A stretch of DNA of 64,000 nt from Phycisphaerales bacterium JB063 (GTDB taxonomy: Bacteria; Planctomycetota; Phycisphaerae; Phycisphaerales; Phycisphaeraceae): positions 334 to 64,333 of the forward strand of contig JBITAC010000048.1 of NCBI GenBank assembly GCA_044439905.1, in the 5' to 3' direction. The notes beneath the pieces are model-generated. The model had not been told where the DNA came from. It ran no database searches and saw only the letters and a program-made list of their open reading frames with translations. Position 1 is the stretch's first letter. The number at the start of each line of letters is the position of its first letter. Positions 1-64,000 of the stretch are shown here, in pieces. A program made the position numbers and the translations under genes.

Positions 1-1361
1 CAGGCCGAGGCCATGGACGACGAGCCGTTGGACTCAAGGATGTCCGAGACCAGGCGGACGGTGTAGGGGAACTTTTCGACGGGCGGGAGCACGGGCAGCA
101 GTGCTTTTTCAGCCAGCTTGCCGTGGCCGATCTCGCGTCGCCCCGGGCCGGTGATGCGTTTGGCTTCGCCGACGGAGAACGGCGGGAAGTTGTAGTGCAG
201 GTAGAACTTTTCGGAGTACTCCTGGCCAAGCCCGTCGACGATCTGCTCGTCCTTGCCCGTGCCGAGCACCGCGGTGACCAGCGCCTGCGTTTCGCCGCGC
301 TGGAACATACCGCTGCCGTGCACGCGGGGGAGCAGGCCCGTCTCGCAGACGATACGGCGCAGTTCGTCGGCCGCGCGGCCGTCGGTCCGCTTACCGTCGC
401 GGATGATCGCACGCGTGATGTCCTCTTCGAGGTCGTGCGCCGCGACCTTCGCCAGCTTCAGGCGGTCACGGTACTGGTCGATCTGGTACGGCGTGGCGTC
501 TTCACCCGGGGCGGGGAAGTGCTCGGCAAAGAAGGCCTTCTTGCAGTCCTTCACCGCGACCTGGCGGTCGAGCTTCGAGCCGTCGGAGGTCTTCGCCTCA
601 CGCAGCGGGCCGCCGAGCTTCTCGTTGACCAGCTTGGCGATTTCGTCGGGGACCACGACCGGGCCGCCGACCTTTTCCTGGCCGCACTTGGCCTGCAGGT
701 CCTTGATGAGCTGGGTGATCTGCTTGACGTACTCGTAGCCAAACGCGACGGCATCGTTGAGCTCGTCCTCGGGCATCTCGTAAGCCCCGACCTCGATCAT
801 GTTGATGCCGTCTTCGTGGCCACACAGCAGCATGTCCAGGTCGGAGTAGGCGTCCTGCGCAGCGGTGGGCATCGCGACCAGTTCGCCGTCGACCCGACCC
901 ACACGGACGTTACCGACCGGGCCCTGGAACGGGATATTGCTGATCGACAGCGCGGCCGAGGCGGCGATACCCGCGAGGACGTCGGGCTCGTTCTGCCCGT
1001 CGTACGCCATCACCCAGCACTGGATCTGGACCTCATCGATATAGCCCTTGGGGAACAGCGGCCGAATCGGCCGGTCGATGTTCCGCATGGTGAGGATTTC
1101 TTTCTGGTTCGGGGGCCCCTCGCGCTTGCGGAAGCCGCCGGGGAACTTGCCCGCGGCGCTGATCTTCTCGCGGTAATCGACGGTGAGGGGGAAGAAGTCC
1201 AGGCCCGGGCGCGGGTCGGAGTGCACCGCCGTCCCCAGGATCACGGTCTCGCCGTACTGCACAAGCACCGAGCCGCCGGCCTGCTTGGCGAGCTTGCCGG
1301 TCTCGATGGATAACGTACGGCCCGCGAGCTCGAGCTCGACGCGATGGATCACTTCTGACAT
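1..1361 (-). CDS. pnp: Polyribonucleotide nucleotidyltransferase (PNPase), 5' part; runs off the window start
   Basis: The minus-strand frame from ATG 1361 reads MSEVIHRVELELAGRTLSIETGKLAKQAGGSVLVQYGETVILGTAV...DFFPLTVDYREK...PGGFRKREG. It lies downstream of rpsO, the classic rpsO-pnp order. Absent from the ORF track because it is open at the window edge. Confidence 0.97.
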   Translation of the reverse strand, partial: MSEVIHRVELELAGRTLSIETGKLAKQAGGSVLVQYGETVILGTAVHSDPRPGLDFFPLTVDYREKISAAGKFPGGFRKREGPPNQKEILTMRNIDRPIRPLFPKGYIDEVQIQCWVMAYDGQNEPDVLAGIAASAALSISNIPFQGPVGNVRVGRVDGELVAMPTAAQDAYSDLDMLLCGHEDGINMIEVGAYEMPEDELNDAVAFGYEYVKQITQLIKDLQAKCGQEKVGGPVVVPDEIAKLVNEKLGGPLREAKTSDGSKLDRQVAVKDCKKAFFAEHFPAPGEDATPYQIDQYRDRLKLAKVAAHDLEEDITRAIIRDGKRTDGRAADELRRIVCETGLLPRVHGSGMFQRGETQALVTAVLGTGKDEQIVDGLGQEYSEKFYLHYNFPPFSVGEAKRITGPGRREIGHGKLAEKALLPVLPPVEKFPYTVRLVSDILESNGSSSMASA

Positions 1362-1529
1362 TTCAAAGTCCTTGTCCGATGGCGCAAAGGAGGGAGGTTG
1401 CGCCGGCGCTTCGCCATCGTGGCCCGCCTCAAAGGATCGAGACAGACCTCGCGCCGGCGTGGTCGCCGCCTGGTGGAAAGCCAGACTCGGATGACAGGTG
1501 GCCGAGACGAGTTCGGGGGCAGGGTGATG

Positions 1530-1575
1530 CAGGCATCCTGCCTGTCATCTCCTGGAACCACAGGCAGGATGCCTG
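1530..1575. repeat. REP-like inverted repeat (16-bp perfect arms CAGGCATCCTGCCTGT / ACAGGCAGGATGCCTG)
   Basis: Arms at 1530-1545 and 1560-1575. A single related arm (ACAGGCAGGAATGCCTGCC) occurs at about 3891-3909. Confidence 0.8.
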
Positions 1576-1704
1576 TGCCACCGGCTCGGCTGGGCTAACT
1601 GCCGTCGTCGCCTGCCCGCTACATCGCGGGGCCACGAGGCGGTGGGCCGGGGCGCTCAAACTGTCACGCCTCGGCCGACTTGGCCCGGCCCGGAGGCCGA
1701 ACCC

Positions 1705-1736
1705 AAAACAAACGCCCGCGCTCTCGCGCGGGCGTT
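1705..1736 (-). terminator. Intrinsic terminator after rpsO
   Basis: Minus strand AACGCCCGCGC-GAGA-GCGCGGGCGTT followed by TGTTTT, just after the rpsO stop. Confidence 0.75.
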
Positions 1737-1745
1737 GCAATTCGC

Positions 1746-2015
1746 TTACTTACGCAGGCCGAGCTTCGCGATCAGGTCGAGGTACGACTGACGGTTGCTC
1801 TTCTTCAGGTAACGGAGCAGGCGGGTCCGCTTCGAGACCATCGCCAGCAGACCGCGCTGCGACGAATAGTCGTGCTTGTGCTGCTTGAGGTGGGCGGTCA
1901 TCTCCTTGATCCGGTGGGTCAGGATCGCGACCTGGACCTCGGGGCTACCGGTGTCCTTGTCGTCCCGGCCGAACTCGGCGATGACTTCCTTCTTCTTCTC
2001 AACAGTAATGCTCAT
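1746..2015 (-). CDS. rpsO: 30S ribosomal protein S15
   Basis: 89 aa with [13 protein letters not shown]...[23 protein letters not shown]...LGLRK. Confidence 0.99.
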
Positions 2016-2117
2016 ACTCGTAAACCTTTATTATCCCGACACTTCCAAGCCCGCGAGAACGCCCCGCGAGCCGAGAAGGCGATGACCCCCAAGGCACCAC
2101 GCCACAGGGAGCCCCGC

Positions 2118-2146
2118 ATTGTAGCGGGGTGAGGATTGGGGGGCAA
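2118..2146 (-). promoter_or_regulatory. Sigma70-like promoter of rpsO
   Basis: Minus strand TTGCCC (2146-2141), 17-nt spacer, TACAAT (2123-2118), about 100 nt upstream of the rpsO ATG. Confidence 0.65.
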
Positions 2147-2183
2147 TCGCCACCCCGAGCCGGACCGGGGGCGGCTGGATCGA

Positions 2184-2260
2184 CAGCCGGTGACCTACGG
2201 GCATCGGACCCTGTGGGGTGTCTTGACGTCGCACATCCGGCGTCCGCAGGCCGTCGGCTG
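2184..2260. repeat. REP-like imperfect inverted repeat, second copy at 17644-17717
   Basis: Arms CAGCCGGTGACCTACGGGCATCGGA and TCCGGCGTCCGCAGGCCGTCGGCTG. The right arm and parts of the spacer match the copy before mutL. Confidence 0.75.
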
Positions 2261-2339
2261 ATCCGAGCCAACCCCGCCGCGTGTGACGCAACGGCTAAAA
2301 ACGCTGCCTATCAACCGATCGCTGGAGTACGATGAGGGC

Positions 2340-3209
2340 ATGCGAATCACCCCCCGCCTCGCCGCCGCCCTGTCCCTGCTCCTGCTCCTCCTGCTCACGA
2401 CCGCCCCACCGCTCGTTGCGCAGGCGGACGAAGTCGAGTACGCAGAAACGCCAACCAACCTGCGAGAACTGATCGGCGAAGATCAACCTGACGGCGTGAT
2501 TTACGACTATATCCTGGATAGCACCTTCAGCGCAAATGGCGCACGCACCCTTACGCAACAAACCTGCGAACAAGATGATGACGGCTGGCACTTCACCAAA
2601 CGCGAATGGATGATCGGCTACAACCAAACCGCAAGGACCGACTGGCATTTCTCGCCAACAGGTGAACTTGTCGAATACATGCTTGTTTCCTGGAGCCCGG
2701 CTACGACGCTGACAAGGCAAGTCGTGCGGGACTGTGATAGCCAGGAGTTCATCCGCAAGTATGAGCCGAACGACGATCGGGAGTCAGAGACATTCAGCGA
2801 CACGATCGAGATTTATAGAGCCGATGACGCAATCCCTGATGCTTGGCTGACCCTTGCATTCGCTTATCACATTCGTCAAGAACACGAGCAGTTCATCATC
2901 CGGACGCATACGATACCTGGTCCTAGCATGATCCTCGTGCACACGGCCGAAAACACAGGCACCGAGACTATTCAACTGCACGGGGAACAGACCACCGTCC
3001 ATGTGCTGGTTGTTGACATCTATCAAGAGGTCGATGGCCAACGCGTAGAGGGAGGATCACTGGCCGAAGCCACGATGTATGTGCTTCCTGACGGCTCAAT
3101 TGCCGCGGACCGTTGGGAGGAACGTAGCACCAATATGACCCGAGAAGCGGTCACGGCTGATGAAGTGGATGAGATTCTCGGCGAGGTCACGCTACCCGGG
3201 AACCCCTAG
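2340..3209 (+). CDS. Exported hypothetical protein, paralog of 49228-50142 and 50197-51132
   Basis: Signal peptide (MRITPRLAAALSLLLLLLLTTAPPLVAQA). Shares the motifs YAxTPTxLxEL, PxxWxxLxFAYxxRxxHxxF, GTE and VLxDGxI with the two island proteins. Confidence 0.8.
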   Translation: MRITPRLAAALSLLLLLLLTTAPPLVAQADEVEYAETPTNLRELIGEDQPDGVIYDYILDSTFSANGARTLTQQTCEQDDDGWHFTKREWMIGYNQTARTDWHFSPTGELVEYMLVSWSPATTLTRQVVRDCDSQEFIRKYEPNDDRESETFSDTIEIYRADDAIPDAWLTLAFAYHIRQEHEQFIIRTHTIPGPSMILVHTAENTGTETIQLHGEQTTVHVLVVDIYQEVDGQRVEGGSLAEATMYVLPDGSIAADRWEERSTNMTREAVTADEVDEILGEVTLPGNP

Positions 3210-3213
3210 TCGA

Positions 3214-3777
3214 TCAAACCCCCGACCGGGCGATCAGGTCCATGAACTGGTCGGTGAAGACGAAGTTCTCTTCCGGGAACTCCAAGCCCTGCATGTTCTG
3301 GTCGATGTGGCTGAACATCATCTCGATCGTCGCGAGCAGTTGCGGCTCGGCGTCCGGGTTCGCAGGGTCAAGCAACTCGACGATGCCGGCCGTGGAGCTG
3401 CCGCGTTCGTCGAGGTGGGTGATCTCGGCGGTGTGGCGGATCGTCGTGCCCGGCGTCGCGCTGACGCCGGTGAAGATGGCCTTGCCGATCTTGGCGAGGA
3501 TGACCTTCTCTTTGAAGTCGTTGGCGTGGCCCGTCAGGATGCCGGCGGTCTGGGCGTAGCCCTCGATGATGAGCGTGTTGGGCATCACGGGATACGCAGC
3601 ATGCTCGGTGCCCGGGGCACAGCCGGTCGCGCCGCCGTTGAACCCGCCCAGCGCGTTGGTCTTGCCTGACGCGAAGTGGTCGTGCAGCACATCCTCGGCC
3701 GCGGTGACGTTGCGCAGCGCGACGCAGCGTTTGGCCTTGTCAAGTTCGAGGATACGGTCCAGCCAGATCCAGCGCAT
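3214..3777 (-). CDS. FabZ/FabA-like 3-hydroxyacyl-ACP dehydratase (hotdog fold)
   Basis: MRWIWLDRILEL...LHDHF...VMPNTLIIEGYAQTAGIL...VILAKI; adjacent to an ACP. Confidence 0.85.
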   Translation of the reverse strand: MRWIWLDRILELDKAKRCVALRNVTAAEDVLHDHFASGKTNALGGFNGGATGCAPGTEHAAYPVMPNTLIIEGYAQTAGILTGHANDFKEKVILAKIGKAIFTGVSATPGTTIRHTAEITHLDERGSSTAGIVELLDPANPDAEPQLLATIEMMFSHIDQNMQGLEFPEENFVFTDQFMDLIARSGV

Positions 3778-3799
3778 AGGTTAGGTCTCGTCCTGCACG

Positions 3800-3865
3800 G
3801 AGCACGAAGCGTCAGCGGGTGACAGAGCAACCGGCGGGGTCATCACTCGCTGACGCTTCGTGCTC
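3800..3865. repeat. REP-like inverted repeat (23-bp arms, 1 mismatch)
   Basis: GAGCACGAAGCGTCAGCGGGTGA (3800-3822) and TCACTCGCTGACGCTTCGTGCTC (3843-3865), between the ACP and fabZ-like genes. Confidence 0.85.
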
Positions 3866-3922
3866 TGAAAAACTTCGGCTGCGCCCAATGACAGGCAGGA
3901 ATGCCTGCCCTCCTCGTGAAGA

Positions 3923-4309
3923 TCAGCCCAGCTTGCTCTTGACGAACTTGCAGACCATATCGACGGTGAACACGTCGCCGAGCTTCTCGACCTGGGGGTC
4001 TTTCTCGAAGCCGCTGAGGTCGGCGTGAGGCATCTTCTCGCGGAGCTTGGCGATGCCCTCGTCGGTGACTTTGCCGTCGGCGACGATGCCGTCGTCAGAA
4101 AGCACGGACTGGTCGAACATCTCGGTCTCGCCGATCTTGATGTCGAAGGCCTTCTCGAGACGGAAGCTGATGTCGAGGTAGTCGATGGACTCGGCACCGA
4201 GGTCTTCGCCCAGGCGGGCCTCGGGGGTCACTTCGTCGTCGTCCACGCCGAGCGCTTCTTCAAGGACTTCCTGGATCTTCTCAAAGATTTCTTCATCAGA
4301 CATCGACAT
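3923..4309 (-). CDS. Acyl carrier protein, long form with internal insertion
   Basis: IQEVLEEALGVDDDEVTPEARLGEDLGAESIDYLDISFRLEKAF contains the phosphopantetheine Ser; C-terminal FTVDMVCKFV. Start at 4309 or 4303. Confidence 0.9.
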   Translation of the reverse strand: MSMSDEEIFEKIQEVLEEALGVDDDEVTPEARLGEDLGAESIDYLDISFRLEKAFDIKIGETEMFDQSVLSDDGIVADGKVTDEGIAKLREKMPHADLSGFEKDPQVEKLGDVFTVDMVCKFVKSKLG

Positions 4310-4465
4310 CGTCGGCGTTCCTGTCGTGGGGGGCATGTTCAGGGTCGGCCGACCTTTCGGGTCGGCTAAGCGGGGTATCGTAGCGATTTTCGGGTGGACC
4401 GTCGAAGCCGAGCCGGTGCGGCGTCGGGCGGGAATCGGGCGTTGCGGGGCGTGGGCGTGTCGCGG

Positions 4466-4864
4466 TCAGGCCGGGTCGGCAATGGGCTCGAGGGAGAATC
4501 GGCCGGTGACAGCGGTGCGGCCCTCGACGCTGCCGGTGCCCTGGAAGTCGTAGCGGTGGCCGTCGCGTTTGCGGAGCGTGATGTCCAAGGCCAGCGTCTC
4601 GCCCGGGCGGACCATCCCGCTGTAGCGGACGTTGCGGACCTCGGCGACCACCAGCGGGCGCGGCGGCGGGTCGTCCGCCCCGGCGGCGTAGTGACGCGCC
4701 GCCTGCACCAATGCCTCGAGCATCATCACCCCCGGCAGGATCGGGAAACCCGGGAAGTGATCGCCCAGGTATTCCTCGGCCGCGCTGACGCTCTTCACCG
4801 CCGACAGCGACTCGGCCTCCCGCGAAACCACTTTGTCGATCAGATCAAACTTCACAGCAGACAT
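4466..4864 (-). CDS. FabZ-like 3-hydroxyacyl-ACP dehydratase
   Basis: KFDLIDKV...AEEYLGDHFPGFPILPGVMMLEALVQAA...VRYSGMVRPGETL. Start taken at ATG 4864. Confidence 0.9.
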   Translation of the reverse strand: MSAVKFDLIDKVVSREAESLSAVKSVSAAEEYLGDHFPGFPILPGVMMLEALVQAARHYAAGADDPPPRPLVVAEVRNVRYSGMVRPGETLALDITLRKRDGHRYDFQGTGSVEGRTAVTGRFSLEPIADPA

Positions 4865-4969
4865 CCTGGGAAAGGGCGCACGGAGTGTATCGGTGTGCCG
4901 CACGCCCCGCAAAGCCGACGGGCGAGCCCACCCCGCCACACGCTCCCTGTGATCCGCTACGATCCGCCC

Positions 4970-5827
4970 ATGCCCGAGCCGGTCGTCTATCTCAACGGCG
5001 AGTTCCTGCCCAAGCCCGACGCGACGCTCAGCGTCGACGAGCGCGGCGTGCTGTTCGCCGACGGCGTCTACGAGGTCGTCCGCTACTTCCACGGGCAACC
5101 ATTCACCCTCGAACAACACACCGACCGCCTGGCCCGATCACTCGACGGCATCGACCTGTGCTTTGACGCCCGATCGCTCGGCGGAATCAGCGACCAACTC
5201 GTCGCACGCAACGCGCTGCAAGAGGCCCGCGTGTACTGGCAGGTCTCACGCGGCGCGGCAACACGCAGCCATATCATCGACCCCGCTACCGCGCCGACCG
5301 TCTACCTCACTGCCGAGCCGGCCGAGCCACTCCTCCCCGACGCCCCACTGCCGACGATCACCGCGATCACCGTGCCCGACGACCGCTGGACCAACTGCTG
5401 GATCAAGTCGCTCATGCTCGTCCCCAACACGCTCGCCAAGACCAAGGCCCACACCAAGGGCGCGGGCGAAGCGATCTTCATCCGCGACGGCCGGGTCACC
5501 GAGGGCAGCTCGACCAACTGCTTCGCCGTGTTCGATGGTGAGCTCTACACGCACCCCGCCGACCGGTACATCCTCGAAGGCATCACCCGCAACGTCGTCA
5601 TCGACCTCGCACGCCGACTCGGCATCCCCGTCCACGAACAGGCCTTCAGCGCGATCGACCTCCCCGCCGCCGACGCGTGCTTCATCACCGGCACCGGCAC
5701 CCTGCTCGCCGCTATCACCGCGATCGATGGCAACGCCATCGGCGACGGGACAACAAACGCCATCACGCGGCGGCTTTGGACGGCGTTCAAAGACGAAGTA
5801 CACAAACAAGCACGCCCCACCGCTTAG
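4970..5827 (+). CDS. dat: D-amino-acid aminotransferase-like, PLP class IV
   Basis: VYLNGEF...DERGVLFADGVYEV...RW..CWIKSL (PLP Lys)...EGSSTN...ILEGITR...ADACFITGT. Confidence 0.85.
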   Translation: MPEPVVYLNGEFLPKPDATLSVDERGVLFADGVYEVVRYFHGQPFTLEQHTDRLARSLDGIDLCFDARSLGGISDQLVARNALQEARVYWQVSRGAATRSHIIDPATAPTVYLTAEPAEPLLPDAPLPTITAITVPDDRWTNCWIKSLMLVPNTLAKTKAHTKGAGEAIFIRDGRVTEGSSTNCFAVFDGELYTHPADRYILEGITRNVVIDLARRLGIPVHEQAFSAIDLPAADACFITGTGTLLAAITAIDGNAIGDGTTNAITRRLWTAFKDEVHKQARPTA

Positions 5828-5847
5828 CGCAGCGCCCCTTGCATCCA

Positions 5848-6438
5848 TCACATCCTCTCTGCGGGCGCAAAACAAACCGCCGTATCATCCCCGCCCGTCT
5901 CGCGCAGATACGCCTTGAGCAGGCCGATGTAGCTCGTCTCGATCAATGGCGAATCCGCTAGCCCGAGCTGCTCACGCACCGCGAAGACCTGCGACTCGCT
6001 GGGGCCCTCGATCTCGACAAAATGCCCCAGGCGCGGCAACTCATCCAGCTCAATCAGGCAGCCCTCTAGCCGGTACCGCGTTCGGCGTTTCTCAAACGTC
6101 AGCACACTGCGATAGCCCAAGGCATTGAGCAGCTTCACGATCGCGGCCGGGTCGTCGACGTGGACCTCCGTCTCCTCACGGGACTTGAGTTTGCCCGGCG
6201 AACGCGGCCCCTTGTGGGCGAGGATGTTGACGGTGCGTTCTTCGGGCGTGCCCGGGCCGGTGACCTCGATGCGCAGACGCAAGGCCTGGTCGCTGCGCTT
6301 GAGCGCACCGTCCTCAACATCGAAGTAGCTGTTCGTCTCCGCGAGCTCGGCGACAAACGCCGCGCCTAGCCGCTGCAGCGTCTGCACCAGCGCCGCGCGG
6401 TCGTCCAGACGCATCTTGGCTTCGATCTCAATGGGCAT
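5848..6438 (-). CDS. CYTH-domain protein (class IV adenylate cyclase / CyaB-like)
   Basis: IEIEAK (ExExK), ETNSYFD, ALRLR, KSREETE, FEKRR, LDELPRLGHFVEIE. Confidence 0.9.
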   Translation of the reverse strand: MPIEIEAKMRLDDRAALVQTLQRLGAAFVAELAETNSYFDVEDGALKRSDQALRLRIEVTGPGTPEERTVNILAHKGPRSPGKLKSREETEVHVDDPAAIVKLLNALGYRSVLTFEKRRTRYRLEGCLIELDELPRLGHFVEIEGPSESQVFAVREQLGLADSPLIETSYIGLLKAYLRETGGDDTAVCFAPAERM

Positions 6439-6570
6439 ATTCAATCCTTGGCTTGGCAATTGGCATGACGGCTCGCGACGCAGCGCTACACACTCCCTGA
6501 AAAACGCACGTGCAGCAAGCCGGTAGAATCCGGCCGTCTCGTTTCAATCCTTGCGTGGGAGGACCAAGCT

Positions 6571-7533
6571 ATGGCCAGCGAACGCGTGTATCGGCTGCTC
6601 CGGCTGATCACGCTGCTCCAATCGCGGACGCCTTGGTCCGCCAGCGACCTCGCGCGGGAGATGGGCGTATCCCGCCGGACTATTTTCCGAGACCTCAACG
6701 CCCTCGAAGAAGCGGGTATGCCCTGCCATCATGTCGAGGGGCAGGGGTATCGCCTTGGCCGAAGCACGCAGCTCCCGCCGATGTCGCTCAACGCGGCGGA
6801 GGTGCTCGGGCTGATGCAGCTCATCAAGCAGGCCGGGGCCCAACGCAGCCGACCGATGCACGCCGCGGCGTTGTCGGCCATGTACAAACTCATCTCGACC
6901 GCGCCCGAGTCGCTCCGCAGCACCTGCGCCGAAATGATCGCCAACGTCAGCATCCGCCCCGACGCGGAGATCGCCGGTGAGGCCGAGTCGGCTTACTACC
7001 AAACCCTGCACCGCGCGATCGCCGAGCAGCGCGTCTGCCAACTCCGCTACACCTCCCCCGTCGAGGGCGACGCGATGGAGCTGACGTTCCACCCCTACGC
7101 CCTGCACCACGCAAACCGCGCGTGGTACCTGCTGGGGCACAGCCCGATGCACGACGAGGTGCGCGTCCTCAAACTCGTGCGCATCGACAAGCTCGACCTG
7201 CTCAAGAAAACGTTCACCAGGCCGCGCGGCTTCTCGGTGGCGCAGAAGCTCGGCCACGCCTGGCGTCTGATCCCCGAGGGCAAGGTCCACAAGATCGAGC
7301 TGCGTTTTACGCCGAGGGTCGCGACGAATGTCGCCGAAGTCCGGTGGCACCACAGCCAGTCACACGAGATCGTAAACGACGGGTCGTGCGTGATGCGTTT
7401 CGAGGTCGACGGCCTGCGCGAGATCGCGTGGTGGGTGTGTGGGTACGCCGATCAGGTGAAGGTCGTGAAGCCGAAGCAACTCGCGCAGCTTGTGGCGGAG
7501 ATGCACCAGCGCGCGGCGCAGCAGTACGAGTAA
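6571..7533 (+). CDS. HTH-WYL-WCX transcriptional regulator (YafY/PafBC/DriD-like)
   Basis: N-terminal HTH (LAREMGVSRRTIFRDLNAL), RAWYLLG WYL motif and a C-terminal WCX region (EIAWWVCGY). Confidence 0.92.
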   Translation: MASERVYRLLRLITLLQSRTPWSASDLAREMGVSRRTIFRDLNALEEAGMPCHHVEGQGYRLGRSTQLPPMSLNAAEVLGLMQLIKQAGAQRSRPMHAAALSAMYKLISTAPESLRSTCAEMIANVSIRPDAEIAGEAESAYYQTLHRAIAEQRVCQLRYTSPVEGDAMELTFHPYALHHANRAWYLLGHSPMHDEVRVLKLVRIDKLDLLKKTFTRPRGFSVAQKLGHAWRLIPEGKVHKIELRFTPRVATNVAEVRWHHSQSHEIVNDGSCVMRFEVDGLREIAWWVCGYADQVKVVKPKQLAQLVAEMHQRAAQQYE

Positions 7534-7575
7534 CGCAGAACAGGTTTACCGCGCTGATGTCGCAATGCGCCGCCC

Positions 7576-7601
7576 GGCCTGGTTGCTTAAGCAACCAGGC
7601 C
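7576..7601. repeat. Perfect 26-bp palindrome between convergent genes
   Basis: GGCCTGGTTGCTTAAGCAACCAGGCC is its own reverse complement. Confidence 0.85.
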
Positions 7602-7634
7602 AACCACGCTACCCGCTGCTCAACGTCAAGTGCC

Positions 7635-8534
7635 TCAACTTCGTTCGTTCAGCGCATCGGGGATGCCGTCCGCGAGGTCGAGTGCGCGGAGCCCGGCTCG
7701 GCCGTGGTGCTTGGCCCATTGGTCGGCGGCGCGGCCGTGGAGGTGGGCCGCGAGCTGCGCCGCGTCGAAGGCGGGCACACCTTGCGCCAGCAGCGCGGCC
7801 GTGAGCCCGGTCAAGACATCGCCCGACCCGGCCGTCGCGAGCGCGGGGTTGCCGGTGGTGTTGATGGCGTAGCGTCCGCCGTCACTGATAACCGTGTGCT
7901 GGCCTTTGAGCAAGACGACGTTGTTGTCGCAACCGACACGGGCCTCGCGGAGCGCGTTTGCGAACGCGGCTGCCGCGTCGGGGCGCTGGGCGGGGTCGGT
8001 CGGATCCAACGTGATACCCAGCGGCTCGGCGAGCCGGCGAAACTCGCCGGGGTGCGGGGTGAGGATGCGGGCAGGTGATTTCTGCTGTGTTTTTAGCAAG
8101 CCGTCGCCCGGCTGTTTCATCGATGTTGCCAGCGCATTGAGCCCATCCGCGTCGAGCACTACCGCGCGCGACCCCGCGAGCAGGCGCATCACCATCGCCC
8201 GCCGCCAATCGCCCTGCCCCAGCCCGGGCCCCACCGCGAGCACCGCGCGGCCGTCGGGGTCGGCCGCGTCAATCGCATCACACGCCGCGTCCGCGTCGCC
8301 CTCAAGCAGCACCCCCGTCGCGCCCGGCTCGACCGTCAGCGCATACGGCAACACCTCCGCAACCGTCGCGAGTTTCACCAAGCCCGCGCCGCCGCGAAAC
8401 GCCGCGCGGGCGCACAGCGCAGGCGCGCCGATCATCGCCGCGCTTCCGCCGACGACGATCACCGTGCCAAACGTGCCCTTGTGTCCAGCGTCGGGCCGCG
8501 CAGGGGGTTTCGGGATTTTGGTGACTTGCTGCAT
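7635..8534 (-). CDS. nnrD: ADP-dependent NAD(P)H-hydrate dehydratase (YjeF C-terminal domain only)
   Basis: HKGTFGTVIVVGGS, GPGLG, VLDADGLN, LTPHPGEF, LLKG, NTTGNPALATAGSGDVLTG. Confidence 0.93.
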   Translation of the reverse strand: MQQVTKIPKPPARPDAGHKGTFGTVIVVGGSAAMIGAPALCARAAFRGGAGLVKLATVAEVLPYALTVEPGATGVLLEGDADAACDAIDAADPDGRAVLAVGPGLGQGDWRRAMVMRLLAGSRAVVLDADGLNALATSMKQPGDGLLKTQQKSPARILTPHPGEFRRLAEPLGITLDPTDPAQRPDAAAAFANALREARVGCDNNVVLLKGQHTVISDGGRYAINTTGNPALATAGSGDVLTGLTAALLAQGVPAFDAAQLAAHLHGRAADQWAKHHGRAGLRALDLADGIPDALNERS

Positions 8535-8547
8535 GGTTGGTTCAAAT

Positions 8548-8721
8548 CACGGAGGTCACGGAGACACGGAGACACGGAGAACATGGAGTATCAATCAATC
8601 TAGAGGACGGTCATTTGCATAACAACATAAACGGAGTAGGTTGACTTTCGTCACGATGTACACGGCCCGAAAAAGTTCTACTTGATCACTCCGTGCTCTC
8701 CGCGCCTCCGTGACCTCTGTG
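8548..8721. repeat. Inverted pair of CACGGAG tandem-repeat arms enclosing a 109-bp AT-richer spacer
   Basis: CACGGAGGTCACGGAGACACGGAGACACGGAG (8548-8579) and CTCCGTGCTCTCCGCGCCTCCGTGACCTCTGTG (8689-8721). Confidence 0.8.
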
Positions 8722-9546
8722 GCAACTCCCTGCCGACCGACCACCCAACTTGTTCACCCGGCACGCCGCGTAGGCCGCGCCGAAACCGTTGTCGATGTTC
8801 ACGACCGTCACCCCCGACGCGCACGAATTGAGCATCCCCAGCAGCGCCGCGATACCGCCGAAGCTCGCGCCGTAGCCCACGCTTGTGGGCACGGCGATCA
8901 CCGGCGAATCGACCAGCCCCCCCACCACGCTGGGCAGCGCGCCCTCCATCCCCGCGATCACGATCACCACGTGCCCCGCCCGCACCTCGTCCGCGCGGTG
9001 CAGCACTCGGTGGATCCCCGCGACACCGACGTCGTTGATCGATGCGACCGGATGGCCAAGCGCCGCGCACGTCATCGCGGCCTCCTCGGCCACGGGCAGG
9101 TCGCTGGTCCCGGCGGTCACGATCGGGATCGGGCGATAGCGGCCCGCGGAATCGACACCCTCTTCCCCTGCATCCGAAGCGGCGACCACGGGTGGGCGGC
9201 CGAGGATCGCGGTGCCGCCGAGTTGTCCGCGCCGGATCGGCGTACCGGGCAGCGCGGATTCAACATGGTCAAGCTGCTCCGCCGAGCCACGCGTCACGAG
9301 CACACAAGGCGATCGTTCGAGCAGCACGCCGGCGATCGACGCGACCTGCTCGGGCGTCTTGCCCGCCGCGAAGATGACCTCGGCCGTGCCGCAGCGGTGC
9401 GCCCGGTGGTGGTCGACCGTCGCAAAGCCTAGCGGCTGGGCCTGCATCGCTCGCAGCCGACCCGCCGCCTCGTCCACACCGATCGCCCCGTCGCGCACGC
9501 TCGCCAGCAACGCATCCAGGCCCGCCGCATTCTCGCCATCGTTCAT
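8686..9546 (-). CDS. larB: Nickel-pincer cofactor biosynthesis protein LarB (PurE-like)
   Basis: FATVDHHRAHRCGTAEVIFAAGKT, VTAGTSDLPVAEEA, DVGVAGIHR, AGMEGALPSVVGG, PTSVGYGA, VTVVNIDNGFGA. Confidence 0.93.
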   Translation of the reverse strand: MNDGENAAGLDALLASVRDGAIGVDEAAGRLRAMQAQPLGFATVDHHRAHRCGTAEVIFAAGKTPEQVASIAGVLLERSPCVLVTRGSAEQLDHVESALPGTPIRRGQLGGTAILGRPPVVAASDAGEEGVDSAGRYRPIPIVTAGTSDLPVAEEAAMTCAALGHPVASINDVGVAGIHRVLHRADEVRAGHVVIVIAGMEGALPSVVGGLVDSPVIAVPTSVGYGASFGGIAALLGMLNSCASGVTVVNIDNGFGAAYAACRVNKLGGRSAGSCHRGHGGAESTE

Positions 9547-9750
9547 CGCCCGATGGTACGCGATGCCACTTTTTTCGTCTCGCACCCGCAGGGGTGACAG
9601 GGTCTGTCACCCGCCAACGCGATACTCCCACCTCAAGGCCACACCCCCGCCGGCTTCCGGGGCGGCGGGGGTGGCAGGGACCGATGCCGATGGGGAGTGC
9701 CCGGTCGGCAAGGACGCCGGGCACGCGACGACCGCCAGCGGGCAAGGCGT

Positions 9751-10104
9751 CTACAGCGGTTCTTCCGCCGCATAGCTCCAGCCACACTTCGTGCAGGTGT
9801 CCACCGCATCGGGCATCGGCTCGCCACAATTCAAGCAGACGTCGTCATCCATCGGCCGGGGCTTGTCCAGCGACGAACGGATTTGCTCGCGGATCGATGC
9901 GATGAGCTCAAACGCGCGGTCGGCGTGCTCAGCCGGGACCTGAACCTTGATGCTGCCCACCGCGTTACTCAACAGCGGGTCTGCCCACACGATGTTTCGG
10001 TTGTGGAGGTAGACGGGGATGCCCTCCTCCTCCAGGCGGATCTGCGCGAGGTCCGCGTGCAGCGGGTTGTCGTAGCGCTCGATCGTGATGTAGCCCTCGC
10101 CCAT
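9751..10104 (-). CDS. DUF2007-like (putative signal-transducing) protein with C-terminal zinc ribbon
   Basis: ADLAQIRLEEEGIP...SNAVGSIKVQV...RAFELI, then CLNCG...CTKCG. Confidence 0.8.
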   Translation of the reverse strand: MGEGYITIERYDNPLHADLAQIRLEEEGIPVYLHNRNIVWADPLLSNAVGSIKVQVPAEHADRAFELIASIREQIRSSLDKPRPMDDDVCLNCGEPMPDAVDTCTKCGWSYAAEEPL

Positions 10105-10125
10105 CGGCCTCACTCCTATGCGCCC

Positions 10126-11661
10126 CTACTCCGTCCACTCGAGTTCGATCACCTTGATCTCCAGCCCGTTCATCAGCGGGAGCATCGCGACCATGTCGTT
10201 GACCATGGCGTCGTCGGACTGAGGGCTGGTGGAGAGCGCGATGTGGGTGGCGTCAAAGCCGTTGACCTGGCCGGGGAACGCGGCGTCGAGGTCGACCCAG
10301 ACGCCCTGGCCCTCGCCGGTCTCGATCCAGGCCTGGGTCCACATGTGGTAGCCGAAGATGTCGCGGCCGCCGAGGAATTGGTCGGCATAGACGATGCCGG
10401 TGACGGTCCGGCTGGGGATGTCGGCGCCGCGGAGCATCGCGGCGAGCAGCACGCCGTGCTCCGTACAATCGCCCTCGGCGGTCCGTGCCACCTCGCTCGC
10501 GGTCGCGAAGCCGACGGACAGGTTCTTGGCGTCGATGAAGCCACGGACAAAGTCGCGGCAGGCCTCCGCGACACGCAGACCTTCGGCCCGGCCCGCGTCC
10601 TGCAGCGACCGCTCTACCAGCACCGCCACCGCCTCGTCCTCATGGTCCAGCGCACTGGTCGCCGCGAGGTAGCTTGCCGCATCGCCCCCCAGCCCCGGGC
10701 CCGGCGTCTGATGGCTCAGGTCGATCGTGATCCGCATCGTGTCTTCATCAACCCACTCCACCACCTGAAACCCAGCCGTGGGGACCTGGTCGCGGTCGAT
10801 CGCGTCGAGGCCTTCGCCGCTGATCTCGTAGACCGCCCGGCTCAGCCGACGCGGGTTCTCGATCACCCGGTCCGGACGGATCATCGTGCTCGCCATCACC
10901 TCGGGCGCATCAAACTCGGCCAGCGCCAACGCCCGGTCCGCCAGCAGCACCTCGATCTCCATCCCCGGCATCAGCGGCACCGACTGACGCACCGCCTGGC
11001 CCCGGCCATCGATCCACTGCTCCATCTCGACCCCCGGCATCAGATCCGTCGTCGCCGACCAACGCGTCGCGGGCACGGTCCGGCCAAAGACCTCGACCTC
11101 GCCGACCTCCTCACGCGTCATCACCGTCGTCACCGGCGAAGTCCCGCTGCTCAGGTCGAACGTCGTCATCTCAATCTCGTGATCCCCCCGCGCCAGTGCC
11201 GCCTCCGCGTACGCCATCGCGCCCGCCGGCGTCAGCCAGTCCCCCTCCGGCACGGGCAAGGCCTGCGTGTTCGACCGGCCCCCGCTGCTTGTCGTCAACT
11301 CCCAGCCGTCCGCGCCAAACACCAGACGCTGCTCCGTCGCTATCGTCGCCAGCAGGGTCCGGCTGGTCGCCTCGATCGGTACGAAGTCGGCCGACTCCAC
11401 AAAGGTCGAGCCCTGCTCGATCGTGAGCGACTGCGCGCCCCGGGCGATCGTCATACGCATCTCGGTCGTCGTCACGATCCGCCCCTGCGCGTCGATCGCC
11501 ATCAGCGTGTGCATGTAGCCGACCTTCTCGCCGTTCATCCGCATGACAAACCACGCGTCGTAGGGCTCAAACGCGGCGGCCTCATCCCCCTGCGCCTGAA
11601 CCGGCAGCGTCGATAGCACAAGACCACAGCAAGCAAAAAACCAAACGAAGAATCGGGGCAT
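10126..11661 (-). CDS. Exported transglutaminase-like protein (Cys-His-Asp triad)
   Basis: Signal peptide; GDCTEHGVLLAAMLR...IPSR...YHMWTQAW...WVDLDA. Confidence 0.88.
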   Translation of the reverse strand: MPRFFVWFFACCGLVLSTLPVQAQGDEAAAFEPYDAWFVMRMNGEKVGYMHTLMAIDAQGRIVTTTEMRMTIARGAQSLTIEQGSTFVESADFVPIEATSRTLLATIATEQRLVFGADGWELTTSSGGRSNTQALPVPEGDWLTPAGAMAYAEAALARGDHEIEMTTFDLSSGTSPVTTVMTREEVGEVEVFGRTVPATRWSATTDLMPGVEMEQWIDGRGQAVRQSVPLMPGMEIEVLLADRALALAEFDAPEVMASTMIRPDRVIENPRRLSRAVYEISGEGLDAIDRDQVPTAGFQVVEWVDEDTMRITIDLSHQTPGPGLGGDAASYLAATSALDHEDEAVAVLVERSLQDAGRAEGLRVAEACRDFVRGFIDAKNLSVGFATASEVARTAEGDCTEHGVLLAAMLRGADIPSRTVTGIVYADQFLGGRDIFGYHMWTQAWIETGEGQGVWVDLDAAFPGQVNGFDATHIALSTSPQSDDAMVNDMVAMLPLMNGLEIKVIELEWTE

Positions 11662-11697
11662 CACAAAACCTCCATCAAACCGACGCAGCCGGTGATT

Positions 11698-11732
11698 ATC
11701 GAACATCGAACTCCGCACATCAGACATCGTCA
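11698..11732. repeat. Period-7 tandem repeat (ATCGAAC-type)
   Basis: ATCGAAC ATCGAAC TCCGCAC ATCAGAC ATCGTCA in the spacer between the two transglutaminase genes. Confidence 0.6.
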
Positions 11733-11734
11733 AA

Positions 11735-13285
11735 CTACCGCTCGATCTCGACCACGCCGATCTCGAGCCCGTTCATCATGGGCACCATCTCGATCATCTC
11801 CGCCCCGGCGTTCGCATCATCCATCGCGCTGGTGCCCAGCGTGATGTGCGTCGCGGTGTAGCGGTACATCGCCGAGTCGAGATCGACCCAGTGCCCGCCC
11901 TGCTCCGAGTCGTCGGCGATCCAGGCCTGCGTCCACATGTGGTACACGAACACGTCCGACTGGCCGGCAAACTCGCTGTCGGCATACGCGAGCCCGGTCA
12001 CGCATCGGCTCGGGATGCCCTGGGCCCGGAGGATCGCGGCGAGTAGGACCGAGCACTCCGTGCAGTCGCCGCTTCGGCTGCGGGCCACCTCGCTCGCGGT
12101 CGCATCGCCCGTCGAGAGGTTGATGCCCGTCATGTAGCGTGTCACGAATCGCCGGGCCGAGCGCGCAAAACGCAGGTCATCGACCGCGCCCCCCACGCGC
12201 TCACGCACTTGCTGCGCGAGCTTCTGCACTTCTTCGTCGGAGTGGTCGATCATGATCGACGTCTCCATGTACGACGGGTCCGTGCCGGGCGTGTCGTCGC
12301 TCGCCAGCGGGTTTTCCTCGGTCATGTCGACGACCAGCCGCACCCGACCGTCGGGCAGGCGCTCGGCCCGCTGGTGCATCGTCGTCGGCGGCAACAGGTC
12401 GTCAGGGGCGTGCTCGCTGAACTTCAGGTCAAACACCGCACGCCGAACACGCAGGGGCTGCTCGATCGGCTGGTCAGGCCGGACCGTCGACATCTGCGCC
12501 ATCTCGGGCGGGTCAAACTCCAGCGTCGCCACCGACGCGTCGCGCAGGAACGACACCATCTCCAGGCCCGCAAACGTCAGGCGCTGCTGCTGCATCACCC
12601 CCGCGGCATCGTACAGCTCATACAGGTCGATCCCCGGCAGGGCCGAGTAGTTCACCTTCCATCGCGTCACATCGACCTCCTCCCCCGAGTTCGACTCGAC
12701 GGCCTCGACCGCCTCACGGGTGTAGGTCAACACCACCGGCCGACTCCCCAGCTCCGGGTCCCATGTCGCGAGCTCGAAGTGGTCTTCGCCGGCCTGCGCC
12801 AGCGCTTTCCACCGCAGCTCGAGCGCGACCGGGGTGAGCCAGTCCCCCTCGATCGCGGGCAGCGTGCGCGTGGTCGTTCGGCCGGCCTGCTCGCTGACCA
12901 GCTCGACGCCGTCGGCGGTGATCGTATACGTCTGCCTGACGACCTCGGTCCCGGCGGAGCTCTCGCTGGTCACCGAGATCGGCTGGAGGTCGGCGGTTTC
13001 GAGCCAGACGGTCCGGCTGTCGCTGATCATCAGCTCGCCGCCGTGGGTCTCGATCCGTCGCGACGCGTAGCCGGTCTCGATCGTGCCGTCGTCATGGATG
13101 GTCAGCCACTCGTGCGTGTAGCCGCTGGGCTGGCCGTCAACCGTGTCGAGATACCACTGGTCGTAGACGAGGTCGGCGACCTGCTGCGCCAGCGCGGGTG
13201 CGGCCTGGGCATTGGCGGGCGTCGCCGGGGCGAAGCCGAGGGTGAGGGGCAGGGCCAGAACGACACACGTCACGAGGTTTTTCAT
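11735..13285 (-). CDS. Exported transglutaminase-like protein, tandem paralog
   Basis: Signal peptide; GDCTECSVLLAAILR...IPSR...YHMWTQAW...WVDLDS. Confidence 0.88.
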   Translation of the reverse strand: MKNLVTCVVLALPLTLGFAPATPANAQAAPALAQQVADLVYDQWYLDTVDGQPSGYTHEWLTIHDDGTIETGYASRRIETHGGELMISDSRTVWLETADLQPISVTSESSAGTEVVRQTYTITADGVELVSEQAGRTTTRTLPAIEGDWLTPVALELRWKALAQAGEDHFELATWDPELGSRPVVLTYTREAVEAVESNSGEEVDVTRWKVNYSALPGIDLYELYDAAGVMQQQRLTFAGLEMVSFLRDASVATLEFDPPEMAQMSTVRPDQPIEQPLRVRRAVFDLKFSEHAPDDLLPPTTMHQRAERLPDGRVRLVVDMTEENPLASDDTPGTDPSYMETSIMIDHSDEEVQKLAQQVRERVGGAVDDLRFARSARRFVTRYMTGINLSTGDATASEVARSRSGDCTECSVLLAAILRAQGIPSRCVTGLAYADSEFAGQSDVFVYHMWTQAWIADDSEQGGHWVDLDSAMYRYTATHITLGTSAMDDANAGAEMIEMVPMMNGLEIGVVEIER

Positions 13286-13327
13286 GCACGCATTGTATCG
13301 TTTCAGCCCCCGCGCCAAGACACCGGT

Positions 13328-14785
13328 TTACGCGGAATCCACGATGCTTTCTCGCAGTTTCGCGAGTTGCTCGGGCGGGTAGAACGCGAAACACCAGTCA
13401 CGCCGGTTGGCAATGTCGGCGTTGGCGACGCCCCGCCGGGCGCGTTCGACGTCGGCCTGCGCGTCGGCAACAAGGCCAGCGTTTTGTTCGGCAAACGCCC
13501 GGTTGATCGCGCGGAGCCGACGCCGAGCGGCACGTTTTTCTCGCTTCGTATACGTCCCCCCCGACCCCGCCAGGATGCCGTGTTTCTCGGCCAGCCGTGA
13601 CTTGTCGAGCGTATCGGCATCGTCCACCTCCCGGTCGATGTTGTAGGGCAGGTGATGGCGATACCACACCGCCCGTTCGAGCTGGTCGGGTGTCGCGGTC
13701 GGCAGCGCGAAGTCCAGATAGACGTCGGCCGAGACAACCGCAAGCGGCGCAAGCGTTTCGCCAAACCAAGCACGCCACCAGTGCTCGGTGACTTGTTCGT
13801 AGACCCCGCCGCCCTTGCCATGGATGAAGAGGTCGCACAGCGTCGAGCGCATGAAGGCGGTGAGGGTCAGGGCCTTGGGCGCAAGCGTTTCAAACACCCC
13901 GCCCTCGTCCGTCATCGTCTGCCCGATTGGCGTGCCGTCCTCATGGGTCAGCAGCGGCACCCGGTCGGCCAGGTCGGCAAACACGCGGCCGCGACCCGCC
14001 GACGCCATCACCCACAGCGGCAACTCGACACGGTCCCGCTCCACGAGCAGCGGCGCCACCCCCGCCTCGGGGACGCGGGCGACCGCCGCGTTGTACGCCG
14101 ACACACACCGACGCGCCTCGCGCAGCATCCGGTCCACCAATGACTGAAACGACGCCAGCCGTGCGAGCTGCGAGGTCCGCAGCACAAACATCTCGCCACA
14201 CGTCGGCCGCATCCAAGCCAGCTGCATCGCGGTGATGCTGTCGGCCAGCGAATCGGCGGCGGCATGCTCAGCCAACGCGTCGGCCTCACGTAATGCCGAC
14301 AGGTCGACCATCGGCTCGCCATCGAGCCCGCGTTCAAACGCATCCACCGCGTCGGCCAACGCGCCCCGCTTCAAGGGTGGGCGCTGGCCCGTGCCTAGCG
14401 CGAGGTCCTCGCTGCCCAATCGCAGTGTTTTCACATCGATCGCATCGCCGAGGCGGACCGGGACATCGATCGACAGGGCAGAGTTATCGATATGGTCGAC
14501 GACAAGATGGACCGGCTGGGCGTCGAATCGCTCGCAGGCCACCGACATCGCGATGTCCTTGGCGAGGATGCCCGGGTGCCAGAACCAGGCCTGATGCCCG
14601 GTCGCGATGATGGGACGTGTCGGGTCGAAGGGTGTGCGGTCTGGGCCCGGCGTGTCGAGGAGCGGAGCGAGTTCCGCGCGGTCCGCCGGCCGAGCCGACC
14701 CCGACAACCGCCAATCGCGCAGCGGGGGATCAAGCAGGACGCGGGGTGCGGAGACATCAGCCATAACACATGGAACCGTCGCCAT
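13328..14785 (-). CDS. Hypothetical protein, possibly BshC-like
   Basis: Long ORF whose ATG overlaps the GT2 stop (TGATG). Motifs ATGHQAWFWHPGILAK and LFIHGKGGGVYEQV. Function inferred only. Confidence 0.7.
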   Translation of the reverse strand: MATVPCVMADVSAPRVLLDPPLRDWRLSGSARPADRAELAPLLDTPGPDRTPFDPTRPIIATGHQAWFWHPGILAKDIAMSVACERFDAQPVHLVVDHIDNSALSIDVPVRLGDAIDVKTLRLGSEDLALGTGQRPPLKRGALADAVDAFERGLDGEPMVDLSALREADALAEHAAADSLADSITAMQLAWMRPTCGEMFVLRTSQLARLASFQSLVDRMLREARRCVSAYNAAVARVPEAGVAPLLVERDRVELPLWVMASAGRGRVFADLADRVPLLTHEDGTPIGQTMTDEGGVFETLAPKALTLTAFMRSTLCDLFIHGKGGGVYEQVTEHWWRAWFGETLAPLAVVSADVYLDFALPTATPDQLERAVWYRHHLPYNIDREVDDADTLDKSRLAEKHGILAGSGGTYTKREKRAARRRLRAINRAFAEQNAGLVADAQADVERARRGVANADIANRRDWCFAFYPPEQLAKLRESIVDSA

Positions 14786-15546
14786 CAGATCGCGGCGCCG
14801 CACTCGCACGGCGGATGGACCATGTCCCCCACACTCACCTTGGCCAGCCCCGGGTACTTGTCCAGCTCGCGCTCGAAGACCTCGCGGTAGTGCGCCAGGC
14901 GGTGGCTCGCATCATCCAACGGCCCGCCGAAGGAGCGGTTAGGGTCGTTGTAGATCAATCGCACCGGCACCTCGCGGACCCGCAGCCCGTGCGCCGCGAA
15001 CTGCACCCACTGCTGCAGCGGGATCGCGTAGCCGTCCTCGGTCAGGTCGAGCTTCTCCATCGCGCTGACGCGGTAGGCCTTGTACCCGCAAAAGGCGTCG
15101 GTGATGTTCATGCCCAGCGCGCCGTTGACCCAGTGCGTGATCGTCTGGTTGATCCGGCGTCGCTCGATCGGGGGCGGGTCGCCGCAGGTCTCACGGCAGA
15201 TGTATCGGCTGCCCGAGATGACGTCCGCGTCGTCGTCCTCGATCGCCTGGAAGAAGCTCGGCAGCGCCTCGGGCTCGTGCTGTTCGTCGCAGTCCATCGT
15301 GACGACCCAGTCGTAGCCGTACATCTGCGCCCACTTGAACGCGATGCGCAGCGCCGTGCCGTAGCCGCGGTTGGTCTTGTTGCGGATGACGTCGACCGGC
15401 TGCATGGCCAGGAGCATCGGCGTGTAGTCCGTCGATCCGTCATCCACCACCAGCACACACTTGGCGAAGTCCGTAATCCGTTCGATGACGCGGGCGACGT
15501 ACTTCTGCTCGTTATAGACGGGCACGGCGACGAGGTTCTTTTTCAT
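14785..15546 (-). CDS. Glycosyltransferase family 2 (DPM1-like)
   Basis: VAVPVYNE, VVDDGSTD, NRGYGTAL, TMDCDEQHEP (DxD), VISGSRY, ITDAFCGYKAY. Confidence 0.92.
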   Translation of the reverse strand: MKKNLVAVPVYNEQKYVARVIERITDFAKCVLVVDDGSTDYTPMLLAMQPVDVIRNKTNRGYGTALRIAFKWAQMYGYDWVVTMDCDEQHEPEALPSFFQAIEDDDADVISGSRYICRETCGDPPPIERRRINQTITHWVNGALGMNITDAFCGYKAYRVSAMEKLDLTEDGYAIPLQQWVQFAAHGLRVREVPVRLIYNDPNRSFGGPLDDASHRLAHYREVFERELDKYPGLAKVSVGDMVHPPCECGAAI

Positions 15547-15695
15547 AGACGGTGTCCGATCTTCGATGAGCGATGGATGAAACGGTGAACCACTGTAGGC
15601 GTCGTCTTGCCAAGTGACAATAGCCGACACATCACGCGCGGCTCGACCGCGGCGTCATCACGCAGGGCCCATCCGTCCGCCCTGCAGCCGACTCG

Positions 15696-15716
15696 CCCCC
15701 GGGCGTGGCCCGGCGG
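15696..15716. repeat. Short palindromic REP-like unit CCCCCGGGCGTGGCCCGG; second copy at 63363-63383
   Basis: The same core occurs twice in intergenic DNA, and degenerately at about 19804-19817. Confidence 0.55.
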
Positions 15717-16619
15717 TTATGTCCGGCCCATCGCCAGTTCGGCAAGCTGGGTAAGCGTCAACACCTCGGGCCGCATCGTGGGCTCAACCCCCTCGGGCAG
15801 CGGCGTGTCCCGGCCCAGGATCGCGCCAAGCTGCTTTCGGCGTTTGCTGAAGAGCGTGTGCAGCAGCTTGGAAAAGGCGTGCGGGTCGTCGCACAGGGGC
15901 GTGGGCCGACGGTGTAGCACGACGACGGCCGAGTCGATCGATGGCGGCGGGTAGAAGCACCCCGGCTTGAGCACGCCGACGCGCGAGACCTCGAAGACGG
16001 CCTGGAGCAGGATGCCCAGCGGGCCGTAGGCCTTCGTGCCCGGCGAGGCGGTGAGACGGTCGGCGACTTCCTTCTGGATCATGACGACGGCGGCCGACAT
16101 CGCCGGGTAGTCGAGTGCGAGGTTGGCCAGCAGCGGCGAGGCGATGTGGTAGGGCAGGTTGGCGATGAGCTTGAACGCGCCGACCTCTGACGAGCCGCGA
16201 CCGTCAGGGAGCGGACCCTGGGGTTTGCTTGGATTAACCGGGTGGGTCCGCTCCCTCACGGTCGCGGCTCGTTGCTGAGCTAACAGCGATACCACCGCCG
16301 GGTTGATCGCGTGCTTGCCGTCCAGCGCGTCGCCGACGTGCAGCGTGATCCGCTCACCCAACCGGCCCCGCAGGATCGGCTCCATGTCCCGGTCGATTTC
16401 CACGGCCACGACCTTCGCCCCCGCGTCCACCAGACGCTCGGTCAGCGCCCCCGTGCCCGGCCCGACCTCGAGCACCACATCGCCCGGCGAGAGCGCCGCC
16501 GCGTCCATGATCTTCGCCATGTGATTGCCGTCGTGCAGGAAGTTCTGCCCGAACTTCTTCTTGGGCCGTAGCCCGTGGTCGGCGAGGAGCCGCTTGATGT
16601 CGCTAAGCGTCTGGGCCAT
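15717..16619 (-). CDS. rsmA: 16S rRNA dimethyladenosine transferase RsmA/KsgA, with an in-frame REP insertion
   Basis: KKKFGQNFL, VLEVGPGTGALT, VAVEID, ANLPYHI, MIQKEVADRL, FYPPPSIDS. Confidence 0.96.
   Translation of the reverse strand: MAQTLSDIKRLLADHGLRPKKKFGQNFLHDGNHMAKIMDAAALSPGDVVLEVGPGTGALTERLVDAGAKVVAVEIDRDMEPILRGRLGERITLHVGDALDGKHAINPAVVSLLAQQRAATVRERTHPVNPSKPQGPLPDGRGSSEVGAFKLIANLPYHIASPLLANLALDYPAMSAAVVMIQKEVADRLTASPGTKAYGPLGILLQAVFEVSRVGVLKPGCFYPPPSIDSAVVVLHRRPTPLCDDPHAFSKLLHTLFSKRRKQLGAILGRDTPLPEGVEPTMRPEVLTLTQLAELAMGRT
16191..16271. repeat. 81-bp REP-like hairpin inside rsmA
   Basis: 28-bp arms CGAGCCGCGACCGTCAGGGAGCGGACCC and GGGTCCGCTCCCTCACGGTCGCGGCTCG (1 mismatch), 25-nt loop. 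Confidence 0.9.
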
Positions 16620-16697
16620 ACCCGACGTTATAGCTTGTCTTGAAGCCAGCGGTATGATGACCCGGGACTCCATCGCCCACACCCCCGGGACCCTGCC

Positions 16698-17600
16698 ATG
16701 AACATCCCCACCTACTGGGCACACGCGGCGGTCGACGCTCAAGGCGACCCCACGGACCTGCAGTCAGGCTACCTCGGCGTGGGCTGGTCCAGCACCAGCG
16801 AAGAAGACGCCCACCGTTGCGCACTCGAACGCGCCCGGCGGATCGCCCAGCGCATCGAGCACGGCGACTTCGACCACCCCGACCTCCACGAACAGTACTA
16901 CACCAACCGGCCACTGCGTGAGCAGGTCGTCGACCAACTCGATGCGCCAGGCGAACCGCTCGCGGTCATCACGCAGAACATCTACGGCGCGTACGTGCTC
17001 AACGCGAGCCGTGCGATGTTTATCGATATCGATGTACCGGCCCCGCCGCGCCCCAGGCCGCGTCGCCCCGAGCCCCGGGGGTTCTTCGCCCGGCTGTTTG
17101 GCCAGCCCGCGCCGCCGCCCGCGCCCCCTACCACGACCGCCGAGCCCGACCCCATCGACAGGATCCGGTCGCAGGTCGAACGCCAACCGGGCATGGGCAT
17201 GAAGGTCTACCGCACCCCGGCCGGCTTCCGCGGCCTTGTCACCAGCCAGCCCTACGACCCCGACGCCGACGCCGCCCACGCCGTGATGAAGTCTTTCGCC
17301 GCCGACAAGCTCTACACGATCCTGTGCAAGGCCCAGCACTGCTTCCGTGCCCGACTCACCCCCAAGCCCTGGCGCATCGGCATGGACAACCCGCCCCGCG
17401 CCTTCCCCTTCCTCGACGACAACCAACGCCGAGCCTTCGACGCCTGGAAACAACAATACGACCAACGGATCACCGGGTACGCCGCGTGCGCCCCGCTCTC
17501 GAACGAGCCATGGGGCAACCCGGATGTCCACCCCGACATCGCGCCCGTCCTCGCCTGGCACGACCAGCTCGCGTGCGGCCTCGGCCTACCACTGGCGTAG
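16698..17600 (+). CDS. Hypothetical protein with possible AEP (primase-polymerase)-like motifs
   Basis: 300-aa ORF with AMFIDID, KVYRTPAGFRGLV, DKLY...CFRARLTPKPWR. Confidence 0.75.
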   Translation: MNIPTYWAHAAVDAQGDPTDLQSGYLGVGWSSTSEEDAHRCALERARRIAQRIEHGDFDHPDLHEQYYTNRPLREQVVDQLDAPGEPLAVITQNIYGAYVLNASRAMFIDIDVPAPPRPRPRRPEPRGFFARLFGQPAPPPAPPTTTAEPDPIDRIRSQVERQPGMGMKVYRTPAGFRGLVTSQPYDPDADAAHAVMKSFAADKLYTILCKAQHCFRARLTPKPWRIGMDNPPRAFPFLDDNQRRAFDAWKQQYDQRITGYAACAPLSNEPWGNPDVHPDIAPVLAWHDQLACGLGLPLA

Positions 17601-17643
17601 GACGCATCCGGCAAACCCGGCAACACAACCCCGAACAGCCAGA

Positions 17644-17717
17644 CAGCCGGCGGCCTACGGACGCCGGACCCTCGGCTAGTCTTGTCGCTACACATCCGGC
17701 GTCCGCAGGCCGCCGGC
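17644..17717. repeat. REP-like inverted repeat (same family as 2184-2260)
   Basis: GCCGGCGGCCTACGGACGCCGGA and TCCGGCGTCCGCAGGCCGCCGGC pair at 22 of 23 positions. Confidence 0.85.
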
Positions 17718-17785
17718 GAATCGATCGCGAGCGCCCCGGGCGCACCGCCGTGAACCCGGGACGTACGCCCGACTAGAATGCCCCC

Positions 17786-19744
17786 ATGCCCATCCGCCAA
17801 CTCCCTACGCTTGTCATTAACCAGATCGCCGCGGGCGAGGTGATTGAGCGCCCCGCGTCGGTCGTGAAGGAGCTGGTCGAGAACGCCCTCGACGCCGGGG
17901 CAACGCACATCGACATCGCCATCGAGGAAGGCGGCGCCAAACTCATCCGCATCAGCGATGACGGCATCGGCATCCCCGAGGACGAGCTGACCCTGGCGGT
18001 CGCCCCCCACGCGACGAGCAAGATCACCAGCGCCGACCAGCTTGAAGCGATCGGCACGCTGGGGTTCCGTGGCGAAGCGTTGGCATCGATCGCGTCGGTC
18101 TCGCGCCTCCGTATCACGTCCCGCCCCACCCGCGAGGACGGCGTCGCCGAGGCCGCCGGTGTCCTCGAAGTCGATGGCGGCGAGGCCACCGGCCCCTTCC
18201 CCGGCGCAGCAAGGCCCGGCACGGTCATCGAGGTCCGGGACCTGTTCTTCAACACCCCCGCGCGGCGCAAGTTCATGCGATCGGCCGGCAGCGAGTTTGG
18301 CCACATCAACGACACCGTCCAGAAGATCGCGATGGTCAACGCCGACTGCGGCTTCACCCTCACGCACAACGGCCGAAAGGTCCAGGACCTCCCCCGCAAC
18401 CAGACCCGCAAGGACCGCTGCGTCGCACTCATGGGCAAGGACATCCAGGACGCGCTCATGGAGTTTGAGCGGGTCGACGACCCCAACCGCGGCAGCACCA
18501 AGGTCTGGGGCCTCGCGGGCATGCCCTCACTGGGCCGAGCGACCACCAAGTTCCAGCACGTCTGCGTCAACGGCCGACCCGTCAAAGACCGCAACCTCCA
18601 GCACGCCATCAAAGAAGCCTACCGCGGGCTCATGCCCCCCGACCGCTTCCCCCAGATCGTCGCCTTCATCGACATGGACCCCGCGCAGGTCGATGTCAAT
18701 GTCCATCCCCAGAAGTCCGAGGTCCGCTTCCGAAACCCCTCGCACCTGCACGGCCTGATCCTCACCGCGCTGCGCCAACGCCTGCTCGGTGCCGACCTCA
18801 CGCCAGCAGTGGGATTCAGGAGTTCGGGATCGGGGATTGGGGAAAGGCACGAAGCGGGGGTCGCGACACTCAGCCCGGCCGGCACCGCGCTCTCCGACCC
18901 CCAACTCGCAAACCCCACCCCCCCAATCCAAACAACAAGCGACTTCGTCGACTACTTCCGCAAGATGGACCCGAAGCAGAAGGGGTTTGTGTATTCGGAG
19001 GTCAAGAGGCAGCTCAAGGAAGAAACGCCCGAGCAGGTCAGCGAAGAGGACGACGCGTTTGAGGAGGAATTGCTCAGCCGACAAACGGCCGCCCCGCCCT
19101 CCCCGAACCCCCAATCCCCAACCCCCAACTCCCTGGACATCCTGCAGATCCACGACAGCTACGTCGTCACCCAGGATGCGCACGGCCTGGTCATCATCGA
19201 CCAGCACGCCCTGCACGAGCGCGTCATGTTCGAGAAGCTGCGGGCCCGGATCCTGGACGACAAGGAGACGCTCGAGAGCCAGCGGCTGCTCGTGCCCGAC
19301 GTGGTGCGGGCCGACGCGTCAAGGCAGGCGGCGTTGGAGGAACTGCAACCGCTGCTGGACCGCCTGGGGATCGAGGCGTCGCCCATCGGCCCGAGTGAGG
19401 TCGCGGTGCATGCGTTCCCGTCGCTGCTGTTCTCGCGGAACGTGAAGGTCGTACCTTTCATGGAGGAGCTGCTCGACAAGGCCGACGCCGGGGCGTTTGA
19501 CAAGATCGAGCTGGGCGACGGCACCGATGCGCAGCTGCCCGAAGAGGCGGCGTTGCACGAGGTGCTCGACATGATGAGCTGCAAGGCGGCGATCAAGGCC
19601 GGGGACAAGATGAGCGAGCAGGAGCTGGCGTCCCTGTTAGAACAACGCGACGCGATCGAGCGATCCAGCAACTGCCCGCATGGAAGGCCCACGACGCTGC
19701 GGCTGACGTTGAAAGACCTGGAACGGCAGTTCGGGCGCTCGTAA
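17786..19744 (+). CDS. mutL: DNA mismatch repair endonuclease MutL
   Basis: NQIAAGEVIERPASVVKELVENALDAGA, HATSK, GFRGEALASI, VDVNVHPQK; endonuclease motifs DQHALHERVMFE, MSCKAAIK and CPHGRP. Confidence 0.98.
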   Translation: MPIRQLPTLVINQIAAGEVIERPASVVKELVENALDAGATHIDIAIEEGGAKLIRISDDGIGIPEDELTLAVAPHATSKITSADQLEAIGTLGFRGEALASIASVSRLRITSRPTREDGVAEAAGVLEVDGGEATGPFPGAARPGTVIEVRDLFFNTPARRKFMRSAGSEFGHINDTVQKIAMVNADCGFTLTHNGRKVQDLPRNQTRKDRCVALMGKDIQDALMEFERVDDPNRGSTKVWGLAGMPSLGRATTKFQHVCVNGRPVKDRNLQHAIKEAYRGLMPPDRFPQIVAFIDMDPAQVDVNVHPQKSEVRFRNPSHLHGLILTALRQRLLGADLTPAVGFRSSGSGIGERHEAGVATLSPAGTALSDPQLANPTPPIQTTSDFVDYFRKMDPKQKGFVYSEVKRQLKEETPEQVSEEDDAFEEELLSRQTAAPPSPNPQSPTPNSLDILQIHDSYVVTQDAHGLVIIDQHALHERVMFEKLRARILDDKETLESQRLLVPDVVRADASRQAALEELQPLLDRLGIEASPIGPSEVAVHAFPSLLFSRNVKVVPFMEELLDKADAGAFDKIELGDGTDAQLPEEAALHEVLDMMSCKAAIKAGDKMSEQELASLLEQRDAIERSSNCPHGRPTTLRLTLKDLERQFGRS

Positions 19745-19864
19745 CCGTCGCGTCACACGCGGGGAGCGCCTGGCGCGGAAACTTGACGATCGCAACAGCC
19801 CGACCCCGGCGTGGCCCGCAGTTTCATTGGCCCTGCATATGGCGTGGCGGATGAGGGGCCACCC

Positions 19865-19892
19865 TTGACGCCCCCCCGGTCCGCCCTATAAT
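19865..19892 (+). promoter_or_regulatory. Sigma70 promoter of fusA
   Basis: TTGACG (19865-19870), 16-nt spacer, TATAAT (19887-19892). Confidence 0.75.
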
Positions 19893-20104
19893 GCTCGATT
19901 CCCCCGACTTTGGGGACAGGCGCGATCGCCCTAGCCCTTTTCGTCGGGCCCGACCGATGAAGTATCCCTGACCACGCCCGCCGGAGCGGGCTCGTTGGCT
20001 CCCCGCCCTGTCATGCAGCGCCTGGGCCGACGGTAGAAGCAGACCGCCCGCGATTCGACGGCCACGAACCCACCGCCCCGGACACCCCTTACCAAGGACC
20101 GACG

Positions 20105-22249
20105 ATGTCCACCACGACCACCACCGGCAAACTCACCCGTCTGCAGAAAACCCGAAACTTCGGCATCTGCGCCCACATCGACGCGGGCAAGACCACCACC
20201 ACCGAACGCGTCCTGTTCTACACCGGCAAGGCCTACAAGATCGGCGAGGTCCACGAGGGCACCGCCACCATGGACCACATGCAGGACGAGCAGGAACGCG
20301 GCATCACCATCACCTCCGCCGCCACCACCTGCCCCTGGACACGCAACGGCGTCGAGTACACCTGTAACCTCATCGACACCCCCGGCCACGTCGACTTCAC
20401 CATGGAAGTCGAACGCTCCATGCGCGTCCTCGACGGCGCCGTCGTCGTCTTCGACGGCAAGGAAGGCGTCGAAGCCCAGTCCGAGACCGTCTGGCGTCAG
20501 GCCCAGCGATACAAAGTCCCGCGCATCTGCTTTATCAACAAGATGGACAAAATGGGGGCGGACTTCGACTACGCGTTCCAGACCCTCCACGACCGCCTCG
20601 CCGCCCCGGCCGTGGCGGTGCAGTACCCCATCGGCAAGGCCGACTCGTTCGAGGGCATCATCGACCTGCTGCTCATGAAGGCCTACTACTTCTCCAAGGA
20701 AGACATGGGCACGACGATCACCGAGGGCGAGATCCCCGCCGAGTACGTCGACAAGGCCAACGAGCTGCGTGAAAAGCTCATCGAAGTCGCGGCCGAGCAG
20801 GACGACGACCTGACCGAAAAGTACCTCGAAGAAGGGACGCTCAGCGACGACGAGGTCCGCATGGCGCTGCGTAAGGGCACGATCGCCCGCACCGTGCACC
20901 CGACCTTCTGTGGCTCGGCCCTGCAGAACATCGGTGTGCAGAAGCTGCTCGACGGCATCGTCGACTACCTGCCCAACCCCACCGAAGTCCCCGACACCGA
21001 GGGCACCGACCCCGACGACGCCGAGAAACGCCTCACCCGCCCCCACAGCGAAGAGGCCCCGCTCTCGGCCCTGGTGTTCAAGGTCGTCAACGACGCCCAC
21101 GGCGACCTCACCTACGTCCGCATCTACTCGGGCAAGCTCGAGAAGGGCACACGCGTGCTCAACTCGAACAACGGCAAACGCGAGATCGTCAGCCGCATCT
21201 TCGAGATGCACGCCAACGACCGCCAGGCCCGGGACGAGGCCCTCGCCGGCGAGATCGTCGCGGTGGTCGGCCTGAAGAACAGCAACACCGGCGAAACCCT
21301 CTGCGCCCAGGACGACCCCATCGTCCTCGACCGCATGGACTTCCCCGAGCCCGTGATCTCGATGTCGATCGAGCCCGCCTCCGCGGGTGACAAGGAAAAG
21401 CTCGCCAACGCGCTGGGCACCATCCGCCGCGAAGACCCCTCGTTCCAGACGCACTACGACGAGGAGACCGGCGAAAGCATCATCGCGGGCATGGGCGAGC
21501 TTCACCTGGACATCATCCGGACCCGCCTCACCCGCGACATGAAGATCGCCGTCAACGTCGGCCAGCCCCGCGTGGCGTACAAGGAAGCCATCACCGGCAC
21601 CGCCGTCGAAACCGGCATCCACAAGAAGCAGTCCGGCGGCCGAGGCCAGTTCGGTAACTGTACGATCGAGGTCTCCCCGATCACCGAGGAAGAAGCCATC
21701 GAGCAGGACCTCAAGTACATCGACGGTGTCGCCTTCGAAGACGGCATCGTCGGCGGTGCGATCCCCCGCGAGTTTATCCCCTCCGTCGGCGCCGGTGCCC
21801 GTGCGACCGCGAAGTCGGGCGTCCTCGCCGGCTACCCGCTGCTGGGCGTCAAGGTCAAGGTCATCGACGGTAAGTACCACGACGTCGACTCCAGCCAGAT
21901 CGCCTTCGAGATGGCCGGCTCGATCGCCTTCAAGAACGCGACCCGCAAGGCCGGCCTGGTCCTCCAGGAACCGATCATGAAGGTCATCGTCACCACCCCG
22001 GACGAGTTCTTCGGCAACGTCACCGGCGACCTCAACCGACGCCGGGCCCTGATCGTCGGCGACGAGGAACGCGGCAACACCCGCGTCATCACCGCCGAGG
22101 CACCGCTCTCGGAGATGTTCGGCTACTCGAACTCCCTCCGCGGCATGTCACAGGGCCGGGCCTCCTTCGCCATGGAGCCCCTGGACTACCGCGAGGTGCC
22201 CGCCGGTATCGCCAAGGAAATCCTTGAGAAACAAGGCGAGGGCAAGTAA
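20105..22249 (+). CDS. fusA: Elongation factor G, stand-alone copy
   Basis: [66 protein letters not shown]. Confidence 0.98.
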
Positions 22250-22270
22250 CCCCCCAACCCGCGATTCCCC

Positions 22271-22303
22271 AAAGCCCACGGCCGCCCGCCGTGGGCTTTT
22301 TTC
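22271..22303 (+). terminator. Intrinsic terminator after fusA
   Basis: AAAGCCCACGG-CCGCCCG-CCGTGGGCTTT followed by TTTC. Confidence 0.85.
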
Positions 22304-22402
22304 ATACCCCAATCCTTGCCCGGGTCCGCCCAACGCCTTATCCTGATAGGCATACGATTCCGGCCCAACGCCCCAAACGACATCCTCACACGGGAACCCA
22401 CC

Positions 22403-23758
22403 ATGCCCACGCGCCTTCTCCTGTCCGCGCTCGTTGCGATGACGCTGTGCACCGCGCCCGCCCTGGCCGACACGCCCGCGACCAACCTGCCCACCGCGCG
22501 GCCGATGGTCGCCAACGACAACGTCAGCAGCGAGGGCTTCGAAGCACTCAGCTACGGCAAGACGTTCTACCACGAGGTCCCGATGGTCGACGCCCCGCCC
22601 CTGATGAACCCCGCGGAAGGCGGCGGCATCGGCATGAACATCACGGCCGAGAGCATCATCAACAACGTCCGCTACGCCGGCGAACACCCCGACATCCAGC
22701 ATGTCGTCTTTATGATGCGCACCGGCGGCGGCAAGGTGTTCCACGCCGAGGCGATGAAGGACATCATCGAAGATTACCACCGCACGACCGAGTTCCACAT
22801 CATCATCGATGACGCGATCTCCGCAGGCACGTGGACCGTCTTCAGCTGCGACACGATCTTCATGATCGACTCCGGCTCGGTCGGCGGGGCCGTCATGTAC
22901 GTCACCTTCCCCGACGGCAGCGTGCAGGCCTCGCCCGAGATCCCCGCGGTCGCCGCACGCATGTCCAAGCTCGCCGAGCGCAACGGGCACCCCGGTGTCC
23001 TCGCCCCCGCGATGATGCACCTGCCCGCCGAGCTCCACTACTGGGAAGAAGACGGCGAGGTCGTCCTCTCCGGCAGCGCGCCAAGTTCACGCTCCTCAGT
23101 TCAGAACCACCGCGTGCTCGACTCCGAAAACGACGTCCTCACCCTCACCTCGCAGGACGCCTTCATGATCGGCCTGGCCGAACGCATCGAGGGCTTCAAC
23201 GCCGACCTCGTCGGCGAGCATATCGGCATCAACGACTGGACCCGCGCCAACCACTTCGGCCAGGTCGTGCACGAGATCGGCGATGTCTACAACGTCACCA
23301 TGCCGCTGCAAGACCGGGCCGAGGCCATCAAGTCTCAGATGCAGTATGTCCGCAACACCCGTGAAAACCGCGAGCACCCCCAGGCGGCCCAGCTCCTTGA
23401 GCAGCATCAGATCTATCAGAAGCTGATCGACGCATACTCGAAGATCAACGAAGCGTTGAACAACCTGCCCTCCGTCCACCCCGAGCGTCACATCTACTTC
23501 GCCGACGCCGAGGGCCGAACGATCCTCGCCGACCCCGAGCAGTGGGAGGTCGATGTCGCCGCCGCCCGTGAGTACTGCCGCGACCTGAACAGCGGGCTGC
23601 GCGACCTGCGCAGCGCCTACCGCATGATGGAACAAGACGACGACAACCTCAACGACACCGAGGCCGCGTTCGACCTCATCATCGGCCGCATCGAAGGCAT
23701 CGCCCGCCAAGGCAACGCCGCCTACTGGATGGAAAACAGCGACGACCTGATCGACTAA
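22403..23758 (+). CDS. Exported protein with an NfeD/ClpP-crotonase-like N-terminal domain and helical C-terminus
   Basis: Signal peptide; MRTGGG, DDAISAGTW...CDTIFM...SVGGA, LAERNGHP, VLTLTSQDA. Confidence 0.75.
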   Translation: MPTRLLLSALVAMTLCTAPALADTPATNLPTARPMVANDNVSSEGFEALSYGKTFYHEVPMVDAPPLMNPAEGGGIGMNITAESIINNVRYAGEHPDIQHVVFMMRTGGGKVFHAEAMKDIIEDYHRTTEFHIIIDDAISAGTWTVFSCDTIFMIDSGSVGGAVMYVTFPDGSVQASPEIPAVAARMSKLAERNGHPGVLAPAMMHLPAELHYWEEDGEVVLSGSAPSSRSSVQNHRVLDSENDVLTLTSQDAFMIGLAERIEGFNADLVGEHIGINDWTRANHFGQVVHEIGDVYNVTMPLQDRAEAIKSQMQYVRNTRENREHPQAAQLLEQHQIYQKLIDAYSKINEALNNLPSVHPERHIYFADAEGRTILADPEQWEVDVAAAREYCRDLNSGLRDLRSAYRMMEQDDDNLNDTEAAFDLIIGRIEGIARQGNAAYWMENSDDLID

Positions 23759-23809
23759 CGACCCCACCGCCCCGACACGCGGGCAACCCGTCCGCCAGGA
23801 ACCTTCCCT

Positions 23810-25195
23810 ATGAAGACCGCCCTCCCGCTTGCCGCCGCGGCCATCGCCGCCTCGGCCCTCCTCATCCCCCCCACGCTCAAGGCCGCGCCCGGCGTCGCCC
23901 CCACCGAGGCGTCGGCCAAAGCGACGTCGCCTTCCAAGTACGCCGAGGCGCTGGGCGGCAAGGTCACCAACGCCGGGTTCGAAGACCTCGTCTACAACAC
24001 GACCTTCTTCGTCGAAATCCCCATGGTCGGCAGGATCGGCCCCGAGGTCTCGCCCGACGCCGTGAAGAGCGCCCTCCGCATGGCCGCCGAGAACCCGCAC
24101 ATCCACCATGTCGTCTACATGATCGACAGCGATGCGCGGGAAGGCCGGCTACTCGATAAGGAAGTCGTCGGCATCTACCAGGACGAGCTCGAAGTCCACG
24201 GCATCCTCGACCAGGCCACCTTCCTCGCCGCCTTCCCCGTCTTCTTCTGCGACTCGCTCTTCATCGTCGAGGGCGGGCACGTCGGCGGCCTCCCACTCCA
24301 CCGCTACGTCCCCCAAGGCAGCGACGAAGTCACCGCCAAGATGGTCGGTATCTTCACCAACCAGCTCGCCTCCGCCGCCGAGCAGCACGGCCACAACCCC
24401 GACATCGTCCGCGCGATGATCGACCAGACCAAGTCCCTCCACTACTGGCGTGAGCACGGCGTCACCTACGTCTCCAACACGCCCCCCGACAGCCCCGCCA
24501 CCGTCGACGACTACGAACACATCACCTCGCATATCAGCGGCGAAACCATCACGCTCGACTACGACCAGGCCATCCAGCTCGAACTCTGCCTCCCCATCGA
24601 AGAGTTCGACTCCATCTGGGTCGGCGACCAGATCGGCGTCGGCAACTGGCAACCCGCGAACCGCTACGGCCTGATCTCCAACCAGATCGGCCGGATCAAC
24701 GAAGAGCTCACCCCCCTGCGGGACCAGCTCGACGCCATCGACCGCCAGCTGCCCGATATCCAGACCACCCGCGAAAACCGCAACGACCCCAACCTCCGCC
24801 GACTCCAGGAAGCCAAACGCAACTTCGAACGCGGCGTCGCGGCGGTCGAAAGCATCACCGAAGCACTCAACGAGCTCTACCTCATCCACCCCGAACGCCA
24901 CCCCTACTTCCCCGGCAAGAACGGCGAAACCATCCTCGAAGACCCCGACCAGTGGCAGCAGGACGCCAACGCCGCGCAGCAGCTCGTCTCCCGCGCCGAG
25001 TCCGGCCTGTCGACCCTACGCAACATCTTCGACCTCCTCGAAGCCGACCCCGCGCAGCTCGACGACCTGGTCGAGACGCTCGACGGCGTCAAGGAACACC
25101 TCAACGGGATCCGCCAGAACGGCAACGTCTACTACTGGGAAAAGATCTACGAAGAGCCCCTGCCCCCCGATGAGTACGGCGTCACCTACGGCTAA
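23810..25195 (+). CDS. Tandem paralog of the NfeD-like exported protein
   Basis: Signal peptide; aligns with the upstream gene (FEDLVYNTTFFVEIPMVG, AAEQHGHN, HPERHPYF, ILEDPDQW, GNVYYW). Confidence 0.75.
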   Translation: MKTALPLAAAAIAASALLIPPTLKAAPGVAPTEASAKATSPSKYAEALGGKVTNAGFEDLVYNTTFFVEIPMVGRIGPEVSPDAVKSALRMAAENPHIHHVVYMIDSDAREGRLLDKEVVGIYQDELEVHGILDQATFLAAFPVFFCDSLFIVEGGHVGGLPLHRYVPQGSDEVTAKMVGIFTNQLASAAEQHGHNPDIVRAMIDQTKSLHYWREHGVTYVSNTPPDSPATVDDYEHITSHISGETITLDYDQAIQLELCLPIEEFDSIWVGDQIGVGNWQPANRYGLISNQIGRINEELTPLRDQLDAIDRQLPDIQTTRENRNDPNLRRLQEAKRNFERGVAAVESITEALNELYLIHPERHPYFPGKNGETILEDPDQWQQDANAAQQLVSRAESGLSTLRNIFDLLEADPAQLDDLVETLDGVKEHLNGIRQNGNVYYWEKIYEEPLPPDEYGVTYG

Positions 25196-25252
25196 ACCCG
25201 GCCAAGACGATCGGCCGCCGAACCAGAGCCCATCCAAACTCGCCCCTCCCCC

Positions 25253-25283
25253 AAGCCCGCCCTCACCCGGCGGGTTTTTCTTT
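25253..25283 (+). terminator. Intrinsic terminator after the NfeD-like pair
   Basis: AAGCCCGCC-CTCACCC-GGCGGGTTT followed by TTCTTT. Confidence 0.7.
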
Positions 25284-25329
25284 GCCCCGACACACAACAC
25301 CAAATCCCGTCTGCTACCCTACGCGGCTC

Positions 25330-27360
<2,031 letters not shown>

Positions 27361-27403
27361 GACAGCTGTACACGCCTGAAACACCCCGCGAAAGCCGTAG
27401 GCC

Positions 27404-28234
27404 CTACCCCCCCGCGACCTCGTAGCCCGTGGGCTGCTGGGGCTGGACCACTTCACGGTCACGCCAGAAGCGCACCGCATCGGTCCACCCGCGCGGCCGT
27501 TGATACGGGGCGTAGGTGTACACCTGCTGATTCGCAAAGACGTTGCCGCCCTGCGCATGGGCCCAGTCCGCCCAGTCACGCGGGTCGTGGCCCGCGTCGT
27601 GCCCGGTGAGGGTCAGCAGCGACTGCTTGGCCGCGGCGATCACCGCATAGTTGCGGTCCTCGAGCGCCCGGCTCAGCGCATTAAACACCGTCATCTCCGG
27701 GTACTGCCCCAACGCATCGCACGCCGCCTGACGCACATCGCTGTCGGGCTCGTCCTCGTCGCTGGTCAACGCGATCAGCGCCGGCACCGCGGGCGGATGA
27801 TGGATCATGCGCAGCCCGTTCGCGGCGTTCCAGCGAACCTGCGCGTTCTCATCGCCAAGCATCACCACCAGGAGGTTCGCGTCCTCCACGCTGCCGTGCA
27901 GGCCGAGCGCCTGAGCACAGGCCGCACGGACCGAAGGGTCGGGGTCGTTATAGAACAGGCGGTACGATCGGACATACTCTTCCTCACCGCCAAAGGGCGC
28001 GGCGCTGAGCCAGTTCATCCCCTCGCGGCGGTTGTCCGCATCGTCTCGATCAAACATCATGCCCACCGCCTCGGAGGGCGTCGGCGGCTGGGGGAACACC
28101 GACGCGATCGCCGAGGCCGCGTCCAGTTTGCCGTTCGCACACCCCGCCGACCCGGCCAAGAGCCCGGCCCCCACCACCAGCCCTGCGGTCGCCCGGACGG
28201 ACCATCCAACGGATTGTGTACGTTTCTCTGCCAT
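27404..28234 (-). CDS. HEAT-repeat lipoprotein
   Basis: Lipobox-like LLAGSAGC; repeats of D.D..VR..A..ALG. Confidence 0.8.
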   Translation of the reverse strand: MAEKRTQSVGWSVRATAGLVVGAGLLAGSAGCANGKLDAASAIASVFPQPPTPSEAVGMMFDRDDADNRREGMNWLSAAPFGGEEEYVRSYRLFYNDPDPSVRAACAQALGLHGSVEDANLLVVMLGDENAQVRWNAANGLRMIHHPPAVPALIALTSDEDEPDSDVRQAACDALGQYPEMTVFNALSRALEDRNYAVIAAAKQSLLTLTGHDAGHDPRDWADWAHAQGGNVFANQQVYTYAPYQRPRGWTDAVRFWRDREVVQPQQPTGYEVAGG

Positions 28235-28355
28235 GATGAGCGATTTTATCGGTAGATCATCCTTCGTGCGAAATCCCCGCCACCCGTCCCATCGGCACCC
28301 CCCCGCCCCGGGCGTGAACAATCGGCAGACGATCGCAAAAATCCACACCCCCGAC

Positions 28356-28383
28356 TTGCAGCCCCCGCGATCCCCACTACAAT
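28356..28383 (+). promoter_or_regulatory. Sigma70-like promoter of tRNA-Glu
   Basis: TTGCAG (28356-28361), 16-nt spacer, TACAAT (28378-28383). Confidence 0.55.
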
Positions 28384-28400
28384 ATGCGGCCCGGAACGAC

Positions 28401-28475
28401 GGCCCCTTCGTCTAGTCTGGTCTAGGACACCAGGTTTTCATCCTGGTAACACGGGTTCAAATCCCGTAGGGGTCA
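28401..28475 (+). tRNA. tRNA-Glu (TTC)
   Basis: Acceptor GGCCCCT/AGGGGTC, anticodon arm CCAGG-TTTTCAT-CCTGG, T-loop GGTTCAAATCC; CCA not encoded. Confidence 0.96.
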
Positions 28476-28504
28476 CTTAAGACACTTCCGTGTCCACGCA
28501 TGTC

Positions 28505-28536
28505 CCGCCCTGACCCCGTCAGGGCGGTTTGCGTTT
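28505..28536 (+). terminator. Terminator-like hairpin after tRNA-Glu
   Basis: CCGCCCTGAC-CCC-GTCAGGGCGG followed by TTTGCGTTT. Confidence 0.65.
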
Positions 28537-28960
28537 CAGCGCCCCGCTATGTCCGTGCATGATCCCCGCGCCTAGAGCCGCGCTATCCTGCGCTGGCTCA
28601 TCGGCCGCTGCACTACGACCGACAACGCCGACCAATCCCAACACCCGGGCGGCATTGAAGTCGTCATCCGTCACCTGCAAGTCGCACCGGTTGGGGGCGC
28701 GCTCGCTGTTGCCCCTCCACGCGCAGACGGCGTGCGTTGGGAAATGCTGTTCGAAGTCGGCCTGCCGGGTGGAGCGCGAGGTATGCCGCAGGTGGTACCA
28801 GGGTTTGACGCCGGCCCACTCGAACGCACGCTGCAATCGCACGGCAATAATCCCCACGTGCGTGACGGACAGCCAAGGCCACGTGAGCGGCTCGCCTTCC
28901 TCACCCAGTTCGCATGTCTCCCGAAGCGCCCCACCCTCTTCGAGAGGCGGAAAGTCACCG
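28519..28960 (-). pseudogene. Decayed tyrosine integrase, C-terminal remnant
   Basis: LQRAFEWAGVKPWYHLRHTSRSTRQADFEQHFPTHAVCAWRGNS...LQVTDDDF aligns with the better preserved remnant at 47486-47790. The catalytic HY position is lost. Confidence 0.75.
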
Positions 28961-28979
28961 ACTCACCCAAGCGTGCATC

Positions 28980-29025
28980 AAAAAACCACATCAAGGCACA
29001 GGCGCGGGGCTGTACCTTGATGTGG
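28980..29025 (-). terminator. Intrinsic terminator of the PEP-CTERM/phosphoesterase module
   Basis: 16-bp stem CCACATCAAGG(C/T)ACAG followed on the minus strand by TTTTTT, 30 nt after the 29056 stop. Confidence 0.8.
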
Positions 29026-29055
29026 TGTGTCCCATGCCGGGCAGGCCTGTGCCAA

Positions 29056-30171
29056 TCATCGTCTACGGATCGCCGCGAGACAGACCAGGAGTATCGCCCC
29101 AGTGGTCGGCTCAGGGATGGGGCCAAAGCGTGCGTCAAAATCGAGGGGCAGGTCGAACTCGTGGGCCGAGCCGGTCCGGTACTCGTCCAGCGTGGGCGAA
29201 TAGGTTCGGACATGGATGACGCCGTTTTCCTCGTCGAACTCGTAGAGGCGGATCCACCCTTCGATCGTGCCACTGTTGTCGTCGCCCGCGTAGTCCTGGA
29301 CGATGGTGAAGACCTCGTTGCCCGACGCGTTGATCCGCGTCTGGTTGATGCGTTGCCCGGTGTGTCCGCTGAGGACCATGAAGACCTGGTCGTTGTCGGT
29401 GATGAGCTGGTCCCAGACCTCGTTGGCACTGTTGCGTCCGGGGCCGCTGAGGTAGGGGTTGCCGGGCGGTCCGTAGAGTGTGCCTTCGAAGACGTGGGTG
29501 CTGATGATGGTCGGCACGCCGGGGTTTGCGTCGAGGATGCTCTGTGCCCAGGCGATGGAGTCGTCGGGGACGTCGAGTTGGAGGTGGAGGTGGAGGTATT
29601 CGCGGTCACCACCTTCGTAACGGTAGTAGGTGTCGATGTCGTTGGAGGCGGCGCCGGCGAACTGCGGCATGTCGTCGAATCGGCCGGTGGTCGCGGGCCC
29701 GAAGTAGGACTTCCAGACCTCGAACCCGCTGGCGGGCGTGGGGGTGCCGGGGTTCGCGCCGGTCCACCAGTTGGTGCCGGGCACAAGGCCCGGTCGGACA
29801 TCGACCCAGTCGAGTTCGTGGTTCCCCACCGCGGTACCCCAGCCGACCGGCGTCGCGTCGAGGATGGACATCGCGGCGTCGGCGCGTTGCCACTGCTGCA
29901 GGTTGTTCAGGGTCGGCGCGGGGCTGCTGGGGCTTCCGTAGCCGCCGTCCTGGACAATGTCGCCGAGCTGAGTAACAAACGCGATATTGTGCTGCGCGTA
30001 GTGGTCGGCGACCCACTGCATGTTGTCTCGGAAGACCTGGCCCCCGAGGATGGTTTGTACCTGGACCTGCGTGTCGCCGACCCCGACGAGTGTCCAGGGC
30101 TGCTGCGCCTGTGCGCCAGAGCTGAGCAGGGATGACGTAACAAGGGCTGCAACAATCGCGGGATACTTCAT
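29056..30171 (-). CDS. PEP-CTERM calcineurin-like metallophosphoesterase
   Basis: Signal peptide; GDTQ, LGDIV, VGNHE, ISTH, LSGH; C-terminal PIPEPTTGAILLVCLAAIRRR. Confidence 0.88.
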   Translation of the reverse strand: MKYPAIVAALVTSSLLSSGAQAQQPWTLVGVGDTQVQVQTILGGQVFRDNMQWVADHYAQHNIAFVTQLGDIVQDGGYGSPSSPAPTLNNLQQWQRADAAMSILDATPVGWGTAVGNHELDWVDVRPGLVPGTNWWTGANPGTPTPASGFEVWKSYFGPATTGRFDDMPQFAGAASNDIDTYYRYEGGDREYLHLHLQLDVPDDSIAWAQSILDANPGVPTIISTHVFEGTLYGPPGNPYLSGPGRNSANEVWDQLITDNDQVFMVLSGHTGQRINQTRINASGNEVFTIVQDYAGDDNSGTIEGWIRLYEFDEENGVIHVRTYSPTLDEYRTGSAHEFDLPLDFDARFGPIPEPTTGAILLVCLAAIRRR

Positions 30172-30231
30172 CGGTATCTTCTCCAGTGGTCAGAACAAAG
30201 TGTGGGTAGAGGCCGGCAAGGCAACAGCGGG

Positions 30232-31137
30232 TCAGGCCAGATCGACGTCGGCCTGCTGGATGTGGCCCTCGATCTTGAGCGAGTGGTCTTCGTAGATGAG
30301 CAGCCGGCCAAAGCTGTTGTTGTCTTCGCCCGGGCCGTCGACCATCGCACGGATCACGACGTAGTCGATGCCGTTGACCTGCTCGTGGAGGTTGCGGTGT
30401 GAGTGGCCCGACATCACGAGCAAGACCTTGCCCGAGGCCTCCATGATCTCGCGGGCGGCCGCGCCGTTGCGGACATTGTGCGGGCCCTCGAGCCCGTCGA
30501 TCCGCTGATGGGTGAGTACGACGACCGGGCCCGGGGCCTCGTCGAGGCGTTCCGCGAACCACTCAAGCTGTGCCTCGGGCAGGTTCGCATCCGTCCACGA
30601 GAAGTTCCCCCGCTGGTACGGCTCGCCCTCGGACGTGAAGCACGAATCGAGGATGATGAAACGAACGCCCGCGAGGTCGAAGGTGCTGTGGGGCGACTCC
30701 ATCGCGCTGTGCTCGATGAACTCTTCCTTGGTCAGCGTGTGGACGCAATGGTTACCCAGAACGTAGTGCCGTGGTGCATCGATCCGGGCGTACTCGGCGT
30801 CGATCGTTCGCAGGTGGTTGATCTCGCCTTCCAGGTCGTTGGCGGAGTCGATGAGGTCGCCCATGACGACCGCGGCGTCGATACCGAGCGTGTTGAGGCC
30901 CGCGACGGCCGTGCGCATTTTGCCCAGCGAGTCGCGGTAGTGGCGTGTGCCCGCGGTGTCGCGGTCCGCGTAGTGGACATCGGTTAGGAAGCCGAGCCGG
31001 ACGAGCGGCGACGGGGCATCATCATTGGCCTGTGCAAACGCGAGCGGGAGACGCCCCGCTAGACAGCCCCCGGCGAGGACAAGCCCGGTGCGGCCGAGGA
31101 ACGAACGGCGGGTGGACAGAAAATCATGAGTCGGCAT
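30232..31137 (-). CDS. Tat-exported calcineurin-like metallophosphoesterase
   Basis: STRRSFL twin-Arg signal; TDVH, MGDLID, LGNHC, LTHQ, SGHSH. Confidence 0.9.
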   Translation of the reverse strand: MPTHDFLSTRRSFLGRTGLVLAGGCLAGRLPLAFAQANDDAPSPLVRLGFLTDVHYADRDTAGTRHYRDSLGKMRTAVAGLNTLGIDAAVVMGDLIDSANDLEGEINHLRTIDAEYARIDAPRHYVLGNHCVHTLTKEEFIEHSAMESPHSTFDLAGVRFIILDSCFTSEGEPYQRGNFSWTDANLPEAQLEWFAERLDEAPGPVVVLTHQRIDGLEGPHNVRNGAAAREIMEASGKVLLVMSGHSHRNLHEQVNGIDYVVIRAMVDGPGEDNNSFGRLLIYEDHSLKIEGHIQQADVDLA

Positions 31138-31196
31138 CGGGGGCTCCAAGCCAGGGGTACAGATAAAACACTGAGTCAAGAACACACGCCCAGCGC

Positions 31197-31943
31197 TCAA
31201 GGGTTGGCGGGGTATTCGCTGTTGGGCGGGAGGTAGACCTGCCCAAAGCCATTGGGCCGGTTGTGCATCTCGTCGAGCTGAAGGAAGTGGGCGCTGCCGT
31301 CGGCAAAGACGTTGGCGACGTTTTCGACACTGGAGGTGGTGTCGGAGGACCACTGCGCGTAGGACGGCCCGAGCGACGGGTCCCCCGAATCGTCCCAGAC
31401 CCCCGACGCGCGCTTGACGTGGCTGGCGCGCATATTGCCCCAGCCCGAGACGAAGGCGGCGTGCTCGGCCCAGAGGGCGTCGTCAGAGGACGCGGTCAGG
31501 TTACGGATGGGCGAGACGTATCCCGAGTTGTTGTAGTTGGCCATGTAGACATAGTTCCAGCGGGCGCTGATGTTGATCTCAGGGTCGGGCGGATCGTGCT
31601 GCGGGGCGACGGGGCAGACGAAGACCTCGGGGGACTCACTCAGGTGGTCGAGGAGAACATCGGCGAGGTTGAACAGTGTGCCATCGGGGTTGAGTGCGCT
31701 AAAGGCGTAGAAGTACGGCAGGCCGTTGCCGCCGCTGCCGGGGTTGTCGGGGAAGTTGCCTTTGTTTTCGACGGCATGGCTGGTGAGTCCGATGCCGACC
31801 TGTCGGTGGTTGTTGAGGCACTGGGTCATGCGTGCGGAGCGTCTGGCCGCGCCCAGCGCGGGGAGAAGGATCGCGATCAGGAGCGCGATGATCGAGATGA
31901 CTACGAGCAGTTCGATGAGGGTGAAGCCGTGAGGGCGTCGCAT
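31197..31943 (-). CDS. Prepilin-type N-terminal cleavage/methylation protein (DUF1559-like, H-X9-DG motif)
   Basis: [29 protein letters not shown]...CLNNHRQ; C-terminal [11 protein letters not shown]. Confidence 0.92.
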
Positions 31944-32021
31944 GAGAGGACTCCAAGAGGGTTGTTGATGACAAAAACACGCGCCGCCGCGCGAACGGCG
32001 ACACGGTGAAGGAGGAGTGGG

Positions 32022-32720
32022 TTAGGCGCGGCGTCGGCGCAGCATGGCCATAGCGCTCAGGCCCAGGAGCGCGAGCGAGCCGGGCTCGGGGATCTCGGCG
32101 ATATCGCCGATGGTTAGATTGTCGAAGGACATCGTTGAGCCGAAGTCTTCGACGCCGATGAACAGGTCCTGCGAGCCGACGGCCGCGAGGGTGTAGGTGT
32201 CCAACACGGTGAACCCGCCGCCGTCGTCATACCCGACCGAGAAGCTGGTGTCGGTGTTGCGGAGGATGTACATCGTGACCTCGGTGTCGGCGAGCACGGG
32301 GGCGTAGGCGATGGTGCCGGGGGACGAACCGTCTTCGTAGGGGCGAGAGACCAGCGTGTTGGAGTCTGTAAAGCCCAGGCGGATACCGTCTTCGCTGCCG
32401 GTGCCGGGGTGGCGGGTGGTCGTCGAGACCGCGAGGTAGAAGTTCGTGGGCTGCCCGGGGAGGACATCGACGCTGACATACTCGCCGGCCTCAAGGTTGG
32501 CGGTGTTGTGGAAGACGTCGAACGTACGGCCGCCCGACGCATCGACATTGAGCGTCCCGCCGGTGACATCGAACCCGCCGCCGGCGCCGCCGTAGGTCAC
32601 GGTGCCGGTGTAGTTGAGGGAGGTGTCGGACGAGAAGTCGTCGAAGAAGGCGGCGCCCAGTGCGGGCTGCGCGACGAGTGCACCGAGTCCGAGGGCCAGG
32701 GGGGTGGTCTTGCTAAACAT
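32022..32720 (-). CDS. PEP-CTERM exported protein
   Basis: Signal peptide; C-terminal EIPEPGSLALLGLSAMAMLRRRRA; AGGAG RBS before ATG 32720. Confidence 0.9.
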   Translation of the reverse strand: MFSKTTPLALGLGALVAQPALGAAFFDDFSSDTSLNYTGTVTYGGAGGGFDVTGGTLNVDASGGRTFDVFHNTANLEAGEYVSVDVLPGQPTNFYLAVSTTTRHPGTGSEDGIRLGFTDSNTLVSRPYEDGSSPGTIAYAPVLADTEVTMYILRNTDTSFSVGYDDGGGFTVLDTYTLAAVGSQDLFIGVEDFGSTMSFDNLTIGDIAEIPEPGSLALLGLSAMAMLRRRRA

Positions 32721-32811
32721 TTCAATCGCTCCTAAAGGAAAAGAGTGTTTGGGCGAAGAGCCCGTGTCAGAAATCCGCATCGCGGGGGTTGGGCAACGCT
32801 GCCCGTGAGAG

Positions 32812-34521
32812 TTAGTCAGTGATCGACTCCAGCCGGAGGTTGTCAAAGCGGAAGGTTCGGCCGCGGTACCAGGAAAACGCTTCGACGCCAACGCTGATCG
32901 GCGCGTCCGCGTCGAGCCCGCGGTGTGTCTTTTCGCCGATGAGTTGCCAGTCCGACGCGCCTTGGTACTTCACCCAGAACGCGAAGCGGTTGGGCCCGAC
33001 CCTGCCGATCGCGAGCTGTGCGGGGACACCCGTGCATTCGAGGTCGTACGGGGTCGCCTCGCTGGGAAGTGCGCCGTCGTCCTCGATACGCAGCGCCTGC
33101 TTCGTAAAGTCCCATCGCAGGCGGAAGCCGCGGGCGTCGTTGCGCATCGGGTTCTCGGCTGCGCGGGGCCCCGGCTGGGCGGCGTCGGTCGAGATCGCGA
33201 GGAACACCGTGCGCTGGTCGTCGTCGGGCGAGTCGGGGTCAGCCACCCAATCCACGACCCATCGCATCCCGACGGGCAGGCCCAGCTCGCTTGGCTTCAT
33301 GTAGCAGCAGACGGTGTTGTTCCCGCCGGGCTCAAGCTCCAGTCGGCCGGCGGTGATGCGTGCCTGGCCCAGCGTGCTGCCCTCGGTCATGTACCCTTGG
33401 CCCACGACGAATCGATCGAGGACCGCCGACTCGTCGAACGTTTCGTCGATCAGGATGTGCCCACGGGCGAACTGCGCGAACCCGGTGAAGTCGGCCGGCA
33501 GGTCGTTGGGCATCGGCATGTTCGCCTCGACCAGCGTCGGCCGATCGGCGCGGGCGAGGAGGCGGTCGGCCTGTCGGATGTCGATATGCTCGTGGCCGTG
33601 CCGGTACTCCGCGGTACCCGAGAAGACGTACGACGCGATCTGATCCTGGCCGACGTGCATCCCGAGCTGCGCGCCCCGGCTCGAAATCTGTCGCGCCCCG
33701 ACATCGACCTGGAAGGTGCCGCTGTCGCTTGGGATTTCGCAGAGGATCTTGCCGGTGGCGACCGACAAGCCGTTGCTGCGCGTCAAGGCGATCTCGGCCG
33801 GGGCGAGCACGGTAACGACCGCGCCGCCGGGGTAGACGAGCTCCGCAACGCCGCGGGTCAGGCGGTAGGTGCCCGTGGTGAGCCCGGCATCGCTGTCCGC
33901 CAACACATCGGGGCGCAGGCCCCAGGTCGGCGTCGAACGCGGCGAGAGCACCACCCCGCTGTCGGCGGCCTCGGTGTCGTGGGACGGCGTCCCCGGATTG
34001 ACGCCGTGATCGACAACCTGCGGGACCGTGTCATCCTTGCGGTCGGTGGTGAACCAGACCGTGAGGATTGCCAGCAGCGCGACCCCGGCCGCAACCATCA
34101 GGCGAGAAAACGTCTTACTTTCGGGGGCACCCAACTGCTCACGCTGCCGGGCCCGCATGGCGGCCTGACGCCGGCGCTGCCGCTTCTCTTGCGACTCACG
34201 CTCTCGGACCAGGTCGGTCGCATCGACCAGGCGGGCATGGCTCGACGAGGCCTCCAACGCGACCAACTCTTCAAGCCACGCGTCCGGGTCGCTTTCGTCT
34301 TCCAGCCCGAGCACCTGTTCGTCGTCGTGCTCACTGAGCAGGTCGTCGACCTCGACCGCGCCCCGGCACTGGTCACGCATCGCTACGTCGAAACGCACTG
34401 CCTGGATAAACGCTTTTGCCAACACGGGGTCACGGGTGAGCCGATCACTGAACTGCGCCATCGACTGGGCGTCCATCGTCCGGTCGAGGTACGCATCAAT
34501 GTGCGGGTCGTGCTTGGTCAT
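32812..34521 (-). CDS. FecR-like anti-sigma / transmembrane sensor
   Basis: N-terminal IDAYLD anti-sigma helix, a single TM segment, the FecR-like YRLTRGVAELVYPGGAVVTVLAPA region and a C-terminal beta-sandwich. Start overlaps the sigma stop. Confidence 0.85.
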   Translation of the reverse strand: MTKHDPHIDAYLDRTMDAQSMAQFSDRLTRDPVLAKAFIQAVRFDVAMRDQCRGAVEVDDLLSEHDDEQVLGLEDESDPDAWLEELVALEASSSHARLVDATDLVRERESQEKRQRRRQAAMRARQREQLGAPESKTFSRLMVAAGVALLAILTVWFTTDRKDDTVPQVVDHGVNPGTPSHDTEAADSGVVLSPRSTPTWGLRPDVLADSDAGLTTGTYRLTRGVAELVYPGGAVVTVLAPAEIALTRSNGLSVATGKILCEIPSDSGTFQVDVGARQISSRGAQLGMHVGQDQIASYVFSGTAEYRHGHEHIDIRQADRLLARADRPTLVEANMPMPNDLPADFTGFAQFARGHILIDETFDESAVLDRFVVGQGYMTEGSTLGQARITAGRLELEPGGNNTVCCYMKPSELGLPVGMRWVVDWVADPDSPDDDQRTVFLAISTDAAQPGPRAAENPMRNDARGFRLRWDFTKQALRIEDDGALPSEATPYDLECTGVPAQLAIGRVGPNRFAFWVKYQGASDWQLIGEKTHRGLDADAPISVGVEAFSWYRGRTFRFDNLRLESITD

Positions 34522-35072
34522 TGCTGCCCCCCCCGCCGATTGAGTTCATAGTTGACGCACTCACGCAGGAGCTTGCGCGTACGGTGCAGGATGGAGCCGA
34601 CCGTACCCCGGGCGATGGAGAGCTGCTCGGCGACCGCGTCGAGCTTCTTGCCGTCCCGGTAAAACAGCTCGACGACCTGCTTGCTCCGGCCACGCAGCCG
34701 ACCCATGCACTGAGCCAGCGCGGCACGCATCTCCGACCCCGTGTCCTCGCCAAGCTGTTTATGGACCTCGGCAAGCGCTTCGACCGCACTCTCGGAAAAG
34801 ACCAGACGGGTATCACGGCTCTTTTCCCGCCGATACCGCATGACCTCGATATGCGCAATCCCCACAACCCACGAGGTAAACGACCGGGTCTCGTCGAAAT
34901 CTTCAAACTTACGCACCGCGGCGACGGCGGTCCGCTGGAGCAGATCCTCGGCGTCGTGGTGGTCATACACCAGCGATGCAAGGTACGCCGCGACCGCGGG
35001 CTGGGAGCGCGTCCACATCCCCGAGATCTGCTCGATGCGCCTGTCGACCTGGTTATCGCCTGGGCTGGGCAA
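34518..35072 (-). CDS. ECF sigma-70 factor (Rhodopirellula/Verrucomicrobium type)
   Basis: WTRSQPAVAAYL...DAEDLLQ...SFTSWVVGIA...LAQCMGRL...LHRTRKLLRECV. TTG start at 35072 is preceded by AGGAG (start inferred). Confidence 0.9.
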   Translation of the reverse strand: MPSPGDNQVDRRIEQISGMWTRSQPAVAAYLASLVYDHHDAEDLLQRTAVAAVRKFEDFDETRSFTSWVVGIAHIEVMRYRREKSRDTRLVFSESAVEALAEVHKQLGEDTGSEMRAALAQCMGRLRGRSKQVVELFYRDGKKLDAVAEQLSIARGTVGSILHRTRKLLRECVNYELNRRGGQQ

Positions 35073-35298
35073 AACGTGTCTCCTACAAAGTGTCCACCGA
35101 TACCGACCGATGTTTGCACGCAAAACGTCAGTTTTTTTGAAACCCCGGCTCATCGGCTCCGAAACGGGTCGCCTAGCTGATTGCTTACAAAACGAAGGAT
35201 ACATGAGCACGATGAGGACTGGACGCTGGGCGGACCGGGGTGCTACCCTGCGGCCGGGCGCCGGGGGCTGTAACACTTTTGTATTGGATACGAGGCCT

Positions 35299-36894
35299 AT
35301 GTCACGCAAGCAGCGGCGAGCACAAGCCAAGGCCCGAGGCCAGCGAAAGGTCGATCGGCCCGGCCAGCGCGCAGGCGGCGTCGACGAGGCCCGCCTCGCG
35401 GCCGCGCGTGGGATGCTGCAGTCGGGTCTTTTTGCGCAGGGGTATGCGGCCTACCGGTCGCTGATTTTCGATCCGCCGGGCTCGGCGGCACTGGTGCCCG
35501 AGCTGGTGCAGCTACTTTTCCAGCGCGGCGCATTGGCAGAGGCCGAGGCGCTGGCGACGCGGGCGTCCGAGCGGTTTCCCGCGGACGCGGCGGTTTGGCT
35601 GCAGCTCGGGCATGCGCGACAGAAGATCGGCCGCGCCGATAAGGCGATCGAGGCCTACCAGCGGTCGCTTGCGCTCGAGCCGGGCTCCGCGCACGCCTGG
35701 GCCGCGATCGCGCAGGTACACGAGCGCCTGCATCGGCCCGACGCGGCGCTCGAGGCGATTGACAAGGCCATCGCTCTGCTCCCCACGTCCTACCCGCTGG
35801 CACACTGTCGCGGGGTGATCCTCCGCCGGCTGGGTCAAGCGGACGAGGCGATGCGAATCCAGCGGGGGGTGTTGGATGATGCGCCCGAGCGAGACGCCGC
35901 GATGCGACATGCCGCGTGGCGTGAGCTGTCGCTGCTCCATCATGCGGGCGGCGACACCGAGGCATCACGCCGTGCGCTCGCCAGCGCAAAGGAGGCGCAG
36001 GCCCCACTCCGCGCGCCTTACCTCAATTCGTTCGCGGGTTATCAACGGGAAGTCGCCAGACGCTTTGCCGGATTCGACGCGGACGTGGCGCAGGCGTGGT
36101 CTCGGGACATGACATCTCATGCGGAAGCGCCGCCCACCCGCCATGCGTTCATCGTCGGCCACCCGCGCTCGGGCACGACACTCACCGAGCAAGTGCTTGC
36201 CGCCCACCGCGGCGTGCTGACGCTCGATGAGCGAGAGGTGCTCCCGCATGTCGAGGCAAGCGTGTTCAACGGGCCGCCAACGATCGATCAGCTCGACCGC
36301 GTTTCACCGCAGCAGCGCGAGACATTGGGCCAGTTGTATGGCGCAGAGGCCGAGCGGTATCTCGGCGGATCGATCGGGGGCCGGCTGCTGATCGACAAAC
36401 GCCCCGACACCCTGCTGATGTGGCCGACGCTGCTGCGCATGATGCCTGCGAGCAAAGTGTTAGTCGTAATCCGCGACCCGCGTGATGTCTGTGCGAGCTG
36501 CTACCGCCAGGGGTTCGAGCTCGGGGTGATCAGCGCGCAGTTCCACAGTATCGCATCGGCCTGCGGCTACTACGCATGGTTCATGTCGCACTGGTTATTA
36601 CTGCGGGACTTGCTCCCCGCATCAATGTGGCTGGAAGTGCGCTATGAATCATTGGTTTCAGATTGCGAAGGCACCGCGCGGGCGGTGACGGATTTCCTGG
36701 GCCTGGAGTGGGATGACGCCGTCATGTCCTATCAGGACCTTGCCTCGCAACGCCTCATCTCGACCCCTAGCTACACCGCGGTTTCGCAGCGTCCGCACAC
36801 CGACGCGATCGGCGGCTGGCGGGCCTTTGCAGAGGAGTTCGAGGCGTCCAAACCTGTGCTACGCCCCTATCTTGACGCGTTTGATTATGCGTAA
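35299..36894 (+). CDS. TPR-repeat protein with C-terminal sulfotransferase domain
   Basis: N-terminal TPRs; FIVGHPRSGTTLTEQVLAAH, IDKRP, RDPRDVCASC, VRYESLV, ISTPSY. Confidence 0.88.
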   Translation: MSRKQRRAQAKARGQRKVDRPGQRAGGVDEARLAAARGMLQSGLFAQGYAAYRSLIFDPPGSAALVPELVQLLFQRGALAEAEALATRASERFPADAAVWLQLGHARQKIGRADKAIEAYQRSLALEPGSAHAWAAIAQVHERLHRPDAALEAIDKAIALLPTSYPLAHCRGVILRRLGQADEAMRIQRGVLDDAPERDAAMRHAAWRELSLLHHAGGDTEASRRALASAKEAQAPLRAPYLNSFAGYQREVARRFAGFDADVAQAWSRDMTSHAEAPPTRHAFIVGHPRSGTTLTEQVLAAHRGVLTLDEREVLPHVEASVFNGPPTIDQLDRVSPQQRETLGQLYGAEAERYLGGSIGGRLLIDKRPDTLLMWPTLLRMMPASKVLVVIRDPRDVCASCYRQGFELGVISAQFHSIASACGYYAWFMSHWLLLRDLLPASMWLEVRYESLVSDCEGTARAVTDFLGLEWDDAVMSYQDLASQRLISTPSYTAVSQRPHTDAIGGWRAFAEEFEASKPVLRPYLDAFDYA

Positions 36895-37183
36895 CGGCCA
36901 CAGGGCCGCCCTAAGCTCTGCCACAACGATTGCGCACGCCAATTCTAACTCAGGCCACCCTGACTTAGCCCCATCAACCGACAACCACACAATCCCAAAC
37001 CTGCCGGGGGCATCTCGCATACCCGCTGATGAAGGAGACCGCCAAAGAGCGCAAACTTGCTGCGGACTGCCAGCGGCGCTCGAGGCGATCAACGTCAGCA
37101 TTGCCGTACACCCGGTCCCCAGGGTGGGTGGCATCGCCTCAGTTGGCCGCACCGCCCCACGCCCCATCTACCCCACCGGGGAT

Positions 37184-38380
37184 CTATCGATCGGGCCCAT
37201 CGTCTTGCGTCAACACCGCGAAGCAGCCGAGGTGTCGGCCCGACTCGTCGAGCTGCGCGTGGGAGACGACATCAAACCCGACCGGGCTGCCATCGGCATG
37301 AAGCAGCCGGACGTGATACATGTTCGTCCGGGCCTTGGTCTCCTGATAAATGTGGCAGGCAAAGTCCGCCCGATCATCCGGGTAGACCAGATCGATCACG
37401 TTCACCTTCCCCATCAGGTCGCCGGCGTTCCGCTCCAGCGTCTCCGCTAGGCTCGCGTTGATAAACATGATCAGCCCCTCGTCATCCACACCGCAGAATC
37501 CGTCGGCACTGCGGGAAACCAGAGAGTGGAAGATCGAGTTCGCCTGGCCCAGTTCCTGAGTGCGTTTCTCAACCTCTGACTCGAGGTCTTCACTGAGCTC
37601 ACGGACCCGGTCGCTGATCGCGAGCTGGGTCAGCTCTGCAGCGGCGCGCGGCGCGAACATGCTCAAAATCGTATCGATATGGTCCGGATTGGCGATCTGC
37701 TGATCGTCGAGGACGGACATCAGCCCGATCGCATTGCCCTGCTGGTCCTCGAGCCGGACCCCGATGTAGCTCTGGTCCCCCAGCTCATCGAGGTAGGTGT
37801 CTTGAGGAAACTTCTTCGCGAGCCCACCGACGAAACAGGCCCGGCCCGAGAGCAAGACGTCCTCGCAAGGCGTAAAACGCGCGAAGTACTTCTCGGGGTC
37901 GAGCATCACGCCCTGATTGCACAAGGCAAGGGTCTGCAGGACCTGCTCGCCGCCCTCGTAGCTCAGCGCACAGATCGTCGCGGACCGTACCCCGAGCACG
38001 CGCGTAAGCGAGAGCACCAGCCGACGCAGGAAGCTGGGCCCGGTCGCGGAAAACACCTCGTCGTTGATCTGCTGGAAGTGACGCAGCGTCAGCGACCGCC
38101 CCTCCAGCTCACGACGGGCCGAGGAGATTTTCGCAGACTCGGCCTGGGACTCCGCGATCGAGACCTCGATCGGCGCGAGCCCGCTCGCGATCGCGATCCG
38201 CGTGAGCTCGACACGGTTGGACGCATCAAGCTTCCGCCCCAGCGAGAGCCGGTGCGTCTCGATGGTCTTCAGCGAGCGGTGAAGCTTCTGCGCGATCTCA
38301 GGGAGCGACAGCCCCTGGGCCACAAGGGTCAGGACCTCGCGTTCACGCGGGGTCAGCGATTCAAGCGTGTCTACGACCAT
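37184..38380 (-). CDS. LuxR-HTH / GAF / PAS one-component regulator
   Basis: N-terminal LTPREREVLTLVAQG...HRLSLGRKL, then a GAF region (TPCEDVL, SYIGVRL, AAAEL) and a PAS region (FINASLAE, LVYPDD). Confidence 0.85.
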   Translation of the reverse strand: MVVDTLESLTPREREVLTLVAQGLSLPEIAQKLHRSLKTIETHRLSLGRKLDASNRVELTRIAIASGLAPIEVSIAESQAESAKISSARRELEGRSLTLRHFQQINDEVFSATGPSFLRRLVLSLTRVLGVRSATICALSYEGGEQVLQTLALCNQGVMLDPEKYFARFTPCEDVLLSGRACFVGGLAKKFPQDTYLDELGDQSYIGVRLEDQQGNAIGLMSVLDDQQIANPDHIDTILSMFAPRAAAELTQLAISDRVRELSEDLESEVEKRTQELGQANSIFHSLVSRSADGFCGVDDEGLIMFINASLAETLERNAGDLMGKVNVIDLVYPDDRADFACHIYQETKARTNMYHVRLLHADGSPVGFDVVSHAQLDESGRHLGCFAVLTQDDGPDR

Positions 38381-38503
38381 AGTGCTCCTCCACCAAGTGT
38401 GGATGAACCGGCAACGCACACCGCTGCACGGCGTGCACAAAGCCCCCAACCCCCATAGTCGAAGCTACAACGCCCGGGAAAGAGCGTTGCTAGTCAATAC
38501 AGA

Positions 38504-38911
38504 CTAGTCGTACCGGAAGACGCCCTTACGCCACGCGTAGACAAACGCGATGACCGTTGTGAGCACAAAGAAGAGCATGCGGCCCAGGAACATCAGGTCG
38601 AGCCCGCTGTCCACCGCCTCGCCCCCAAGCGAGGGGAACGTCACCGCCCAAGGATACAGAAACACGATTTCGACATCGAACAACAGAAACGTCATCGCCA
38701 GGATAAAGAACCGCACGTTGAAGCGTCGGCGGGCCGACCCCAGCGGGTTCATCCCCGACTCGTAGACCGTGCCCTTGACCTCCCCCTTGCGGGAAGGCCC
38801 GAGGAACGTGGTCAGCGTGAGGTTCGCGACACCAAAGCCGATCGCCATCAACAGCAGGACGCCCAGCGCGGCGTAGTGGTTGAACGAGGACTCGGCGAGC
38901 GTGGTCAGCAT
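38504..38911 (-). CDS. nuoA: NADH-quinone oxidoreductase subunit A
   Basis: YESGMNPLG...RFNVRFFILAMTFLLFDVEIVFLYPWA...AWRKGVF. Confidence 0.95.
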   Translation of the reverse strand: MLTTLAESSFNHYAALGVLLLMAIGFGVANLTLTTFLGPSRKGEVKGTVYESGMNPLGSARRRFNVRFFILAMTFLLFDVEIVFLYPWAVTFPSLGGEAVDSGLDLMFLGRMLFFVLTTVIAFVYAWRKGVFRYD

Positions 38912-39041
38912 GCCCCCATCATACCAGCACACCCGACCCCACACGAACGAAAACTCGGGTTTCACAAAACGCCCATCCAACACACTCAAAACCCCTTCCC
39001 TTCATCAACGACACCGCGACCCCAGCGGCTAAACTACCGCC

Positions 39042-39905
39042 ATGCGACAGTACCTCGACCTCATGCAGCACGTCCTCGACCACGGCACGCCTAAGGCCGA
39101 CCGCACCGGCACAGGCACGCGGTCCGTCTTCGGCTACCAGATGCGGTTCAACCTCGACGCGGATGCACCAACCGGCGGCTTCCCCTGTGTCACGACCAAA
39201 AAACTGCACCTGCGTTCCATTATCCACGAGCTGCTCTGGTTCCTAGGCGGCGAGACCAACATCGCTTACCTCAAAACACACGGGGTCCGCATATGGGACG
39301 AATGGGCCCACCCCGACACCGGCGAACTCGGGCCGGTCTACGGCTACCAGTGGCGCAGCTTCCCACGTGTCGTACGCAACGCCGACGGCTCAACCCACAC
39401 CGACGGTGCCGTCGACCAGGTCACGCAAGTCGTCGAACAGATCAAGCACAACCCCGACTCCCGCCGACACATCGTCTGCGCCTGGAACCCGGGCATGGTC
39501 GAGGGCATGGCCCTGCCCCCCTGCCACGCGTTCTTCCAGTTCTACGTCACACCCGCGAGCGATGACGGAAGCGAGCCGGGCAAGCTCTCGTGCCAGCTCT
39601 ATCAGCGCTCGGCCGACATCTTCCTGGGCGTGCCGTTCAACATCGCCAGCTACGCGCTGCTCACGATGATGATTGCGCAGGTCACCGGGCTCCGGCCCGG
39701 CGAGTTCGTCCACACGCTGGGCGATGCACACCTCTACGACAACCACCTCGACCAGGCCCGCGAACAACTATCGCGCGCCCCACGCCCGCTGCCGACGATG
39801 CGGCTCAACCCCGAAGTCACCGACCTCTTCGCGTTTACCTTCGACGACTTCGAGCTGCTCAACTACGACCCCCACCCACACATCAAGGCCGCGGTCGCGG
39901 TGTGA
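39042..39905 (+). CDS. thyA: Thymidylate synthase
   Basis: [51 protein letters not shown]. Confidence 0.98.
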
Positions 39906-39910
39906 ACGCC

Positions 39911-39957
39911 AGGGCGCAGGGATTAGGGTGTAGGGTGTAGGTTGTAGGATAAGGGTA
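39911..39957. repeat. Period-7 repeat, left arm (AGGGTGT-type)
   Basis: AGGGCGC AGGGATT AGGGTGT AGGGTGT AGGTTGT...; inverted partner at 40332-40362. Confidence 0.75.
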
Positions 39958-40316
39958 TGGAAGGTGATGGATCGTATCGAGACCTTAAGGTTTGGCATAA
40001 GGCGATGGACCTGCTGGATGTTGTCTATGACCTTCTACCTTCACTGCCCAGTGAAGAGAAGTTTGCGCTGTCTTCGCAGATGCGTCGCGCTGCGATCTCG
40101 GTGCCTTCGAATATTGCCGAGGGGTATGGACGCCAATCGCGTCCCGACTATATCCGCTTCCTATGGATGTCTAACGGCTCGCTGAAAGAGTTGGAAACGC
40201 AGCTCCTCATTGCGCGTCGCAGAGCGTATTGGTCCAAAGAACAGGCCCAGCCATGCTGGGATTTATGCCAGGAAACAGGGAGAATGCTCCGTGCCCTGAT
40301 CAACTCATTAAAGTGA
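39957..40316 (+). CDS. Four helix bundle protein (IVS/bAvd-like family)
   Basis: SYRDLKVWHKAM...EEKFALSSQMRRAAISVPSNIAEGYGR...SNGSLKELETQL. Confidence 0.92.
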   Translation: MEGDGSYRDLKVWHKAMDLLDVVYDLLPSLPSEEKFALSSQMRRAAISVPSNIAEGYGRQSRPDYIRFLWMSNGSLKELETQLLIARRRAYWSKEQAQPCWDLCQETGRMLRALINSLK

Positions 40317-40321
40317 CATAC

Positions 40322-40867
40322 ATGCCTCCCCCCCTACACCCTACACCCCACACCCCATCCCCTTGCCTTGCATTGATTTACGCCAGATCGGAAAACCACT
40401 GCATCGGTAAAGACGGCCGAATCCCCTGGCGGCTGCCCGACGAGTTTGCGCACTTCAAGCGCACTACGATGGGTCGGCCGATCATCATGGGACGCAAAAC
40501 CTATGAAGACCACGAGTCCGCGCTGCCGGGTCGGCTGAACATCGTCGTCACCTCCGACCCGCACTATCAGGCCGCAAAGGGTGTGGTAATCACCCACACG
40601 CTCGACGACGCGATCGCACGCGCCAACGCCGAGCACAACGACGAAGGCGAGGTCTTCGTCATCGGCGGCGTCGGCCTGTTCGAGCAGGTGTTCAACCAGG
40701 CCCAGCGCGTCTACGAAACCGTGGTGCATACCATCCTCGACGGCGACACCTACCTGCCCACCTTCGATTTCACGGGCTGGACCGCGCAGACGCTGCACGA
40801 CCACCCCGCCGACGACCGGCACCCCTACGCATGGACGGCCAAGCGTTACGACCGGCCGAACGCTTAG
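40322..40867 (+). CDS. folA: Dihydrofolate reductase
   Basis: LIYARSENHCIGKDGRIPWRLPDEFAHFKRTTMGRPIIMGRKT...LPGRLNIV...VFVIGG...GDTYLP. Confidence 0.95.
   Translation: MPPPLHPTPHTPSPCLALIYARSENHCIGKDGRIPWRLPDEFAHFKRTTMGRPIIMGRKTYEDHESALPGRLNIVVTSDPHYQAAKGVVITHTLDDAIARANAEHNDEGEVFVIGGVGLFEQVFNQAQRVYETVVHTILDGDTYLPTFDFTGWTAQTLHDHPADDRHPYAWTAKRYDRPNA
40332..40362. repeat. Period-7 repeat, right arm (CCCTACA-type), inside the folA 5' end
   Basis: CCCTACA CCCTACA CCCCACA CCCCATC is the reverse complement type of 39911-39957. Confidence 0.75.
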
Positions 40868-40900
40868 CGGCAGGCGATTGCTTGGCCGCCGCGTAGGCGC

Positions 40901-41123
40901 AAAAATCCCCCGCCGGTGTTGGGGGAGGGTACCGGCGGGGGACACAGATCGGCGCGGGCCTTAGGGGGGAGGTTGGCCCACGCCGAAAAACGGCTAGCGT
41001 TGCCCGAAAGCAAAGCTCCATGAATAAGTGAATCAAGCGTGGTAGGCGGCCAAGCCCCGGCTCGGTCCCGCGACACAACGCTCAACACGGCGGGCGACAC
41101 CCGTCGTGTGTGATAGCATTATC
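40901..41123 (-). ncRNA. Candidate sRNA (~210 nt) ending in two hairpins with C-rich anti-SD-like loops and a U-tract
   Basis: Hairpins 40950-40985 (loop AACCTCCCCCCTAA on minus) and 40906-40942 (loop ACCCTCCCCCAAC), then TTTTT. Upstream -10-like GATAAT at 41123-41118. No convincing ORF. Confidence 0.4.
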
Positions 41124-41148
41124 GTCAACGTAATCACATCGCACTATG

Positions 41149-41160
41149 GGGTAAATACCC
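41149..41160. promoter_or_regulatory. Palindromic box GGGTA-AA-TACCC
   Basis: Perfect 5+2+5 palindrome; near-copy GGGTA-TA-CACCC at 44507-44518. Confidence 0.4.
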
Positions 41161-41225
41161 GAAAATGCTTCCACTTTCTCGGCATGGCGTTCTACCGAAA
41201 ACGGGCACCCGATAATCAACGGCGG

Positions 41226-41882
41226 CTACGCCTCCGAGAGCCCCTCACGGATCGCGTACCGAGCAAGCTCGACGCGGTCGTGGATATTCAGCTTCCGCAT
41301 CACGTTCTCGACATGTTTATCGACCGTGCTGACGCTGCGGTGAATCTGCTGGGCGACCTCTTTCTTGGTCATACCCTGGGCGATGTAACGCAGGATCTCG
41401 ACTTCGCGCGGGGTGAGCGTTGAGGACTTGGTCGGGCCGGCGTCTTCGTGTGTCAGACCTTTTTCCGGGTCCACCACCAGCCGGTCACGCACCTTGGGCG
41501 AGTAGTACGCGCCGTCGTTCGCGGCCTGTCGCACCGCATCCACCACACGGTCGGCCGACTCATCCTTGGTGACATAACCCGAGCAGCCCGACCGCAACGC
41601 GTCTTCGATATATCGGTCGCTGAAAAACGCGCTCAGGAAGATCACGCGGGTATCGGGGTGCGACGCGATAATCTCACGCGCGGCGTCGAAACTCACCTTA
41701 CCGGGCATGTCGATATCAAGCAGCACGACCGTCGGCTCAAGCCGATTGGCCGCTTCGACCGCGAGCGACGCATCCGTCACACGCCCCACCACACGCAGGT
41801 CCGGCTCCTTGTCCAGCCGATCCGCCAACGAGTCCATCAACATCTCGTGGTCGTCGGCCAATAGAATCGTGATCTTTGCCAT
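41226..41882 (-). CDS. NarL/FixJ-family response regulator (REC + LuxR HTH)
   Basis: ILLADDH, LLDIDMPG, LSAF, VTKD, LTPREVEIL...MRKLNIHDRVEL. Confidence 0.95.
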   Translation of the reverse strand: MAKITILLADDHEMLMDSLADRLDKEPDLRVVGRVTDASLAVEAANRLEPTVVLLDIDMPGKVSFDAAREIIASHPDTRVIFLSAFFSDRYIEDALRSGCSGYVTKDESADRVVDAVRQAANDGAYYSPKVRDRLVVDPEKGLTHEDAGPTKSSTLTPREVEILRYIAQGMTKKEVAQQIHRSVSTVDKHVENVMRKLNIHDRVELARYAIREGLSEA

Positions 41883-41902
41883 AAGGCCCCCATATCTATC
41901 CA

Positions 41903-44116
41903 CTACGTCTCCGCCCGCATCGATTCTACCGCAGTCGCCACATCATGGATACGAAACGGTTTGGCCAGCGTGACCAGACCAAGCTGCTCGGCAACCTCAA
42001 GCTCCGCCTCTGTGCCGATCAGCAGCAGGGCCGCGCGAGACTCGGCGGCACCGACGAGTTCTTGATGCGACAGAAGCTGCACGTCCGAAATCAGCATCGT
42101 GCCCCGCTCCACCGGGTCCGACAACCGAGCCAGCATCGCCGAGGGGTCCTCGCACGACGCGGTGCTCAGGCCATGGCTCATCAGCTCGGCCACCACCGCC
42201 CCACGCACTTGACGATGCGCCATCGCGACCCAGACCCGGCGGGCACTCCCCCGGGGCACCCCCGCCCGCGGTGCCGACTCGACCGCTGAGAGCGATGCAT
42301 CGGCCGAGCTGTCATGCTGCAGCGCCGCCGCGCGATCCGGCATTGCCGACGCCACGGAATCCGTACCCACCCGCGGCAGGCGCAACGTGAATCGTGTGCC
42401 TACCCCCACCTCACTCTGCGCATCGATCGTGCCGCCCATCTCCCGGACGATCGAGGCCACCACCGAGAGCCCGAGCCCGGTGCCCTCGCCCGGCGGCTTG
42501 GTCGTGAACAACGGCTCGAAGATCTGCGGGAGCAGCTCGGGCGCGATCCCCGAGCCGGTGTCTTTGACATAGAGGTCGACGCGATCTCCCGCGTCGGGGG
42601 CACGGCGCAGGCCGATATCGACCCGGCCGCCGGCCGCGCCCATCGCGTCGCGTGCGTTGACGAGCAGGTTCATGATCACCTGCTGAAGCCGGCCCGGGTC
42701 GCAGCGGACCCGACCCACCGGGCCCACCGGCTCGGCCAAGTGGATACGCACCCGCGCGGGCATCAGACCCCGGCACAGCGCGACCGACTTGAGCACCGCC
42801 GGCCACAGATCGATCGGCTCGCAGCGCTGCGCCTCGGGCCGACGACTGAGGCTGAGCATCGAACGCGACAACGCCGACGCCTGGTCGACCGCGGTGTCCA
42901 TCGCCTGGAGCGAGCCGCGGAGGTCGGGGGCGTGGCCCAGACGCTTCTCCAACTGCGCCCGGTGCAGGGCCAGCACAGCCAGCAGGTTGTTCATATCGTG
43001 CGCGACCCCACCCGCGAGCTGCGCAACCGTCTCCATCCGCTGCGCGTCGTAGAGCTGGTCCCGTAGCGTCAGCGCCTGCTGGTCGGCCCGGCGTCGCTGG
43101 TACGCGACCGCCACCAGCAGCAACGACGAAAGCAGCATCACAAAGAGGAAGGCCTGCAGCGCGTAAACCGTCTCATTGCCCGGCAACTCGGTCCTGAAGA
43201 ACGGCCCGCGGAAGACCGTCGGATCCAGCCCGATGACCTCGGCCAGCGCCCCCTTTGCGGTAAAGACCGCGACCATCGCAGCAGCGAGGGTCGCCGCCGA
43301 GGCGAACCGCGCGGTGAAACGCAGCGCCGCCCAGACGATCAGCGGCACGACCAGGTACGGGTAGTCGAGCACCGACTCCGTCGCCAGGCGGATCGGGCCG
43401 ACCGCGACCATGCTAACCAGCAACAGCGCGACAAACAGCACCGCGCCTTCGACCAGGTGCCAGCCCGGCCGCTCGCCCCACGGCACCTCGGCAGGCCGGG
43501 CCCAGGCGACGACCACCGGCGCCACCGCCAGCACACCCAGCGCATCCGAGAGCCACCACACCTGCCAGATCGGCAAGTAGTTGAACCCCTCAAACGAGGC
43601 GACATACGCCAGCGACCCCACCGCCGCGCTCGCCGCCGTCGCCAGCAGGACACCGAAAACCACAAACACGAGCAGCAGACGCGGCCGCGTCAGGTCCGGC
43701 ACGCCCCGCGACAGCAGCCCAATCGGCAGCGCCCCAAGCATCCCCTCCGCCAGCGCACATGGCGTCCAGATCGCGGTCTGGCCCCAGGCCAGGCCATGGA
43801 CCCGGACATCCGAATGCACCAACACCACCGACGCGACCAGCACCACCCAAGGCCAAAGCCGCCACCGGCAGACCGCAAACACCCCCATCAGCAGCCCGCT
43901 GCTGGGCCAGAACACCGCAACCGATTCCGGGTCGACCCCGATGGGTTGGAAGTAGGTCGCCGAGCCGATCTCATGGACCGACGCGAAGCCAAGCCCAAAC
44001 GCCCCCAGCAAGACCGCCGAGCGCCAGCCCCCACGCAGCCCGCGCGCCCCCGCGACCAGCCCCACCGCCACGAGCCCCGCGGCCAGCGTCCAGATCGGTG
44101 GAAAATCACTCGGCAT
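41903..44116 (-). CDS. MASE1-domain sensor histidine kinase with degenerate C-terminal receiver
   Basis: MASE1 TM region (FWPSSG, WWLSDALG), H-box VAHDMNNLL, NLLVNARDAM, DTGSGI, FEPLFTTK, GTGLGL. Confidence 0.92.
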   Translation of the reverse strand: MPSDFPPIWTLAAGLVAVGLVAGARGLRGGWRSAVLLGAFGLGFASVHEIGSATYFQPIGVDPESVAVFWPSSGLLMGVFAVCRWRLWPWVVLVASVVLVHSDVRVHGLAWGQTAIWTPCALAEGMLGALPIGLLSRGVPDLTRPRLLLVFVVFGVLLATAASAAVGSLAYVASFEGFNYLPIWQVWWLSDALGVLAVAPVVVAWARPAEVPWGERPGWHLVEGAVLFVALLLVSMVAVGPIRLATESVLDYPYLVVPLIVWAALRFTARFASAATLAAAMVAVFTAKGALAEVIGLDPTVFRGPFFRTELPGNETVYALQAFLFVMLLSSLLLVAVAYQRRRADQQALTLRDQLYDAQRMETVAQLAGGVAHDMNNLLAVLALHRAQLEKRLGHAPDLRGSLQAMDTAVDQASALSRSMLSLSRRPEAQRCEPIDLWPAVLKSVALCRGLMPARVRIHLAEPVGPVGRVRCDPGRLQQVIMNLLVNARDAMGAAGGRVDIGLRRAPDAGDRVDLYVKDTGSGIAPELLPQIFEPLFTTKPPGEGTGLGLSVVASIVREMGGTIDAQSEVGVGTRFTLRLPRVGTDSVASAMPDRAAALQHDSSADASLSAVESAPRAGVPRGSARRVWVAMAHRQVRGAVVAELMSHGLSTASCEDPSAMLARLSDPVERGTMLISDVQLLSHQELVGAAESRAALLLIGTEAELEVAEQLGLVTLAKPFRIHDVATAVESMRAET

Positions 44117-44244
44117 CGTCAACGCCCCATCGGCCAAGTCGTACCCAACCCCCCGGCCGGGCCACACCCCGTGTGACGCGCCACGAAGATAGCAGGATTA
44201 TGCAAGCAGGCACGCCAAGCGACACTCGGCCCAGACAGGCAAGC

Positions 44245-44471
44245 AAAACCCCCGCCGACCAAGGGGGGGGAGGTGGCCAACGGGGGCTTTGGGCGCCAGC
44301 CGGGCAAGCCCGGCGGTACCGCAAGCGTCTGCCCACGCGGTCGCGCGGGAAGCTTCAGAACGGCAGCGTCGTTTCGTGACAGCACCGTGGATTGTCCAAG
44401 ACAAGACATGGGGGCCGACGCGCGAGTCCAGGGGGTGCGTCTGGCCCTACCACCCACTGCTTAGCACTATA
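44245..44471 (-). ncRNA. Second candidate sRNA (~215 nt) ending in a hairpin with an ACCTCCCC loop and a U-tract
   Basis: Minus strand GCCCCCGTTGGCC-ACCTCCCCCCCCTT-GGTCGGCGGGGGT then TTT. Upstream TATAGT (44471-44466) and GGGTA box at 44507-44518. Confidence 0.35.
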
Positions 44472-44571
44472 GCCGCTGGCCGCCCCGCTGTCTGGCCTAA
44501 AGCGATGGGTATACACCCTAAGTTATTCCAGCAGTGCAAAGATTGCACTTGATGCTGCAACGTCGCCGCGA

Positions 44572-44832
44572 TCAGAGCCAACGCCCCAACAGCAGCAGCA
44601 AGATCAGCGCCGCCATCACCACGACAACCCAGCGGTAGTACCCCGCCGTTTGGCGTGTCGGCTTCGCGGGCCCGTCACCGAACGCCTCGTCGGGCAGGTC
44701 CAGCCCGTCATACATCGTGTCCTCCGACCAGCCGGTCTCGTCGTCCGCGCCACACGATGGACACGCCAACGCCCCACCCGGCACGGGCTCGCCACAGTTC
44801 GGACAATCAAACGATTCACGCGATGCAGGCAT
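44572..44832 (-). CDS. Small zinc-ribbon membrane protein
   Basis: CPNCG...CPSCGADDETGWSE followed by a C-terminal hydrophobic helix. Confidence 0.75.
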   Translation of the reverse strand: MPASRESFDCPNCGEPVPGGALACPSCGADDETGWSEDTMYDGLDLPDEAFGDGPAKPTRQTAGYYRWVVVVMAALILLLLLGRWL

Positions 44833-44894
44833 GCAATTCAGTGTATCGGCAGGCGTCAGCGAGATCGCTCCAAAACGCGCCATCGGGGAACCGC

Positions 44895-45749
44895 TTAGTC
44901 CGCCTGCATGTCGCGGCGAACCCCCAGCAGGCGGGCGATCTCGTCTTCACTCAAGACCTCGTCGGCAGCCAAGTCCCATCGCTCGTCGTCCTGCAATGCC
45001 ACGCGCAGTAAAGCCAGCGATTCAGCATCCAGCGTGCCGACCTGGGCACCGTCCTCATCGACGTCGGGCGCGGGACATGACTTCGAGATGGGATCGGCAC
45101 ACGCCACGCGTTTAGCGAGCAGACGTAGCCGATCGTCGCGCGTCATCCTCGGTAAAGGGGTCGCAAGACGCAGGGGCCAGGACACCGGCATGAACAAGAC
45201 ACGCTCAAGCCAGACCGGCAGCGTTTCTCGGAGTTCGTCGATCGGGTCGAGACGCTGGGGCTGGGCAGAGCCAATCATCGGGGGCGATTTGGACCACACC
45301 GGCTTCGGGATCGGGGCCGGGGGGATGGGCGGCTGATTCGCTCGGCGGTCGTCGTTGGCCTGGCTCAACGACGACAATCGACCACGCATGCCATCGTGCA
45401 GCTGCGCCAGCTCCGGGCCCGGCAGGGTCGGGGACTTCGCGACGCGGGCATTCGCGTAGTTCAACCGCTCATCATTCATCGTCGATACGGCGGGGGCACG
45501 ATCCGCCGCTTGGCTCGTGACGTCCTGCCTGTCCGCCGCATCGCACACCCTGGCCGGTGCCGGCGGGTCGGCATTGGCCGCGTATCGATGGAGCAGGTAG
45601 CGGACGACCTCGGCACGTACTCGCCAAAGCCAGGCCCAGTCGCCATCGGGGGCAGAACACAGCATCTCATCCAACCGGTCAAGGCGCGAGCGCCAGCCGG
45701 CGATCGTCTGGGCTGAAACCTCGGGTTGATGGGCCTTGCCCCGCATCAC
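44895..45749 (-). CDS. Hypothetical protein
   Basis: 284-aa ORF filling the gap between the sulfatase and the zinc-ribbon gene on the same strand. Confidence 0.6.
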   Translation of the reverse strand: MMRGKAHQPEVSAQTIAGWRSRLDRLDEMLCSAPDGDWAWLWRVRAEVVRYLLHRYAANADPPAPARVCDAADRQDVTSQAADRAPAVSTMNDERLNYANARVAKSPTLPGPELAQLHDGMRGRLSSLSQANDDRRANQPPIPPAPIPKPVWSKSPPMIGSAQPQRLDPIDELRETLPVWLERVLFMPVSWPLRLATPLPRMTRDDRLRLLAKRVACADPISKSCPAPDVDEDGAQVGTLDAESLALLRVALQDDERWDLAADEVLSEDEIARLLGVRRDMQAD

Positions 45750-45811
45750 CCCAGCATAAGCCGAGGCCTCCAGCGGGCCAAAGGAAAAACGACGACGCCG
45801 ACCTGCACACC

Positions 45812-47296
45812 TCAGTCAAACGCCTGCATCGGGAAGTTGGGGCTTGGCGTGCGGTCGGTCTCGAAGATCGTGCGGGCCTGGGCGACGATCTCGGGGTGGT
45901 CGGCGGCGACGTTTGTGGTTTCGCCCAAGTCGTCGGCCAGGTTGAACAGGAGGATCTCGGTATTGCCTTTGTGGATGTCGCGTAGCACGGCCTTCCAGTC
46001 GCCGATGCGGACCGCCTTCTGCCCGCCGTAGCCGTGAAACTCCCACACGAGGTACGGGTGCTGCTGCTGCTCGCCTTCGCCGGTGAGCAGCGGGAGGTAG
46101 CTGATGCCATCGCAGTTGTCGGGCGCGTCTTGATCGGTGAGGTCGGCCAGGGTCGCCATCAGGTCCTGGAAGCAGGTCTGGTGGTCGGTGGTGGTGCCCG
46201 GGGCGATGGTGCCGATCCAGCGGGCGACCATGGGGACACGGATGCCGCCCTCCCAGACCGATCCCTTTCGGCCGCGCAGCGGGCCCGCGGAGTTGAAGAA
46301 CTCGGTATCGACGCCGCCGACGTCGTGGGTCGGGCCGTTGTCGGAGGTGAAGACGATGAGCGTGTTTTCGCCCAGCCCAAGCTCATCGATAAGCGCGACG
46401 ACGGCACCGACGTGTTCGTCCAGGTCGCTGATCATCGCGGCGTAGCCCGCATGCGGACGCGGGTGCGGGAGGTAGCCGCTGGTGCCGAGGTAGGGCGCGG
46501 TGTCCCACGCCTCGGGGTAGTGGTCGACCCATTCCTGGGGCGGCTGCATCGCGACGTGGGGCTCGAGGAACGGCAGGTAGAGGAAGAACGGTTCGTGCTG
46601 GTGCGCTTCGATAAACGCCAGCGAATGCTCAAGCATTTTGTCGGCCGCGTAGACCTCCCCATAAAACTGCGCAAAGCCGGCGTCGGCGTTGGGGATACGC
46701 TGGTGCGCGGAGAAGTATCGGCTGTTGATGATGTCGACGTCGTGGTTATCCCAGAGGTGGGTCGGGTAGAAGTTATGCGCGACGCGTTGGCAGAGGTAGC
46801 CGTAAAACCGATCAAACCCTTGGAAGCACGGGTGGCCTTCGGACCCGGGCCCGCCCAGGCCCCACTTCCCCATCGCGCCCGTCACGTAGCCCGCCTCGCG
46901 CATCAGCTCGGCGACCGTGACGGTCTGGGCGGCGATCGGCCACTGGCCCTCGGGCTCGTCGGGGCCCCAGCCGCCGCCCTCCTTGTTGCCGCGGACCTGC
47001 GCGTTGGCGGGGTGCTGCCCGGTCATCAGCACGCACCGGGCCGGGGCGCAGACCGGCGCCCCCGTGTACGCGTCGGTAAACAGGACCCCCTGCTCCGCCA
47101 GCGCATCGATGTTCGGCGTCTCGATCTTCTCCTGCCCGTAGCAGCCCAGCTCGCCATAGCCCAGGTCGTCGGCCAGGATAAAGACCACGTTGGGCGGCCT
47201 CTCTTCGAGCCGCTGCGCCGCGGCGAACTGGCTGAACGATAGCGCCGCGAGCAGCGCGACGAGTGTCGGGGTCCATCGCTGAACAAAGCGTGTCAT
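45812..47296 (-). CDS. Exported arylsulfatase (formylglycine type)
   Basis: PNVVFILADDLG, CAPARCVLMTG (CxPxR), GKWGLG, EPHV, FTSDNG, RGRKG, EGGIRVP. Confidence 0.95.
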   Translation of the reverse strand: MTRFVQRWTPTLVALLAALSFSQFAAAQRLEERPPNVVFILADDLGYGELGCYGQEKIETPNIDALAEQGVLFTDAYTGAPVCAPARCVLMTGQHPANAQVRGNKEGGGWGPDEPEGQWPIAAQTVTVAELMREAGYVTGAMGKWGLGGPGSEGHPCFQGFDRFYGYLCQRVAHNFYPTHLWDNHDVDIINSRYFSAHQRIPNADAGFAQFYGEVYAADKMLEHSLAFIEAHQHEPFFLYLPFLEPHVAMQPPQEWVDHYPEAWDTAPYLGTSGYLPHPRPHAGYAAMISDLDEHVGAVVALIDELGLGENTLIVFTSDNGPTHDVGGVDTEFFNSAGPLRGRKGSVWEGGIRVPMVARWIGTIAPGTTTDHQTCFQDLMATLADLTDQDAPDNCDGISYLPLLTGEGEQQQHPYLVWEFHGYGGQKAVRIGDWKAVLRDIHKGNTEILLFNLADDLGETTNVAADHPEIVAQARTIFETDRTPSPNFPMQAFD

Positions 47297-47411
47297 CTGT
47301 ACTTCTCCATCGGGTTAGGCGGGCGGTCACGGCCGAGTCGTCTTGGCCGGGCTGTTTGTCGATCGTGTGCCGGCCGTCTAAGATTACCCGATTACAGCCG
47401 ACACACTTGCC

Positions 47412-47485
47412 GGGCGCTTAGCTCAGTTGGCTAGAGCAACTCGCTTACACCGAGTAGGTCACTGGTTCGAGTCCAGTAGCGCCCA
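47412..47485 (+). tRNA. tRNA-Val (TAC)
   Basis: Acceptor GGGCGCT/AGCGCCC, D-arm GCTCAGTTGGCTAGAGC, anticodon arm ACTCG-CTTACAC-CGAGT, T-loop GGTTCGAGTCC. Confidence 0.96.
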
Positions 47486-47790
47486 TCAGACGCAGCTCCA
47501 CGCTTCTCGCGTAGAGCTGCGTTTTCATGAAAACCCTCGAAACGATCGACACTTACATCTTCACCCGCAACATCTTGCCGAAGAGTTTTCTCGTCGGTTC
47601 CAGCCGGCTCGTGCACCTTCTGCGCCGCATTTTGCGCCGCTTCGGCGAAGTGTGCCTCGGTGACTTGGAGGTAGTGCCGCGACGCAACGGCGACGCTGTT
47701 CCCGATCCAGGCCGACGCAACATGAACCGGCCAGCGGTCGGTCAGTTCAGTCTCACGCGTACTGCGCAGGTTCTGCCACAGCTTTGGCCA
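47486..47790 (-). pseudogene. Tyrosine integrase C-terminal remnant adjacent to tRNA-Val
   Basis: WPKLWQNLRSTRETELTDRWPVHVASAWIGNSVAVASRHYLQVTEAHF retains the C-terminal HY; the upstream part of the gene is missing. Confidence 0.85.
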
Positions 47791-47956
47791 AGGCTCTGAC
47801 CCCCTCCATCTCCCCATGCCACACAAACCCCGCCGCCTCTAACACCTCCGCCGCGGTGGCGGGTAGTGCAGGTGCCTCGGCTTCCTGCGCGAAAGCCGGT
47901 CGTGTTACGCCGAGAAACAAAGCGGCAGCAGAGAGCGGGAGAACAACTCTCTTCAT
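47753..47956 (-). pseudogene. Truncated 5' fragment of a paralog of the 47989-49176 gene
   Basis: Signal peptide plus PATAAEVLEAAGFVWHGEMEG; DNA 47799-47863 closely matches 48993-49059. Confidence 0.7.
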
Positions 47957-47988
47957 GTCCAAATGAAATGTGGAGATACGTTGGGCGT

Positions 47989-49176
47989 TCATTCGGCGTC
48001 CCCGTCAAAAGAGATCACGAAACCGACGTAGCGTTGCTCTTCGCCATCGACAAACACCGCGTGGCCGACGATGTGGCCGGACTCGGAGATGTACCGGCAC
48101 TCGGTCTCGGTCGCGCCGGGGTAGTCGGGGATCGCAATCAAGTCGCCATCGCTTGTACAGACATAGAGAGTGGTCACCTGATCCAAACGATCACCGGGAG
48201 CCGGACGCGTCCGTTGTGTCATCAAAACGTCTCCAGACGCAGACATCTGATAGGCAAAAACCGATCCGCCGTCCGGGCGTGGCAGCGCCGAATAACCCTC
48301 CTCAACGTTCCAGAGGAAGGGCGAATACACATGCAGTGTGCCTCTGGCGTGACGCACGCATCGGAACAGGTTCACCAGCACTACGGAATCATCGTTGATA
48401 TCGAACGCCGACCCGCCATCGAACCCCTCGGGGAACCACAGGTCGATTACATCGTCCGGGGCAAACCAGACCCGGCGGAAGTCCCCTTCGTCGCGGTTGC
48501 AGTAGCCGGCCATCATGCCGTGGTTATTGATCGCGATCGCCTGGACCGTGTCGGTACCGTCCTCGCCAAGGTCGATCAAGCCGGTTTCCCGAGACCACAT
48601 GAAGCCGCGCCACTGCCGATTCGGCGAGTACCAGCCGACGACCACCCCCGCCTCGTTCACATCGCACGGCGCGATCTGGTTGTAGAACGGTGCATCGACC
48701 GGGATCACCTCGCCCTCCGGCCCAAGCAGGTACGCCGCCCCCAGGTGGTTGCTTCCTCTGCCGTTCTCGAAAGTCCGGGCGATTGCCCAGCCCGAGGTCG
48801 TCATATCCCCGACGCCCGACCACGGCTGCCCCGCCCCCGCACCGGCCTCCGGCGATTCCAGGATATCCAGACGCTCCTCCCCCAACCACCAGATCGCCGC
48901 ATCTAGCTCCTCCAATCCGGCCTTAAGTCCGAAGTAATCGCCCGGCACCACCAATCCCCCCTCCCGCACCCCCGGGCGGCCGCGCGGCACAAACCCCTCC
49001 ATCTCCCCATGAAACACAAACCCCGCCGCGGTGTAAACCTCCGCCGCCGTCGCGGCGGGTTGCACCTCGGGACGCGACTCCTGCTCGGGCGCTTCGACAT
49101 CCTGCCCCAACGCGACGGGGACCCAGCCGAGCAGCATCACTACCCACACAAGCAACGCGCGGACATCACGAAACAT
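47989..49176 (-). CDS. Exported protein with HAF-like extracellular (beta-propeller) repeats
   Basis: Signal peptide; repeats PCDVNEAGVVVG, AIAINNHGMMAG, AFDINDDSVVL, ISESGHIVG. Confidence 0.75.
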   Translation of the reverse strand: MFRDVRALLVWVVMLLGWVPVALGQDVEAPEQESRPEVQPAATAAEVYTAAGFVFHGEMEGFVPRGRPGVREGGLVVPGDYFGLKAGLEELDAAIWWLGEERLDILESPEAGAGAGQPWSGVGDMTTSGWAIARTFENGRGSNHLGAAYLLGPEGEVIPVDAPFYNQIAPCDVNEAGVVVGWYSPNRQWRGFMWSRETGLIDLGEDGTDTVQAIAINNHGMMAGYCNRDEGDFRRVWFAPDDVIDLWFPEGFDGGSAFDINDDSVVLVNLFRCVRHARGTLHVYSPFLWNVEEGYSALPRPDGGSVFAYQMSASGDVLMTQRTRPAPGDRLDQVTTLYVCTSDGDLIAIPDYPGATETECRYISESGHIVGHAVFVDGEEQRYVGFVISFDGDAE

Positions 49177-49227
49177 GGGTTCATCCTGGAATGAGAAAAC
49201 GAAGGTCCTTGAAGAAAACGAAGCTGC

Positions 49228-50142
49228 TCACTCAGCCACGACTCCGGCGGGTGGCGCTGTCTCGTCATCCGCCTTGTCGGCCTCCGCAAACAGCGCGACA
49301 GCGTCCTCGACCGAGATCGCCCCGGTTACGATATCCACACGATCATCGCTCCTGCGCACCATGCGTACGATCGTACCGTCCGCCAGGACATATCGAAGCG
49401 ACCGCCGGTCCAGAGGCGTCGGCTCCTGCACGGGTCTCCCCTCGATCTTGTGGTAGGTGCCGACCATGAAGACATGCGCCTCGACTTCCTGCCCCAAGAC
49501 CTCAATGGTCTCCGTGCCCAGGCCGTCCACCAGCCAAACCGTTGCCGATGTCGAAGCACGCATGGCGTCCCCTAGCCCCCGGAAGTAGAAGCGATCGTGA
49601 CCCATGCGGACGTGGTAGGCAAAAACCAGTTCCATCCAAACCAACGGGACCGCCTCAACATTCGGCGAATACTCCGCCACCACCTCCTCCTGAGTTGGCT
49701 GGTCCGGGCCTTGCTTTTCGATGTGGAGAGCCCCCTCATGCACGACGGCACTTTCGGTGGTCACGGCATGGCCAGCAACACGCCGGAACACCGTTTCCTG
49801 GCAAACGCCATCAAACGAAAACGTATCCCGCACCTCGGTATAGATCACGCCCCCTGAGACCGCCTGGCGATAGAACACCCCCCCGTCGTCCTCGTCGACT
49901 AATCTGCGGCGGCAGCAAGACTTCCCATTCGCGCCGGCGTTGTCCATCGCGTAGTCGTATCCCCTGTGCGGCGCATCCTCGATATCGATCAACTCGGTCA
50001 AATGGGTGGGAGTGGATGCATACCCTTCCAGCAACGCGTCTGTTGGATCGTCCGGGGGCAAGGCATCGGGTTGTGCATTGGCCGTACACACCACCTGGCA
50101 GATCAGGGTGACCAAGATCAGTGCAATCGTAGATAGTGACAT
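49228..50142 (-). CDS. Exported hypothetical protein (YAxTPTxL family)
   Basis: Signal peptide; motifs shared with 50197-51132 and 2340-3209. Confidence 0.8.
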   Translation of the reverse strand: MSLSTIALILVTLICQVVCTANAQPDALPPDDPTDALLEGYASTPTHLTELIDIEDAPHRGYDYAMDNAGANGKSCCRRRLVDEDDGGVFYRQAVSGGVIYTEVRDTFSFDGVCQETVFRRVAGHAVTTESAVVHEGALHIEKQGPDQPTQEEVVAEYSPNVEAVPLVWMELVFAYHVRMGHDRFYFRGLGDAMRASTSATVWLVDGLGTETIEVLGQEVEAHVFMVGTYHKIEGRPVQEPTPLDRRSLRYVLADGTIVRMVRRSDDRVDIVTGAISVEDAVALFAEADKADDETAPPAGVVAE

Positions 50143-50196
50143 GCTTGCGTACTTTCTCAACTGATGAAGAAGGAGCTCGCTGTCTGCGACCAAGGT

Positions 50197-51132
50197 CTAC
50201 TCGAACGACTCCACCAGCGCCGCCGCCGCCTCGGCGGTGACGGCGTCGGCCTGCATGGCGAAGCCCTCGCCTTCCATCCGCATCCGGACGATCGTGCCGT
50301 CTTCGAGGACGTGCCAGAGCATCTCTTGCACGGGACGGTTGGCACGGTTGATCGGCAAACCCTCCGGGGGTTCGCCGACCATCTCGACGGTCTGGGTGAT
50401 CATGAGGACGTGGGCCTGGAACGTCTCGCCACCGATCTCGACCGCCTCGGTGCCGACATCCTGCGCACGCATCACGGCGATCATGCGCCAGTCGCCGTCG
50501 TCCAGCCCCTCGCTGAAGCGCATCTCGAAGGCCTCGTGCCCGGCACGGAGCTGGTAGGCGAAAGCTAAAGGCATCCAGCAACTGGGCAACGCATCTTCAA
50601 CCCGGCGGTAGGGGAAGGTCTCTTCGCTCGGCTCGTTGATCGTCCCGGCGGCGGTATAACGGTTGACCACTCGGACTTCGTCGCCGTCGCGGACTGCCTC
50701 TATCGTCGCCACCGAGCCCTGGCGAGCGGTCTCGCTTTGCGCGGAAACGAACTCGCCGTCGGCCGAATACACCTGCTCCTCATGGGCCCGGTAGCCGCCG
50801 GACGCTTCGCGGCCGGTGTAGAACGCAATCCCACCCTCAACGTGCCGGACCCGCCAGTGCAGGACCGTGGGCTCGGGCGCGGGGACGTTCGGGTTGTCGT
50901 TCGTCGCCGTCACGCTAAGGTAAAAGTCCAGATCGACCGTCTCGACCCCGCCCTCCCCCAACAGCTCGGCCAGGTCGGTGGGTGTCGGCGCGTACTCGAC
51001 CTCGGCGGCTTGGTTCGCTTGGGGCGTGGCTTGGACGGACGTGTCTGCCGGCTGGGCGAGGGCCGGGGCGGTGAGCTGCGGCAAGACCACCGCAACGATC
51101 ACGGCGTGACGTATCTTGGGAGCTGGACGCAT
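50197..51132 (-). CDS. Exported hypothetical protein (YAxTPTxL family)
   Basis: Signal peptide; motifs shared with 49228-50142 and 2340-3209. Confidence 0.8.
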   Translation of the reverse strand: MRPAPKIRHAVIVAVVLPQLTAPALAQPADTSVQATPQANQAAEVEYAPTPTDLAELLGEGGVETVDLDFYLSVTATNDNPNVPAPEPTVLHWRVRHVEGGIAFYTGREASGGYRAHEEQVYSADGEFVSAQSETARQGSVATIEAVRDGDEVRVVNRYTAAGTINEPSEETFPYRRVEDALPSCWMPLAFAYQLRAGHEAFEMRFSEGLDDGDWRMIAVMRAQDVGTEAVEIGGETFQAHVLMITQTVEMVGEPPEGLPINRANRPVQEMLWHVLEDGTIVRMRMEGEGFAMQADAVTAEAAAALVESFE

Positions 51133-51193
51133 TGGAGTTTTCCTCGGAGTGAAGTGAAACGAACGATTCATCATATAAGACGTGGTCGACTCG

Positions 51194-54100
51194 CTACGGG
51201 TTCTCAGACGGGCGGCCGTCGGCCCACTGCAGGACTTGCTCGACTACAGCAAGCTTTTCTTCGTCGGTCGCGTGGTTCCAGTCGGCGGGCAACTCGATCG
51301 GGAGGTCGTGCCGGAGGATCACCCATCGAGCGGCCATGAGGCGGGTGCCGGGGTGCAGTGGGCCGGATTCGGAGTCGGCACGATCGCCCATCGCGTAGAG
51401 GAAGGCGGCCGTGAGACGCTCGGTTTGAGCGTCTTCCAGCGGCGTTTCCGCATCCGGGTCGTGTTCCGGGGCGATAGTCGGCGGGTGGGCTCGGGATAGG
51501 TCATAGATCGCCTCGTTGACGATGCGCGGGTCTCGGTGTTCCAACAGGGTACACGCGGGCTCGAAGCTCTCGGGCACGCCGGCGTGGCAAAGCATCCAAA
51601 CGAAAGTGTCGGGGTGGAAGTCGTCGTCCGCACCGCGGCGAGGCCAGTCTTCTAACCCGGCAATCATTTCGATATCGCTGCGCAGTTGTGCGATAACGGC
51701 CGGGACATCCGCCGCGTCGCCGTGCTCCAGCAACGCCCGGCACGCCGCGAGTCGGGCGGCGGGGTGCTCGCTGCCGAGCTGCGCCCGAACCTCTTCAACG
51801 ATGCCGGGCTCCGGAGGGCCTTCGCTGTTGGCGGCCTGCCAGAACAGCGCGACGACGTGGCCGTAGCTCGGCTCGGCCGCCATGCGTTCACGGAAGAAGC
51901 CGACGCAACCGACGCCTTCCAGCTCGATCAGCCGCCTGCCCCGATCGTCGCCCACCGTGCGATGGCCGATGCCGTGCTGCTCGATAGAGGCACGCAGCCA
52001 CTGCGCCTCGGACTCGTTACGGCTGGCCTGCCACCACCGCTCGATGTCTCGAACGACCTGAAGCTGGACATCCACCGGGGCGTTGGAGAAGTAGACGCCC
52101 CGGCTGACGTGTGGCATAAACCTTTGGCCCGCGATGGCGGAGAGGATCTGCTCCGCCGCATCCCGGTAGCGTAGGACGTGGCTGCCGTTGAGCCCGGTGG
52201 AGATGCAACGGATCGGCCGATCGTCGTCGAGCAGCGCGATCAGCGCCGGGACTACGGGCTTGCCGAGGTTGCGCAGGGCGTGGGCGGGGGCATTGGTTTC
52301 TGGGTCAACCCCCACCACCGCGCCGCTCATCACGTTCACCTTCCCAGGCGTCATCACGGGCTGGCCCACAACATCCCGCAGGTGGTAGATGTAGTAATCA
52401 ATCAACTCGTCCTGCGCGAGCGCATCAAGGTCTTCGGGTTCCTCCCACGCATCGTCCTCTTCGGCCATCGCTTCAAGCATGTCAGCCATCCGCAACGCCT
52501 CGGCCTCGGCGGCACGATACGGCGCGGCCAAGTCATGCCGACGCTTGATCCGCTCCTCGAACCACCCGATCGTCAGGCGGAACCGCCGCGCCGCCTCCCG
52601 CCGGTCTTCGCCGTTGTAGAGCGCATCCATCGCCGCCTCATACGCGACGGGCTCTCCCTCGGGGATCGGGAACGGGCTTGGCCCGGGATCATCCAGCGGG
52701 TCGATACGTGACGGATCGACATACTCGTAGAGGCGTTGGTACCCCGCCTCCCTGACCCGGTTGAGCATGTCCTCTCGATGCTCTTCACGCACGGCCTCCT
52801 GAACCTCAAAGACGATCATTGCATCCGTCGGAAACAGGCGTTCATCCCCAAGGTATTGTGATAAGTTCCGATGCGCGCCATGCCCCGGGGCCATCAACCA
52901 GATGGCACGCTCCGCCACCACGTCGTGGGCACGATACGCGGGGTGGATCGTGGGTACCTGCACATCTGGGTTGCCACGCATCGCATTCACCGTCCTAAGC
53001 AGTTCTTGTGGGTTACAAAATGTGATCGACATTAAGCGCCAAGCACCCTCTTTCCACAGCAGATAGAAGGCCGCCCCGCTGCTGCCGGACAACACAACGG
53101 CCTGGTTGTCGATGACATAGGCAAGGTCGAGTGTCACCCGTCCGCGTGCTGGCACGATCCCCTGACGGAACGCTTCCGCGTTCGCAGGCTCGCGCGGACC
53201 TGCAAAATGCGCGGGGATGGCCCAATCGACCTCATCAAGTGTCAGCCGTCGCGCCTCCTCATCCCGCCCGGCCACCACATGGTCGATCCATGTGTACACC
53301 ACCCCCACCGGCCCCGACGGGTCGGCCGCGGGCGGCACCTGGAGATCGCTGCCCTCGGCTTCGGCCTCACGATCGACCTGCGGTGGCTCATCCGCCCGAG
53401 GCGGGAAGTCGAACACGGAAGAGCCGTTGGTCCGAAGATTGATCGTGATCTGCCGGGCCCATCGCGGCTCGCCCCCATCACCTCCAGCGGCCATCATGAA
53501 CAACTCGCCTTCATCATCCCACACGATCGATTGCGGGCTGCCACGGAGCTGGATGCGGCTGCGCGTAATGACCCAGTCGTGGGCGGCGGCCTGTCGGACA
53601 TGTGTCATCCCTCGGCCCGGGATATCAACCAGCACATGATCACCCGGCCCGCCGAGCAAACGGATACCGGCGACCGCCTCACCATCTCGTAACAAAACAA
53701 TGCTCGGCGACCCGCCATCACGCGACGCGGTGACCTGCATCTCCTCGACCTCAATCCGCCCGTTCAGCCGCATCCCCCCGCCTCGCAGCGGCGGGATTTT
53801 CTGAAGGTTCTTGTACCGCTGTGCATCCAGCCAAGGGCGGTTGCGGTGGTCCAAGGCCCCGGCCACAGAGGCGAGCGTCCGCATCTGCATCCCCTCGCGC
53901 ACATTTAGATTGCCGGGGATCGAACCGGTCCACGCCAACCCCCAGCGCTCGCCGTCGTGAAACATGACAAGCAGGGCATAACCATTGAAGACCTCGTTGC
54001 GGAGCAGAACCGAGGCGATGTCGGGCCTCGTATAGACATACTCGAACTGTTCTTCGGGGTCGATCACATCAACACCCAGGAGGTAATCATTCTCTCGGAA

Positions 54101-57100
54101 GTGCCGGATCACTCCAGCGGCCGGAGACTCACCGTGCGCCATAAAATGCCCACGCTCCGGGTTCGCGTGTAGGTAGTGGGCCAATGTATCGGCGTCTTCA
54201 TCTAACACGGCCTGAAGCATCTCGGACACCATCGTGACAACTTCGGCTTGCAGCCGGGCATGCTCCTGCGCGATGACGTCCAGCAGTAAGTCCTGCGCCC
54301 GGCCCGGCGGGCAGAGGTCGATCGGTGAGTAGGGCCCGTCCATCTCTCTCGAATCCGCCCGATGCCACGGGTCCGCGCCGATCGCCAGCAACGCCTCGAT
54401 CGTCGGGGTCGCCTGCGTTTCAAGCTCGGCGAGATGTTCCTCTGTCTTGTTGTGCCGGTAGCGTGCACGGATGTCATATGCCACACGGTGCAGCGGTGCC
54501 CCCCACTCGCCCGCGTCCAGACTCACCCGGTTCGGGTCGGCCCCGAGTTCGCCCAACAACCGGACCATCTCCGGCTCAAGGTTGTCTGCCGCAAGGTGCA
54601 GTGGTGGGAGGTTCTGTACCAAGCCCGGCAGGTCCGGGTCGGCCCCGTGCTCGATCAGCAGCCGGGCGAGGAACAGCCGCTCTTGGGGAGTCGTGTCCCG
54701 GTACCACCAGTGGTTGGGCGACAGCAGTTCGGGCAGCGGACGAAACCCGCGATCGTCCCGCGTATCCGGGTCGAGCCCGCTAGCGGCGATGCGCACCGCC
54801 CGCCGCGCGGCCTGCTCAAGCGTGACCTCGTCCTGCGCCAACGCGCTCACGAGTCGGTGCCAGGCCTCGCGATCAAATTCAGCCGTCTGCTCCGGCTCGG
54901 GGGACTCGGGCACCGCACCTTGGGCATCTTCGGGCGCTACCTGTTCCGGCTCAGGCCCAGGTTCTCGCTCTTCGCCCGGCACGCGGATCTGCATCGGGTT
55001 GCTGACCATACGGACGGCGCGGTGGATGCCGCGTGCGTGGTCGGGCGCAAAGCCGATGGCGATGCGGACCGTGTGCTCGCCGGGGGTCAGGGTCAGCGGG
55101 TCGCCGAGCAGCGCGGGGCCGTAGAGGACCGCCTCGCCGCCGCTGTTCCACGGGGCCGTCGCTTCTTTGTCGAGTTGATCCTCGGCCAGTGCGTACCAGT
55201 GGTCGCCCAGCGTGCGCGACAACGGCAGGGCGTACGGCCGGGGCTGGCTCATCGGATCGATCGGCGAGTATATCGATGCCCGGGACGCCTCGTCATCGGC
55301 CCCCGCGCCTTCGACCGGCGGGGCGTAGATGTACCACCGCCCATCGACCTCCAACTGATAAATCAGCGGGTTCTCGGGGTAGAGATACGGCACCGCCCCG
55401 TCGTGCCGGGCGCGGAGGTTGAACGTGATCGCCGGGCGGGTAGTGCCGTCAGGCTGCTCGACGCGACGGGCGGTGTGGTACCGCACACCGTGCAGGTGCA
55501 GCGAGACACCCTCGACCGGGTCGCCGGGCTGGGTGAAGGGCTGCCGGCCCGGCAGGTGGCGTAGTCGCACGACCCAGCCGTAGCCATCGGCGTCTTCATC
55601 GCGGATCAGTTCGACCACGCCTCGCTTGCCCGCGAGGGTGCGGAAGGCGTGCGGGCCGTTGCGGGTGGTCAAGACCCCCAGCCCGCCGCGCGCCTCCCTG
55701 CCCGCCGCGGCGAAGCCCTGGTCATCCCAGCACGCGGCGACGTCCTCGGCCGTGACCTCGTCGAAGGCCAGCCCTTCCAGCGACACCAGCTCGACATGCC
55801 GGCCGCTGAGTCCGTAGGTACTCGAAAGCGGGTTATCGAACAGGTTGACCCGGCCGTCGGGGCGGCCCTGTGGCCCGATGAGCCAGAAGCCAGCCATGCC
55901 CGCCCCCTCGACGCCCGCCGGGTCCACGTAGTCCCCGGTGTCCAGGTCCAGGAGCTGCGACCGGCTCATGGCCCGCTCGATCAACGGGCCAAGGCCGGAC
56001 TGCTCGTCGGCCGCGCCGGGCAGGACACGCACGGCCAACGGCGGCCCGGTCATCGATCCCTCTTCCGGGCTACGGATCACACTGGTTCGAGGGTTGTATC
56101 GCGGGACTTCGGCAAACAACTCCCTGGGGATACCCAAGTGACCCCCACCGACGTTCGTCAATCGTTCGATGGGGTAGTCGATGGTCATCTCGACCACCGC
56201 GCCGGGCGGCAGGAAGTGGACGCCCGGGCGGTAGCGCACGCGCCCGCCAGGGGGCAGCGAGTGGTCCGAGCCGCTGGTGCGTGGGCCGTGCTCGGCTTCG
56301 TGTTCGTCCGCCATGCGCCCGCCGCGCAGGTAGGTGTAGCGGATGCCGTTGTCGTTCGGCCCATACCCGTGCACGGTGCTATAGCTGGTGCCCTGCCGGG
56401 CCGATCCCGGGTCGCCTGCGCCAATCGCTTCGATCAACGCCTGATGCACCGCCTCGCGCGACAACCGACCGAGCTGCCAGTATGCCTGCCACACGATGCT
56501 CTGCCCCGACACGTTGCGCACCTGCACCGTCAGCGGCACCGTCTCCTGGCCGGGGTGGATCACGACTTCGCCCCGCTTCCACCGGCACATCAGCCCGTCC
56601 ACCGGCAGCCCCCAGCCCAGCGCGGCGCGATCGAGGTTGTCTTGCTCCTCCCGCTCGAACAGCTCACGCGGGCGGACGACGACCTTGTCGCCGGGCCGCA
56701 GCGCGATCTGCCAATCCCCTGCGACACCGCGCCCCAGCTCGGCACCGTACAAGACCTGGAGGTCGGTCAGGCGTTCGGGTTCATCTCCGTTTACCCCCTC
56801 GCCCAACGCCCCGCCACGGACAAGATCGATGCGGTGGTACGGCAACTGGTTCAGGTCAAACCCCGCGCCGACCAGCAAGCTCTTGAGCGTCGGCATCAGC
56901 GCGTTACGGCTGCGGACGTGGTACACCCCGAAACGCGGCGGCGTGTTGCCGTGCATCGCGGCGCTGCCCGACAACTCAACGACCCCCAGCTCGGTGGGAA
57001 GACCCTCGGCCCCGCGCATCTCGGTGATGATCACCTCGCTGTTGGCATGGATATCCAGCTCGTACCGCAGCGCATCCGGCGGCGCTTCGCGTTCCGCGGG

Positions 57101-59278
57101 GTGGGTGCAAGACAACATGACCGCGACCTCCCGGTCTTCAGTCGCCCTCCACACCACGCGGGCGATGTACCCCTCACGCCGGTCCGCCTCACGGTACGGC
57201 TTCGCGACCCGCCAGCGGGCGTGCCCCACGGCCAGCTCATTCTCCTCCAGATCAACAACACGGACCTCGGGCGTGAAGTGCGTGTTGCGACAGGTGATGG
57301 TGTAGGTCGAGCCGGCACGGGCCTGAAAGCGGTAGCCGCCCAGGTGCTCGGTCATGCCGCCAACCGCGCCCGGCCGCGTCGCGGCAAAGCGGCCGTCGTG
57401 CCGGATCGAGGTAGCGGGGTTCGACGGACCCCAGCTCAGGTCGAACCGGTCGGACTGCTCGACGACATGCCGGACCTGCACAAACCGCGCGGGCCCGTCA
57501 GGCTCATAGGGCCCGCGCCGGGCGAGGCGCGGGTGTTCTTCCAGCCGGATCATGCCGTAGGTGCCGCGCTCGGTGCAGTAGCCGAAGACGCGGGTGCGGT
57601 ACACCTGCTCGCCGGGCAGGCCCAGCGACGTAGCGATGGTTTCATCCTCAATGAGTTGGCCGAGGTTGCTTGGGTGATTGCCCGAGGTCGCCGCGTCCAC
57701 GATCGCGACCAGCGCTTCGGGGCCGAGCGTATGCCAGTCTGACTCGGTCAGCACCACGGCGTAAACGGCCTGACCATCAAAGAAGCTCATTGGGTTATCG
57801 GGCGAGAGTGTCCAGAGGTCCTGGCTCGGCCTGTCGAGGTCTAGTGTCCCATCCTCGCGTGGGGGTGCCATCGACCAGAACAGCCCCGCCGGCTCGTCGG
57901 CTTGGGCCTCTATGTCTTCCGCAACGCCTTCTTCAACGTCGCCCGAAGCGGCTGGCCCCGGCCCCGCCGACCGGCACGCCAGCACCGCCATCACCGCGCC
58001 GACCAGCACCAGCGCGGCGCAGCAGGCCATCCCCTTGCGCGTCAGCTTGACGGGCGTAGCCTCCGCCTCGCCGAAGAGCCGCAGGACCCGGCGGCGCAGC
58101 GCCGTCGCCGACGACACCGCGGTCGCGGGCACAGCGGCGCGGCGCGGGGACATCGACGCTTCCTCATCGCTGAGCAAAAACATTACCAGCGCGCTGGCGT
58201 AGTCCGCCGGCCGTGCTCCGCTGGCCAAGACCATGTCGTCGCATGCGTTCTCACGCTCGGCGCTCATCCGTCGGCTGACCACCCACGCCATCGGGTGGAA
58301 GAACAGCAGCGTCTCGACGACACGCTGGAACAGCAGCAGCCAGGGGTCGTAGCGCTTGAGGTGCGCCAGTTCGTGGGCGATCACCGCTTCGAGCTGCGCG
58401 GGGGTGAGCTGCGTCACCGCCGCCGCCGGGAGGAGAATCATCGGCCGGAACAGGCCGACCAGGAGCGGCCCGGTCGCAGAGAAATGCTCGGGCAGCAGGC
58501 CGACCCCCGGAAGGCGCTTCAGTGAAACACCCAAGCGCTCGGCCTGCTGCTCAAACACCGCCCAGACCAGGCCCTTGCGGTCCACCGGCACCGCCGACCG
58601 CCTCAGCCGCCGACCGCCCCGGAGGGCGGCCAGCAGCCGGAGGAGGAACACGACAAGCCCCGCGGCATACACCCCAACGACCCAAGGCGACAGTCGTTGC
58701 CAGAGCGTCGGGGGAGGCGCATCCAAAGACGAAGCGGCCACGACCACCCCGGCGTCAACGGCGTCTTGCTCGGGTGGATTCAACTCACCCGCTTGAAGAT
58801 CGAATGTCGGCGGCGGCCAATCCGCTAAGTTATCGGAGCCGCTGTCGAGCAGGTCCGTCGGCTGCGCAGGCGACCCCCCGCCCTCCCATTCGGCGTGCCC
58901 CGATGGTGGGAAGACCCAAGGTTGCGGGTCTGTTTCGTCTGCGACTACCGGGCCAGGCGCTTCAGCCAATGCCACCCGTGCATCACTCGGCGATTCCTGC
59001 TCTTGGGTTTGCTGTACCGGCCGGCCCAGCTCAGCCGCCTCGGCCTGCGCGACCGGCAACGGCGCGGGCAGCAGCAACAGGTTCGCTGGCAAACATGCCA
59101 GCATCAATACGAGTGCCGCCAGGTGCACGAGGTACCGTACGTTCGCCGACCGCTCGCACAGCAGCCACGCCACGCCCAGCCCGACCGACCCGATCACCAG
59201 CCCCTGCACCACGAACCACGCCAGCGCCTGTGTCAGTGTCGGCCCCACCGAGTCGATCGCCTGCAAAAGACCGCTCAT
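51194..59278 (-). CDS. Giant BlaR1/MecR1-type M56 metallopeptidase sensor (2694 aa) with a mosaic extracytoplasmic C-terminus
   Basis: N-terminal TMs; GPLLVGLFRPMILLP, AHELAHLKRYD (HExxH), ERENACDD; a TM segment and then PPC-like, SLBB-like, ankyrin-like and HEAT-like segments. Start overlaps the BlaI stop. Confidence 0.9.
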   Translation of the reverse strand: MSGLLQAIDSVGPTLTQALAWFVVQGLVIGSVGLGVAWLLCERSANVRYLVHLAALVLMLACLPANLLLLPAPLPVAQAEAAELGRPVQQTQEQESPSDARVALAEAPGPVVADETDPQPWVFPPSGHAEWEGGGSPAQPTDLLDSGSDNLADWPPPTFDLQAGELNPPEQDAVDAGVVVAASSLDAPPPTLWQRLSPWVVGVYAAGLVVFLLRLLAALRGGRRLRRSAVPVDRKGLVWAVFEQQAERLGVSLKRLPGVGLLPEHFSATGPLLVGLFRPMILLPAAAVTQLTPAQLEAVIAHELAHLKRYDPWLLLFQRVVETLLFFHPMAWVVSRRMSAERENACDDMVLASGARPADYASALVMFLLSDEEASMSPRRAAVPATAVSSATALRRRVLRLFGEAEATPVKLTRKGMACCAALVLVGAVMAVLACRSAGPGPAASGDVEEGVAEDIEAQADEPAGLFWSMAPPREDGTLDLDRPSQDLWTLSPDNPMSFFDGQAVYAVVLTESDWHTLGPEALVAIVDAATSGNHPSNLGQLIEDETIATSLGLPGEQVYRTRVFGYCTERGTYGMIRLEEHPRLARRGPYEPDGPARFVQVRHVVEQSDRFDLSWGPSNPATSIRHDGRFAATRPGAVGGMTEHLGGYRFQARAGSTYTITCRNTHFTPEVRVVDLEENELAVGHARWRVAKPYREADRREGYIARVVWRATEDREVAVMLSCTHPAEREAPPDALRYELDIHANSEVIITEMRGAEGLPTELGVVELSGSAAMHGNTPPRFGVYHVRSRNALMPTLKSLLVGAGFDLNQLPYHRIDLVRGGALGEGVNGDEPERLTDLQVLYGAELGRGVAGDWQIALRPGDKVVVRPRELFEREEQDNLDRAALGWGLPVDGLMCRWKRGEVVIHPGQETVPLTVQVRNVSGQSIVWQAYWQLGRLSREAVHQALIEAIGAGDPGSARQGTSYSTVHGYGPNDNGIRYTYLRGGRMADEHEAEHGPRTSGSDHSLPPGGRVRYRPGVHFLPPGAVVEMTIDYPIERLTNVGGGHLGIPRELFAEVPRYNPRTSVIRSPEEGSMTGPPLAVRVLPGAADEQSGLGPLIERAMSRSQLLDLDTGDYVDPAGVEGAGMAGFWLIGPQGRPDGRVNLFDNPLSSTYGLSGRHVELVSLEGLAFDEVTAEDVAACWDDQGFAAAGREARGGLGVLTTRNGPHAFRTLAGKRGVVELIRDEDADGYGWVVRLRHLPGRQPFTQPGDPVEGVSLHLHGVRYHTARRVEQPDGTTRPAITFNLRARHDGAVPYLYPENPLIYQLEVDGRWYIYAPPVEGAGADDEASRASIYSPIDPMSQPRPYALPLSRTLGDHWYALAEDQLDKEATAPWNSGGEAVLYGPALLGDPLTLTPGEHTVRIAIGFAPDHARGIHRAVRMVSNPMQIRVPGEEREPGPEPEQVAPEDAQGAVPESPEPEQTAEFDREAWHRLVSALAQDEVTLEQAARRAVRIAASGLDPDTRDDRGFRPLPELLSPNHWWYRDTTPQERLFLARLLIEHGADPDLPGLVQNLPPLHLAADNLEPEMVRLLGELGADPNRVSLDAGEWGAPLHRVAYDIRARYRHNKTEEHLAELETQATPTIEALLAIGADPWHRADSREMDGPYSPIDLCPPGRAQDLLLDVIAQEHARLQAEVVTMVSEMLQAVLDEDADTLAHYLHANPERGHFMAHGESPAAGVIRHFRENDYLLGVDVIDPEEQFEYVYTRPDIASVLLRNEVFNGYALLVMFHDGERWGLAWTGSIPGNLNVREGMQMRTLASVAGALDHRNRPWLDAQRYKNLQKIPPLRGGGMRLNGRIEVEEMQVTASRDGGSPSIVLLRDGEAVAGIRLLGGPGDHVLVDIPGRGMTHVRQAAAHDWVITRSRIQLRGSPQSIVWDDEGELFMMAAGGDGGEPRWARQITINLRTNGSSVFDFPPRADEPPQVDREAEAEGSDLQVPPAADPSGPVGVVYTWIDHVVAGRDEEARRLTLDEVDWAIPAHFAGPREPANAEAFRQGIVPARGRVTLDLAYVIDNQAVVLSGSSGAAFYLLWKEGAWRLMSITFCNPQELLRTVNAMRGNPDVQVPTIHPAYRAHDVVAERAIWLMAPGHGAHRNLSQYLGDERLFPTDAMIVFEVQEAVREEHREDMLNRVREAGYQRLYEYVDPSRIDPLDDPGPSPFPIPEGEPVAYEAAMDALYNGEDRREAARRFRLTIGWFEERIKRRHDLAAPYRAAEAEALRMADMLEAMAEEDDAWEEPEDLDALAQDELIDYYIYHLRDVVGQPVMTPGKVNVMSGAVVGVDPETNAPAHALRNLGKPVVPALIALLDDDRPIRCISTGLNGSHVLRYRDAAEQILSAIAGQRFMPHVSRGVYFSNAPVDVQLQVVRDIERWWQASRNESEAQWLRASIEQHGIGHRTVGDDRGRRLIELEGVGCVGFFRERMAAEPSYGHVVALFWQAANSEGPPEPGIVEEVRAQLGSEHPAARLAACRALLEHGDAADVPAVIAQLRSDIEMIAGLEDWPRRGADDDFHPDTFVWMLCHAGVPESFEPACTLLEHRDPRIVNEAIYDLSRAHPPTIAPEHDPDAETPLEDAQTERLTAAFLYAMGDRADSESGPLHPGTRLMAARWVILRHDLPIELPADWNHATDEEKLAVVEQVLQWADGRPSENP

Positions 59279-59715
59279 CGTTTGCCGCCTTTCTTGCGCT
59301 TCGTCCCACCGCCGGCCGCGGGGCCAGGCTTCTGGCTGAGTCGCTCGATCATCACTTCGAGTTCCCGCCGCTCTTTCGCGGTGATCTTGCGGTCCTCGAT
59401 AAGGTGGAGCATGAGCGTGCTGGCCGAGCCATCAAACACCCGCTCAACCACATCGCGCAGGATGCCCTTGGACACCGCGCCTTCTTCGACCTCCGGCGTA
59501 TAGACGAACGCCCGCCCGTCGCGCTCGCGCGAGAGGTAGCCCTTTTCGACCATCGTGTTCATCGTGGTGATCGCCGAGGTCACTGCGATGTCGTGGTCTG
59601 CCTCCTGGGCCAGCAGGTCGCGGACGTGGCTGGCCGTCATCGGCCCGTCCCGCCACAGCAGTTTGAGGATCGTCAGTTCCAGCTCGGTCGGGTAACGCGA
59701 AGGCGGGCGCGACAT
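59275..59715 (-). CDS. BlaI/MecI/CopY-family repressor
   Basis: PTELELTILKLLW...TSAITTMNTMVEKGYLSRERDGRAFVY...VVERVFDGSASTLMLHL. Confidence 0.95.
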   Translation of the reverse strand: MSRPPSRYPTELELTILKLLWRDGPMTASHVRDLLAQEADHDIAVTSAITTMNTMVEKGYLSRERDGRAFVYTPEVEEGAVSKGILRDVVERVFDGSASTLMLHLIEDRKITAKERRELEVMIERLSQKPGPAAGGGTKRKKGGKR

Positions 59716-59789
59716 GGCATGCTCCGGCGGTTGTGCGGGGCAGGGATCGGCCGCCGGGGAGAGACAGGAGAACGCCCGGCGGCCCTTGA

Positions 59790-59825
59790 TTCGACTAAAC
59801 TAGAATCCGGGCCCGGCGGTGTCAA
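59790..59825 (-). promoter_or_regulatory. Sigma70 promoter of blaI with an overlapping operator-like dyad
   Basis: TTGACA (59825-59820), 17-nt spacer, TAGTTT (59802-59797). The imperfect dyad TTCGAC-TAAA-CTAGAA (59790-59805) covers the -10. Confidence 0.65.
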
Positions 59826-59893
59826 GCGTTATTTCGAGTTTGACCGAAACAATCGATAACGGCTTCCGGGCCTACCGCTGCCGCGACGGTGCC

Positions 59894-61978
59894 TCAGTGA
59901 AGGTGTAACTCAACAATAAGCAGGTAGTCGCCGTACTGCTCATAGTCAAACAGAATGAAGTCGCGCGGGCTTCTAGTGTTATGAAGGTCGGCCTGCCACT
60001 TGGGTGCTGCGTACTGCCAGGGCACCCACCCCTCGATGAGTCGTTCGAGGCGGTCGTGTCGGTCGTTGCCTAGCAGGACGCCGGCGGTCATCGCGGCGGT
60101 GGCACGGGCGCGGGTGGCCTGCTCGGTATCCTCGGCTTCCAGCAACTCTGCCAATAACGGTAAGAGCTGCGTCGATCCACGCCATCGCAGGCCCCACGCG
60201 ATCGCACGGCTGACGTATGGGTCTTCGCCCCAAGCATGCAGCAAGACCAATTCCGCGGGGTCGTCCGCACGAGCCGGGGGCTTTGCGGGGCCGCCCTCGG
60301 TCTCCACACGCTCGGCCTCGGGCGGGGGGAGTAGACTCACCCCACGCACTGCGGCTCGACGGGAAAGACGCTGCACGATCCCCCAGTCGTCGTGGCCGAA
60401 GTCGCGATCGAGCAACTGCTGCGCGGACCAGCCGTCCTCACGCCGGCCGTTCAGGTAGCGTTGGGCGTACGGCAACAGGCGAACGTCACCGAGCATCCCC
60501 AACGCCTCGATCGCGTAGCCCGCCAGCAGGTCTTGGCCTCGTTGGGCCCCGTTGAGCGCTTCGAGTAGGTGCTCGGCATAGTCCGGGTTGCCCGATAGCC
60601 CCAGCGCCAACGCGCAAGACGCGCGGAACTCGGTGTTGTCCCGGGTATCGAGAAGTTCACGGATCAATGCCTCTTCGACCTCTTCGATCGTGTCTTCGAT
60701 CTCGCGCATCTGGCGGCGACCACGGTTGGGACGCTCGCCCTCGACCACCGAGTCGCCGTGCGTGCGGTGGTAACGCAGCCAAAGTCCAAGGCCGAGAGCC
60801 GCATGTGAACGCGAAATGTGCATCTCTTTCTGCCAACGCTCCCACCCCTCGATATTCCCTATTCCCCTCCCGCTGAGTAGACGGATCATCATCATCGCGT
60901 CTTCTGGAACACCACATTCACCAAATGTCATGGAAAATGTAGAGTATCCTCTAGAAGTGAGGTTCTCGGGAAACGGGATTTCCCCACTAATCATACGGCG
61001 TCGCTCGCGATCAGTCATGCGATATCGGAATGTGTCTAACGACATCTCACCACGTTCGGCACGTTCAGGGAGGATCGAGGGGAAATCTGCAAACCGTGTT
61101 AGAGCCCAGTGAGCCCCATGGCGTGCATGGACTCGAAAGTCAGCACCACTTCTTCTTCCCCCCGAGCGTATCTGGAACAGACGGATATCCTGTGCATGCC
61201 CTTCTGCCCGTGCCACATCGGTAAGCAACCGCACGTCCCTAGGGTCGCCGAGTTGCCCCAGGCCTTGGATCGCTTGGAGCAGGCATGACACCGTAAACCC
61301 GTGATAGATGTTCTGCCACAGGTACTCCCGCAGCCCTTGGGGGTTATGCTGAACCAGCGCCCAGATCAGCATCCGCGTCGCCTCGTCGCAGTTGCCGTTG
61401 TCCACGTCCGCAGGCAACTGGCTCACCAACCCTTCGAGGTAGTCCCCAGGCGGGTCGGTCAGCAGCCCCGACGCCGACGCCAGCCCCACCTGGCCAAAGT
61501 GGTCGCCCGGCCGCGCCAGCGACAGCAACAGCAACGCCTCGGGCGTGTCGTGCAGCCCCAACGCCAGCCAGCCCGCCGCACGTACCGGGTAGACCGCATC
61601 CCCGTCACGCAGTTCCGCCAGCCGGTCCAGCGCGTCTTGATCAGCGCTGAGCCGGCCAAGCGCCAACGCCGACTGGCTACGCACGCCCGCCTGCCCCGAC
61701 CGGCTCGACGCCAGCAGTAGCTCAATCAGCCGGTCTAACTCTCCATCCTCCAACACCCGGCCAGCACCTTCCGGGGGCGCGGGCCAACGCTCGTCTACCA
61801 GCGGACGCTCGTACCGGTGACGGTTCGTCTCCCACCAATGCATCCAAGACCGCCGGACCTGCTCGTACCCCGGCCGATCGTACGTCTCGATATTCGACGC
61901 ATCGATCTGGGCAAACGCTGGCAAAGCGGAAGAAAAAACGGCAATCAGGCCCACTGTGAAGGTAACGTACTGACGCAT
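59894..61978 (-). CDS. Exported HEAT-repeat protein
   Basis: Signal peptide; repeated VR.QSALALGRL, FRASCALALGL, YAIEALGMLG, VSRAIAWGL. Confidence 0.8.
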   Translation of the reverse strand: MRQYVTFTVGLIAVFSSALPAFAQIDASNIETYDRPGYEQVRRSWMHWWETNRHRYERPLVDERWPAPPEGAGRVLEDGELDRLIELLLASSRSGQAGVRSQSALALGRLSADQDALDRLAELRDGDAVYPVRAAGWLALGLHDTPEALLLLSLARPGDHFGQVGLASASGLLTDPPGDYLEGLVSQLPADVDNGNCDEATRMLIWALVQHNPQGLREYLWQNIYHGFTVSCLLQAIQGLGQLGDPRDVRLLTDVARAEGHAQDIRLFQIRSGGRRSGADFRVHARHGAHWALTRFADFPSILPERAERGEMSLDTFRYRMTDRERRRMISGEIPFPENLTSRGYSTFSMTFGECGVPEDAMMMIRLLSGRGIGNIEGWERWQKEMHISRSHAALGLGLWLRYHRTHGDSVVEGERPNRGRRQMREIEDTIEEVEEALIRELLDTRDNTEFRASCALALGLSGNPDYAEHLLEALNGAQRGQDLLAGYAIEALGMLGDVRLLPYAQRYLNGRREDGWSAQQLLDRDFGHDDWGIVQRLSRRAAVRGVSLLPPPEAERVETEGGPAKPPARADDPAELVLLHAWGEDPYVSRAIAWGLRWRGSTQLLPLLAELLEAEDTEQATRARATAAMTAGVLLGNDRHDRLERLIEGWVPWQYAAPKWQADLHNTRSPRDFILFDYEQYGDYLLIVELHLH

Positions 61979-62120
61979 GGCGAGGCCTCCGGAGGACACA
62001 CAGTCAAGCTCTGAGCATACCACGCACCTGCTCGAATCCGAAGCTTCAGTCTACGCCGAGGAACCGAGCCAACTCGTCATTCAGGCCGGTCGGGTCCTCG
62101 AAGTCGATGTCGGCGACGCG

Positions 62121-63275
62121 CTAGCCGGCCTCGCCGTCGTGATGCAGGGTGAAGATCAGGACGCCGACCTGTGGGACCGGGGGCTGCTGCATAACCGCCT
62201 GGGTTGATGCGACGAGCGCACGGTCATCGTTGACCCAGACCCGGTCGGGCATGACCCCGGCCAGCCCCTCCCCACCCCGCCGCGCGGGCGCCTTGCCCGG
62301 CACACTCAGCCGCGTCTGCGTCACCCGGTCCCCCGCGAGTGCGGCGTTGATATACGCCGCCACCACCTGCCGCACGGCATCCCGCGCCGCTTCGGTGCCC
62401 ACCGGCGGGGCCTCGTCGTCCTGTTTGCGTTCTGCAAAGCGGGCCTCCAACTGTGGCGTGGGCTGGAAATCAGTAACCATCCCGTCAAACCCGCCGTGAC
62501 TGGGCAGCACCTCCTACGCGCGCAGGCGGGAGACTTTCTCTGCCTCGGGCCGATCCGAAAGCAGCGCGGCCAGGGCGTTGGTAACGCGATCCCCCGAGAC
62601 ATACAACTCGCTGTGCCCGAGCGTCACCAGGATGATGTCGAGCGACAACATCGTCTCGTAGTGCCTGCGCTTCATCTCGCGCGCAGCGATGAACGCTTCG
62701 CGGCTCATGGGCGGCCGGCCTGCACGCGGACCTAGTGTCAGGTCGTAGAATAGGACCTCGCCGTTGAGCTCGACGAGAAACACATTCGGGTCATCTTCTT
62801 GCTGCCAGACCCGATCAAACACCCCGGACCTTTGCATCAGCGCCAACATGCGTGACTGGGCCTCTTCGATCGGCAGGTGGATATGCAGGTACCGCCACTT
62901 GAGCGACCACGGGTTGTCGCGCGGATCGGCCCCGGCCGGCACCGGATCAAACGGCGTCGAGCCCAAGGGCGGGTCCCCGGGGTCTTCCCCGACCCGGTAG
63001 TCATAAGGGGGCCAGGGCAGCGACGGCGATACCAGGATGTCGTTGACAAAGATGTCCCCGCCCCGCCGCCTCACGATGTAGGGGGCTTCGATATAGCGTC
63101 CGCCATCGAAGAAGAAAGAGCGGTCGATAGGGGCTGACGCCGACTCACCCAGGGCGTCTCGTGCCGCCGATGGGAGCCGGCCAGCCTCCCCCGGATTCCC
63201 CGGTTCCCCGAACGACGCCGAGTGGCAGCCGACCACCGCGGGTAGGAGCAGGAGCGGCAGCAGGAGGGGCTTCAT
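62121..63275 (-). pseudogene. Lipoprotein gene apparently split by one in-frame TAG (62514-62516)
   Basis: ORF 62514-63275 (lipobox LPAVVGC) and ORF 62121-62510 share a frame: ...LRA*EVLPSHGGFDG... Confidence 0.55.
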
Positions 63276-63424
63276 GGGCGAGGTTCCATCGGGTTCGAAC
63301 GTGTTTGAGACACCTTCCCACCGGCTTCATTCGGAAGGGCTGAGATCCCACCGAGCTGCGAACCCCCGGGCGTGGCCCGGGGGCTGCTGAATCACGGTCT
63401 GCGTAGACGCGACCAGCAGCCCGA

Positions 63425-64000
63425 TCAATCCAAAAACCGCGATTGGTCGGAATCATAGACCTGTCCGTTATCGCCGGGATCCAGGGTAAATGTCTCGACG
63501 GGGATATCTTCATTGATGACGATCGAATCCACATCGACCTCTATCTCGCGGTAGCTGTAGCGCACGCCGTCGGGGCGGAAACGTTCGCTGACCCCCGCGG
63601 TCGGGAGGTAGTACACGGCGTCCTCCGTCTCGATCCGATGGACAATCACGTCGCGCATCACCAAGGCGGGTTCGCCGTTGTCGTCGTGGAACCCCTCCGC
63701 TCGGACAGGGGTATGGCCCAGGGCCGGGTCGTACCACAGCCGAAGCGCGAGCCGGTCGGCCTCGACATAGTAAAACACGGCTTCGACCAGCGGCTTGCCG
63801 TCCGCATCCTCCACTTCTTCAACAGACGCGACACGCAGCCGACCACGGGCGATCGCGCTCTCCAAGCCAATGCGGTTGTGCTCGACTAACCAGTCCCAAA
63901 GCAGGGGCGTCGGCATCGGCCAGGTGTCCCGCTTCGCTGACCGGAACAGTATCCCGCCCTCGTTCCGTTGGCACCAGAGCCATCGGCCGTCGTAGGCCTG
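63425..64000 (-). CDS. Hypothetical protein, 3' part; runs off the window end (beta-rich, LolA-like C-terminus possible)
   Basis: The frame stays open from 63916 to 64000 (QAYDGRWLWCQRNEGG...); LWYDPALGHTPVR...INEDIPVETFTL. Confidence 0.65.
   Translation of the reverse strand, partial: QAYDGRWLWCQRNEGGILFRSAKRDTWPMPTPLLWDWLVEHNRIGLESAIARGRLRVASVEEVEDADGKPLVEAVFYYVEADRLALRLWYDPALGHTPVRAEGFHDDNGEPALVMRDVIVHRIETEDAVYYLPTAGVSERFRPDGVRYSYREIEVDVDSIVINEDIPVETFTLDPGDNGQVYDSDQSRFLD

Follow-up and report, generated by a model that had tools for sequence, protein, structure and literature searches.

A candidate C-run small RNA gene tied to a NarL-type two-component system in Phycisphaeraceae

Introduction

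In the window analysed here (a 64,000-nt stretch of a Phycisphaeraceae MAG with a genome of 4.08 Mb, G000), genes for a sensor kinase and a response regulator lie between two similar-looking intergenic regions, raising the question of whether small RNAs could be the direct output of this two-component system. A sequence-only reading had described the same minus-strand layout in both regions (a palindromic box and a -10-like hexamer, then some 210 nt lacking a credible ORF and, at the end, a GC hairpin whose loop holds a C-run, with a U-tract after it), and had proposed that the regulator activates two sibling sRNAs with loops complementary to Shine-Dalgarno (SD) sequences. The layout is indeed there at both places. 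The region before the kinase gene is referred to below as unit A and that beyond the regulator gene as unit B; all their coordinates are on the minus strand, and transcription start sites (TSS) were set 7 nt past the -10, giving RNA lengths of about 215 nt for unit A and about 211 nt for unit B. Characterised regulatory RNAs in Planctomycetota were not found in a literature search, which also bears out the earlier remark that no planctomycete system of this kind was known.

The kinase and the response regulator

Pfam searches agree with the first identification of both proteins. The kinase gene (41903..44167, minus strand; ATG 44116 is a possible start) encodes a MASE1-HisKA-HATPase sensor histidine kinase (MASE1, 2.8e-23; HATPase_c, 1.3e-27; HisKA below cutoff, at 22.6 vs 26.9 bits), and has a candidate promoter of its own, CATAAT, at 44202-44197 on the same strand. 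The regulator gene (41226..41903, minus strand; likely start ATG 41882) encodes a NarL/FixJ-type protein with REC and GerE HTH domains (Response_reg, 5.5e-18; GerE, 3.8e-19). Alignment shows the conserved Asp, Ser/Thr and Lys of the receiver domain and its acidic pocket to be present, and the recognition helix reads STVDKHVEN.

Regulator orthologues in genera g1 and g18 are 57-72% identical. Among 61 relatives, kinase orthologues occur only in G002, G003 and G004, and the homologue in g18 has the architecture MASE1-PAS-HisKA-HATPase-REC; a kinase-based search of genome contigs returned only generic histidine-kinase cores of unrelated phyla. Of the distant kinases that of G149 alone was readable, with PAS domains and not obviously MASE1.

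Unit B and its linkage to the regulator

Unit B, which runs convergent to folA, starts with a promoter arrangement consisting of the box GGGTATTTACCC, CA, TAGTGC, 17 nt and GATAAT (41118..41160): the box (41160-41149) is a perfect palindrome centred at about -43.5, TAGTGC (41146-41141) is at the -35 position, and GATAAT (41123-41118) is the -10. The predicted RNA (40901..41111) has a variable 5' part, followed by hairpin 1 (40985-40950, loop AACCUCCCCCCUAA) and a terminator (40943-40901, loop ACCCUCCCCCAAC, then UUUUU). The palindrome abuts the weak -35, in what would be the position of a class-II activator, and weak -35 hexamers, present in both units, are as expected of activator-dependent promoters.

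Orthologous unit B loci were examined in nine genomes of two genera (G000, G002, G003, G004, G062, G065, G067, G068 and G069) and on two metagenome contigs (L138 and L146). A 20-nt element, sGGG-N4-TRCCCCATRGYG, followed by N17/18 and GATAMT, recurs with identical spacing at 10 of these 11 loci, while G067 retains just the palindrome and the -10. The GGGG-N6-CCCC core with a GATACT-type -10 is found at all 11, its left arm being degenerate in three (GGCA or GGCG; G002, G003 and a JGI contig).

At every locus unit B lies directly downstream of an orthologous NarL-type regulator (11/11), and a unit B follows every regulator whose recognition helix is of the form (S/G)T(V/I)DKH. The module is found next to Zn-ribbon and folA genes in g1, and ABC1-kinase and pyruvate kinase genes in g18: across two genera and two contexts, unit B is inseparable from the TVDKH-helix regulator subfamily. 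An order-wide scan of 401 genomes with the promoter motif only gave seven matches, six of them regulator-adjacent and one elsewhere, against none for the reversed control. The corresponding metagenome scan gave 24 matches, overall at about chance level, of which L146 is a true module. A peat-soil cluster, in which the motif is 7 nt upstream of an ORF for a membrane protein of about 40 aa with no two-component system nearby, was set aside as unrelated or due to chance.

The 11/11 co-occurrence suggests a signalling system with a small regulatory RNA as its direct output. The reading that we favour, and regard as probable, is of a Phycisphaeraceae module in which a membrane sensor kinase (MASE1 here) and a NarL-family regulator activate a downstream C-run sRNA gene, unit B, with unit A as a sibling. 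From the anatomy of the module, its conservation, the structural covariation and the co-occurrence, we infer how transcription, regulator binding and RNA action might proceed: a phosphorylated regulator dimer would bind the GGGG-N6-CCCC(AT) palindrome abutting the poor -35, and activate an RNA of about 210 nt ending at the intrinsic terminator. This RNA would show one or two runs of at least five C (UCCCCC...) in hairpin loops. These runs would seed pairing with target mRNAs at G-rich tracts, GGGGG or GGAGG, which often coincide with ribosome-binding sites; Hfq would probably not be needed, as for 6C, RoxS/RsaE and sX13. That unit B is physically linked to the regulator might also be due to co-inheritance, or to origin as a 3' UTR, rather than to regulation; both possibilities are taken up below.

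Unit A and the possible control of the boxes

Unit A has its own terminator and a box, GGGTGTATACCC (44507..44518), that reads GGGTA-TA-CACCC on the plus strand, so that the palindrome is broken at one arm position. The box is of the unit B type but lies one helical turn further upstream, centred at about -53.5 from the inferred TSS. Its promoter-like elements (44466..44494), CAGACA at 44494-44489, 17 nt, and TATAGT as the -10 at 44471-44466, are the sole sigma70-like match in 40000-45500. The predicted RNA (44245..44459) has a variable 5' half and, in its 3' 105 nt or so, three hairpins by predicted folds, at 44349-44332, 44320-44292 and 44287-44245; only the last, the terminator (loop CCUCCCCCCCCU, then UUUU), has a C-run loop, in the style of unit B.

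Three species only have unit A (G000, G004 and G001), in which it forms three conserved islands amid diverged DNA: the box (TAGGGT-N4-ACCC, between diverged flanks), the -10 (TACAAT in G004 and G001, at the same distance of 34-35 nt from the box) and the 3' module of about 105 nt, about 90% identical where the kinase protein is just 56% identical. In G001 unit A is kept, box and RNA, without the kinase/regulator pair, and the regulator paralogue of that genome differs in its recognition helix. Unit A must therefore be expressible without the adjacent regulator, which cannot be its sole driver. The proposal of one regulator driving both siblings is accordingly left standing for unit B, with its tie to the regulator subfamily, and weakened for unit A, which would be a lineage-specific sibling that may share the regulator where the regulator is present. 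A role as leader or attenuator of the kinase gene was rejected for unit A, since the G001 copy ends convergent to folA and has no downstream gene.

These observations are also the starting point for the most serious alternative, which we consider rather unlikely: that the C-run sRNAs are real and not controlled by the adjacent regulator, the palindrome being the operator of another factor (for example the NarL paralogue that each of the 15 genomes of the genus has, or some unrelated regulator) or the promoters being constitutive, and adjacency a result of block inheritance. In addition to unit A of G001, a third C-run sRNA (unit C) is found downstream of mutS in G001 and G006, both without the pair, with a related GGGT-N4-ACCT box, GGGTCAATACCT, whose distance from the -10 is fixed at 61 nt; in G000 a similar palindrome, ACAGGTCAATCCTGT, then TAGTGCGA, lies downstream of a paralogous regulator; and some of the distant regulator subfamilies (KTVENH/KTVEGH helices) have downstream C-run hairpins with GGGT-N4/5-ACC boxes, so that the box type is not unique to one recognition helix. 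What argues for the adjacent regulator instead is the complete co-occurrence of unit B with TVDKH-helix regulators in two neighbourhoods, the specificity of the most conserved promoter element for unit B loci, and the presence of only one such promoter in G000, which matches a one-regulator, one-target arrangement.

A broader reading, possible though doubtful, is that Phycisphaeraceae NarL-type systems are generally cassettes of a kinase, a regulator and a private sRNA, in which the downstream C-run riboregulator would be the principal or only direct target, units A and C being shared by paralogous regulators that recognise related GGGT-N4-ACC operators. If this is true, transcriptional signalling would act almost wholly through post-transcriptional control, in a phylum that has no Hfq and makes weak use of SD sequences.

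The box alone is statistically unremarkable: allowing at most one mismatch, the window has two matches where 0.57 are expected, a count reached in 13 of 100 shuffles. At the scale of the genome, GGGTNNNTACCC and the reversed-pattern control give equal counts, with no enrichment in six genomes and no wider box regulon visible; other perfect copies are inside ORFs (integrase, hydrolase, others) or in unrelated contexts. A regular expression combining half-site and -10 matched units A and B only in the whole genome. At 12 bp, the 5-2-5 palindrome of the units is more compact than well-studied NarL-family sites.

RNA character of the units

On the comparative data, units A and B behave as independent, conserved non-coding transcription units and are credible as RNA genes. 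Each combines a predicted promoter and an intrinsic, minus-strand-specific terminator with conserved structure and the lack of a frame-consistent ORF. Sense-strand ORFs of 20-80 aa do exist, with orthologue similarity in all three frames and the frame changing, which indicates conservation at the nucleotide rather than the coding level; these ORFs also run through the terminator, and small-protein coding was rejected. The frame comparison of orthologues found no conserved reading frame in either unit, as the description of about 210 nt without a credible ORF had implied.

Covariance model R1 scores unit B at 87 bits and unit A at 66. The search for further siblings with this model, suggested earlier, gave one or two strong copies per positive genome, one weak 36-bit match in G004, and none beyond five species of 144 family genomes, a copy number and distribution on which a mobile repeat was rejected. 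The units are neither leaders nor mobile repeats. The fold of unit B has z = -3.7, and all 11 unit B loci have C-run hairpin loops with compensatory stem changes, those in terminator stems being of the C:G to U:A kind.

Could the units nevertheless be 3' UTRs or terminators of the upstream genes (the regulator operon and the Zn-ribbon gene), giving rise to sRNA by processing, with C-rich loops incidental to GC-rich terminators? Both start 55-65 nt past a same-strand stop codon, the hairpins between stop codon and box are all weak, and compensatory change is normal for terminator stems anyway. This origin is still improbable: the -10 hexamers are conserved, at a fixed distance from the conserved box, amid divergence of the sequence in between and of the 5' transcribed part; hairpin 1 of unit B, not a terminator, keeps its C-run loop in G000, G002, G003 and the JGI contig despite differing stems; in g18 the C-run hairpins are internal and separate from the terminator, whose loop is not C-rich; and long C-run-loop hairpins are rare, with three at the locus and about one of similar quality in a scan of the 4.08-Mb genome.

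Loops and possible targets

What is conserved in the loops is UCCCCC(C) rather than CCUCC: loops are of the CCUCCCCCC type in G000, and of the UCCCCC type only in G002, G003 and the JGI contig. The "anti-SD" label of the sequence-only reading is therefore better replaced by "C-run seed", as in 6C, RoxS and sX13: only the run of at least five C is kept in orthologue loops, and SD use is weak in the source genome (the 16S gene is absent from the assembly). Hfq was not found in the genome by tblastn, which fits chaperone-independent pairing through C-rich loops as described for 6C (PMC6486639). Crude duplex predictions singled out no target, and a scan for G-run/SD targets, made without gene annotation, was too noisy for a specific one to emerge. 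Feedback pairing with the start regions of the regulator and kinase genes was also tried, and ranked at just the 5th-29th percentile of the crude background.

Very improbable, finally, is a protein target, with the loops titrating a poly(C)- or C-rich-RNA-binding protein as CsrB/RsmZ sequester CsrA: the architecture is sponge-like (several identical loop motifs per RNA, several sibling RNAs) and CsrA is encoded in the genome, but CsrA binds GGA motifs, which in the units are unconserved and outside the loops, the locus has no linked candidate for a C-binding protein, and base pairing is the known action of C-run loops in 6C, RoxS and sX13 (PMC6486639, PMC4409812, PMC3771888).

Comparison with known systems

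The locus appears to hold a new sRNA family within a conserved two-component/sRNA module, of a mechanistic kind already known; even if confirmed, the mechanism itself would not be new. Confirmation would take the "C-rich loop" strategy into a third high-GC lineage, beyond the Actinobacteria, Firmicutes, Xanthomonas and Alphaproteobacteria from which it is so far known, and would give a handle on the signal of the MASE1 sensor and on translation control in bacteria making little use of SD sequences. The circuit proposed (sensor kinase, NarL regulator, 20-nt operator, C-run-seed sRNA) is concrete, conserved and experimentally tractable. No Rfam family matched at threshold, the best being 6C, with ar7 and ErsA also below threshold (unit B).

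Gac/Rsm systems (BarA-UvrY to CsrB/C; PMC4682653) and LuxO-Qrr1 are alike in having a regulator whose main direct output is one or a few sRNA genes with a palindromic upstream box. Rsm/Csr RNAs, however, are GGA-motif protein sponges and the GacA box is TGTAAG-N6-CTTACA, whereas here the loops are C-runs, the few GGA motifs are in the unconserved 5' halves, and the box is GGGT-N4-ACCC. Qrr RNAs are sigma54- and Hfq-dependent, neither of which is a feature here. At the qrr1-luxO locus, too, sRNA and regulator are encoded side by side.

The alphaproteobacterial cuckoo RNAs (ar14, CcsR/RSs0680) have two to four adjacent hairpins, each with a CCUCCUCCC loop (PMC4615179), and the cuckoo-type NfeR1 is in a feedback relationship with NtrBC (PMC10746234). 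The units share with them neighbouring hairpins whose C-rich, anti-SD-like loop motifs are identical, sibling RNAs within one genome and, for NfeR1, a two-component link; the phylum differs, CCUCCUCCC is absent, with loops of CCUCCCCCC (in orthologues UCCCCC only) in its place, and unit A carries the motif in one of three hairpins. From the cuckoo group, Rfam returned only ar7, at 33.5 bits where the gathering score is 60, and no ar14 match at E <= 10. By Rfam, loop motif and box, the RNAs belong to neither the cuckoo nor the Rsm families to which the earlier reading had likened them.

RoxS/RsaE of Firmicutes, under ResDE/SrrAB, has several C-rich regions that pair with G-rich, SD-like sequences (PMC4409812, PMC5419742). 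With a response regulator driving a C-rich sRNA, in a host that like the source genome here is without Hfq, it comes closest in function to the circuit proposed here. It has no sequence or Rfam relationship to the units, ResD is of the OmpR rather than the NarL family, and roxS is not known to be encoded beside resDE.

The C-run loops of 6C (RF01066) pair with G-rich target sites, with no RNA chaperone needed (PMC6486639, PMC5014011). 6C is actinobacterial, and the host here is a planctomycete; it is a short transcript (under about 100 nt) made from SigA/SigB promoters with no two-component tie, whereas unit B is predicted to be about 211 nt with a long variable 5' part. Unit A had no 6C match in the Rfam search. 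Unit B matched at 35.3 bits (gathering score 47, E = 0.09; 40987-40901, minus strand), its 3' end aligning to the whole model, positions 1-75. The likeness extends to a high-GC host and two adjacent hairpins with C-run loops, and two hairpins each with a C-rich loop are present in unit B and in four of five orthologues in g1.

Layout and Anatomy of the Locus

The JB063 genome is a 4.08-Mb MAG of 65% GC in 178 contigs. Along the minus strand of the locus, a Zn-ribbon membrane protein gene (44883-44572) is followed by unit A, the first candidate RNA gene (from its box at 44518 to the end of its terminator at 44245), then a MASE1-HisKA-HATPase kinase gene (44167 or 44116 to 41903), a REC-GerE (NarL-type) regulator gene (41903/41882 to 41226), and unit B, the second candidate (from its box at 41160 to the end of its terminator at 40901), which is convergent with plus-strand folA (40229-40867). 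Directly upstream of folA is a gene for a 23S-rRNA-intervening-sequence/bAvd-like four-helix-bundle protein (39957-40316, plus strand); in the related genome G001, thyA and folA are adjacent, without this gene. Pfam gave no match for about 150 residues at the C-terminus of the kinase (~600-754; 41903-42360, minus strand), which may be a degenerate receiver; in the kinase homologue of a second genus, g18, this position is occupied by a genuine receiver domain.

All of the elements that the sequence-only reading had listed for the two units are present, and its observation is confirmed at the locus; its interpretation, that the regulator activates two sibling sRNAs with anti-Shine-Dalgarno loops, is supported in part. 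On the minus strand, unit A has the box GGGTGTATACCC (44518-44507), a promoter-like CAGACA and TATAGT 17 nt apart (44494-44466; the sole sigma70-like match in 5.5 kb), and a predicted terminator with an 18-bp stem, the loop CCUCCCCCCCCU and a UUUU tail (44287-44245). Unit B, on the same strand, has the box GGGTATTTACCC (41160-41149), TAGTGC and GATAAT 17 nt apart (41146-41118), and two predicted hairpins: a first with the loop AACCUCCCCCCUAA (40985-40950), and a terminator with the loop ACCCUCCCCCAAC and a U5 tail (40943-40901). If transcription starts 7 nt past the -10, the box is centered at -53.5 in unit A and, closer by one helical turn, at -43.5 in unit B. By itself the 12-mer box is not significant by window and genome-wide counts; C-run loops in long hairpins are rare in a scan of the genome.

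Conservation as Probable RNA Genes

Within the genus, the kinase has orthologues in just three more species, G004 (56% identity) and G003 and G002 (43-44%). Unit B was found in all three and in a JGI contig of identical layout; unit A is present in G004 and missing from G002, G003 and the JGI contig, where the Zn-ribbon gene directly abuts the kinase gene. A search for further siblings in 144 family genomes, using a home-made covariance model of the 3' modules whose E-values are rough, returned one more strong copy, an A-type unit in G001, and a weak 36-bit match in G004. In G001 this copy is flanked by the Zn-ribbon gene and folA, and the locus has neither kinase nor regulator.

A three-way alignment of unit A has conserved islands amid diverged DNA: the box TAGGGT-N4-ACCC, a -10 TAyAaT 34-35 nt from it, and a 3' part of about 105 nt with about 90% identity; the initial ~100 nt of the predicted RNA are not conserved. 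Unit B follows the same pattern. Both of its hairpins fold independently in G000 (the JB063 genome), G002, G003 and the JGI contig, while G004 retains only the terminator loop; stem sequences vary among orthologues, and the loops always have at least five consecutive C. As the first hairpin has no U-tract, termination cannot explain its conservation. No conserved reading frame was found in the units. In our judgement units A and B are very probably real sRNA genes. The C-run itself ranges from 5 to 15 C across orthologues, the longest being the C15 terminator loop of G004 unit B (locus L002:4660-4680), and this variation may reflect a slippage-prone tract or assembly uncertainty.

Loop Motif and Known RNA Families

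The loops had been read as anti-Shine-Dalgarno sequences. Those of G000 do contain CCUCC; what the orthologous loops (UCUCCCCC, GUCCCCC, UUUCCCCC and ACUCCCCCCC) conserve instead is a U followed by a C-run. Shine-Dalgarno enrichment in G000 is weak (AGGAG 44 vs 9 and GGAG 154 vs 56, a crude count over about 1,560 ORFs whose starts are unambiguous), and the assembly lacks a 16S gene. The genome encodes CsrA, and tblastn found no Hfq. Given the conserved U and C-run, the weak Shine-Dalgarno signal and the absence of an Hfq match, the best mechanistic analogues of the predicted RNAs are RNAs whose C-rich loops base-pair with G-rich tracts: 6C (PMC6486639), RoxS/RsaE (PMC4409812) and sX13 (PMC3771888). 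By this analogy they would work like known C-rich-seed sRNAs; a search for target mRNAs of the units identified none.

Against Rfam, the 3' end of unit B matched families only below threshold (6C 35.3 vs 47, ar7 33.5 vs 60 and ErsA 28.6 vs 50 bits), and unit A had no match. The units also lack the cuckoo RNA motif CCUCCUCCC (PMC4615179), as well as the GGA-rich architecture and GacA box of the Rsm RNAs. The predicted RNAs thus form a new family, so far restricted to Phycisphaeraceae. In their mode of control they probably resemble known regulator-driven sRNAs, those of ResD-RoxS, GacA-RsmY/Z, LuxO-Qrr and NtrC-NfeR1 (PMC10746234).

Linkage of the Units to the Regulator

The strongest support for activation by the regulator is that the pairing recurs. 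A motif-only scan for CCCCATRGYG-N18-GATAMT in 401 genomes of the order gave seven matches, against none for the reversed-pattern control, and in six of the seven an orthologous regulator gene lies immediately upstream (four in g1, the genus of G000, and two in g18). In g18 the kinase is MASE1-PAS-HisKA-HATPase-REC and the neighbors are ABC1 kinase and pyruvate kinase genes instead of the Zn-ribbon gene and folA. A metagenome scan with the same pattern led to contig L146, where the box and promoter and a predicted RNA with two C-run hairpin loops accompany a hybrid kinase and a regulator with 60% identity to that of JB063.

The family was also searched with the regulator protein and the downstream DNA inspected. 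Every regulator with an (S/G)T(V/I)DKH recognition helix (nine genomes and two metagenome contigs) is followed by a C-run hairpin unit; the promoter consensus at these loci is sGGG-N4-TRCCCCATRGYG-N17/18-GATAMT, the exception being G067, which retains just the perfect palindrome GGGGTACTCACCCC and the -10. Downstream of several more distant regulator subfamilies, with KTVENH or KTVEGH helices (G085, G149, G134 and G128), there is a box of the type GGGT-N4/5-ACC together with a terminator hairpin that has a C-run loop; these loops have ACCUG(G)ACCCCCC in common with g18. Together, these loci point to an old, recurrent pairing of regulator and sRNA in Phycisphaeraceae.

Control of both RNAs by this one regulator is harder to sustain. 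G001 retains unit A, with box and fold, but neither the kinase nor the regulator has an orthologue there, which argues against so simple a scheme; its best regulator match is a 43%-identical paralogue (recognition helix NTVAVHTNR) found in 15 of 15 genomes of the genus. Unit C, a third candidate C-run sRNA (about 65 nt), maps beyond the window, downstream of mutS on the minus strand (L141:1501-1741, equivalent to G000 contig C88:16035-16275), and is conserved in G004, G001 and G006 (83-89%). It has a -10 GTACTAT followed by GAUCCCCCCCGCGG (GAUCCCCCUCGCGG in G004 and G001) and a hairpin GGCCUGCCGG-CCUCCCCCCACU-CCGGCAGGCC followed by U6. A box-like AGGGTCAATACCTGATT is fixed 61 nt upstream of this -10 in G000, G001 and G006, the latter two without the kinase/regulator pair. 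In G000, the gene for the genus-wide NarL-type paralogue has downstream of it a palindrome ACAGGTCAATCCTGT and then TAGTGCGA (contig C6:10262-10310, outside the window), which look similar to the promoter regions of units B and C, with no C-run hairpin after them. These three cases suggest that related regulators may read related operators, and unit A may be shared or cross-regulated. On the comparative evidence, activation by the adjacent regulator is moderately favored for unit B and is a tentative, rather doubtful proposal for unit A.

Another short C-run candidate, scoring 36 bits with the covariance model, is at G004:C7:38462-38549 (L117:1501-1588, minus strand), with a -10 GATAGT followed by CAUCCCCCUAAG, a hairpin CCUCGUCGGCC-ACACCCCCCUC-GGUCGGCGAGG and U5; the terminator of the plus-strand gene in that spacer also has a CCCUCCCCCC stretch.

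Promoter-like motifs also occur away from such regulators. In G225, from another family of the order, GGGGAACTTCCCCATGGCG-N18-GATACT (L175:1400-1900; contig C30, around 1906-1939, minus strand), with no adjacent regulator gene, stands ahead of a highly structured unit of ~190 nt that has no ORF and ends in a strong terminator; it may be another RNA gene, or a chance match, since about four matches are expected in the scan. In metagenome contigs from peat and soil (L152, at 10812-10853, L148, L153-L156, L159-L162, L165 and L168), a shared GGGGTGAATGCCCCATGGTG-N18-GATACT is placed exactly 7 nt before the ATG that opens a conserved ~40-aa ORF for a membrane protein (MNNKTWL...), with no two-component system nearby, a spacing that looks like a leaderless arrangement.
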